DNA from: Candidatus Minimicrobia sp. QA0096
GTDB lineage: Bacteria > Patescibacteriota > Saccharimonadia > Saccharimonadales > Saccharimonadaceae
DNA length: 32,000 nt
NCBI RefSeq assembly: GCF_963967315.1
Contig: NZ_OZ017288.1
Coordinates: forward strand, 30,001-62,000
Direction: 5' to 3'
Part shown: positions 1 to 32,000 of the stretch, one piece after another
How the letters are laid out: the number at the start of each line of letters is the position of its first letter
How positions within the stretch are numbered: position 1 is the first letter of the stretch
The notes under the pieces: model-generated
What the model was told of the DNA's origin: nothing
What the model saw: the letters and a program-made list of their open reading frames with translations, nothing else
The model's database searches: none
Program-made: the position numbers and the translations under genes

Positions 1-807
1 TATATCAATCAGGTCAATTTGGGTGCGGGTACTGGATTGAGCGTTCGCGATTATGAATTGAGCGAATCGGAAGATAATGTTCTGTTGCGGACTGACTTGG
101 AAAAGGTTGGGCGAGCTGAAACGCTGATTCATTTGATTGAACATGAGCGTCATGACATCGTGGAGTTTTCGGAGACTGAGCACGAATTCAAGCGTATGAA
201 GGGAATTGTGGCGCGATTTACCGATCCGAACAACCCTGACACGACATTCTACACGGTTAAGTTGATTCAGCAAGGTCAGACGCTAAAGAGTGCGTTGGCT
301 TGGGAATTTTCTGATGGCAAATTTGGTTCATTTAATGCGGAAGTTGGTTTTAAGGTTCCAGATGATAATCAAGTTTTGATTGTTGGTAAAGATATTTTTG
401 CGTTTAATCCTGGAAAATTTGAGCGAATGTTTGGCTATGAGTATAAAAAGCAGGTGATTGCTGATAAAAAAGTAGCGGAAATTGAGAAGGAATATAAGCT
501 AAGTTTTCCGGAGGGAATGGATCTTAACGCGTTGGTGAAGGAGCGCAAAAAGACGATTAATAAATTGCAGAAATTGGAAATCGGCGCGGTTAAGCAGGAA
601 GATGTTTTGGATTATGCTGATGAGATGCAATTGGAATTGATGAGCGATGATAATGGCGCGATTATTATCATGGACGGCAATGATTTGGATATGTTCGTAA
701 ATCTCATTAACGAGGATTATATCGAGAGTAAAATCACGGGCAAGCGTTACGAAATTAAGTCGAAGAAGCTGCTCGGTGAGCCAGAGGGCGAACCGCCACG
801 AGGCTAA
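1..807 (+). CDS. Hypothetical protein, C-terminal fragment (5' end outside window)
   Basis: Frame 1 has no stop between base 1 and the listed start at 19, so the CDS very likely continues upstream of the window. The stop TAA 805-807 lies 1 nt before ATG 809 of the helicase gene, which is an operon-like arrangement. The protein is acidic and Lys/Glu-rich, and I cannot assign a motif with confidence. Confidence 0.55.
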   Translation, partial: YINQVNLGAGTGLSVRDYELSESEDNVLLRTDLEKVGRAETLIHLIEHERHDIVEFSETEHEFKRMKGIVARFTDPNNPDTTFYTVKLIQQGQTLKSALAWEFSDGKFGSFNAEVGFKVPDDNQVLIVGKDIFAFNPGKFERMFGYEYKKQVIADKKVAEIEKEYKLSFPEGMDLNALVKERKKTINKLQKLEIGAVKQEDVLDYADEMQLELMSDDNGAIIIMDGNDLDMFVNLINEDYIESKITGKRYEIKSKKLLGEPEGEPPRG

Positions 808-2083
808 AATGGATCAAGAATTAGCGTTGGCTATTCTGCTGAGCGGTCGGTCGGCGTTGCTGACTGGTGCGGCTGGAACGGGCAAAACTTACCTGTTGAA
901 TACTTTTATTGCGCAGGCGCGAAAACGGGGTAAAAAGGTGTCGGTAACAGCGACAACTGGTCTGGCGGCGACACATCTTGGTGGCAATACGATTCACAGC
1001 TGGAGTGGCATTGGTGTGAATGATCGTTTGCCGAACAATTTTTTTGAACGATTGTCAAAAACGCGGCGTGATGTGATTTCTAAAACCGACGTGTTGATCA
1101 TTGACGAGATTTCAATGCTTCACGATTTTCGGCTGGATATGATTGATAAGGTTTTAAGAACCGTCAGGGAAAATGATCAGCCGTTTGGCGGTATTCAGTT
1201 GGTGATGAGTGGCGATTTTTTCCAATTGCCGCCAGTGAATCGTCCGAACGAGCAGGGCGGCGGATTTGTGGTTTATTCTGATGCTTGGCAAGAACTTCAG
1301 CCGGCGGTTTTATATTTGGAGCGACAATATCGTCAGAATGATGAACAGCTTTTGGAGATTTTAACAGCCTTAAGGACTGGCGATGTTAGGCGACGCCACG
1401 TCGAAGCGTTGCTAGCACGCACGGAAATTGAGCCGCCAGATGAAGATATTACGGAGTTGCATACCGTAAACGTCGACGTTGATGATATCAATATTCAAAA
1501 ATTGGCGGAATTGCCAGGAGAAGAGCGTTCGTATCAGCAGACGACGACAGGCTCGAAAATTTATGTAGAGAATCTGCAAAGGTCAGTTTTGGCTCCAGAA
1601 AATCTGGTAATTAAGCTGGGTGCGTTGGTGATGGCGGTTAAAAATTCGCCGCAAAAATTATATGCCAATGGTAGTATTGGAACGGTCGTGGATTTCGAGC
1701 CGTTGACGGAATATCCTGTTGTTGAGTTTCGAGATGGTCGTCGAGTGACGATGGTACCGGATGTTTGGGAATTGCGGGACGGAGAGCGTAAACGAGCGAG
1801 TATTTCTCAGGTTCCGCTGCGTTTGGCGTGGGCGATAACGGTTCACAAAAGTCAGGGAATGACGCTTGATGCGGCTAAGATTGACCTGAGAAAGGCGTTT
1901 GTTGAAGGTATGGGTTATGTAGCTTTGAGTCGCGTGCGAGATCTGGACAATTTATATCTATACGGAATTAACCGTAGGGCGCTGGAAGTTTCTCCTGACG
2001 CGCTGGCAATTGACGAGGTTTTGAGACAGACAAGTAGGGAGTCTGTTGAGAGATATAGAGGTGTGGTCTTTAGATCTCATTAG
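776..2083 (+). CDS. PIF1/RecD-family SF1B DNA helicase
   Basis: Walker A LLTGAAGTGKTYLL, Walker B VLIIDEISML, and the C-terminal motif AITVHKSQGMTLD typical of RecD/Pif1-type helicases. The start is either GTG 776 or, more likely, ATG 809 (MDQELA...), directly after the upstream stop. Confidence 0.85.
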   Translation: MSQRANRHEAKMDQELALAILLSGRSALLTGAAGTGKTYLLNTFIAQARKRGKKVSVTATTGLAATHLGGNTIHSWSGIGVNDRLPNNFFERLSKTRRDVISKTDVLIIDEISMLHDFRLDMIDKVLRTVRENDQPFGGIQLVMSGDFFQLPPVNRPNEQGGGFVVYSDAWQELQPAVLYLERQYRQNDEQLLEILTALRTGDVRRRHVEALLARTEIEPPDEDITELHTVNVDVDDINIQKLAELPGEERSYQQTTTGSKIYVENLQRSVLAPENLVIKLGALVMAVKNSPQKLYANGSIGTVVDFEPLTEYPVVEFRDGRRVTMVPDVWELRDGERKRASISQVPLRLAWAITVHKSQGMTLDAAKIDLRKAFVEGMGYVALSRVRDLDNLYLYGINRRALEVSPDALAIDEVLRQTSRESVERYRGVVFRSH

Positions 2084-2155
2084 TAGTTTATTGAATAGAG
2101 TGCTGGAGTTTATCGCTATTGATTTATTGAGGATTATTTACTATACTGACGCTAA

Positions 2156-2208
2156 GAACCACCGGAGCTAAATCGCCTTACTTGAGCGGTTCGCCGGTGT
2201 TCTTTTTA
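2156..2208 (+). terminator. Candidate intrinsic terminator after the helicase gene
   Basis: Long imperfect hairpin GAAC(C)ACCGG ... CCGGTGTTC followed by TTTTTATT, about 70 nt after the helicase stop. Confidence 0.45.
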
Positions 2209-2327
2209 TTGTTAAAAGCGTATACTAGTTTGCCTTTCAACTGTAGGCTGGTCTAAAATAACTTTAAGTGCTAATCCATTGCTCAAAACTATTAAATAGC
2301 GTAGACTTACATCAACCCAACACTAGA

Positions 2328-2360
2328 CTTTTCCACAAAAATGTGGAAAAGTTTTTATTT
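2328..2360 (+). terminator. Strong hairpin plus T-run (intrinsic terminator)
   Basis: Perfect 10-bp stem CTTTTCCACA (2328-2337) / TGTGGAAAAG (2342-2351) with an AAAA loop, followed by TTTTTATTT. Confidence 0.6.
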
Positions 2361-2394
2361 GACATAAAAATGGGTAAAAAGTCATAAAAAGGGC

Positions 2395-2436
2395 TTGCAA
2401 GTGGGTAGGTGTGGGTAGTATAGTGGAGTCAGTGGA
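2395..2436 (+). promoter_or_regulatory. dcw (Pmra-like) promoter overlapped by four GTGG(G/A) direct repeats, a candidate MraZ operator
   Basis: TTGCAA (2395-2400), 18 nt, TATAGT (2419-2424). GTGGG occurs at 2401 and 2411 and GTGGA at 2423 and 2432, giving spacings of 10, 12 and 9 nt, about 85-115 nt upstream of the mraZ GTG. Confidence 0.5.
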
Positions 2437-2517
2437 ACGAAAGTTGATGGAAAATCACCAACAAAAAACAAACATCCACTACAAAAAACAACTAATCTAC
2501 CACGAAGGAAGGACGAC

Positions 2518-2886
2518 GTGCAGACAGATTACTTTGAGCGTAAGTTGGACGACAAGCGACGCTTGACAATTCCGGCTGAGCTCAGGGCAGAATTTGCATC
2601 AGGCGTCGTGCTAACTCGCGGGTTTGGTAAATATCTCCACTTATATCCACAGCAAATCTGGGATCGGGAAGTGGAAAGCGCTCTAACGGGAAGTATTCTG
2701 GATGAGCGAGTTGCCGACCTGAACGTTAAATTCCGACGAGGTAAAACCGCATCGGCGCTCGACCAAAAACAAGGACGAGTGACGATTGAGCAGCATTTGC
2801 TCGACTACGCTGGAATTGACAGAGAAGTCGTTGCTGTGCGAGCGGGGGAATATTTTCGGCTAATAGCGGCTGAGAATGCGGAATAG
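2518..2886 (+). CDS. mraZ: Transcriptional regulator MraZ (short, 122 aa)
   Basis: Two SpoVT/AbrB-like half-domains carry the MraZ signature: LDDKRRLTIPAELR and LDQKQGRVTIEQHLLDYAGI. SD GAAGGAAGGA precedes the GTG start, and the gene is first in the dcw cluster. Confidence 0.85.
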   Translation: MQTDYFERKLDDKRRLTIPAELRAEFASGVVLTRGFGKYLHLYPQQIWDREVESALTGSILDERVADLNVKFRRGKTASALDQKQGRVTIEQHLLDYAGIDREVVAVRAGEYFRLIAAENAE

Positions 2887-3166
2887 TAGATTAGCTAAGC
2901 ACTTTAACAATTAGAAACCTCTCGAGATCAACTATCTGGGTATTTGAAAATGGCATGTGGCAATTTGCTCCACATTAAAAAAGGCAACGCACCTTCCTCA
3001 AACACCTCCCAAAAAAACTCCACCTCACACATAAGTCTCTTTGGAAAACATGGTTGTTACTGACAATCAACAAATTTCCACTCTAAGACAACAAAAACAA
3101 ACAAAACACAAATACAAAAAAGCCAGAATTAAATATCCAGTTAGGTGATCTCGAGCATTATTTCTG

Positions 3167-3172
3167 TATAAT
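3167..3172 (+). promoter_or_regulatory. -10 box TATAAT placed 6 nt upstream of the rsmH ATG (leaderless-type promoter)
   Basis: TATAAT at 3167-3172, then GGAATA, then ATG at 3179. There is no SD in between. Confidence 0.4.
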
Positions 3173-3178
3173 GGAATA

Positions 3179-4099
3179 ATGATGAGTATTAAAGAACATC
3201 CACCACAGTCGGAAGAACTCCAAGCGAGCGAACCGATTCATGTTCCCGTACTTTTGGAGATAACCCTTAGCAAGCTGCAGCCAGTCGAAGGCGAGTCGTA
3301 TCTCGACTTGACGGCTGGCTATGGCGGTCATGCCAGGGCATTCTTAAATAGGACGGATAATTACTTGAACTCAGTGTTAGTAGATCGCGACGAAAACGCG
3401 ATTAAAACATTGGGTGATTTGGCTGAAAAAGGCGTAACTTTAATTCACAAAGATTTTGTGAGCGCGGCGCAAGATTTGGTCAAGCAGGGGCGTAAGTTTG
3501 ACGTGATTTTGGCTGATTTGGGGGTGTCGTCACCGCAGCTTGACAGAGCAGAGAGAGGTTTTTCGTTCAGATTTGATGGTCCGCTAGATATGCGGATGGA
3601 CAATCGGACGGAAATCACAGCAGCGGATATTATCAATTCGTATTCGGTTGACGATTTGACGCAGCTGATTATTCATTACGGCGAAGAAAATCCCGGGCGG
3701 GCCAGGCGAATTGCGCAGGCAATTGTAAAAGCTCGACCAATTCAGGGAACGACTGAGCTGGCTGATCTGATCAAGCAAACCGTTGGTCGCGGTAGCATGA
3801 AGCATCATCCTGCGACTCGTACCTTTCAGGCGCTACGCATTGAAGTCAATCGCGAACTTAAGCTGATTGAAGAACTATTACCGCTTTTGCCACGCTTACT
3901 TAATAAGGGCGGGCGAGTGGGAATAATTAGTTTTCATAGCTTGGAAGACAGATTGATCAAGCGTTACTTTTCGGAGCAAGCAATGGCTGGCTATGAGGCT
4001 GAGCTGATTGTTCCAGAGAAAAAACCGGTGTCTGGAACTGAAGATGTTCACAATCCGCGTAGTCGAAGTGCGAAGTTTCGATACGCCGTGAAAAAATAA
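3179..4099 (+). CDS. rsmH: 16S rRNA (cytosine1402-N4)-methyltransferase RsmH
   Basis: Motifs HVPVLL, DLTAGYGGHA, DLGVSSPQLD, RGFSF and LDMRMD, plus the canonical position after mraZ. Confidence 0.95.
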   Translation: MMSIKEHPPQSEELQASEPIHVPVLLEITLSKLQPVEGESYLDLTAGYGGHARAFLNRTDNYLNSVLVDRDENAIKTLGDLAEKGVTLIHKDFVSAAQDLVKQGRKFDVILADLGVSSPQLDRAERGFSFRFDGPLDMRMDNRTEITAADIINSYSVDDLTQLIIHYGEENPGRARRIAQAIVKARPIQGTTELADLIKQTVGRGSMKHHPATRTFQALRIEVNRELKLIEELLPLLPRLLNKGGRVGIISFHSLEDRLIKRYFSEQAMAGYEAELIVPEKKPVSGTEDVHNPRSRSAKFRYAVKK

Positions 4100-4121
4100 A
4101 ACAAAAAGAAGGGGGGCTATT

Positions 4122-4193
4122 ATGCCAATCCACATCAAAGTAGAATTCCAGAATACAGACAAGGCAGAGGCTGTTTCAGTACGCCGCGGCTAA
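4122..4193 (+). CDS. Candidate 23-aa micro-ORF (MPIHIKVEFQNTDKAEAVSVRRG)
   Basis: Strong SD GAAGGGGGG ends 5 nt before ATG 4122, and the stop is TAA 4191-4193. It lies between rsmH and the ftsL-like gene and is followed by a hairpin at 4226-4256. No family is recognised. Confidence 0.25.
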   Translation: MPIHIKVEFQNTDKAEAVSVRRG

Positions 4194-4225
4194 ACTAAAG
4201 CGTATTCCGGAATATACCTTAGAAA

Positions 4226-4262
4226 AACCAGCCTGTCTTTAACGGGCGGGCTGGTTTGTTAT
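4226..4262 (+). terminator. Hairpin plus T-rich tail between rsmH and the ftsL-like gene
   Basis: AACCAGCC (4226-4233) / GGCTGGTT (4249-4256), followed by TGTTATGTT. Confidence 0.4.
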
Positions 4263-4298
4263 GTTAAATACAAATATAAACATAAAAGATAGAGACAA

Positions 4299-4640
4299 AT
4301 GACAAACACCACCACATTTACTTCACGACGTTCACACGGTCAATTACGCCGAAATCAGAATTCTACACGTTTTCAGTCTCAGGTCAAACTTGGTCCTGTT
4401 GCTCATACAGTGCTAGTTGCATTGATGATTACAGTACTGGGCTTGATTTATCTTACTCAGGCAACCAGACTTACAGCTTACGGCTATGAAGCTCAGAGTC
4501 TGGATACAAAAATCACCGAACTAAGCGCAAAAAAGTCAGAATTGGAAGTGCAGAATGCACGCTTGACGGCGTTAGAGAAGGTGAAGAATAGCAATGTCGC
4601 TTCAGCTATGACGACAGCTGAAACGCATTACGCTCAATAG
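4299..4640 (+). CDS. FtsL-like cell-division protein (bitopic, coiled coil)
   Basis: 113 aa with a basic N-terminus, one TM helix (VLVALMITVLGLIYLTQA) and then a coiled-coil-like segment (ITELSAKKSELEVQNARLTALEK). It occupies the canonical ftsL slot between rsmH and ftsI. The call rests on topology and synteny only. Confidence 0.6.
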   Translation: MTNTTTFTSRRSHGQLRRNQNSTRFQSQVKLGPVAHTVLVALMITVLGLIYLTQATRLTAYGYEAQSLDTKITELSAKKSELEVQNARLTALEKVKNSNVASAMTTAETHYAQ

Positions 4641-4649
4641 TGATATAAT
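4641..4649 (+). promoter_or_regulatory. Extended -10 box TGATATAAT upstream of ftsI
   Basis: TGATATAAT ends 12 nt before ATG 4662. It is the same 9-mer as the 3' end of every CRISPR repeat and as the speH promoter. Confidence 0.4.
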
Positions 4650-4661
4650 AAGATAAGCAAT

Positions 4662-6407
4662 ATGCAGCGGCTTATTCGTTCAAGAACTGGTTGGTTGGCC
4701 ATCGCTTTACTAGTAGTGATGGCAGCTTTTGTGTTGCGATTATTTCAATTGCAGATTTTGCAATATGGCAAATATACGGAATTAGCACGGGCAAGTCAGC
4801 AGCGTCAATTTATCATTCCTGCGGAGCGCGGGAAAATTTACATGATGGACGGAAAAACGCCAGTTCCAGTGGTGCTTAATCAGGCGGTCTATACGGTGAT
4901 TGCGGACCCGCAGTCGATTGACGATAAAGAGCGGAGCCAGCTTGTTGATAGTTTGAGGGAAATTGCTGGCGGCGAAATGACAGAAAATGTATCTGAACGG
5001 CTCAATAATAAAAAGTCGCGCTATGAAGTTTTGGCGAAAAATATTACCAGGACTCAAGCGGAAAAATTGAAAAAGAAAAACTTTGCGGGCGTGTTGTATC
5101 AGCAAAGTTCTATTCGAAATTATCCTGAGGGCGAACTGGGCGCGCACGTGCTTGGATTTGTGAACGCGGCTGGCGAAGGTCAATATGGCGTCGAAGGCTC
5201 TCTGAATAAGCAGCTTAAAGGTCGGGACGGGCTATTGCAATCTGTAACTGACGTGAGGAATATACCTTTGACGGTTGGAAAAAATAATATGCGAATCGAG
5301 GCGAAGCCTGGCGATAATTTAGCGCTGACGGTGGACAGGAACATTCAAAGCCAGACTGAATTGGCGTTGAAAAAGGGAGTCGAAGCAGCTGGCGCCACCG
5401 AGGGAAGCGTGATTGTTATGAATCCGAAAAACGGTCAAGTTTTGGCAATGGCGAATTATCCGACTTATAATCCGGCGGATTTTGCCAAGCAGAAAAATGG
5501 GTCGGTGTTTGTGGATAGCGCGTCGATGGTGCCGTTTGAGCCGGGTTCGATTATCAAGTCTTTTAGCTTCGCTACGGCAATTGACAAGGGTGTTATTACT
5601 CCGTCCAGCACGTATAATAATACCGATTGTATTAAAGTCGCTGACCGCACGATGTGTAACGTCCTGAGAGGTTTGAGTGGCACAATGACGATTCAAGGTG
5701 CGTTTAACAATTCGCTCAACGTTGGTACGATTACCGCAATTCGAAAATTAGGAAATGGTTCGCAGATTAATTTGCCGGCTCGCCAGACTTTGTATGAATA
5801 TTATCACGATAAATTTGGCTTTGGGGCTAAAACTGGAATTGAGCTGGGCGAGGCTTCGGGTTATATTTACCCGCCGGATAGTGCTGAAGGAAATGAGGTT
5901 CGCTATTCAGCTATGACTTACGGGCAGAGTATGAACTTGACTATGGTTCAAGTCGCGGCTGGATTTTCGTCGCTAGTTAACGGCGGTCAATATTACAAGC
6001 CAACTATTCTCGTTGGCACAATTGACGAATCTGGCAATCTGAAATCGTCGGAAAATAAAGTTATTCGCCAAACCGTAAGTGGCGGCACGTCATCGCAGAT
6101 GCGAACAATGTTAACGACAGCGCGCCGATCTTTATTCTTGTCAAAGAGCGACAAGTCTGGTTATGAAATCGGCGGAAAAACTGGTACTTCTGAAACAGTG
6201 GTCAATGGTGCTTACACTCAAAAGGAAACGATTGCTACATATATTGGTTATGGCGGTGGAAAAAATGGTGCCGAATATGTCATAATGGTACGTGTAGCGG
6301 CTCCGGGAAGAGGGATTAACTTACAGGGAAATCTCCATGCCGGACCAATTTTTACAGATATATCCAACTGGATGATTGATTATATGAAAATAGCACCAAA
6401 GGAATAA
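4662..6407 (+). CDS. ftsI: Penicillin-binding protein / peptidoglycan D,D-transpeptidase FtsI (class B PBP)
   Basis: N-terminal TM anchor and the transpeptidase motifs SxxK (SIIKSF), SxN (SLN) and KTG (GGKTGTS), in dcw context. Confidence 0.9.
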   Translation: MQRLIRSRTGWLAIALLVVMAAFVLRLFQLQILQYGKYTELARASQQRQFIIPAERGKIYMMDGKTPVPVVLNQAVYTVIADPQSIDDKERSQLVDSLREIAGGEMTENVSERLNNKKSRYEVLAKNITRTQAEKLKKKNFAGVLYQQSSIRNYPEGELGAHVLGFVNAAGEGQYGVEGSLNKQLKGRDGLLQSVTDVRNIPLTVGKNNMRIEAKPGDNLALTVDRNIQSQTELALKKGVEAAGATEGSVIVMNPKNGQVLAMANYPTYNPADFAKQKNGSVFVDSASMVPFEPGSIIKSFSFATAIDKGVITPSSTYNNTDCIKVADRTMCNVLRGLSGTMTIQGAFNNSLNVGTITAIRKLGNGSQINLPARQTLYEYYHDKFGFGAKTGIELGEASGYIYPPDSAEGNEVRYSAMTYGQSMNLTMVQVAAGFSSLVNGGQYYKPTILVGTIDESGNLKSSENKVIRQTVSGGTSSQMRTMLTTARRSLFLSKSDKSGYEIGGKTGTSETVVNGAYTQKETIATYIGYGGGKNGAEYVIMVRVAAPGRGINLQGNLHAGPIFTDISNWMIDYMKIAPKE

Positions 6408-6409
6408 AT

Positions 6410-7447
6410 ATGGGAATAGCTTTACAAACAATGACCAATGAATTGACGCACGTGTTTTTACTGAGCGTCGGCGCGTTTTTACTAGCGATGTTTTTAACGC
6501 CAATTTATACGTTTTTCGCTTATCGATATCGCTTCTGGAAGCGCCAAAGGTCGGAAAGCACTGACGGGAAAAAGCTAAAGATTTTTGCCAAATTCCAAGC
6601 GGCAAAATTGCGTCGAAACATCCCGACGATGGCTGGAGTGATTGGCGTAATTTCAATCTTTGTGGTGACGATTTTCTTTAATTTAGACCGAGCGCAGACC
6701 TGGCTTCCTTTGGCGGCGTTGGTTGGTGGCGGAATTGTTGGGCTAATTGACGATATCATCAATCTACGCGGTTTGGGCGGCGGCGCGGCTGGGCTTCGTA
6801 GTCCAGTGAAGTTTGCGCTGATTACGTTGATTGGCGTGGTGCTTGGTTGGTTTTTCTTTGCCAAACTGGGCGTGACGAGTTTTCACGTGCCGTTTGTGGG
6901 CGAGGTGAATATTGGTTGGTTGATAGTTCCTTTGTTCGCATTTGCGGTGGTGGCTACCGGCAACGCTGTTAATATTTCTGACGGGATGGATGGACTGGCG
7001 GGTGGGCTGCTTGGTATTAGCTTTGGAGCATTTGGTGTGATTGCCTTATTGCAACAACATGTTATATTGGCGGGATTCTGCTTTACGGTTGTTGGTGTGC
7101 TTTTGAGCTATTTGTGGTTCAATATTTATCCAGCTCGATTCTTCATGGGCGATGTTGGGAGTTTCGCTTATGGCGCGTGTTTGGGCGTTGTGGCAATGCT
7201 GACCGACTCTTTGCTCCTACTTCCTGTGATTGGCTTACTATTTGTAATTGAGGCGGGATCAAGCTTGACTCAAATCGTCAGTAAGAAGCTGTTTAAGAGA
7301 AAGATTTTCTTATCCGCGCCGATTCATCATCACTTGGAGGCGATTGGTTGGCCAGAAACTAAAGTGACGATGCGCTTCTGGGTCATTGGCTGCGTGATGG
7401 CATTTATTGGCGTGATGCTGGCGCTCGCTGGAGGTCATATTGCGTAA
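6410..7447 (+). CDS. mraY: Phospho-N-acetylmuramoyl-pentapeptide transferase MraY
   Basis: Polytopic membrane protein with NAVNISDGMDGLAGG and the C-terminal HHHLE motif, in dcw context. Confidence 0.95.
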   Translation: MGIALQTMTNELTHVFLLSVGAFLLAMFLTPIYTFFAYRYRFWKRQRSESTDGKKLKIFAKFQAAKLRRNIPTMAGVIGVISIFVVTIFFNLDRAQTWLPLAALVGGGIVGLIDDIINLRGLGGGAAGLRSPVKFALITLIGVVLGWFFFAKLGVTSFHVPFVGEVNIGWLIVPLFAFAVVATGNAVNISDGMDGLAGGLLGISFGAFGVIALLQQHVILAGFCFTVVGVLLSYLWFNIYPARFFMGDVGSFAYGACLGVVAMLTDSLLLLPVIGLLFVIEAGSSLTQIVSKKLFKRKIFLSAPIHHHLEAIGWPETKVTMRFWVIGCVMAFIGVMLALAGGHIA

Positions 7448-8732
7448 TTCGGTCGCCAAAAATCGTCAATCTATCGCTCAGCCGGTTCGAAGTCATCGAC
7501 CGATGTATCAGATTGTGCTTTATATGGGACTTTTGCTGCTACTTGGGCTGATTGTTATGTATGCGCTGGGGCCGCAACGCGCTAATGTGATGAATTATGC
7601 TTACGGCACGAATTATAGCGATACGTATTTCTTTGGTAAGCAGCTGACGAGTGTGTTTATTGCTGTCGTGGCTTTTTCTGCGTTTTATTTTACGCCGTAC
7701 AAATGGTTTATTGGCGAGAGATCAAAATACATTCTTTACGCTGGATTTGCGCTATGTATTTTACTATTTCTCTCGGGCGCGGTACTTCATTTGTCGTTTG
7801 CGCAAGAAACTAACGGTGCGTATCGATGGTTTCAATTGGGCGTATTAGGAAGTTTCCAGCCGTCAGAATTGCTCAAATATGGTGTGCTATTGTTTTTGGC
7901 GGGATTTTTAGGGCGTCGGTCGCAACAGGGAAAATTAAACGACATCCAAGAAACTATTATTCCGCTGGGCATTATTTCCGGCTTGTCGCTGCTGATGATT
8001 GTGTTTTTGCAAAAAGACTTGGGAACAGGAATTTCGTTGATAGCGATTATCTTATCAATGATTTTAGTGGCTGGAATTGATTGGAAGATTTTCAAGAAGA
8101 TTCTGGCAATCGTTGCACTTTGTGGTTTGGTGATGATTTTTACATCGCCGCACCGAATTGAGCGCGTGATGACTTTCGTGCAAGGCGATAACCACAAAGG
8201 GACGAGCAGTCAGGAGAACAAGAATTATCACATTCAGCAGGCCAGGATTGCGATTGGTTCTGGCGGGCTTCTGGGGCTTGGAATTGGTAAAAGCGTTCAG
8301 GCGACAGGATATCTTCCAGAAGCGACTAACGACTCAATTTTTGCCGTCATGGGAGAAACGTTTGGTTTTGTTGGCTTAATGGCTATATTGGCGCTATTTA
8401 CAGCATTATTATTGTCAATTTTGCACGTAGCCGCGAGACTTCCAAACGTGACGTTGCGGTTAATTGTGGCGGGAATTTTTGGCTGGATTGCTTCTCACGT
8501 GATACTGAATATCGCCGCAATGACAGGGCTGGCGCCGCTTACTGGAATTCCATTGCCGTTATTAAGTTATGGTGGCACAAGCATGTTGTTTATCGCGGCA
8601 GCGCTGGGTTTAGTTTTCCAAATTTCCAAATATACGTCACATAAAGCATTAGAGGAGGGTGAAAGTGGCCAAGATCTTAGCGGTCGGCGGCGGCTCAGGC
8701 GGACACGTTACGCCAGTGGTAGCCGTATTTAG
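7440..8732 (+). CDS. ftsW: SEDS-family peptidoglycan glycosyltransferase FtsW
   Basis: About 10 TM helices and the QPSELLKYGVLLFLAGFL motif (PSE-x-x-K), in the slot between mraY and murG. TTG 7440 overlaps the mraY stop, and ATG 7503 is an alternative start. Confidence 0.9.
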   Translation: MRNSVAKNRQSIAQPVRSHRPMYQIVLYMGLLLLLGLIVMYALGPQRANVMNYAYGTNYSDTYFFGKQLTSVFIAVVAFSAFYFTPYKWFIGERSKYILYAGFALCILLFLSGAVLHLSFAQETNGAYRWFQLGVLGSFQPSELLKYGVLLFLAGFLGRRSQQGKLNDIQETIIPLGIISGLSLLMIVFLQKDLGTGISLIAIILSMILVAGIDWKIFKKILAIVALCGLVMIFTSPHRIERVMTFVQGDNHKGTSSQENKNYHIQQARIAIGSGGLLGLGIGKSVQATGYLPEATNDSIFAVMGETFGFVGLMAILALFTALLLSILHVAARLPNVTLRLIVAGIFGWIASHVILNIAAMTGLAPLTGIPLPLLSYGGTSMLFIAAALGLVFQISKYTSHKALEEGESGQDLSGRRRLRRTRYASGSRI

Positions 8733-9828
8733 AGAATTACAGAAAACTGGTGATCACGAGCTTCGTTTTTGGTGCGATAAAAAATTTGGCGCCAGCGCAC
8801 GCGGGATTTTTGCTAAGTTCGACGAGAATATTCCGGTCGATTTGATTATTGCTGGAAAATTACGCCGATATCACGGAAAAAGTATCTCATTTCATCTACA
8901 TCCGTCGATTTTATTTCCAAATTTGCGCGACGGTTTTAAGGTGGTGGTTGGATTTTTCCAGAGTTTATTTAAGCTTATGAAGTGGCGTCCAGATGTTATT
9001 TTCATCAAGGGCGGATATGTTTGTTTGCCAGTTGGCTATGCGGCTCGGCTATTAAGAATTCCGTTGGTTTTGCATGATTCTGACGCGCATCCAGGTTTGA
9101 CGAATCGCTTGTTGAGTCCCTTCGCGAAAGCTATCGGCACGGGCGCGCCGCTTGAATATTACAATTATCCACCGGAAAAAGCTTCATATGTTGGCATTCC
9201 AGTTGCGCCAGAATTCCATCCATATTCTGAGGCTGAGAGGAAAGAACTGAAGGAAAAATTAGGCTTTAACGTCAATAAACCGCTAGTTGTTATTACTGGC
9301 GGTGGACTCGGAGCCGGGCGAATTAATTCCGCGATTGTAGCAATTAGGGAAAACCTGCTTTCTGAGGCTTCGGTATTTTTGATATCAGGAAATCAGCAAT
9401 ATGAAGAAATTCTCAAGCAAACCGACGAGCGGGAGGGCTGGCGATTGCAGGCGTTTGTTCACAACGGAATGGCGGAAGTTTTGGCGGCGGCGGATATAGT
9501 CGTGACCAGGGCAGGGGCAACCACTCTTTTGGAATTGGCGGCGCTACATAAACCGACAATCATCATCCCTAACGGCCATTTGACAGGCGGGCATCAATTG
9601 AAGAATGCTAAGGTTTATCAAGATGCGTTGGCGGCGTTGATCGTCTCCGAAGACGAGTTGGATAAGGACAACCAAATCTTGGCACGAAAAATAATTGGCG
9701 TATTAAAATCTCAGAAAATTCTTAAAGGTCTGGGTGATAACTTCGGTAAATTTGCCAAGCCAAACGCGGCTAAAGATATGGCGAAGATTATTCTTACTAC
9801 AGTGCGAAGGCAGGGTAGGCGAAAGTGA
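8659..9828 (+). CDS. murG: UDP-N-acetylglucosamine--N-acetylmuramyl-(pentapeptide) pyrophosphoryl-undecaprenol GlcNAc transferase MurG
   Basis: N-terminal GGGSGGHVTP glycine loop and a GT28 two-domain layout. The gene overlaps the 3' end of ftsW by 74 nt (68 nt if GTG 8665 is the start). Confidence 0.9.
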   Translation: MKVAKILAVGGGSGGHVTPVVAVFRELQKTGDHELRFWCDKKFGASARGIFAKFDENIPVDLIIAGKLRRYHGKSISFHLHPSILFPNLRDGFKVVVGFFQSLFKLMKWRPDVIFIKGGYVCLPVGYAARLLRIPLVLHDSDAHPGLTNRLLSPFAKAIGTGAPLEYYNYPPEKASYVGIPVAPEFHPYSEAERKELKEKLGFNVNKPLVVITGGGLGAGRINSAIVAIRENLLSEASVFLISGNQQYEEILKQTDEREGWRLQAFVHNGMAEVLAAADIVVTRAGATTLLELAALHKPTIIIPNGHLTGGHQLKNAKVYQDALAALIVSEDELDKDNQILARKIIGVLKSQKILKGLGDNFGKFAKPNAAKDMAKIILTTVRRQGRRK

Positions 9829-10739
9829 AATTCCCCTTCTCTAAGAAAAAATCGGACGAGAATCTAAGTCGTCGAGAAATCGCGGCGCGTCGTCGAACTG
9901 AGAATTACGAGAATTTGCCCGCCCAATCATATCGTCGGAACAGGACGCTTAATAGTCGCCAAACATCCTCTCCTTTGGAGACTTCTGAAAGACTCGAGAC
10001 TCATGAATTGGTGAAAAAACGTCGCCGTGTAATGCGGAAAATGTTTGCGACTGCGGTAAGTCTGCTTATTGTGATATTTCTTTTGTTTCAATTGACAATC
10101 AATATTTCAATCCAAACTCCCGACGCAAAGAGTTCCAGTAGCGCTAATAAATACGTGGGCGTTCTTAATGAATATTACAGCGCTCATCCAGCGGAGAGGT
10201 TTCGGTTCTTCCTCAATAATAATGACCTAAAGCAATTCTTTTTACAGAAAGCTCCTGAGGTAAAAAATATTCGCGTGGAGGGAGATTTTCTAGCGCGATC
10301 AGCCGTTAAGTTGACGTTTAGGCAGCCTGTGGCTCAGTGGTCTTCCGGGGATAAGATTTATTTTGTTGATGATAGCGGTGTTACTTTTGAGCAGAATTAT
10401 TTTGCCGCGCCTACGGTTGCTGTTCGTGATGAGAGTGGCCTGCCGACTAGAGGTGGTCAAGAAGTTATCAATCGTCAATTCTTGAGCTTTCTTGGTCAAG
10501 CTGTGTCTGAATTTTCGCAACATAAAATGAATGTTTCAGAGGTTATTCTGCCAGCTAATACTGTACGCCAAGTTTGGTTTAAGGTCGAGGGCAGGGAAAC
10601 TCAGATCCGTATGACGGTGGATAGGTCTGCTCAAGCTCAGGTTAAACAGGTGATAGCTACTTTGAATTATTTGGATAATAACGGCGCGAAGCCAGGGTAT
10701 ATAGACGTCAGGGTAGATCAGAGGTCGTTCTATAAGTAG
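9825..10739 (+). CDS. ftsQ: FtsQ/DivIB-like cell-division protein
   Basis: Basic N-terminus, a single TM (ATAVSLLIVIFLLFQL) and a POTRA-like extracellular part. The GTG start overlaps the murG stop (GTGA). The call rests mainly on synteny and topology. Confidence 0.65.
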   Translation: MKFPFSKKKSDENLSRREIAARRRTENYENLPAQSYRRNRTLNSRQTSSPLETSERLETHELVKKRRRVMRKMFATAVSLLIVIFLLFQLTINISIQTPDAKSSSSANKYVGVLNEYYSAHPAERFRFFLNNNDLKQFFLQKAPEVKNIRVEGDFLARSAVKLTFRQPVAQWSSGDKIYFVDDSGVTFEQNYFAAPTVAVRDESGLPTRGGQEVINRQFLSFLGQAVSEFSQHKMNVSEVILPANTVRQVWFKVEGRETQIRMTVDRSAQAQVKQVIATLNYLDNNGAKPGYIDVRVDQRSFYK

Positions 10740-11625
10740 GGCGATCAACTTCTCTTCTGGATAGAGTAAGTTCTCTTTTTGTTCTATTTCTGTATGACGT
10801 AGAGAATATATACAACAATATAAAAATATGCAAAAGTCAAATAATTACAAAATGATAAGCTAGGGGAGTAGGGCAATAAAAATATAAAAATGTCAAATAA
10901 TATAAAATACGTTGTGGAAAACTTAACGAGCTTACGGCGCGCATACTCAGAGTTTATATTGATGTAAAAATATCAATGTAGCACTCCAGTATGTGTAGTG
11001 CTGGAATTAAAAATATTTTTTTTAAGTTCGTATTTTGTTGGTGTATATTTTTATAAAAGACAGCATGTTTTATGAAGTTGTATACAATAGAGAATCCCCT
11101 AGTCAAATTACTGGAAAAAGTTCGTTTTATAAGGTGTTATCGGATATATAGAGACATATGTATATTCACCTTTGTATGACATTTATTATTACGTAAAAGG
11201 TACATTGTGCGACATTAAAACTATATCTAAAACACGACTATTCCATCGTCTTTCTTCGCGATAAATTTATCTCATTTTCACCAAATCAACCTACTTGTCG
11301 TTTATCGTTTTATAAATCGCCCTATTTGCTGGCTTAGTGTGTTTTATGTTGTATGTTGGTTTATCTGCATTGGCTCGGATTTATAATTTATGTTTGTATC
11401 ACGCAAAATTTATCAATATAAATACTCAGCCGGATTCGTCTTTATATATGCTTAAAAATGACTAATAATTAGTTCGTATTTTGTTCTATTGTTTTTTAAT
11501 TGCTAATTTTGTGAAAGAGCTTGGGTGATTCTGTGCTTAATTATTTCACTGTTCCATTCGCCCGCCTTAAATCGCAGTAGGGGCATACCCCTGCCTTATT
11601 TTGATTGTTGGTAAAATGTGCCTTA

Positions 11626-11656
11626 TCAAAAAAGGCACCTCATTTTTGAGGTGCCT
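11626..11656 (-). terminator. Intrinsic terminator of the RHH gene
   Basis: Perfect 10-bp stem AGGCACCTCA (11633-11642) / TGAGGTGCCT (11647-11656) with a 4-nt loop. Read on the minus strand it is followed by a run of six T. Confidence 0.8.
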
Positions 11657-11700
11657 ATACAACAACGACTGCAAATTACAACAATCGCCCAGCCATAATA

Positions 11701-11892
11701 CTACTTTTTAAGCGATTGCTCAAGGCGGTAGTTTATCTCACCAGTTATGCTGCGACCGTTCTCTGCGGCTAGCACAACTAAGCGTTCATACACTTCCTGC
11801 TTAATTCGTACATTATAAACTGGCGTAGATATCTCAACCTTAGACTTGATAATCTTTCCATTCTTTTTTACAATTTGATTTACTATTGGCAT
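11701..11892 (-). CDS. Ribbon-helix-helix (Arc/CopG/MetJ-type) DNA-binding protein, 63 aa
   Basis: SD GGAGG lies 5 nt before ATG 11892. The C-terminal YNVRIKQEVYERLVVLAAENGRSITGEINYRLEQSL fits the beta-strand/helix/helix RHH pattern, and the gene has its own terminator. Confidence 0.7.
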   Translation of the reverse strand: MPIVNQIVKKNGKIIKSKVEISTPVYNVRIKQEVYERLVVLAAENGRSITGEINYRLEQSLKK

Positions 11893-12129
11893 ATTCGCCT
11901 CCTTTTTTATGAGGATACCTTAGCGCCAAGCGAGGCGTTAAGTTTATATTTTTATTATCTCTTTGGGTTTGCGATTCATTATAATATGGCGTATCCTCTA
12001 ATTGTTAATGTGCCTCGCCTGAGTGCTTCTATTATAGCAAAGTTGCACTCATAATGTAATCATTTTGCATGCATTTTATGTAAAATTTATCCTGAAAATG
12101 ATAATTTACCATATGGCGTCGCCGTACAT

Positions 12130-12161
12130 AAATAAAACCCGCCCCCATTTTCAGAGGGCGG
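12130..12161 (-). terminator. Minus-strand hairpin plus T-run between the CRISPR array and the RHH gene
   Basis: CCGCCC (12139-12144) / GGGCGG (12156-12161). Read on the minus strand the stem is followed by GTTTTATTTAT. Confidence 0.4.
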
Positions 12162-12287
12162 AAAGGCCACATGGATGTTTAAACCATGCGTTTGCAGTTT
12201 ATCACTATTTTTTAGATTCCGCAATATGCTTAAATATACAATAAAATAAGGCGTACCGCTTTCCGAGACCAGACCCGGGTGTCTTTG

Positions 12288-13774
12288 GTTATAGTTCCCT
12301 AACAATTTAGATATTGATATAATATTACGCCGGACGGGGGAAGAACACCAGCGTTATAGTTCCCTAACAATTTAGATATTGATATAATAAATCCGCTAAT
12401 CATGCAGTGAAAATGGATGTTATAGTTCCCTAACAATTTAGATATTGATATAATTTCACCATCAGCCTTTATATAAGCAGTGCGGTTATAGTTCCCTAAC
12501 AATTTAGATATTGATATAATTATAGAGTCATCAGTTGCTAAGGAGGCTCTGTTATAGTTCCCTAACAATTTAGATATTGATATAATGTCGCGTTCGTTAC
12601 GTTGTTGCGATAAAGGGTTATAGTTCCCTAACAATTTAGATATTGATATAATTACGCCCCTCTCTGTTAGGCTACGTGTTTAGTTATAGTTCCCTAACAA
12701 TTTAGATATTGATATAATGGTACGTTACCGCTCGTAGCGGAAAATATAGTTATAGTTCCCTAACAATTTAGATATTGATATAATTCAGAAATCTCTATAA
12801 TCATATGCCTCCTTGTTATAGTTCCCTAACAATTTAGATATTGATATAATTCAGAAATCTCTATAATCATATGCCTCCTTGTTATAGTTCCCTAACAATT
12901 TAGATATTGATATAATGTTGGTCAATCAAGATAATCGATCCACTAGGTTATAGTTCCCTAACAATTTAGATATTGATATAATCAGAATCGAATACATATT
13001 CTTTCTGAGTAAGTTATAGTTCCCTAACAATTTAGATATTGATATAATAGTCGTAAAGTCTATACTGTGCGACGAAAGGTTATAGTTCCCTAACAATTTA
13101 GATATTGATATAATTATGATAGCTAACACAAATAGCACTATGAAGTTATAGTTCCCTAACAATTTAGATATTGATATAATTATGATAGCTAACACAAATA
13201 GCACTATGAAGTTATAGTTCCCTAACAATTTAGATATTGATATAATTTGGATGTGTATCTCAAAAAGGCACGAGAGGTTATAGTTCCCTAACAATTTAGA
13301 TATTGATATAATGGTGCTATTAAGATCCCGTCACCAGGTTCGGTTATAGTTCCCTAACAATTTAGATATTGATATAATCGTCATCAAGATATTGCATATT
13401 TGAAAAGCGTTATAGTTCCCTAACAATTTAGATATTGATATAATTTACCCATCACGCCACTATCATTGATAAGGGTTATAGTTCCCTAACAATTTAGATA
13501 TTGATATAATTACGCCGCCTTTACAACAGCAAACGCCTTAGTTATAGTTCCCTAACAATTTAGATATTGATATAATCTGTGAGGCGAGGTAAACGCCGTC
13601 AGCCTGGTTATAGTTCCCTAACAATTTAGATATTGATATAATTTTTTTCGTATATAAAATAGTCATTGCTACGTTATAGTTCCCTAACAATTTAGATATT
13701 GATATAATAAAACTTACACACGCGTTCGTCTTTACTCGGTTATAGTTCCCTAACAATTTAGATATTGATATAAT
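12288..13774 (+). CRISPR. CRISPR array, 23 repeats / 22 spacers (type II-C)
   Basis: 23 identical 36-nt repeats GTTATAGTTCCCTAACAATTTAGATATTGATATAAT (first 12288-12323, last 13739-13774). Spacer 1 is 29 nt and all others are 30 nt, so the period is 66 nt. The + strand is assigned from tracrRNA complementarity and wobbles, the repeat-internal TGATATAAT box, and the downstream terminator. Confidence 0.98.
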
Positions 13775-13782
13775 ACTTCCTT

Positions 13783-13812
13783 AAATCCCCCTCTGTTACG
13801 AGGGGGATTTTT
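13783..13812 (+). terminator. Terminator after the last repeat, also between convergent cas2 and the array
   Basis: Perfect 11-bp stem AAATCCCCCTC (13783-13793) / GAGGGGGATTT (13800-13810) with loop TGTTAC. The T-run is on the + strand only. Confidence 0.7.
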
Positions 13813-13814
13813 GG

Positions 13815-14138
13815 TTAGAAAAATGCTAATTGCCCAGCTGGAACGGACTTTTCTTGGGTGGTTTTTTCGCCAACAATAACGTGCATGTGTGTAAATTGAT
13901 GCTCTGTTAAATAAAGCAATCGCACCGAGCCGCTGTCCGGGGCGTGCCTCTTAATTCGCATCATATGTTTTTCTGCAACGTCACGATTTGGACATAGCCG
14001 TGTATATATGCTGTATTGAAGCATGTCAAAGCCATCATCCAATAAGAATTTACGGAACTGTGCGGTGGCCTTGCGCTCTGTTTTGGTATTGGTCGGCAAA
14101 TCAAAGAATACTGCGACCCTCATAAGTTTGTATGACAT
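13815..14138 (-). CDS. cas2: CRISPR-associated endoribonuclease Cas2
   Basis: 107 aa. The N-terminal MRVAVFFDLPT...QYSIYTRL fits the type II Cas2 ferredoxin fold pattern. It is adjacent to cas1 (5-nt gap) and to the array. Confidence 0.9.
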   Translation of the reverse strand: MSYKLMRVAVFFDLPTNTKTERKATAQFRKFLLDDGFDMLQYSIYTRLCPNRDVAEKHMMRIKRHAPDSGSVRLLYLTEHQFTHMHVIVGEKTTQEKSVPAGQLAFF

Positions 14139-14143
14139 CCCTT

Positions 14144-15037
14144 TTACTGGAGGACGATTTTTGGTAGAAGAAGCTTATCTGCCTCCTTTGTCTCTATACA
14201 TTCAATAAAGCTCTCAACTGTTCGCTCAACCGAATGTCTCACGGTAAACTTCTTACCGTTCATTATAACATAATAATTTAATATGTCAATAATAAGTTGG
14301 CGATCATGCTTAGTGAGGCTGGCATCGCGGTCGCCGACATGAAGTGGCGCAACTTTTTCTAAGATATATAAATCGACAGCGGCACGGTACGGCTCAATTA
14401 GATCGTCAGCCAGGTTAAAGCTGTTAAGCTCATTGTGGTGAAATAGCCCCTGTGAGGCAACTAGTCCGCGAGCAGCAATATGTCTGGCAATGTGACTTCG
14501 CACCATAGCGTAGCCATAGTTTAATGCGGCATTGTGCCAGATTGGCTTGCGGCGTGTGGCGTCGCCCAGTATTTGGTCGAAATAGATTCTGGCGGCAATT
14601 GACTCGCGATTGCTGGTGTCGCCCGATTTAACATCGTTAGCTAAAGACCGCAAAGTGGAATCGTCTAGCCCGCGAGATCGCAAGACGTCTGCTTGATTTG
14701 TGATTTTACTGATAATAATTTGTTGCCATAGTTGCTTTTTTAATGGTTGGCTCATGGACAATTGTTGACGCGAAACTTTGGCTTGGCGCGAATGTTGTGA
14801 ATATGGTAGAAGTACGCTGGCAGGTAAATGCTTTTCGTCGCATATTACAGTGGTTGTTCCTTTTGTAGCTAATGCTGTCAGCAAATTTGTCGTGATAGTT
14901 GATCCGTAATTGTCTAAAATTAAGGCGTCAATATCTTCAATTGGAAGAGTCGATTCCATTTCCTGTGCAATTACTAGTTGATTATCACGCACGCTAAGCC
15001 GCGCAGGATTTTCGATAGCTACGACGCGCCAAGCCAT
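14144..15037 (-). CDS. cas1: CRISPR-associated integrase Cas1 (type II)
   Basis: 297 aa starting MAWRVVAIENPARLSVRDNQLVI, with the catalytic region ALNYGYAMVRSHIA...FHHNELNSFNLADDLIEPYR. The ATG directly abuts the cas9 stop. Confidence 0.92.
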   Translation of the reverse strand: MAWRVVAIENPARLSVRDNQLVIAQEMESTLPIEDIDALILDNYGSTITTNLLTALATKGTTTVICDEKHLPASVLLPYSQHSRQAKVSRQQLSMSQPLKKQLWQQIIISKITNQADVLRSRGLDDSTLRSLANDVKSGDTSNRESIAARIYFDQILGDATRRKPIWHNAALNYGYAMVRSHIARHIAARGLVASQGLFHHNELNSFNLADDLIEPYRAAVDLYILEKVAPLHVGDRDASLTKHDRQLIIDILNYYVIMNGKKFTVRHSVERTVESFIECIETKEADKLLLPKIVLQ

Positions 15038-18000
15038 TTATAGCCACCTGTAGTTATCGCCTAGTATAGAGATGTCGTAGCGCTCGATGAGATTTGCGGA
15101 GCGTGGTGAGATGCGACGGCGGTTTGTTCCTTCTTTGCTTGGAGAACTGGCGTTTATGACGGTTATTCGCCCACTATCAATGTCATAGGCTGTGTAGTAA
15201 CCCTCCTCGATATTATTACCGAAATAACACCTTACATAATCATTCGGATATAACGAGCAAACTTTAGTGAATGTCTCATCTACATCAGTAAATCCTTTTG
15301 GCACTGGCAGTATTTTTGTTGGTGCGGGCTTATTTTTTCCAACTTGGTGGGCGTAAACTGGCGCGAAGAAGTGTTCAATCTTGCCTTTCTTGTTCGGCTT
15401 TTGATATACATCAAGTCGCACCATAGATCCGTTGTTAACAAATGCCTTATCGTCGTTGATATAAAATCCGCTTGGTTGTGTCGAATATACTTTGATAGTT
15501 GAGACTGGAGACAGCTTATTGCCGTTTTTATCAGTCTTCTTGTCGTTTTTATATATGGGTTCAGCGAACGCTTTTTCGGGATTGTCATCGCAAGCGTCCA
15601 GTCTTTCAAGTAATTTTTTATATAGCCATTTATCTGATTCTTTAAGCGTGGAATTTTCGACATCCTTGCGTTTAACTTTTTTGAGCGGCACTCTTACGGT
15701 TCGTTGATCGCCGTCTTTAACTTTTGGTGAGCGAATTGTTTCTTTATGTGCCGAACCAGTCGCTTTACGGCGTGGCATACGTGAGACAAAAATTGGTTTT
15801 ACGCTCAATCGAAACTCTTCGTCGTAGTTATCAAGACCTCGCAACTCATTTTGCAGAGTCTTGATATCGACATTAAGGGTTCGCTTCATAACTTCTTTGC
15901 CGAAGTCATCCCACGGCTGAGGAAAATGTTTCGAAGATAGCACAAGCATTGCATTTTTACGACGCTGAGCTTTATTAAACTCATCTTCATCGATGATTTC
16001 TCCAGTGAGTTTATCAGTTTTTTCTTCCATCGTTTTGGCAGCTGCAAGCAGTTCTTTGATTTCGTGGCGCTTGGCGTGCAAGTTAGCTTGCATTATAATC
16101 TTTTGGTCAATTGCCGCTACAACTGCTGCATCTTTGGCGTGATGTAGAACGTCCTCGCTACGATCTTTAGCCAGACCCCAACGCTTGCGTAGATATGCTG
16201 TCGTTGTTCCGCTTGGTGCAATTACGCGCTGTTTTTCTTCACCTTCTGCAAAGTCAACATTTTGGCGTAAATAATTCTGAATAAATCGTGTGATGTATCT
16301 AGTATCGTTTAAGGCACGCACATTCCAGCTGTCGTTCTTATAATCCTGCAGAAGCAGATTTTGCTTCTTCTTCATTGCGTAGCCGTTATATTTGTAATTG
16401 ATGGCATTTGTGGCCTTATCGTCCGTTTTAATATCGCGTGTCTTATATATCGACTCTACTCTGGCGACAAACTCCTTCCAGCGGTTTTCATCTGCGCCAA
16501 AATATTCAAATGGAGTTTTATTGCTCTTTTTCTGGTTTTCTTCTGTTAGTACTAGCACTTTATTAGTTATCCCGTCATTATTAGAGCGTGAAAATGGTAC
16601 GATGTGGTCTATCTGATATGCATTGTCGTCTTGTAACATCGTGTCGAAATCGATTGGTTTTCCAGAATATGGACAAATACCGTTTTGCTCACGATAGAGC
16701 TTAACCTTAATAATTTGCTGACCGTTAAAATCGGCGTTTTTATTCAGTGGTACGCTAAGTTCTTTTAGGTGGCTGAGAAGTTGCTTGCCGCCCTTGGTTT
16801 TTGGCGATGCTTCATATCCATCAGCGATTATAGATTTAATGTCTTCGTTATATCCTTGATTCTCTTCATTTTCTTTTTTAATTGCGTTGCGTTCTTTGAA
16901 ATTTTTTGCCAAGTCACGAGCAGTTTCAACTTTAATAAAGTAAGGTTTACCGTATTTGCGTTCAATGGCGCGAACGACCTTCAGTGTTTGCGATATGGCA
17001 CGTTTTACGACGGGATTGGTGATTTGCTCTAGACTAGCTGATTGTTTCTTGAAGTCATAACCAGCGGCCTCACAGGCTTTATCGTAAGTCATACCATTAA
17101 GAATATGCGGTGTGATTTTTTGCAAAGCTTTTATCGACAGATGGCAGAATGACCCAAAATTAGTAGCTTTAATTTTGATAATTGCGTTTCTGGCGTCATC
17201 AGAAATTGGCAATGCATTTAATTCGGCTTTAATTCCTTCGTCAGATTTTTGTGTAGTGAGAATATAAGCGATTTGATTGATCGTTGATTCGTTGTCAATT
17301 TTCGCCCAATCTTCTGGTAGATTTTTTAGTGCTGTTTTAATATCATAGTAGGCTTTTAAACCGCCGAATGTATTTCCCTCTCCGAATTCATCGCCGTCCT
17401 TTTTCTTTCCGTGCGTATATTTTGGAACGTAATCTTCACTAATTCCCGCAATGCTACGCACTTTTTTATACGTTAGGCTTTTTTGGTTTCTGGCGGCTTC
17501 GATAACTTTATTTATCTGCTCTGAAGATAATCTTATCTCTAGATTTTCTCGCTTTGCCTGGCGCTTGCTGGCGTCGCGAGGTATGAATACCAGATGTGAT
17601 AAGTCGCTTGCCAAGCGAAAAATTTCGAAGCTGTAGCTAGCTCTTGGTGCTCGTTTTTCATTTTCTTCAAAAGTACAGTTCCCGACCATTTTTTTAATCA
17701 GCTCTTCAGTCATAAATGGGCGCTGGTACATAATTGCTGATATATTTACGACATTTTTGTCATCGTCCAAGCCGTAAAGCATTTCATTGATCGCTGTATC
17801 GGAAACGTTTTTTAAGGCATATCTTTTCTGGACCTCAATGATCTTTTCTAATTCGTGCAAAAAATCACCACGAGAAAAACTATTAGTGTAATCGTCACGC
17901 TTATTGCGTTTATGTGACGCAAAGTTTTCATCGCGACTCAGAGCTTCGCCGACGGTTTTATATTCATTCTCGGCGAGGAACTTTTCATTAGTTTTCAAGG

Positions 18001-18475
18001 CTTTTGATATGCGACCGCCTTCTTTTTCCGACTCTTCCTCAACTTTACGATTCGACTTAAATCCACGTCGTTTGGCGATTTGGTACATGACCTTGAGCAG
18101 CTCTTCTGGGGATAATTCCTCGGTGAGCGCTTTTGAACGCAGAGCATATACGTCTAATTTGTTAAATTCGGATTTGTCACTTAAGACTTCTTCGATTCGA
18201 TCTCTGGTGAGAATATTTTGGTCAATAAAGAATTGCTTCAAATTATTCAAACGTTGACGTCGCCGTTTTAAGCGACGGCGAGCTGACCGTGCGTCGCGGC
18301 GAGGTTTGGCAAGCGAATCTCCGTTTTGTGGATCTTCTGGTTTTTCAAAAATGCGCACCCCTAAATCATGGATGCGCTCTTTATCTAAGTCTAATACTGC
18401 CCAGCCGATTGAAGATGTCCCAATGTCTAGACCTAGTGAATATTTTTTTGGTGAATATGAATATTTTTGAGTCAT
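15038..18475 (-). CDS. cas9: CRISPR-associated endonuclease Cas9 (1145 aa, type II-C by locus content)
   Basis: RuvC-I YSLGLDIGTSSIGWAVL, Arg-rich bridge helix PRRDARSARRRLKRRRQRL, RuvC-II IKVETARDL, HNH YQIDHIVPFSRSNNDGITNKVLV and RuvC-III HHAKDAAVVAA. SD AAGGA precedes the ATG. There is no csn2 or cas4 in the locus. Confidence 0.97.
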   Translation of the reverse strand: MTQKYSYSPKKYSLGLDIGTSSIGWAVLDLDKERIHDLGVRIFEKPEDPQNGDSLAKPRRDARSARRRLKRRRQRLNNLKQFFIDQNILTRDRIEEVLSDKSEFNKLDVYALRSKALTEELSPEELLKVMYQIAKRRGFKSNRKVEEESEKEGGRISKALKTNEKFLAENEYKTVGEALSRDENFASHKRNKRDDYTNSFSRGDFLHELEKIIEVQKRYALKNVSDTAINEMLYGLDDDKNVVNISAIMYQRPFMTEELIKKMVGNCTFEENEKRAPRASYSFEIFRLASDLSHLVFIPRDASKRQAKRENLEIRLSSEQINKVIEAARNQKSLTYKKVRSIAGISEDYVPKYTHGKKKDGDEFGEGNTFGGLKAYYDIKTALKNLPEDWAKIDNESTINQIAYILTTQKSDEGIKAELNALPISDDARNAIIKIKATNFGSFCHLSIKALQKITPHILNGMTYDKACEAAGYDFKKQSASLEQITNPVVKRAISQTLKVVRAIERKYGKPYFIKVETARDLAKNFKERNAIKKENEENQGYNEDIKSIIADGYEASPKTKGGKQLLSHLKELSVPLNKNADFNGQQIIKVKLYREQNGICPYSGKPIDFDTMLQDDNAYQIDHIVPFSRSNNDGITNKVLVLTEENQKKSNKTPFEYFGADENRWKEFVARVESIYKTRDIKTDDKATNAINYKYNGYAMKKKQNLLLQDYKNDSWNVRALNDTRYITRFIQNYLRQNVDFAEGEEKQRVIAPSGTTTAYLRKRWGLAKDRSEDVLHHAKDAAVVAAIDQKIIMQANLHAKRHEIKELLAAAKTMEEKTDKLTGEIIDEDEFNKAQRRKNAMLVLSSKHFPQPWDDFGKEVMKRTLNVDIKTLQNELRGLDNYDEEFRLSVKPIFVSRMPRRKATGSAHKETIRSPKVKDGDQRTVRVPLKKVKRKDVENSTLKESDKWLYKKLLERLDACDDNPEKAFAEPIYKNDKKTDKNGNKLSPVSTIKVYSTQPSGFYINDDKAFVNNGSMVRLDVYQKPNKKGKIEHFFAPVYAHQVGKNKPAPTKILPVPKGFTDVDETFTKVCSLYPNDYVRCYFGNNIEEGYYTAYDIDSGRITVINASSPSKEGTNRRRISPRSANLIERYDISILGDNYRWL

Positions 18476-18554
18476 GATGGTCCTTTTTGTGAGATAATTT
18501 AATGCAATTATACAACCAAAATAGAATATTTGAAAGCGTAAATACTTTACTCAT

Positions 18555-18674
18555 AAAAAAGATAATCCGCTCAACGAGTGAACGGATTAGAGCTTTGCTT
18601 TAGTATTTCTACTAAATTATTATAGAAACCTAAAACAACTTAGATATTGATACAATCCTTACTTAAGGGACTGT
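18555..18674 (-). ncRNA. tracrRNA (predicted)
   Basis: + strand 18619-18656 resembles the full repeat in the same orientation, so the minus-strand RNA is an anti-repeat. It is followed by hairpin UUUAGUA-GAAA-UACUAAA (18599-18616), terminator stem UAAUCCG/CGGAUUA (18563-18589) and U6 (18555-18560). The candidate promoter is TTGCGC (18704-18709), 17 nt, TACACT (18681-18686) on the minus strand. The 5' end is approximate. Confidence 0.8.
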
Positions 18675-18801
18675 AACTACAGTGTACTCCAATCAATGCT
18701 ATCGCGCAAGTATTATTTTGGTCATATTCTGCCAACTGAGCGGCACTAGCACGGTTACCACCGCCGTCGACATTCTGGGATTCTTGTGCTATATTACGAG
18801 C

Positions 18802-18870
18802 AGAATCCCCTAGATGGTGTAACTCAGTTGATGGGCTCGTCCCTGCTGGCTCCATGGGGGATTTTCTTGT
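18802..18870 (+). ncRNA. Candidate small RNA, unit 1 of a tandem family
   Basis: Promoter TCGACA (18767-18772), 17 nt, TGc-TATATT (18787-18795). The predicted 5' end AGAAUCCCC pairs with GGGGAUUUU (18857-18865), which is followed by CUUGUUG. The result is a panhandle RNA of about 68 nt with no credible ORF. Confidence 0.45.
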
Positions 18871-18927
18871 TGTGGTGTGATCATTCTCATCATTGGTATT
18901 CTGGACTTCTTGTGCTATATTGGCACC

Positions 18928-19060
18928 ATCAGGGCTTCGACCGGCGGAAACTGGCGCGCCGCCGACATAGCTATCGCTATTGGTGGATGATGGAACAACA
19001 TTTGCGCCCCCATCCGAAGCTCTCGAAATCTCTTCTCGTTGTTGGGAGAGATTTTTTATT
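18928..19060 (+). ncRNA. Candidate small RNA, unit 2
   Basis: Promoter TTGGTA (18893-18898), 17 nt, TGc-TATATT (18913-18921). Terminator AATCTCTTC (19027-19035) / GGAGAGATT (19045-19053) is followed by a T-run extending to 19057. Confidence 0.4.
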
Positions 19061-19109
19061 TCTCCTTCTTATCATTGACATTCTGGGCTTCTTATACTAT
19101 ACTTCCATT

Positions 19110-19181
19110 AGAAAAGTCGTCCAGTCCCCGTTCGGCTTGTCCACGGGGCGCACCATTAAGGTCACCTGGGCGGCTTTTTTT
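19110..19181 (+). ncRNA. Candidate small RNA, unit 3
   Basis: Promoter TTGACA (19075-19080), 17 nt, TATACT (19098-19103). Closing stem GUCGUCCAG (19116-19124) / CUGGGCGGC (19166-19174) includes two G:U pairs and is followed by T7. The inner hairpin is CCCCG (19126-19130) / CGGGG (19144-19148). Confidence 0.45.
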
Positions 19182-19295
19182 CTTGGCTTCGCACATTACC
19201 TTCATAAAGAGTATCTCGCCCTGTTGTCTGTCTTCTAAGAAATTTACAGGCTATTAATCATTGATATCTTGAGGATTGTTTGCTATAGTGGAGTT

Positions 19296-19391
19296 ATTAA
19301 TATCCCCTCCCTTTAAGAGGTTCATCCTCTGAGGGGATGCTTCCAGAAGAATCCCCACTTAAATCCCGGTAATGGGATTCGGGGATTTTTT
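19296..19391 (+). ncRNA. Candidate small RNA, unit 4
   Basis: Promoter TTGATA (19261-19266), 17 nt, TGc-TATAGT (19281-19289). There are two nested hairpins: ATCCCCTC...GAGGGGAT, and AATCCCC..AATCCC-GGTAAT-GGGATT..GGGGATT, followed by T6 (19386-19391). Confidence 0.45.
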
Positions 19392-19403
19392 CTGTATTAT
19401 TTG

Positions 19404-19439
19404 GTTATAATGCCCCAACAATCTAAATACCGATATTCC
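19404..19439 (+). repeat. Solitary diverged CRISPR repeat (26/36 identical to the array repeat, same orientation)
   Basis: GTTATAATGCCCCAACAATCTAAATACCGATATTCC aligns without gaps to GTTATAGTTCCCTAACAATTTAGATATTGATATAAT. It lies 5.6 kb from the array, on the far side of cas9 and the tracrRNA, and has lost the 3' TATAAT box. Confidence 0.75.
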
Positions 19440-19480
19440 CTAAGAGCCACGTTTCACCTTTACTCCCGACGCTCCAGAGG

Positions 19481-19489
19481 TGATATAAT
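19481..19489 (+). promoter_or_regulatory. Extended -10 box TGATATAAT, 9 nt upstream of the speH ATG
   Basis: TGATATAAT at 19481-19489 and a second TATAAT at 19493-19498 abutting ATG 19499. There is no SD, so the transcript is predicted to be leaderless or nearly so. Confidence 0.45.
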
Positions 19490-19498
19490 TACTATAAT

Positions 19499-19843
19499 AT
19501 GCATGCCGCGGTCCAATCTATAACCATAAAAGTGAGCGAAGTTGATTCTGCTTTGCTTAATGACGCGGATGAGCTGCAGAAAATGTTAAGAAATGTTACG
19601 GAATTGGCTGGCTTACATCATCTGGAATCGGTGATGCATCAATTTTCTCCGCAAGGAATCAGCGCCGCCCTGCTTTTGTCGGAGTCGCACATCGCGATTC
19701 ATACGTGGCCAGAAAGCGGCGTGGCGTATATAGCGATGACAACTTGTAAAATGCTGGATGATGATAAATTGCAACAAATAAAAGAGTTGGTCGCACGTAT
19801 GTTGGATGCGAAAAACATAAGTATGGAAGAAATGGCATTGTAA
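19499..19843 (+). CDS. speH: S-adenosylmethionine decarboxylase proenzyme (small pyruvoyl-dependent class 1 type)
   Basis: Self-processing and active-site signature LLLSESHIAIHTWPE followed by AYIAMTTC. The size of 114 aa is typical. Confidence 0.9.
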   Translation: MHAAVQSITIKVSEVDSALLNDADELQKMLRNVTELAGLHHLESVMHQFSPQGISAALLLSESHIAIHTWPESGVAYIAMTTCKMLDDDKLQQIKELVARMLDAKNISMEEMAL

Positions 19844-19844
19844 T

Positions 19845-20531
19845 ATGAAACGAACCAAGGCGCGACTTAAAATCAACCAAATATTGACTGGAAAGAAAAC
19901 TAATTTACGAGTTGTTGGCTGTTTGCTTTTTCGCGAATGGGATAAGAAAGATAAGCGATTTTACTACTGGGAAGAGTGGGAGATTACTGGGCTGGCTGAT
20001 TATGATAGCTGGGTGGAATATGATCACAGCGATCAAACCGTTTCTCTGTATGAGCCAATTCGTTTCACTCAGACAATTGATCCAACGCAATTGAAAAAGG
20101 GTCAATCATTCACCGTTTCCGAGCAGGATGGCAAGGATCACGTTGTGGTGGTTGACGAGGTTGGAATTGGTGAAATTATGAACATCAAGGGCAAAAACAC
20201 GTATCAAGTTTTCCCGAAAGAACTGATGGCGTACGCTACTTTGAGGGATACTGGCGCGCCAAAAAACCGTCAGTTGATCACGATTGAGAAGTATAACAAT
20301 CGCGAATATGATGCCTATCGCAAGGTTCAATTGAGCGACAAAGAACAGAAGGAAATGTTCGGCAGGACCATTAAGCCGATTGACTGGACGACGATTATAG
20401 TCATTACCATATTTATCGCCATTATTTTGTTTGCGTTCATCTTTGACAACAATTCCGACAGTAGCAAAGGCGGAGGTCACGGCGGATCGCGCAGTGTTTA
20501 CGGCGGCAGTAGCGGCGGGCTTGGCAAATAA
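19845..20531 (+). CDS. DUF4178-like protein with C-terminal TM helix and Gly/Ser-rich tail
   Basis: The W-x-E-W/Y core (FYYWEEWEITGLADYDSWVEYDH) resembles DUF4178 as I remember it. It has a C-terminal TM (IDWTTIIVITIFIAIILFAFIF) and tail GGGHGGSRSVYGGSSGGLGK. The ATG is 2 nt after the speH stop. The family assignment is tentative. Confidence 0.6.
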   Translation: MKRTKARLKINQILTGKKTNLRVVGCLLFREWDKKDKRFYYWEEWEITGLADYDSWVEYDHSDQTVSLYEPIRFTQTIDPTQLKKGQSFTVSEQDGKDHVVVVDEVGIGEIMNIKGKNTYQVFPKELMAYATLRDTGAPKNRQLITIEKYNNREYDAYRKVQLSDKEQKEMFGRTIKPIDWTTIIVITIFIAIILFAFIFDNNSDSSKGGGHGGSRSVYGGSSGGLGK

Positions 20532-20542
20532 AAGGAGTTATA

Positions 20543-22069
20543 ATGTCACGATCAAGTACGAAAAAACGGGAGCAAGTTGCTTTATTTGCGGCGGCAATTT
20601 TAGTAGCAATTGGCGGAATTATTTACGAGCTGATTTTAGGCGCAGCTGCGTCATATCTGGTGGGCGATTCGATTTTGAGTTTTAGTCTGGCAACTGGCGT
20701 GACGTTGTTCGGTATGGGAATTGGCTCATTGCTGGTCAATTACATCAAGCTTCATCCAGCGACCAGCTTCGCAACGAACGAAATTATTCTGGGGCTAATT
20801 GGTGGAAATTCGGTGATGCTGATGTATTTGGGATTCGTTTTTACGCGTTCGCATTGGCTAATTTTTGCTATCATAAGTCTGGCAATTGGTATTTGTATCG
20901 GGCTGGAAATTCCGCTTTTAATGAAGATGTTTCAGGAGTTCGGGCGCAAGTCTTCGGTGAAATTGTTTAGTAAGATTTTAGCGCTTGATTATTTTGGGGC
21001 ATTAATTGCGTCGCTATTATTCCCGCTCGTTATGCTTCCGTATCTTGGTTTAATGCGTAGCGCGTATCTGGTGGCGGCACTGAATATTGGCGTTGCGGTT
21101 CTGATTCTTAAGCAAATGAAGGCTTCGAAAATTATTATGACAATTAGCGTTATTGCAACAATGTTGCTTTTGGGGTTTTTCATTTTTGCGACAGAAATTG
21201 AACATGGAATTGACAAGCGAACATATAAGGATCCGGTGATGTGGCAGCAGCAGACGCCTTATCAGAAAATTGTGCTGACGAGATATAAAAATGACACCAG
21301 GCTGTTTTTGAATCGTAATTTGCAGTTCTCTAGTCTTGACGAGGCGCGTTATCACGAAACGCTATCTGCTTCTGCCTTATCTTCGGTTGCTAATCCGAAG
21401 CGCGTGCTGATTATGGGCGGCGGCGATGGTTTGCTGGCTCGGGACGTTTTGAAATATCCCAGCGTTGAGCATATTACGTTGGTTGATATCGATGAGGTGA
21501 TGACCAATCTGGCGAAAACTAATCATCTTCTCACCGATATAAATCAGCGCTCGTTGCATGATCCGCGCGTTTCCATTGTCAATCAAGACGCTTTCCAATT
21601 CGCCTTCTCTACCTCAGATAAATATGATGTTGTGTTGATTGATTTGGTGGATCCGTCGAATGAAAAATTAGCCAAGTTGTATTCCGAGCAATTATATCGT
21701 CAAATTGGTAATATTTTAACGGAGCGTGGCGTTATGGTGACGCAAGCGACGTCTTCATTTTTCTCTCCACATGCTTTTTATATGGTGGCAAACACCGTCA
21801 AATCATCTCATCCAGAGCGATATGTGACGGCGTTTTCTGTCAATGTGCCGTCATTTGGCGAGTGGGGTTTTGTGTTGTCTGCGCCGCAAGCCGAGGTCGT
21901 GGCTAGCCAGCCATTGCCGAAAAACCTACGATATCAAAACCAGAAATTGCTCACCTTCCTGACTAAACAAAACGCCGTATCGGTGCCGTCTGGACCGACT
22001 TCTACGTTGGTTTCTCCGCGAATCACCGACGTTTACAATTCCGATATGCGTCAGTGGCGATACGAATAG
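20543..22069 (+). CDS. speE: Membrane-fused spermidine-synthase-like polyamine aminopropyltransferase
   Basis: The N-terminal ~210 aa are polytopic (7-8 TM). The C-terminal SpeE domain carries VLIMGGGDGLLARDVLKYP, ITLVDIDE and VVLIDLVDPS. SD AAGGAG precedes the ATG. Confidence 0.85.
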   Translation: MSRSSTKKREQVALFAAAILVAIGGIIYELILGAAASYLVGDSILSFSLATGVTLFGMGIGSLLVNYIKLHPATSFATNEIILGLIGGNSVMLMYLGFVFTRSHWLIFAIISLAIGICIGLEIPLLMKMFQEFGRKSSVKLFSKILALDYFGALIASLLFPLVMLPYLGLMRSAYLVAALNIGVAVLILKQMKASKIIMTISVIATMLLLGFFIFATEIEHGIDKRTYKDPVMWQQQTPYQKIVLTRYKNDTRLFLNRNLQFSSLDEARYHETLSASALSSVANPKRVLIMGGGDGLLARDVLKYPSVEHITLVDIDEVMTNLAKTNHLLTDINQRSLHDPRVSIVNQDAFQFAFSTSDKYDVVLIDLVDPSNEKLAKLYSEQLYRQIGNILTERGVMVTQATSSFFSPHAFYMVANTVKSSHPERYVTAFSVNVPSFGEWGFVLSAPQAEVVASQPLPKNLRYQNQKLLTFLTKQNAVSVPSGPTSTLVSPRITDVYNSDMRQWRYE

Positions 22070-22072
22070 TTT

Positions 22073-24721
22073 TTAGGCGGCGGCAGTGCTCTTTTTTCGT
22101 CGGCGACGTCGTCTTTTTGGCGTTGCTGAAGCTAGCGGTGTAACTGTGTTGATTGCAGTTTCTGTAGGTGTATTATCATTGCCGCGAATTTGCAAAACAA
22201 CTTCGCCATCGTTTGCTGCGGGTTGCTGCTTTTCCGGTTGGCTATTGACCGCTGGAGCGTTGTTTACAGGTTGTGGTTGAGGTTTGGCTGGTTGCTTTTT
22301 TTGGTTGCGAACAGGCTTTATTGCAGCATCAATTTCTTTCTCGACATCTTCCCTATTTCGCGAATACATGCGACGCGAATGTTCAATAATGTGCGGCGTG
22401 TTGTCTGCTTGGCTTGGCGGAAGTTCCAATGTGCGGGCAGAAAACGCCGGAGTTTTTTCACCACCAATAACCATATTAACAACGAAATTACGATTGTGCA
22501 TTTGAAGCAGGTCGATCGCTTCGAAGTTTGGCTCGAATTGCTTAGCAAGGATGGGTGCATCGTCAGCAGAAACTCGGAAAGAAATCATAGTGCCGACGTT
22601 TCCAAAAACCGCATCGCGAACCGTGTCGCTCATCTGGGAAATGTACTGATTGGCAACGGTCAAGTTAAGGCCATATTTTCGAGCCTCGGATAAAATGGTT
22701 GCAAACGAATCGGTGGCGAAGTTCTGGAACTCGTCGACATAAAGATAGAATGGGCGGCGGTCGCGGACGTCAGGAATGTCGCTTCGAGACATGGCGGCAA
22801 GCTGGATTTTTGTGACCAAAAACGAACCGAGGATGGCGGCATTATCTTCACCGATAAGACCTTTGGACAGATTGACAATTAGAATCTTTCCTTCGTCCAT
22901 AATCTGGCGAATATTGAACGTGGATTTTGGCTGCCCGATGATGTTGCGGATGATTGGATTGGCGGTGAAAGCCCCGACTTTATTTAAGACTGGCGCAATT
23001 GCCTCGGCGACAAACTTGTCATTCCAGCTGGCAAATTCAACATTCCAGAATTGCAAAACCACGGTGTCTTGGCAATAAGTCAGCGTTTCTTTTCGGAATT
23101 CCTTATCTGTTAGCATGCGAGTAATGTCAAGCATCGTCGCTTCCGGTCGGTCCAGCAAAGCTAGAATTGTATATCGCAAAATATACTCAAGTCGCGGGCC
23201 CCACGAATCGCCGAAAATACGCTTCAAAACGCCAATGATTTCTGATGAGATGTTGGTTTTTTGGTTCGGGTTCGTGACTTCCAGTGGGTTGAATCCCAGA
23301 GGATACGCGGTGTCGGCTGGATTAAAATAGATCACGTCGTTCAATCGGCTGCCAGGGATAAATTTCATGTTGTTTATTGCGAAGTCGCCGTGCGGGTCGA
23401 TGATGGCATATCCTTGATTATGGAAAATGTCGCTTAAGGCGAAGAGTTCTAATAGTCCGCTTTTTCCGGCGCCCGTTTGTCCTATTATGTAAACGTGGCG
23501 TGAGCGGTCATAGCGCAACATGCCAAATTGGTGGCTGATGCCGCGGAAGTTGGTGACGCCAAAGGCAGAAATTTGGTCATCGTTGACATCTTCGCCGGTT
23601 AAGACTGGCAATTTGGACGGCGGTTCTGCGGTTTTGGAGCTCGCCCAAACTATATTTGGCGTTTCAACGTTGGTGTGTGGCAAATGAAAAACTGACGCCA
23701 GCTCTTCTATATTTAAGATGAACCCGTCGCCGATGAACGAACGCTTGCGATATTTATCAATAAATTCTTTGCCAAACGCACCCTTGACGGCGTGAAATCC
23801 GTTGAGATTGGTTGAATTGAACTGCTTAAATGTACCGACAAGCGCCTGCATGCGAAGTTTGGCGTTTGTCTGACTTTCGCCCATATAAACTAAGCGAATC
23901 TTCACTTCATAGCCGAGCTTGGTTGCCTTTTTCTCTGCTTCAGAAATGCGAGTTTTATCGCGGTCTGACAGCTCAACGGCTGTCGATTGATTTGCTCCCT
24001 GCTCTGGTGGCTGCCATAATGCGCCAAGTACACCGATTAGCCACTGCATACTGCCGCCGAATCCTGGCAAGGAGAACATTCGTCCGTTTTTTATACTATT
24101 TATATATCGATCTGCAGCGTTTTGCCAGTCATCTGGGATTGGTCTGACTAGCACCTGAATCCACAATTCTTCACCGGTGGTTTCCAGTTTTGCCAGCGTA
24201 CCCGTAATGCCCGCCAGCGGGTCGACCTCGAAGTTTTGGAAGGTGCGAATCGGGAGAAATTCGTCTGTGGTTAATGTTAATTCTGTCGAGTAAGCAACTT
24301 CGTGGTCGCGCTCATGCTCGGTATAATCTTCGTCGGCTTGGTGAATTTGAACGGTTGGGTATTGAGAATAAATCTGTCCTTCGACAAAGCTCTGCAGGGT
24401 TTTTGGTACCCAAACGTAAAAGCGAATTTGCCCATTGACTGAGGCGATTTCAAAGCTGATGTGCTCTTGGTGCCCGCCAGATAATCGCAATTCTTTATTG
24501 TCGCGAAGAATTCCGTGCAGTGAAGCGAATAACTGTTCGGCGGCAAGCTCTTGCTTGTCATTTGTGCGTGGGATTTCCAGGACTAAAAGTACGCTCTCAA
24601 CTGGGGTGAAATCTTCGATCTTCCGATAATTCCGCCACGTCAAAAACATCAGGACTGCCACGATTGGCATCCAAATATACCATTGTAATAATGTGCTGAT
24701 GATCCAAGAAATAATCTGCAT
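22073..24721 (-). CDS. Membrane-anchored VirD4/TraG/TraD-like (FtsK-HerA superfamily) P-loop ATPase
   Basis: N-terminal TM (IISWIISTLLQWYIWMPIVAVLMFLTW), Walker A IIGQTGAGKSG, IIDPHGDF, and Walker B-like PFYLYVDEFQNF. The C-terminus is Pro/Gln-rich low complexity ending in KRRRRRRKK. Confidence 0.75.
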   Translation of the reverse strand: MQIISWIISTLLQWYIWMPIVAVLMFLTWRNYRKIEDFTPVESVLLVLEIPRTNDKQELAAEQLFASLHGILRDNKELRLSGGHQEHISFEIASVNGQIRFYVWVPKTLQSFVEGQIYSQYPTVQIHQADEDYTEHERDHEVAYSTELTLTTDEFLPIRTFQNFEVDPLAGITGTLAKLETTGEELWIQVLVRPIPDDWQNAADRYINSIKNGRMFSLPGFGGSMQWLIGVLGALWQPPEQGANQSTAVELSDRDKTRISEAEKKATKLGYEVKIRLVYMGESQTNAKLRMQALVGTFKQFNSTNLNGFHAVKGAFGKEFIDKYRKRSFIGDGFILNIEELASVFHLPHTNVETPNIVWASSKTAEPPSKLPVLTGEDVNDDQISAFGVTNFRGISHQFGMLRYDRSRHVYIIGQTGAGKSGLLELFALSDIFHNQGYAIIDPHGDFAINNMKFIPGSRLNDVIYFNPADTAYPLGFNPLEVTNPNQKTNISSEIIGVLKRIFGDSWGPRLEYILRYTILALLDRPEATMLDITRMLTDKEFRKETLTYCQDTVVLQFWNVEFASWNDKFVAEAIAPVLNKVGAFTANPIIRNIIGQPKSTFNIRQIMDEGKILIVNLSKGLIGEDNAAILGSFLVTKIQLAAMSRSDIPDVRDRRPFYLYVDEFQNFATDSFATILSEARKYGLNLTVANQYISQMSDTVRDAVFGNVGTMISFRVSADDAPILAKQFEPNFEAIDLLQMHNRNFVVNMVIGGEKTPAFSARTLELPPSQADNTPHIIEHSRRMYSRNREDVEKEIDAAIKPVRNQKKQPAKPQPQPVNNAPAVNSQPEKQQPAANDGEVVLQIRGNDNTPTETAINTVTPLASATPKRRRRRRKKSTAAA

Positions 24722-24730
24722 TATGTGTAA

Positions 24731-24759
24731 ATTATCTCACCTCTGAAAGAAGTTTGCAA
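24731..24759 (-). promoter_or_regulatory. Candidate promoter of the ATPase gene (leaderless geometry)
   Basis: On the minus strand: TTGCAA (24754-24759), 17 nt, GATAAT (24731-24736), then 9 nt to ATG 24721. Confidence 0.4.
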
Positions 24760-24765
24760 CTTAGC

Positions 24766-25818
24766 TTAAGCGGCTTCTTCAAAAACGTATGTGGCTTTAG
24801 CGACGCGTTTGAATTGCGGCTTTGATTGAAGGTTTAATAGAATGGTGGTTTCCTTGACTTGTCGTTTGTCGAGGACTTGACGAACGATTTCATCACGGTG
24901 AAGCGGAGTTTCGGAATTTTTCAAAATATCGGTAATGATATCTGCTACAGTTCCGCGGCTGTAGCCCCAGCTGGCAAGCGCGTAAATACCGCGACCGATT
25001 AGAACAAAGCGCTTGTCTTTAATAAGTTCATTGTGAATTGCCTGCGTCGTGACGCTTCGGCGGTTAAATTCGCTGTCCCGAATTCCCTTAGCAATGTCGG
25101 AAAAATGCATCGGTGAGCCATTTGTGTCCAAAACAACGTAGATTTTATCGCGAATGTTCTTTGGGTTAACGGCTGGCCATTTGGCTAGTCCCCACTGATC
25201 GTTTAAGCTGGCCAATTTTTTACTAACGGTAGCCAAGGCTGCAATGTTTGAAGGATGTTCATAGTTCAATTTTTTGTGCAATTCTTCCGCGGTAATAGGT
25301 TCGCCGTGTTTTTTGATGGTCTTTACAACTTCCTCGACCCTTGCTCTAATTTGCTTTTCGTTGCCGAGAGTGTCGATAGCTGCTGCTTGGTAATAATCGT
25401 CATTCTCTGTAACAATCGTGATGTTTTCTGCTAGCTCAGAAATAAACGCCACACGAGCGCGGTCAATTGCAGTAGCTTCTTTACCGAGGAAATGCGACGC
25501 CAAATCCTGCATACGCGCAACTCGTCCCATCTCAGACAAACTCGAAGTAATTTCTTTTTCCATAGCAATAACCGAAGGAAGTTCTCCCTCGGCGACAGCT
25601 GCACGTAGACGTGTTAAGATTGCTTTTTCTAGCTGACGAACGCGCTCGCGAGTAATGCCGAACATATCGCCAATTAACTCTAACGTTTCTTTTCGGTCAT
25701 ACAAACCAAATCGTCGAGAAATAATCTCCTTCTCGCGCTCTTGCGGAATCTTAGAAATAATAGTATCGACGACAGAATTTAATTTGGCGCTTTGCTCGGT
25801 TTTTGCTGTCTCGCTCAT
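24766..25818 (-). CDS. Sigma70 region-4 HTH protein with HARE-HTH-like C-terminal repeats (not a complete sigma factor)
   Basis: EIISRRFGLYDRKETLELIGDMFGITRERVRQLEKAILTRLR is a textbook region 4.2. Only ~25 aa precede it, so regions 2 and 3 are absent. The C-terminal part has winged-helix-like repeats such as DKRFVLIGRGIYALASWGY. Confidence 0.7.
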   Translation of the reverse strand: MSETAKTEQSAKLNSVVDTIISKIPQEREKEIISRRFGLYDRKETLELIGDMFGITRERVRQLEKAILTRLRAAVAEGELPSVIAMEKEITSSLSEMGRVARMQDLASHFLGKEATAIDRARVAFISELAENITIVTENDDYYQAAAIDTLGNEKQIRARVEEVVKTIKKHGEPITAEELHKKLNYEHPSNIAALATVSKKLASLNDQWGLAKWPAVNPKNIRDKIYVVLDTNGSPMHFSDIAKGIRDSEFNRRSVTTQAIHNELIKDKRFVLIGRGIYALASWGYSRGTVADIITDILKNSETPLHRDEIVRQVLDKRQVKETTILLNLQSKPQFKRVAKATYVFEEAA

Positions 25819-25878
25819 GTTGCTAGAAACATCCTCTCTGCCTCACCACAGGTTATATTGATTGAAAATATGTTTTTA

Positions 25879-25907
25879 ATTATACAATTGCATTTGACAA
25901 AAGTCAA
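25879..25907 (-). promoter_or_regulatory. Near-consensus sigma70 promoter of the 350-aa gene
   Basis: On the minus strand: TTGACT (25902-25907), 17 nt, TATAAT (25879-25884). The -35 box is part of the palindrome TTGAC-TTTT-GTCAA. Confidence 0.6.
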
Positions 25908-26018
25908 TAGGTAAATGCCATAATTGCTGATATAAATTATAGCATTTATTTTACGTTTTTTGCAATAGATTATATGAAGAGTTTTTATTATTCGGAATTA
26001 TTGGATAGTATAAAAACG

Positions 26019-28364
26019 CTATTTCTTTTTAGCGGATGTTTTGGCGGCTTTTTTAACTACGCGTTTGCGAGTTGGCTTCGCTGTTGTGGCGTTTAATAGC
26101 TCCAGAGCTTTTTCGTGAGTAATAGTTTTCGGATCCGTGTCTTTAGGGATTTTGACATTTTTAGCGCCGTTGGTGATATACGGACCGAATCGACCATTAA
26201 GAACCTTAATTCCATCTGGAAATTCGGCAATATTCTTAGCAGCTTCGGCTTCTAATTTGGCGGCGTAAAGTTCGCGTGCCTTTTCTAAAGTAATGCTGTG
26301 AGGATCTTCTGGCTTAATGGAAACGAACAATTTGCCGACTTGAATATACGGACCGAATCGTCCAATATTCGCCTTAATATCTTGCCCTTCCTCTGTTTGT
26401 CCGACGATGCGTGGCAACTTGAACATTTCCAGTGCTTGCTCTAAGGTTACCGTTTCAATCTTCGCGTCCTTTGGCAGCGGTGCAAAACGTGGCTTTTCGT
26501 CGCCGTCAGTTTCGCCAAGTTGCAGCATTGGGCCGAAACGACCGAATCTTGCGATAATCGGTTTATTCGTCTTCGGGTCAATTCCTACTTCGCGATTAGC
26601 GCCGACCTTACTTCGGTCGATCCCGCCAGATTGCTCGATTAATTTATGGAAAGGTGTGTAAAATCCGTGCAACATTGTGCTTTTTTCCAGATTAGCACCG
26701 GCAATTTTGTCAAATTCCGTCTCAACGTTGGCGGTAAAATCGTAATCAACAATTTGCGTAAAATGATCCGTCAGGAAATCGGCAATCAGTTCGCCGCTTG
26801 GCGTTGGAATAAGCTTGCCGCGTGTCGAGCCAGTTTTTTCCTGGACAATACTTCGGCCAACTTCCTCGCCGTTATAGTTCAGGACAATCACATCACGCGG
26901 TTGACCTTCGCTGTCGCCCTTTTCAACGTAGCCGCGAGTCTGCACGGTGTCGATAATTGTGGCGTATGTGGATGGGCGTCCGATTCCAAGCTCCTCCAGT
27001 TTCTTGACTAGCGAACCTTCAGTGTAGCGAGCTGGCGGTCGTGTAAATGTTTGACGAGCCGTAATGTCGTGAGAATTGACTTCATCGCCAGACTGTAACT
27101 TCGGTAGAAGCTCATCTTTATTGCCGCCGTAAACGCGTAAAAATCCGTCAAACGTAATAACTTCGCCCTTCGCCTCAAACTGAGCTGGCTTTTTGCTTTT
27201 TGGTAATTTTTCACCCTTGATGTCAATTGTGATAGTTGTCTTTTCTAGCTTCGCTGGCGACATTTGCGACGCTAAAGTGCGACGTCGAATCAGGTCGTAT
27301 AATTTCTGGTCATAGCTATTATTAGACGCGGTTTCCAGAGTGATGTCCGTCGGGCGAATGGCTTCGTGAGCCTCTTGGGCGGACGCGGATTTGGTCTTAA
27401 ACTTGCGAACCGTTGAATAATCTGGACCGTAAAGACGCTTGATAAAATCAGTAGCCGCCGCGATGGCTTGACCGCTCAAATTTACAGAGTCTGTACGCAT
27501 ATAGGTGATTTTTCCGTCTTGGTATAATTTTTGCGCCGAGGCCATAGTTGCTTTGGAGCTGAAGCCAAGTTTAGCGTTGGCTTCCTGTTGCAGGGTTGAC
27601 GTGGTAAATGGTGCCGCTGGATTTCTGGTCCCAGGAGTTTTTGAGATATCGCTAACAATAAATTCGGCGGGTTTCAGACTATTTAAGAACTCGTTCGCCG
27701 CTTCTTCTGTATCGAATTTTTGATTAAGCTCGGCCTTGAATTCTTGATTGTCGTGAATAAAAATGGCAGTAACTTTGAACTGAGAATTGCCCTCAAACTT
27801 CATAATTTCTCGTTCGCGCTCGACTAGTAATCGCACTGCTGGGCTCTGAACGCGGCCAGCCGACTTGCCGCCCGGCACTTTCTGCCAGACGACTGGGCTG
27901 AGCTCAAAACCAACCAGTCGGTCAAGGATTTGCCTGGCTTGTTGCGCCTGAACCAAATTCATATCCACGGTTCGCGGATTCTTAATTGCATTAGTTATGG
28001 CGTCTTTGGTGATCTCGTGGAAGACGATTCGCTTGGTTGTTTCAATTGGAAGATCCAGCACCTTACATAAATGCCAAGCAATGGCCTCTCCTTCGCGGTC
28101 TTCATCGGTTGCAAGCCAAACATTTTCCTTGCCAACTGCCTTGACATTTTTCTTTAGTTCGGTGATAACTTTCTTTTTCTCAGGATCAACTTCATAAATT
28201 GCGAAAAAATCGTTAGCCACGTCAATCGGCGGCGTTCCATCCTTCGTCTTTTTAACAATCGAGCGAATATGCCCCACACTGGACAGGACGTGAAAATCCT
28301 TGCCGAGGTATTTCTCGATGGTTTTAGCTTTGGCTGGTGACTCGACAATAACGAGATTTTTCAT
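26019..28364 (-). CDS. topA: DNA topoisomerase I
   Basis: Toprim N-terminus MKNLVIVESPAKAKTIEKYLG, acidic DEDREGE, and active-site Tyr region ITYMRTDS. Three C-terminal RFGPY/M repeats and a Lys-rich tail are present, and there are no Cys4 zinc fingers. Confidence 0.97.
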   Translation of the reverse strand: MKNLVIVESPAKAKTIEKYLGKDFHVLSSVGHIRSIVKKTKDGTPPIDVANDFFAIYEVDPEKKKVITELKKNVKAVGKENVWLATDEDREGEAIAWHLCKVLDLPIETTKRIVFHEITKDAITNAIKNPRTVDMNLVQAQQARQILDRLVGFELSPVVWQKVPGGKSAGRVQSPAVRLLVEREREIMKFEGNSQFKVTAIFIHDNQEFKAELNQKFDTEEAANEFLNSLKPAEFIVSDISKTPGTRNPAAPFTTSTLQQEANAKLGFSSKATMASAQKLYQDGKITYMRTDSVNLSGQAIAAATDFIKRLYGPDYSTVRKFKTKSASAQEAHEAIRPTDITLETASNNSYDQKLYDLIRRRTLASQMSPAKLEKTTITIDIKGEKLPKSKKPAQFEAKGEVITFDGFLRVYGGNKDELLPKLQSGDEVNSHDITARQTFTRPPARYTEGSLVKKLEELGIGRPSTYATIIDTVQTRGYVEKGDSEGQPRDVIVLNYNGEEVGRSIVQEKTGSTRGKLIPTPSGELIADFLTDHFTQIVDYDFTANVETEFDKIAGANLEKSTMLHGFYTPFHKLIEQSGGIDRSKVGANREVGIDPKTNKPIIARFGRFGPMLQLGETDGDEKPRFAPLPKDAKIETVTLEQALEMFKLPRIVGQTEEGQDIKANIGRFGPYIQVGKLFVSIKPEDPHSITLEKARELYAAKLEAEAAKNIAEFPDGIKVLNGRFGPYITNGAKNVKIPKDTDPKTITHEKALELLNATTAKPTRKRVVKKAAKTSAKKK

Positions 28365-28371
28365 AACTTTA

Positions 28372-28380
28372 TATTATAAC
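28372..28380 (-). promoter_or_regulatory. Extended -10 box TGTTATAAT, 7 nt upstream of the topA ATG
   Basis: The minus strand reads TGTTATAAT-ATAAAGT-ATG with no SD, so the mRNA is predicted to be leaderless. Confidence 0.45.
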
Positions 28381-28415
28381 AAATCATTATCTGGCTACAA
28401 CCGCAAAGTGAATTA

Positions 28416-29111
28416 TTATGAGCGACCACTGAGGCGACTGAGCATTGCCATTGAGCCAAGGCTGCGATTAACATCTATTATTTGGCGCGGCTCTTTTGGT
28501 TTTTCTGTATTGCCGTTGACCGCTCTCTTTACGTAAGTGTATGTTGCGTGTGCAGCGAGTGGAAGAGAGGTAGCAGATGCTACAGCCCCTAGCTTGCGTA
28601 GAGTCTTGGCGAGATTTGGTTTTTTGTTTTGTTCGGCAATATGAGCACCAATATATGATATCAAAGTGGCTGTTTCTCCTGCCATGGCTAGTTTTCCTGA
28701 TTTAGTTGGTCGAGTTTCAGCCTTCTCATCGCTACGCAAATTAGCGATTCCCGTAGCTAGAGCGTTTATCGAGTTTAGTAGAGCAACAGTGCCAAGAACT
28801 TTCTTCGGAGCCAGCCCCTTTTTATGTATTTCATAGAGGATTTTTGCCATAACTATTTTGTCTGTTGTGGCGTCTAATGCCGCGCCAGTGTTGCTGGTCT
28901 GTCCTGTCATACGTGCTACTTTGCCGTCCAAGACGTCAGCTAATCGCCCGACCGCGCATTCCGCCAGTCCTTCAGCCGTATCAATTTTTTTAGATCCGTG
29001 CATCACCAAAGCGGCGCCAGTCACGCTTATCAAATTAGGGACAGTAAAGATGTCCTTAGCAATTTTATGGGCGACAGGAGATGCTTCTCGGGCTTTTTTC
29101 ATAGTCCGCAT
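28416..29111 (-). CDS. CDP-alcohol phosphatidyltransferase family protein
   Basis: The signature D-x2-D-G-x2-A-R-x8-G-x3-D-x3-D is present as DVLDGKVARMTGQTSNTGAALDATTDK. Hydrophobicity is weaker than in typical PgsA-type enzymes. Confidence 0.7.
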   Translation of the reverse strand: MRTMKKAREASPVAHKIAKDIFTVPNLISVTGAALVMHGSKKIDTAEGLAECAVGRLADVLDGKVARMTGQTSNTGAALDATTDKIVMAKILYEIHKKGLAPKKVLGTVALLNSINALATGIANLRSDEKAETRPTKSGKLAMAGETATLISYIGAHIAEQNKKPNLAKTLRKLGAVASATSLPLAAHATYTYVKRAVNGNTEKPKEPRQIIDVNRSLGSMAMLSRLSGRS

Positions 29112-29140
29112 AATAACATCAATTTGTCAAAATAACAATA

Positions 29141-30037
29141 TTATCGTAACGTCCAGTTGTTCGCCCCGAGAGGCTTGATAACACCGTTGATTTCTAGCAT
29201 TGTGAGCGCCGTGGCGAAGTCTGACGCGGATAATCCTGATTTTTGTTGGATTTCGTCGCCGTCGCGCAGCCCTTCTGAGATGAGTTTTATGATGATGCCT
29301 TCTTCAATTGTTGCGCTGGCTGCTAATTCTTGACCGTTGTCTTTTTGTAATTTTTCTGGCGCGATGATTGATAAAACATCGTCGGCGTCTGTCACCAAAT
29401 ACGCCCCTTGTTTTAATAAAGTATTACAACCCGCCGACAACGGGCTGGTTATGTTTCCGGGAACTACAAACAAATCTCTTCCCTGGTTCAGTGCGTGCGA
29501 GGCTGTGTTTAATGTGCCGCTTCGCTCGGCGGCTTCGGTGATAATAATTCCGTCAGCCAGCCCACTAACCAAACGATTGCGCTCCAGAAAACTCCAACGA
29601 TTGACTATTTTATTATCGCCCTTCATCCATTCTGAAACGACCGCACCGCCCCGCTCTATGATGCTCATGGCTAGTTGATAATTAGTCCGCGGCGAAATAT
29701 CCGGAAGTTCATTTGGGACGACCGCCACGACTGTTCCGCCAGCTTCAATCGCAGCTTTTTGGGCAATACAATCCACGCCTAACGCCAGCCCACTCACGAT
29801 TACACATCCGGCTTTTGCCAGATCTGTTGCTAATCGCTCGGTCACTTCTTTTCCGTAGGCAGACGGCTTACGGGACCCGACGATTGATACGACTGGCGCA
29901 TTTGTTTCTGGCAATTTTCCCATATAACATAAGCTTTTTGGTGGATTGGCAATATGCGCTAATCTCTGGGAGAAAATATGCTCATCTGGTGTAATTCTAT
30001 TGATTTCCATAAAAAATGTGGTAAAAAGTATTGACAC
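29141..30037 (-). CDS. dprA: DNA-processing protein DprA (Smf)
   Basis: Core GSRKPSAYGKEVTERLATDLAKAGCVIVSGLALGVDCIAQKAAIEAGG and conserved dprA-topA neighbourhood. ATG 30010 (MEINR...) is a plausible alternative to GTG 30037. Confidence 0.9.
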   Translation of the reverse strand: MSILFTTFFMEINRITPDEHIFSQRLAHIANPPKSLCYMGKLPETNAPVVSIVGSRKPSAYGKEVTERLATDLAKAGCVIVSGLALGVDCIAQKAAIEAGGTVVAVVPNELPDISPRTNYQLAMSIIERGGAVVSEWMKGDNKIVNRWSFLERNRLVSGLADGIIITEAAERSGTLNTASHALNQGRDLFVVPGNITSPLSAGCNTLLKQGAYLVTDADDVLSIIAPEKLQKDNGQELAASATIEEGIIIKLISEGLRDGDEIQQKSGLSASDFATALTMLEINGVIKPLGANNWTLR

Positions 30038-30059
30038 TTTGTCAAATGTTTGCTATAAT
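30031..30059 (+). promoter_or_regulatory. Perfect consensus sigma70 promoter with no downstream gene
   Basis: TTGACA (30031-30036), 17 nt, TGc-TATAAT (30051-30059). The -35 box is part of the palindrome TTGACA-CTT-TGTCAA. Confidence 0.7.
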
Positions 30060-30065
30060 CAAGGA

Positions 30066-30375
30066 CGATTGGTTAAGTAATCATTAACCAAACGCACCTT
30101 ATACCCCCTATTCTAACTATATGTTAGGTTGCGCGCAATGGCATTAAGTATTCTTACCCTCCACTTTTTGCGGTTCAACGTTACGCGCATACTAACCCCT
30201 TTAACTGCCCTTTTTCAAAGGCGACCTCTGTTAATGTGAGTACAAAATTGTATTGATAGTCATCAGGCGCGGACTTTTGGAGTTTTAGTCGCGACGCTTC
30301 ACTGATACGGTAGCTCGGGTGGGTTGAAGGGTAAAAAAGCGTCAGGTGATGCCCACCCTTACCTGGCGCTTTTTT
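30066..30375 (+). ncRNA. Candidate ~310-nt non-coding RNA of unknown family
   Basis: Bracketed by the consensus promoter above and a strong terminator. It has no ORF of 60 aa or more and no SD-preceded start. Internal stems include TTGGTTAA/TTAACCAA (30069-30092), CTAAC/GTTAG, and GGGTGGG (30317-30323) pairing with CCCACCC (30352-30358) inside the terminator loop. Confidence 0.45.
30333..30375. terminator. Bidirectional intrinsic terminator (fur-family gene on minus, candidate ncRNA on plus)
   Basis: A6 (30333-30338), stem GCGTCAGGT (30339-30347) / ACCTGGCGC (30361-30369) with one G:U pair, then T6 (30370-30375). Confidence 0.75.
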
Positions 30376-30386
30376 GTTGGGAAAAA

Positions 30387-30800
30387 TTATTTATTTTCTA
30401 TAATATGTCGGCACTTTCCGCAAACACCTTCCAGCTCAAAGTGGTGTTTTGCGACTATGAAATTATGTTTTTTACCAATGAGATCTATGAGTTTTTCGAG
30501 TTCTTGCGATTGTATGGGTTCGGCATTTTGACAATTGATGCAGTAGAGATGGTGATGATGCGGTATAAAAGGTTCCGCTAACTCGTAATAGTTCTTCCAG
30601 CCAATAGTTATGGTGTTTACAATGTTCAGATTATCGAACATTAGTAGCGTGCGGTAAATGCTGGCACGGTTAATGTTTTTGCAGTTTTTCGCAATATCGC
30701 CGACCGTAAGAGGAACATCTGAATTTCGCAGGATATCGAATACTTGCTGGCGAGGTTTTGTCAGGCGAAGATTGTGGCGTTCGAATATTTCATTTAGCAT
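30387..30800 (-). CDS. Fur-family metalloregulator (Fur/Zur/PerR type)
   Basis: 137 aa with an N-terminal winged helix and the metal-site motifs HHHHLYCINC and CGKC. Confidence 0.85.
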   Translation of the reverse strand: MLNEIFERHNLRLTKPRQQVFDILRNSDVPLTVGDIAKNCKNINRASIYRTLLMFDNLNIVNTITIGWKNYYELAEPFIPHHHHLYCINCQNAEPIQSQELEKLIDLIGKKHNFIVAKHHFELEGVCGKCRHIIENK

Positions 30801-30823
30801 AGTACTATCAATAGTTTATAACT

Positions 30824-30844
30824 TATTGCAACAAGTGTGCAATA
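30824..30844. promoter_or_regulatory. Palindrome TATTGCA-N7-TGCAATA overlapping a candidate promoter of the fur-family gene
   Basis: Perfect 7-bp arms at 30824-30830 and 30838-30844. On the minus strand, TTGCAC (30837-30842), 16 nt, TATAAA (30815-30820), then 14 nt to ATG 30800. Confidence 0.4.
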
Positions 30845-30847
30845 GAC

Positions 30848-31606
30848 TTACAGCCCGAGTAATTCATAAGGATATTTAGGTTGGTTGATTTTTGTGATGT
30901 GTGCGTCGGTTATGACGTATTCAGCTTGACTATTAACGATTTTCTGCGACAATTTACCCTTGACGATTAACCATGTTCCATCTGGGTAGTCTGTCGAAAA
31001 GTTTTTCTCGACCAGGATTTTCATAGGCACGCTGTCAACAGTGCAGCAACTTATAACATATCTGGCAATATTGAAGTAATTATAGCCGTAGTTTTTTAAC
31101 AGATCATTTGAAACGAAGCCGGTAATGGTGATATCTTTGCCGTTAAAATAAGCGGCCTCTTTGCAAGAATTTATGGCGGTTTTCCAGAGATTTATTGAGA
31201 TTGTAGAAGAGCCTTCTTTTGGTTGAGGTGTTTCGCAACGACTTTCGGGCTCAATAATCGCAGGACTTTCTTTTTGCGCGAGGCTGCTTGGGGAGAGTGG
31301 TTTTGGTGGCAATATATATCCGACTGATAATATAATTATTGCAAAATAAGATATCGGGGCAATTTTTTTCAAGCCAATTCTAGATTTATCTTTTGCGGGT
31401 TTATTTTTCAATTGCAACATTATATCAATAAACAAAAGTATAACGCCGATTACACTAATTATGACCGCGAATGCGTGATAGCGCGGATGTACGTAAAATC
31501 CGAGTTGATCGCGCCAAGCTAATAGCAAAATATATGCGCAAACGACAATTCCGCCAATTGATCTTGCAAGATTAGCGTACATATAAATTAACCCCCAGTC
31601 CGACAA
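30848..31606 (-). CDS. DUF1980/YcgQ-like (TIGR03943-type) membrane protein, partner of UPF0718 permeases
   Basis: Two N-terminal TM helices and a C-terminal domain with the double-Cys motif VISCCTVD. It overlaps the upstream permease gene. The family is recalled from memory, not searched. Confidence 0.6.
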   Translation of the reverse strand: MSDWGLIYMYANLARSIGGIVVCAYILLLAWRDQLGFYVHPRYHAFAVIISVIGVILLFIDIMLQLKNKPAKDKSRIGLKKIAPISYFAIIILSVGYILPPKPLSPSSLAQKESPAIIEPESRCETPQPKEGSSTISINLWKTAINSCKEAAYFNGKDITITGFVSNDLLKNYGYNYFNIARYVISCCTVDSVPMKILVEKNFSTDYPDGTWLIVKGKLSQKIVNSQAEYVITDAHITKINQPKYPYELLGL

Positions 31607-32000
31607 TTAGCGATAAGACGAATACAATTAAGGTAATTGTTGCAATAAATTTCCAGCGAAAAGTTGTTTTTAATAGTGTGATCATTTTAATATCTATCAT
31701 AGGTCCGAACAGCAAGAAAGATAAAATTGAGCCTGTTGTGAAATTTCGCACGTAAGCTAGTGCAAAGAATGCGTCGATGCTGGAGCATATCGAAATGACG
31801 AAACTTAGCGTGATCATAGATATGACTGATAAGAAAATATCGCTACCGACAGCGTTTATGATGAATCGTGGAACGAAGATTTGTGTAGCGGCTGCGATGC
31901 TAGCACCTAAGGTTAGCATAGTAAATAATTGCCAGAATTCATTACGTGATGAGCTGAATAGGTTTGGTAATTTTGAGTCGTGATTATGAGAGTGGCAAAG
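31572..32000 (-). CDS. UPF0718/YcgR-like permease, C-terminal part (5' end outside window)
   Basis: The minus-strand frame stays open from 31919 to the window edge (..LCHSHNHDSKLPNLFSSSRNEFWQLFTMLTLG..). The C-terminal part has three hydrophobic helices, and the gene pairs with the DUF1980 gene. Confidence 0.65.
   Translation of the reverse strand, partial: LCHSHNHDSKLPNLFSSSRNEFWQLFTMLTLGASIAAATQIFVPRFIINAVGSDIFLSVISMITLSFVISICSSIDAFFALAYVRNFTTGSILSFLLFGPMIDIKMITLLKTTFRWKFIATITLIVFVLSLIVGLGVNLYVR

Follow-up and report, generated by a model that had tools for sequence, protein, structure and literature searches.

In an oral Saccharibacteria bacterium, tandem promoter-like modules beside type II-C CRISPR-cas derive from linkers of a phage polyvalent-protein gene and may be captured antisense transcription units

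Antisense RNAs confer immunity in several temperate phages and prophage remnants, among them the c4 RNA of P1/P7, the CI RNA of P4 and sar of P22; made from resident DNA, RNAs of this type can act in trans on an incoming phage, and their allele specificity sets hetero-immunity. The Rickettsia palindromic elements (RPEs) and the Correia elements of Neisseria are about 100-150 nt long and palindromic; RPEs keep the frame of the ORFs that contain them, and Correia elements have promoter and terminator activity. Small RNAs encoded beside cas genes include scaRNA, CreTA and RNA anti-CRISPRs (repeat mimics), and both cryptic prophage remnants and variable islands can flank CRISPR-cas. The polyvalent proteins, finally, are known from phages and conjugative elements (Iyer et al. 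2017, PMC5512222).

The locus described here, which lies between the tracrRNA and speH in a window of 32,000 nucleotides (the whole stretch of DNA that was analysed), shares features with these. Like c4, CI and sar, its predicted products are small structured RNAs, encoded by phage DNA and complementary to phage mRNA; they differ in that the cassettes belong to a gene for a virion or injected protein and not to an immunity region, and that multiple alleles are arrayed in the host chromosome. As with cryptic prophage remnants beside CRISPR-cas, phage-derived DNA occupies a strain-variable hotspot, but the DNA that has been retained is no random sample of a phage, being almost only linker units. 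The source gene is itself a polyvalent-protein gene and the cassettes are its inter-domain linkers, whereas the window has linkers only, with several alleles in tandem and the frame broken. Literature searches returned no description of antisense promoter-terminator units in polyvalent-protein linkers.

The host of this DNA is an oral member of the Saccharibacteria (TM7), a Nanosynbacter, and its CRISPR system is of type II-C; the array (12287..13774, + strand) has 23 repeats of GTTATAGTTCCCTAACAATTTAGATATTGATATAAT and 22 spacers. The II-C tracrRNA (18555..18656) forms the context of the cassette array and is not a part of it; its minus-strand orientation, its anti-repeat at 18619-18656 (a degenerate repeat copy on the + strand, with a 25/36 ungapped match to the repeat) and its terminator hairpin at 18589-18563 (minus strand) are consistent with the position beside the modules that an earlier note on this DNA had given it, and it is conserved in all II-C relatives. 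That note had also pointed to a solitary repeat. A degenerate II-C repeat does stand at 19404..19439 (+ strand), in host DNA just outside the phage-derived block, and its match to the II-C repeat, 26/36 against a maximum of 24/36 in window shuffles, is modest and probably real. It has equivalents in three relatives (L003, L010, L052; 27-28/36) and recurs in a type II-A strain (L050) that keeps II-C repeat relics after its own array; it was not found in the phage loci, and the copy at 19404 is probably a relic. Exact-sequence look-ups of the window's Cas9 and SpeH gave no record, no tRNA attachment site was found, and the window is without any tRNA gene.

Nucleotide and protein homology to an LPD-domain ORF in phages establishes every module as phage DNA, consisting of a linker allele of the polyvalent gene plus a conserved junction motif. 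Positions 18718-19227 and 19260-19393 match viral contigs as six abutting fragments, at 91-100% nucleotide identity. The sources are Saccharibacteria (Nanosynbacter) phages of ~30 kb, with a polyvalent protein of 2100-2900 aa; in one of them, L073, a 2517-aa ORF has LPD38 (1.5e-20), ART-PolyVal (2.3e-15) and LPD3 (4.7e-10) domains, all above Pfam thresholds, and because L073 also encodes a major head protein (phrog_422, 3e-35) we take the viral contigs to be real phages. At two domain junctions the polyvalent gene has a hypervariable linker of 17-60 codons, then the junction motif, [N/S]-[I/V]-A-Q-E-x-Q-N-V-N or T-I-A-N-N-P-Q-N-V-N; the site-2 linker directly follows the LPD3 domain. The linker alleles upstream of the motif differ between phage lineages, each phage has one allele per site, and the motif occurs once per phage at site 1. 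The 'promoter' of a module corresponds to the codons N-I-A-Q-E-x-Q-N-V-N in reverse complement: read antisense, the motif is a near-consensus extended -10 promoter (TTGACA-17-TGCTAyAxT) and the linker as a panhandle, in which the A-rich first linker codons become a terminator U-run. On the tracrRNA side, the edge of the phage-derived DNA is a 48-nt fragment (18718..18765, minus strand) of the 'MQGNES...' gene, which in the phage lies immediately upstream of the polyvalent gene (5210-6388 in L073); this fragment has 92-98% identity in most of ~20 viral loci (e.g. L093, L099; lowest 89.6%), and truncated copies of the gene are present in L010 and L050. Repeat-like sequences that could serve as recombination anchors were sought in the phages and none was found. 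The window's own 22 spacers match neither the phage segments examined nor a self target; in related hosts, five II-C spacers do match these phages, and four of the five are perfect matches.

The four + strand modules have the anatomy that was first claimed for them, with promoter-like boxes that all have a 17-nt spacer and score 9-11/12, a TG extension in three of the four, and a hairpin and T-run after each. Module 1 (18767..18875) is cassette C, a site-1 linker allele with 93% identity to L089/L064 and 88% to L084-L086 over 18769-18881. Its box at 18767-18795 is TCGACA/TATATT (10/12, TG), and its predicted RNA (~18802-18872) has the closing stem AGAAUCCCC/GGGGGAUUU, then UUUUCUU; the phage strand codes here for ...TTRKSPMEPAGTSPSTELHHLGDSARNIAQESQNV. 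Module 2 (18893..19066), cassette A, is 95-96% identical over 18887-19069 to phages L073-L077 and also to the overlapping motif-scan loci L055, L058, L059 and L062. The box at 18893-18921, TTGGTA/TATATT (9/12, TG), has a degraded -35, which is TTGACA in all other copies, and the predicted structured RNA of 135 nt has a 12-bp terminator hairpin (19025-19055) followed by U6. Module 3 (19075..19227), cassette B, has 91-94% identity to phages L079, L080, L082, L091 and L122 and a box at 19075-19103 of TTGACA/TATACT (11/12, no TG). Its predicted RNA of ~80 nt, with closing stem GUCGUCCAG/CUGGGCGGC and U7, would end at ~19186; variants of the stem keep their pairing via G-U on the + strand, and the last 40 nt of the module, after U7, are the end of the upstream domain's coding sequence.

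Module 4 (19261..19343) is cassette S2a, the site-2 linker allele of L073-type phages (90-92% identity to L073, L055, L093-L095, L098 and L099). It has a box at 19261-19289 (TTGATA/TATAGT, 10/12, TG) and the hairpin AUCCCCUC...GAGGGGAU, and its phage strand codes for ...ETSPQRINLLRGGDVNNSTIANNPQNVN directly after the LPD3 domain. It is followed by cassette S2b (19344..19396, + strand), an alternative site-2 linker allele from L104-type phages (100% identity over 49 nt in L104, L106, L110 and L114), which is without its own promoter box and has a strong terminator (nested hairpin plus U6) that closes the array, 100 nt short of the start codon of speH; the stretch 19296-19394 folds with z = -5.0. 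In 13 of the 15 mapped host arrays, S2b stands last, on the side of speH, the other two (L051, L053) being cut by a contig end or lacking S2b.

All four predicted + strand RNAs are panhandles with the 3' arm abutting the U-run (z -1.5, -2.9, -2.7 and -5.0); modules 1, 2 and 4 fold about as well, by z-score, on the opposite strand. Promoter-like sites number 8 in the region, where shuffles give 3.5 +/- 1.8, and terminator-like sites 5, where shuffles give 1.1 +/- 1.1. Spacing and hexamers match the organism's own promoters, as would suit a sigma-70 sRNA gene, and the promoters of the phage CAP gene, of a host tRNA and of other genes share the form TTGACA-17-TGCTAyAAT; every cassette has a GC-rich stem, then a U-run, on the same strand. 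The near-identity of units 1-3 over 27 nt was borne out by direct reading, their 27-mers differing at 4-5 positions. A 39-nt direct repeat has three copies, at 18755, 18881 and 19063 (67-100% identity to the reference copy), and the units are spaced by 126 and 182 nt. A CRISPR array was rejected on this spacing, on the content of the units (whole phage gene segments, at two sites only) and on the repeat, which is unrelated to the CRISPR repeat. Programmed -1 frameshifting at a sense A-run plus hairpin was set aside on sequence inspection, a slippery heptamer being present only in alleles A and B and at the wrong spacing.

The same layout is seen in the phage genes. The two best promoter-like sites in 10.5 kb of L073 are the two antisense motifs (11/12, TG, 17-nt spacer), each with a terminator-like hairpin after it. 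In the polyvalent gene of L092, promoter-like sites are depleted (8 vs 16.8 +/- 4.6) and the single 11/12 site is kept at the motif. Among the antisense T-runs of two polyvalent genes (n=33 and 32), strong stems are found only at those in linkers, and none of the sense-strand T-runs in these two genes has one. All nine cassette sequences (eight distinct alleles, allele C being counted in host and phage forms) have a closing stem, in which at least 7 and usually 8-9 of the 9 nt preceding the U-run take part; in allele F, too, CCGCUAG...CUAGCGG is followed by U6. The promoter-panhandle-terminator layout recurs in at least nine sequence-unrelated alleles, and where the motifs of site 1 and site 2 differ from each other, they do so in the spacer, with the hexamers unchanged. 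That this layout is kept across unrelated alleles, and that it combines the best promoter-like sites with the sole strong antisense terminators, leads us to think that the modules are phage-borne antisense transcription units, as predicted from their sequence. This architecture could be partly protein-driven, because the sequence of the closing stems also encodes parts of recurring peptide features (K-x-P where a linker begins, G-D-S where it ends). TACACT stands in place of TATATT in 6 of 17 phage sequences. Within-allele diversity is too low for a statistical covariation test, and covariation amounts to one pair.

That pair belongs to a fifth module. Cassette S2c (2119..2212, + strand) has TTGATT-17-TATACT, the panhandle AAGAACCACCGG/CCGGUGUUCUU and U5, and lies between a PIF1-like helicase gene and mraZ, 16 kb from cas; it is present at the same locus in 23 metagenome contigs. 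The phage homology around it spans 2074-2244, with phage coding sequence on both flanks, and stops destroy the phage reading frame; despite this loss, promoter, stem and U-run are kept. Among host copies 5/5 changes fall in the promoter spacer and none in the hexamers (p about 0.07), and one compensatory change from U-A to C-G, with a U-G intermediate, is seen among 19 pairs in 18 sequences, its covariation score being reached by 2/500 shuffles and reflecting a single evolutionary event. The modules are thus not confined to the cas neighbourhood, to which the earlier note had tied them while foreseeing that copies elsewhere would speak against the tie.

Across 15 host loci, the arrays differ in content and order, also between closely related hosts, and orientation is always the same. 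The window has five alleles in tandem, C-A-B-S2a-S2b; other hosts have C-B, D-A, E-A-C-B or C-D-A-E-F-D. Alternative alleles of one phage site stand together in the host, and no single sampled phage has that set. Integron-like cassettes were considered and there is no integrase nearby; a retron or DGR was likewise rejected, there being no reverse transcriptase.

Our preferred reading, which we hold to be somewhat better than an even bet, is that the modules are captured phage linker cassettes built as antisense transcription units. Each linker plus motif would be a self-contained antisense transcription unit, nested in the phage gene. The host chromosome has captured pieces made of linker plus motif, all in one orientation, at a variable spot between speH and CRISPR-cas, and one more near mraZ. 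Recombination with infecting phages may have brought the units in, and unequal crossing-over at the shared 39-nt motif could then have altered their number and order; because recombination at the motif is homologous, the opposite-strand frame would often stay open. Transcription of the + strand would give RNAs of 60-135 nt, perfectly complementary to the matching linker of the phage polyvalent mRNA. As the units are captured gene pieces, these RNAs would be antisense to the phage polyvalent gene, and not CRISPR regulators.

The most serious alternative, though in our judgement rather unlikely, is that the locus is a decaying phage remnant, shuffled by recombination, in which the boxes and hairpins are side effects of the peptide motif and of linkers rich in Lys, Glu, Pro and Gly, and the + strand is unused in phage and host alike. 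Larger phage pieces (the CAP, MQGNES and DinD-like genes) stand at the same spot in L010 and L050 as larger remnants; both ORF and promoter hexamers decay in the window (TTGGTA in module 2, TCGACA in module 1, TG lost in module 3), as fits neutral drift; the motif in phages is conserved no more highly than the coding block that follows it; and covariation is negligible. However, chance is a poor explanation for nine unrelated linkers in which, always on one and the same strand, a U-run comes right after a closing stem. The linker stems are the only strong antisense terminators in genes of 7-8 kb, and a promoter-depleted gene keeps its 11/12 site with the TG extension. Nearly all of the phage DNA kept in the 32-kb window is linker units, and the RNA features of module 5 have outlived its reading frame.

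A further reading, which we regard as improbable, takes the arrays as a strain-variable host library of minimal phage-derived promoter-panhandle-terminator sRNA genes, whose RNAs would silence in trans the polyvalent mRNA of phages with the matching linker allele, the phages escaping by linker swaps. The 91-100% identity implies perfect or near-perfect complementarity to phage mRNA; a host has several alternative alleles of one phage site against one per phage, and it is in its linkers that the phage gene is hypervariable. Array content varies between closely related hosts, the location is a defence-rich hotspot beside CRISPR-cas, and cassettes C and A in the window reach no more than a few nucleotides past the -35 box on one side and the U-run on the other, having been trimmed to minimal promoter-to-terminator units. 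Against this, the phages keep the same promoter and terminator, which would be odd if the RNA harmed them, the promoters are drifting in the window, and neutral recombination can give the same pattern.

The opposite strand offers a protein in place of an RNA. The earlier note had found no credible ORF here, which is wrong for the minus strand: a 142-codon stretch is open from 19081 to 18640, crossing the tracrRNA promoter region and ending inside the tracrRNA anti-repeat. It is part of a broken reading frame through the cassettes (18640..19358, minus strand), which begins with a GTG-started 34-aa piece at 19358-19254, followed by stops and a frameshift. On the cas9 strand there could accordingly be a host gene for a disordered linker-repeat protein, e.g. 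a decoy for a processor or binder of the polyvalent protein, with the + strand features incidental, a prospect that we find distinctly doubtful. The frame is open for 165-267 codons in relatives and is called as a gene in 84 predicted protein clusters (up to 460 aa), with the intact ortholog P0055 (178 aa) on 19 contigs. A conserved ORF in orthologous regions, which had been named beforehand as an argument against small RNAs, is in part borne out, though on the opposite strand and with weak constraint (pN/pS about 0.5). The codon-coincident antisense frame, however, has the same pN/pS (0.47, against 0.51 for the cas9-strand frame), and neither dN/dS nor six-frame pN/pS separates the two. The frame is broken in the window and in about half of 11 hosts, its N-terminal frames differ between strains, and in the window it has in-frame stops, a frameshift, no promoter-like site upstream and no obvious Shine-Dalgarno sequence. 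Homologous recombination at the motif gives in-frame joins automatically, and when the host mosaic ORFs were searched against Pfam and PHROGs, the sole hit was LPD3 on P0064, below threshold.

It is very improbable that the modules are palindromic mobile mini-elements, inserting in frame into a phage gene and into host intergenic DNA. The units measure 60-135 nt, bear inverted repeats at their ends and keep the frame of the ORF that contains them, and one copy is dispersed in the host chromosome; but, in contrast to RPEs and Correia elements, they have no shared terminal repeats and show no sign of transposition. Their terminal stems are allele-specific, as is not expected of a MITE- or RPE-like element, so that there is no common recognition sequence. 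They occupy no more than two sites in the phages and two in the host, module 5 with its phage coding sequence on both sides is a gene fragment that moved and not an element, and no target-site duplications were seen at these sites.

The suggestion of a CRISPR-associated regulatory or addiction role for these RNAs, in the manner of scaRNA, CreTA or repeat mimics and with cas9, tracrRNA or crRNAs as targets, drew on their position beside tracrRNA and cas9 and on the degenerate repeat at 19404; it is largely refuted and we give it next to no credence, the relation of the cassettes to CRISPR being positional only. Known RNAs of this kind are defined by repeat-like or anti-repeat-like sequence or by crRNA-like guides, and the modules have none. 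No complementarity was found between the module RNAs and the crRNA repeat, the tracrRNA or the cas9 and speH 5' regions, duplex energies being no better than those of shuffles (z -1.8 to +1.4). No repeat-like sequence of 22/36 or better lies inside the modules, and Rfam, searched at gathering and permissive thresholds, gave no match. A CreTA-type addiction module was rejected for the same lack of complementarity and since the only repeat-like sequence (19404; 26/36) is outside the modules and has lost the repeat's -10 box. Nor does the array follow cas9: II-C relatives in which speH directly abuts the tracrRNA (L022, L039) lack the region altogether, the same array adjoins a type II-A system with an unrelated repeat in another strain, and one cassette is unlinked to cas. 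What survives of the original proposal of independent small transcription units is their anatomy (promoter, structured RNA and terminator), which is non-random and found in at least nine alleles; the CRISPR role does not.

If transcribed, the captured linker cassettes would represent a previously undescribed arrangement, in which complete antisense sRNA genes lie in the linkers of the gene for a giant injected or virion protein, and the host chromosome takes up the same units and shuffles them anew as cassettes. This raises the question of what purpose the hypervariable linkers of polyvalent proteins have. Were the cassettes a host library directed against phages, they would constitute an RNA-based immune memory acquired by recombination, and the ensuing arms race would explain why the linkers are hypervariable; whether captured phage antisense RNAs offer cheap immunity to ultra-small episymbionts with few defence systems is a further question raised by this locus. 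If the array is instead neutral, it neatly documents how Saccharibacteria and their phages have recombined time and again, and it cautions that 'sRNA families next to cas genes' may turn out to be pieces of phage genes whose wrong strand was read.

The four + strand modules between the tracrRNA and speH (18767-19343), each a promoter-like box followed by a hairpin and a U-run, are very probably phage-derived linker cassettes. At the nucleotide level the module region consists of abutting phage fragments: 18718-18765 is 98% identical to the phage gene (the MQGNES gene) immediately upstream of a giant multidomain "polyvalent" protein gene, and the cassettes match linkers at two junctions within the polyvalent gene itself. 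Site 1 is represented by alleles C (module 1; 18769-18881, 88-93%), A (module 2; 18887-19069, 95-96%) and B (module 3; 19066-19227, 91-94%), and site 2 by S2a (module 4; 19260-19343, 90-92%) and S2b, a terminator piece on the speH side (19345-19393, 100%). The 32-nt filler between B and S2a (19228-19259) had no match in the phage segments compared; its minus strand reads ...DQIACKFLRRQT..., and many host arrays have it too. Elsewhere in the 32-kb window only 2074-2244 is homologous to phage DNA.

In relatives, frames of 165-267 codons are open on the cas9 strand, and within them the "promoter" reads as N-I-A-Q-E-x-Q-N-V-N. A search with one such frame gave 84 mosaic hypothetical-protein clusters of up to 460 aa (one with a weak LPD3 match), and a scan of IMG/VR with one such protein gave 53 viral contigs, the complete ones mostly about 28-35 kb; 16 viral contigs were matched by the DNA motif alone. 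In viral contig L073 the match falls in a 2517-aa ORF which, as judged from its LPD38, ART-PolyVal and LPD3 domains and from its position a few genes downstream of a major head protein gene, is a tailed-phage polyvalent protein. Five II-C spacers from arrays of related hosts (L001, L007, L008 and L041) match these phages, four at 100% and one at 93%, and the match of sp26 of L001 falls within the polyvalent gene itself (3280-3309 of viral contig L102); the window's own 22 spacers had no match in the phage segments compared.

Both junctions of the polyvalent gene share one plan: the end of the upstream domain (...LLY...; a Pfam-matched LPD3 at site 2) is followed by a linker of 17-60 codons, hypervariable among phage lineages, then by a conserved junction motif and the next domain. 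Phages with the 27-nt motif have a single copy of it at site 1, and a diverged copy at site 2. C, A and B are therefore alternative alleles of one phage site, and S2a and S2b are alternatives of the other; they do not occur together in any sampled phage.

The earlier note's description of these units was borne out. The analysis found a 39-nt direct repeat in three copies; four + strand promoter-like sites (scores 9-11 of 12), all with a 17-nt spacer and three with the TG extension; and a panhandle fold of each predicted transcript, with its 3' arm immediately before the U-run (z = -1.5, -2.9, -2.7 and -5.0). The module region is enriched in promoter-like sites (8 versus 3.5 +/- 1.8 in shuffles) and in terminator-like sites (5 versus 1.1 +/- 1.1).

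Several independent observations say that this antisense promoter-RNA-terminator layout is not a chance by-product. When promoter-like sites are ranked over 10.5 kb of L073, the top two (11/12, TG, 17-nt spacer) prove to be the junction motifs read on the antisense strand, and a terminator-like hairpin lies downstream of both. The polyvalent gene of viral contig L092 (6221-14825, 8.6 kb) is depleted of promoter-like sites (8 versus 16.8 +/- 4.6 in shuffles) and keeps one 11/12 site, at the junction motif, which suggests selection against spurious internal sigma-70-like promoters with the junction motif excepted. Among the antisense T-runs of two polyvalent genes (n = 33 and 32) strong preceding stems occur only at linkers, and none of the sense-strand T-runs of the same genes has one. 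In nine cassette sequences with unrelated interiors, a closing stem takes up at least 7, usually 8 or 9, of the last 9 nt ahead of the U-run, and allele F of relatives shows the same feature. The cassette boxes share the form TTGACA-17-TGCTAyAAT with true promoters of phage and host, and between site-1 and site-2 motifs, as among host copies of module 5, changes fall in the spacer and spare the hexamers.

Module 5 (2119-2212) is a fifth homologous module, 16.5 kb from the others. It is a 171-nt polyvalent-gene fragment (2074-2244) centred on a site-2 linker, with a PIF1-like helicase gene on one side and mraZ on the other, and 23 metagenome contigs have it at this locus (aligned over the full length, 93-96% identity). 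The phage reading frame is lost here; the promoter-like box, stem and U-run are retained. One compensatory U-A to C-G change was found, with a U-G intermediate, within-allele diversity being too low for covariation statistics.

Taken together with their phage-derived identity, we cautiously favour the view that each cassette would be a self-contained antisense transcription unit from the phage gene. Conservation of the motif in the phages does not exceed that of the coding block after it, and the boxes in the window are partly decayed. The host array may be recombination debris; that it is a working antisense defence we consider unlikely. The earlier statement that the region has no credible ORF was wrong for the minus strand, where a long frame is present. 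We treat this frame as mostly a by-product, because it is broken in the window, as in roughly half of the relatives, has no promoter-like site upstream, ends inside the tracrRNA anti-repeat after crossing sequence that is non-coding in host locus L039, and is no more constrained (pN/pS 0.51) than the codon-coincident antisense frame (0.47), and because cassettes joined at a homologous in-frame motif are expected to leave a frame open without selection. The proposal of a CRISPR-regulatory RNA finds no support. The predicted RNAs are not complementary to the crRNA repeat, tracrRNA, cas9 leader or speH leader, the modules have no Rfam match, and repeat-like sequence is absent from the modules and from the phages. 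The association with CRISPR is positional.

The host is a Saccharibacteria (TM7, Nanosynbacter) genome. Its CRISPR array of 36-nt repeats (12287-13774) is accompanied by minus-strand cas2, cas1 and cas9 (cas9 at 15038-18475) and a minus-strand tracrRNA, whose anti-repeat shows up as a degenerate + strand repeat copy (18619-18656) and whose terminator lies at 18589-18563; on the other side of the module region speH starts at 19499 (+ strand). A 228-aa ORF (19845-20531) with no Pfam match separates speH from the spermidine synthase gene and is kept with speH in all relatives; by inspection it carries a hydrophobic segment towards its C terminus and a tail rich in Gly and Ser. Neisseria-type II-C arrays carry their own promoter in every repeat, and the II-C repeats here resemble them; as each has at its end TTGATATAAT, which on the + strand forms an extended -10 box, crRNAs may by analogy be transcribed one by one, in the direction of cas2. 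The + strand copy at the anti-repeat (18619-18660) retains this -10-like end (TTGATACAAT), from which + strand transcription could run into the cassettes.

Cas9 residues 1-400 retrieved 49 loci, all from Saccharibacteria except two distant Bacillales matches (38-39% identity), and ten match at 96-98% identity. The module region, an insertion of ~760 bp, is confined to the closest clade: in II-C relatives L022 and L039 speH lies ~100 nt from the anti-repeat, with no counterpart of the modules. Module number varies among genomes, and the fifteen host arrays differ in allele combination and order (C-A-B-S2a-S2b in the window; C-B-S2b, D-A-S2a-S2b, D-B-S2b, A-S2b, E-A-C-B-S2b, C-D-A-E-F-D-S2b, E-F-D-A-D-S2a-S2b and C-D-S2a-S2b, with further alleles D, E and F, in relatives). 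Orientation is identical throughout, and S2b is the terminal cassette on the speH side in 13 of the 15, being absent from L051 (which ends at a contig end) and L053. The island between speH and tracrRNA measures 1.8-3.9 kb in host loci L010 (2052-6000) and L008 (4233-6000); besides cassettes, the former contains two genes also found in phage L073, one with a CAP domain and the other a truncated copy of MQGNES, and a third that by inspection is DinD-like, and the latter has additional polyvalent-gene fragments in their place. In host locus L050 a type II-A operon (13789-21251; Cas9 of 1340 aa, Csn2) with an unrelated repeat lies at the same site, and two relic II-C repeats (33/36 and 30/36) persist behind the II-A array, which suggests in situ replacement of the cas operon; the degenerate solitary repeat near speH is present there too.

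Any RNA made from the cassettes would, by its sequence, be antisense to the polyvalent mRNA of the phage. Since the same cassette array adjoins the type II-A system in L050, it is part of a variable hotspot beside speH and is not tied to a particular cas system.

What the first reader, a model, noticed from the sequence alone, without database searches (positions are those of the whole stretch)
19404..19439. Solitary diverged CRISPR repeat beyond cas9/tracrRNA whose substitutions are all wobble-compatible (possible second anti-repeat)
GTTATAATGCCCCAACAATCTAAATACCGATATTCC matches the array repeat at 26/36 positions, ungapped and in the same orientation. It lies 5.6 kb from the array and 12 nt after the unit-4 terminator. 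All 7 transitions relative to the repeat are T->C (positions 13, 20, 27, 28, 36) or G->A (positions 7, 23) on the + strand. None is C->T or A->G. If the minus strand is transcribed, each of these keeps a G:U pair with a + strand crRNA repeat. That is the same bias seen in the bona fide anti-repeat (G1->A, T19->C, T33->C). Given the repeat composition (19 T/G sites and 17 A/C sites), my hand estimate for 7 of 7 by chance is about 1 percent. T->C changes also run against the usual AT-ward mutation pressure. I see three alternatives: a second, diverged tracr-like anti-repeat; a relic terminal repeat of a lost second array; or a regulatory crRNA-like element. It has lost the TATAAT box, so it would not self-transcribe on the + strand.
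Basis: partly seen in the sequence, partly recalled or inferred. Interest (0 to 1): 0.7.

Follow-up and report, generated by a model that had tools for sequence, protein, structure and literature searches.

The report
Leftover CRISPR repeat, not second anti-repeat
The lone repeat-like sequence beyond cas9 is a decaying leftover of a CRISPR array at the edge of a frequently swapped immunity locus in oral Saccharibacteria, and nothing indicates that it makes a second guide-partner RNA.

Summary
Window 19404-19439 matches the 36-nt array repeat at 26/36, ungapped and in the same orientation, and all 7 transitions are T>C or G>A. A hypothetical minus-strand RNA would pair with the crRNA repeat as well as the real anti-repeat does.

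The "second anti-repeat" reading fails when relatives are examined (82 copies, 44 alleles, Saccharibacteria/Nanosynbacter).
- The element sits 39 nt upstream of the speH promoter whatever lies further upstream: the cognate type II-C system, an unrelated type II-A system, or no cas genes.
- It is absent from 26 loci that carry the same Cas9 family elsewhere in the genome.
- Its diversity equals that of four-fold degenerate sites (0.127 vs 0.12).
- The wobble bias disappears across alleles.
- A tracrRNA covariance model finds only the true tracrRNA.
- One relative has repeat, 30-nt spacer, then this element. Fourteen others join the array's upstream flank directly to it, and the array, cas genes, tracrRNA and small-RNA units are missing.

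Verdict: a relic repeat that marks the speH-side boundary of a variable CRISPR hotspot. It is an ordinary kind of feature. The adjacent 58-nt hairpin plus linker is strongly conserved and unexplained.

The parts
19404..19439 (+). Solitary degenerate CRISPR repeat ('sol'): a relic repeat at the speH-side edge of the variable CRISPR block
   Evidence: It matches the array repeat at 26/36. It is present in 82 related sequences as 44 alleles. Its diversity of 0.127 equals that of four-fold sites at 0.12. It is the last repeat of a mini-array in L075.
12288..13774 (+). CRISPR array: 23 identical 36-nt repeats with 30-nt spacers. Each repeat ends in TGATATAAT, an extended -10-like box. The spacers at indices 7/8 and 12/13 are duplicated.
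13815..18475 (-). cas2 (13815-14138), cas1 (14144-15037) and cas9 (15038-18475), a type II-C operon
   Evidence: Pfam matches to Cas2, Cas1 and the HNH/RuvC/Cas9 domains.
18554..18656 (-). The one tracrRNA: anti-repeat, then stem-loop UUUAGUA-GAAA-UACUAAA, then GCAAAGC, then a terminator
   Evidence: The covariance model built from 14 relatives scores 123.6 bits, E = 3e-23. The terminator was found. The anti-repeat changes together with the repeat across clades.
18767..19392 (+). Four promoter-plus-terminator small-RNA-like units between the tracrRNA and sol. They also occur in type II-A and cas-less haplotypes.
   Evidence: Promoter-like sites at 18767, 18893, 19075 and 19261. Repeated promoter segments. 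Folds with z-scores of -1.5 to -3.8. No Rfam match. Present in L043, L092 and L079.
19346..19403 (+). Unit-4 terminator hairpin, T-run and 12-nt linker CTGTATTATTTG. This stretch is strongly conserved and its function is unknown.
   Evidence: Diversity 0.02 (linker 0.003) against 0.12 at four-fold sites, P < 5e-5.
19479..19843 (+). speH promoter (extended -10 TGATATAAT at 19481-19489, immediately before the ATG) and the speH gene (19499-19843). This is the conserved right flank to which sol is attached.
   Evidence: The anchor pattern was found in 74 metagenome loci.
11588..19403 (.). Variable block (hotspot). In cas-less relatives, homology to the window ends at 11587 and resumes at 19400-19403.
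   Evidence: BLAST of L075, L085, L101 and L103 against the window.

Best explanation
The element is a relic CRISPR repeat. It is a decayed copy of the type II-C array repeat, fixed to the DNA just upstream of the speH promoter. It marks the right-hand boundary of a hotspot in oral Nanosynbacter-like Saccharibacteria, where whole CRISPR-Cas blocks (type II-C, type II-A or none) are exchanged or lost. It is not transcribed into a functional Cas9 partner RNA.

Its only likely activity is passive. As a direct repeat of the array repeats, it offers short homology at which the whole block (array, cas2-cas1-cas9, tracrRNA and small-RNA units) can be deleted or re-inserted.

Shown: it derives from the repeat, it is independent of cas content, its diversity is near neutral, it lacks a tracrRNA scaffold, a mini-array exists at this site, and flank-to-element junctions exist.

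Inferred: those junctions arose by recombination between an array repeat and this element. I could not determine the order of events that put the cas operon between the array and the relic.
For: 1. Derivation from the repeat. The match is 26/36 in register and orientation, against a chance expectation of about 1e-3. Some alleles in relatives are closer to the repeat, up to 30/36, with an array-like 5' part.

2. Independence from the cognate system. The same alleles occur next to the cognate cas9 (35 loci), next to a type II-A system with Csn2 and the unrelated repeat GTTTCAGTACTATTCAATATAACACTACTG (11 loci), and in 6 loci with no cas genes between the left flank and speH.

3. Absence elsewhere. 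None of 26 loci of the same Cas9 family in other genomic contexts has it. That includes L017, where cas9 and tracrRNA abut speH directly.

4. Diversity. Values are 0.127 for all 36 nt and 0.123 for positions 1-24, against 0.12 at speH four-fold sites and 0.119 in the neighbouring intergenic DNA.

5. Pairing energy. The hypothetical pairing energy ranges from -45 to -24 kcal/mol across alleles. The mean is the same with the cognate system (-37.2), with II-A (-35.6) and with no cas genes (-37.6).

6. Wobble bias. Across 44 alleles there are 15 wobble-compatible transitions, 8 incompatible ones and 11 transversions. In positions 1-24 the counts are 9, 7 and 5.

7. Mini-array. L075 has flank, repeat, a 30-nt spacer, then this element, then speH.

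8. Junctions. In 14 loci the 230 nt that precede the first array repeat in L002, L053, L062, L082 and L115 are joined directly to the element. Some of these alleles are chimeric, array-like up to position 19-21.

9. Active repeat-repeat recombination. Within-array spacer duplications occur in 11 arrays, including the window's.
Against: The window allele's 7-of-7 wobble-compatible transitions remain a 0.5-1% event taken on its own.

Invariant columns are more frequent in the element (16/36) than among four-fold sites (19%). Positions 17-32 have reduced diversity (0.058, uncorrected P = 0.03). Weak constraint on the 3' half, for example as part of the speH upstream region, is therefore not excluded.

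Several flank-to-element junctions keep the element's own 5' alleles (A7, G9, C13). A crossover would then have to fall within the first 6 nt, which simple homologous recombination does not readily explain.

No transcript data were available.

All copies come from closely related genomes (speH 88-98% identical), so persistence by itself says little.
Confidence: 0.8

Rival explanations
1. Second anti-repeat. A minus-strand RNA covering 19439-19404 pairs with the crRNA repeat through G:U-preserving changes and acts as an alternative or regulatory tracrRNA.
For: The in-silico duplex with the repeat is -37.6 kcal/mol, as good as the true anti-repeat at -34.1. Only 0.5% of random variants reach this. 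All 7 transitions in the window allele are wobble-compatible.
Against: The tracrRNA covariance model gives no hit on the minus strand here, while even the complements of array repeats score 17-20 bits. The stem-loop and GCAAAGC motif that are invariant in 14 tracrRNAs are absent. No consensus minus-strand promoter lies between 19440 and 19900. The element is kept in type II-A and cas-less haplotypes and is absent from 26 other loci of the same Cas9 family. Diversity in positions 1-24 is neutral. Alleles such as GTCGCAAT... and ...TAACTCAACAC... weaken the duplex to between -24 and -28 kcal/mol even next to the cognate cas9.
Confidence: 0.03
2. crRNA-like regulator (like scaRNA, tracr-L or CreA). 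A plus-strand read-through transcript carries the conserved 12-nt linker as a pseudo-spacer and the element as the repeat handle. With the tracrRNA, it guides Cas9 to a partly matching promoter.
For: The linker CTGTATTATTTG sits where the spacer seed would be and is almost invariant, with diversity 0.003. A strong promoter (unit 4) lies upstream.
Against: The plus-strand element pairs poorly with the anti-repeat, at -11.7 against -34.1 kcal/mol, which is worse than the average random variant. The 5' half, which would form the Cas9-proximal stem, is the most variable part, with diversity 0.18. A strong terminator lies between the promoter and the element. The linker is equally conserved in type II-A and cas-less haplotypes. 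The only similar site in the window, GTATTATTT at 18709, is at chance level and mismatches the PAM-proximal base.
Confidence: 0.04
3. Co-opted cis element. The 3' half of the relic, nearest the speH promoter, has been recruited as an upstream regulatory or insulating sequence for the speH operon. Alternatively, the element is maintained because it allows reversible loss and gain of the CRISPR block.
For: The distance to the speH extended -10 box is constant at 39 nt in about 80 sequences. Diversity at positions 17-32 is reduced to 0.058, P = 0.03. L071 keeps only the last 14 nt of the element. Flank-to-element junctions occur with at least three junction variants.
Against: L073 lacks the element completely yet has an intact speH. 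L017 has speH without it. The element lies about 58-93 nt upstream of the expected start site, beyond the usual UP-element range (inference). The reduced diversity is weak and uncorrected for multiple tests. A benefit of being deletable is not needed to explain deletions.
Confidence: 0.1

Closest known systems
Degenerate or orphan repeats at the ends of CRISPR arrays, and degraded stand-alone repeats in CRISPR-cas loci (for example the type III mini-arrays that Shmakov et al. 2023, PMC10120712, judged to be degraded and non-functional)
   Same: It is a repeat-derived sequence in register and orientation with the array. It has lost part of the repeat (here the 3' promoter box), it evolves neutrally, and it has no conserved target or partner. 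In L075 it is literally the last repeat of a two-repeat array.
   Different: In the window it is separated from the array by the whole cas operon, the tracrRNA and four small-RNA units (5.6 kb). It survives replacement of the type II-C system by a type II-A system.
tracrRNA anti-repeat (type II systems)
   Same: It is a repeat-like sequence upstream of cas9 whose complement could pair with the crRNA repeat through G:U pairs.
   Different: It has no stem-loop, GCAAAGC motif or tracrRNA-type terminator scaffold, and no consensus minus-strand promoter. It does not co-occur or co-vary with the Cas9 family, and it shows no purifying selection.
scaRNA of Francisella novicida, tracr-L of Streptococcus pyogenes and CreA-type crRNA-like regulators (summarised in PMC10120712)
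   Same: It is a solitary degenerate repeat in a cas locus, next to a conserved short sequence that sits in the spacer position.
   Different: The repeat part pairs poorly with the tracrRNA and is hypervariable. The conserved linker is independent of the type II-C system. No target was found.
Repeat-mediated deletion within or across CRISPR loci (spacer loss by repeat-repeat recombination; my own knowledge, not checked in a paper here)
   Same: Haplotypes lack everything between an array repeat and this element, with the junction inside or at the edge of the repeat. Spacer duplications within arrays show that repeats recombine.
   Different: One partner is a 26-30/36 relic rather than a second array, and the deleted segment includes the cas operon, the tracrRNA and unrelated small-RNA units.

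Membership tests
tracrRNA / anti-repeat | Complementarity of the transcribed strand to the crRNA repeat | tested here: met
   For the window allele the duplex is -37.6 kcal/mol, against -34.1 for the true anti-repeat. Other alleles fall to -24.
tracrRNA / anti-repeat | Cas9-binding scaffold (stem-loops and terminator) 3' of the anti-repeat on the same strand | tested here: not met
   Covariance model R1, built from 14 tracrRNAs, scores 123.6 bits at 18554-18656(-). It gives no minus-strand hit at 19300-19445 at E <= 10.
tracrRNA / anti-repeat | Promoter on the anti-repeat strand | tested here: not met
   The consensus scan finds no minus-strand promoter-like site between 19440 and 19900. A consensus scan is weak evidence.
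tracrRNA / anti-repeat | Co-occurrence and co-variation with the cognate Cas9 and repeat | tested here: not met
   It is present with type II-A and with no cas genes. It is absent from 26 loci of the same Cas9 family. The true anti-repeat does change with the repeat.
tracrRNA / anti-repeat | Expression and binding to Cas9 | not testable with these tools
   No transcriptome or binding data were available.
crRNA-like regulatory RNA (scaRNA, tracr-L, CreA type) | A repeat handle able to pair with the tracrRNA anti-repeat | tested here: not met
   -11.7 against -34.1 kcal/mol, and 88% of random variants pair better. The 5' half has diversity 0.18.
crRNA-like regulatory RNA (scaRNA, tracr-L, CreA type) | A conserved pseudo-spacer with a partial match to a promoter in the genome | tested here: inconclusive
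   The linker is conserved (diversity 0.003), but also in haplotypes without the type II-C system. Only a chance-level 9-nt match was found in the window. The rest of the genome was not available.
crRNA-like regulatory RNA (scaRNA, tracr-L, CreA type) | Association with the cognate effector across relatives | tested here: not met
Relic or degenerate CRISPR repeat | Significant similarity to the array repeat in register and orientation | tested here: met
   26/36, against a background maximum of 22/36 and a chance expectation of about 1e-3.
Relic or degenerate CRISPR repeat | Found as a repeat of an array, with a normal-length spacer, in a relative | tested here: met
   L075 has a repeat, a 30-nt spacer, then the element. 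This is a single locus.
Relic or degenerate CRISPR repeat | No purifying selection beyond that of surrounding non-coding DNA | tested here: met
   Diversity 0.127, against 0.12 at four-fold sites and 0.119 in the adjacent intergenic DNA. Positions 17-32 are somewhat lower (0.058, P = 0.03).

The most novel reading that the evidence does not exclude
The relic repeat and the first array repeat work as a pair of direct repeats. They let the whole CRISPR-Cas block (array, cas operon, tracrRNA and small-RNA units) be lost precisely and regained by recombination. This would give these reduced-genome epibionts a population-level on/off switch and swap mechanism for Cas9 immunity at one hotspot. Separately, the ultra-conserved hairpin and linker next to the relic could be an undescribed functional RNA or cis element of that hotspot.
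Probability: 0.12. Interest if true: 0.5.

Novelty: new member of a known kind. Interest (0 to 1): 0.2.

Why it matters
The main value is as a correction. A statistically striking pattern in one sequence (7 of 7 wobble-compatible changes, in the 0.5-1% tail) vanishes once 44 alleles are compared. A solitary repeat next to cas9 therefore should not be called a second tracrRNA or a regulatory guide on pairing arithmetic alone.

The population picture has modest interest of its own. In oral Saccharibacteria, one site next to speH holds a type II-C system, a type II-A system or no CRISPR system. The same relic repeat marks the boundary in all cases, and some junctions lie inside the repeat. No spacer is shared among 46 arrays. 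This is useful material for studying how CRISPR-Cas is gained and lost in bacteria with very small genomes.

Tried and rejected
- Rfam. The gathering-threshold scan of the whole window and the E-value scan of 18400-19600 found no family for the element, the units or the tracrRNA.
- tRNA scan: none found.
- A possible second relic at 18709-18755, similar to the linker plus the start of the element. Its local alignment score is 25, the same as noise elsewhere in the window, so I dropped it.
- A plus-strand promoter created by G7>A (TATAAT at positions 3-8 of the element). There is no -35 box and no TGn motif, the scan does not call it, and the hexamer is lost in 15 of 82 alleles.
- A second partial repeat ending at the speH TGATATAAT box. 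Only 13/36 positions match, so it is just a shared extended -10 motif (read by eye).
- Inferring which end of the array receives new spacers from spacers shared between relatives. No spacer is shared among 46 arrays and 608 spacers, so the polarity is unresolved. I therefore avoid calling the element the 'trailer' repeat of the present array.
- Phage-borne copies (RNA anti-CRISPR-like solitary repeats). The element's core and the array repeat have no exact match in the viral contigs.
- My first regular expression for the unit promoters matched nothing. I used the repeat finder instead.
- A literature search for repeat-mediated loss of CRISPR-Cas returned nothing specific enough to cite.

Full report
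**What is in the window.** The window carries a type II-C CRISPR-Cas locus.
- The array has 23 identical 36-nt repeats (GTTATAGTTCCCTAACAATTTAGATATTGATATAAT) at 12288-13774 on the + strand.
- cas2, cas1 and cas9 lie on the minus strand at 13815-18475.
- The tracrRNA is on the minus strand. Its anti-repeat appears on the + strand at 18619-18656 and its terminator at 18589-18563.
- Between the tracrRNA and the finding lie four units on the + strand (18767-19392). Each has a strong sigma-70-like promoter and an intrinsic terminator.
- The finding is at 19404-19439.
- Downstream are an extended -10 promoter and the genes for S-adenosylmethionine decarboxylase (speH) and spermidine synthase.

Relatives found through Cas9 show that the organism is an oral Saccharibacteria (TM7, Nanosynbacter-like) bacterium.

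**Check of the observation.**
- The match to the repeat is 26/36, ungapped and in the same orientation. The best unrelated match in the window is 22/36. The chance expectation of a match of at least 26/36 is about 1e-3.
- The seven transitions are T>C at positions 13, 20, 27, 28 and 36, and G>A at 7 and 23. The three transversions are at positions 9, 34 and 35.
- A hypothetical minus-strand RNA would pair with the crRNA repeat at -37.6 kcal/mol. The real anti-repeat pairs at -34.1.
- Only 0.5% of 2000 random variants with the same number of transitions and transversions pair as well.
- The plus-strand RNA would pair poorly with the tracrRNA, at -11.7 kcal/mol.

**Relatives: where the element occurs.** I reached relatives by two independent routes.

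The first route was Cas9. It gave 42 genome loci, one per species. Eleven have the element. All eleven belong to the group in which the CRISPR block lies next to speH. The other 26 loci with a readable cas9 upstream region have the tracrRNA anti-repeat but no second repeat-like sequence. That includes L017, where cas9 and the tracrRNA abut speH directly with neither units nor element.

The second route was a 28-nt pattern in the speH promoter, which lies 39 nt away from the element and does not depend on its sequence. It gave 74 metagenome loci. Nearly all carry the element at the same distance from the promoter.

What lies upstream of the element differs among these loci:
- the cognate type II-C cas9 at 91-98% identity;
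- cas9 variants of 78% and of 41-45% identity, with the same cas1 and cas2;
- a quite different system whose cas9 is about 23% identical. It has Csn2, a SpyCas9-like REC/PI architecture and the unrelated repeat GTTTCAGTACTATTCAATATAACACTACTG, so it is type II-A;
- no cas genes at all between the conserved left-flank gene and speH (L043, L075, L085, L092, L101, L103).

The same alleles of the element occur in all of these contexts.

**Is it under selection?** I measured nucleotide diversity per site in 50 aligned loci.

| Segment | Diversity |
|---|---|
| Whole element (36 nt) | 0.127 |
| Positions 1-24 (the part that pairs in a crRNA:tracrRNA duplex) | 0.123 |
| Positions 1-16 | 0.18 |
| Positions 17-32 | 0.058 |
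| Four-fold degenerate sites of speH | 0.12 |
| Intergenic DNA between the element and the promoter | 0.119 |
| Hairpin and linker immediately upstream (58 nt) | 0.02 |

- The low value for positions 17-32 has an uncorrected P of 0.03.
- The element also has more invariant columns (16/36) than the four-fold sites (19%). Weak constraint on part of it therefore cannot be excluded.
- The 58-nt hairpin and linker are clearly constrained (P < 5e-5).

**Does the wobble pattern generalise?** It does not.
- Across 82 sequences and 44 alleles there are 15 site-level transitions of the compatible kind (T>C, G>A), 8 of the incompatible kind (A>G, C>T) and 11 transversions.
- In positions 1-24 the counts are 9, 7 and 5.
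- The hypothetical pairing energy runs from -45 to -24 kcal/mol across alleles.
- Its mean does not differ between loci with the cognate system (-37.2), with type II-A (-35.6) and with no cas genes (-37.6).
- Alleles such as GTCGCAAT... break the stem next to the guide in either strand model, and they occur next to the cognate cas9.

**Is there a tracrRNA-like gene on the minus strand?**
- I aligned 14 tracrRNAs from relatives. They share an invariant stem-loop (UUUAGUA-GAAA-UACUAAA), a GCAAAGC motif and a terminator. Their anti-repeats change together with the repeats of their arrays.
- A covariance model built from them scores 123.6 bits on the real tracrRNA and 17-20 bits on the complements of array repeats. 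It finds nothing on the minus strand at the element.
- The consensus scan finds no minus-strand promoter between 19440 and 19900.

**What the element is.** Three observations place it as a leftover array repeat at the boundary of a variable block.
1. In L075 the order is upstream flank (homologous to the window's array flank), then a near-intact repeat with its TATAAT box, then a 30-nt spacer, then the element, then speH, with no cas genes.
2. In 14 loci the sequence 5' of the element is not the unit-4 terminator. It is the same 230 nt that precede the first array repeat in L002, L053, L062, L082 and L115 (shorter stretches of the same flank are seen in L004 and L049). The array's upstream flank is therefore joined directly to the element. 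The array, cas2-cas1-cas9, tracrRNA and units are all missing. L085, L101 and L103 confirm that no cas genes remain.
3. In cas-less relatives, homology to the window stops at 11587 and resumes at 19400-19403, the 5' edge of the element. In L073 it resumes just after the 3' edge, and in L071 inside the element.

Some junction alleles are chimeric, array-like up to position 19-21 and element-like after that (L048, L096, L101, L103). This is what a crossover between an array repeat and the element would leave. Spacer duplications within 11 arrays, including the window's, show that repeats do recombine in these genomes.

The recombination step is an inference. Other junctions keep the element's own 5' alleles, which would require a crossover in the first 6 nt. 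I could not establish the order of events, or which end of the array receives new spacers, because none of 608 spacers is shared between 46 arrays.

**Comparison with known systems.** Stand-alone repeat-like sequences in type II loci are usually the tracrRNA anti-repeat. About 6% of type II loci have additional mini-arrays. Known functional cases are scaRNA, tracr-L and CreA-type regulators. Degraded, non-functional repeats are also described (PMC10120712). Type II-A and II-C systems are known in Saccharibacteria (PMC10746230).

This element fails the defining tests for an anti-repeat: scaffold, promoter, and association or co-variation with the cognate system. It also fails those for a crRNA-like regulator: pairing with the tracrRNA and association with the effector. 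It meets those for a relic repeat. Neither the element's core nor the array repeat has an exact match in the viral contig collection.

**Verdict.** The favoured interpretation is not supported. This is an ordinary kind of feature, so overall interest is low.

Two matters remain unexplained and may deserve a separate look. One is the very strong conservation of the 58-nt hairpin and linker just upstream. The other is the nature of the four small-RNA-like units, which stay at this site whichever CRISPR system is present.

Noticed in passing
window 19346-19403: The terminator hairpin of unit 4, its T-run and the 12-nt linker CTGTATTATTTG are almost invariant in 50 loci (diversity 0.02, linker 0.003, against 0.12 at four-fold sites). 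The T-run and linker are kept even where a different hairpin precedes them (L113, L114), and in type II-A and cas-less haplotypes. I have no explanation.
   Followed up: partly
window 18767-19392 (+): There are four tandem units. Each has a near-consensus sigma-70 promoter, and three of the promoters are 67-100% alike. Each encodes a 70-130-nt structured RNA that ends in an intrinsic terminator. None matches Rfam. The number and form of the units vary between relatives, and they persist without cas genes.
   Followed up: partly
window 11588-19403; loci L043-L116: The interval between the left-flank genes and speH is a hotspot. It holds a type II-C system, a type II-A system (Csn2, repeat GTTTCAGTACTATTCAATATAACACTACTG), or no CRISPR-Cas. 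L043 has remnants of both repeat types.
   Followed up: partly
L089, L107, L109, L114 (also L025, L088, L102): Their Cas9 proteins are only 41-45% (or 78%) identical to the window's. Where the contig reaches them, cas1 is 89-95% identical (L107, L109), cas2 is 97% identical with an identical array repeat (L107), and the tracrRNA is of the same family (L089, L107, L114). This looks like replacement of cas9 alone within the locus.
   Followed up: no
window 12785-12880 and 13115-13210; arrays of L016, L018, L030, L034, L042, L049, L052, L062, L082, L108: Spacers are duplicated within arrays, adjacent or several units apart. No spacer is shared among 46 related arrays (608 spacers), which points to very fast turnover.
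   Followed up: partly
tracrRNA of L003, L005, L007, L008, L010, L013, L031, L036, L042 and others: The first tracrRNA stem-loop carries insertions of about 25-50 nt in several lineages, while the anti-repeat, the GCAAAGC motif and the terminator are kept.
   Followed up: no
window 19479-19501: The speH promoter has the same extended -10 motif (TGATATAAT) as the 3' end of every CRISPR repeat. It ends 9 nt before the ATG, so the speH mRNA may be leaderless or nearly so.
   Followed up: no
L049, L053, L062, L082, L115 and class-2 loci, about 174 nt upstream of the first repeat or of the element: Another decayed repeat-like sequence (for example AGTTCCCTAATAATTTAGACATTTATACAG, 25-31/36) lies in the array's upstream flank. 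The first array repeat also carries single changes in L004, L009, L034 and L093.
   Followed up: no
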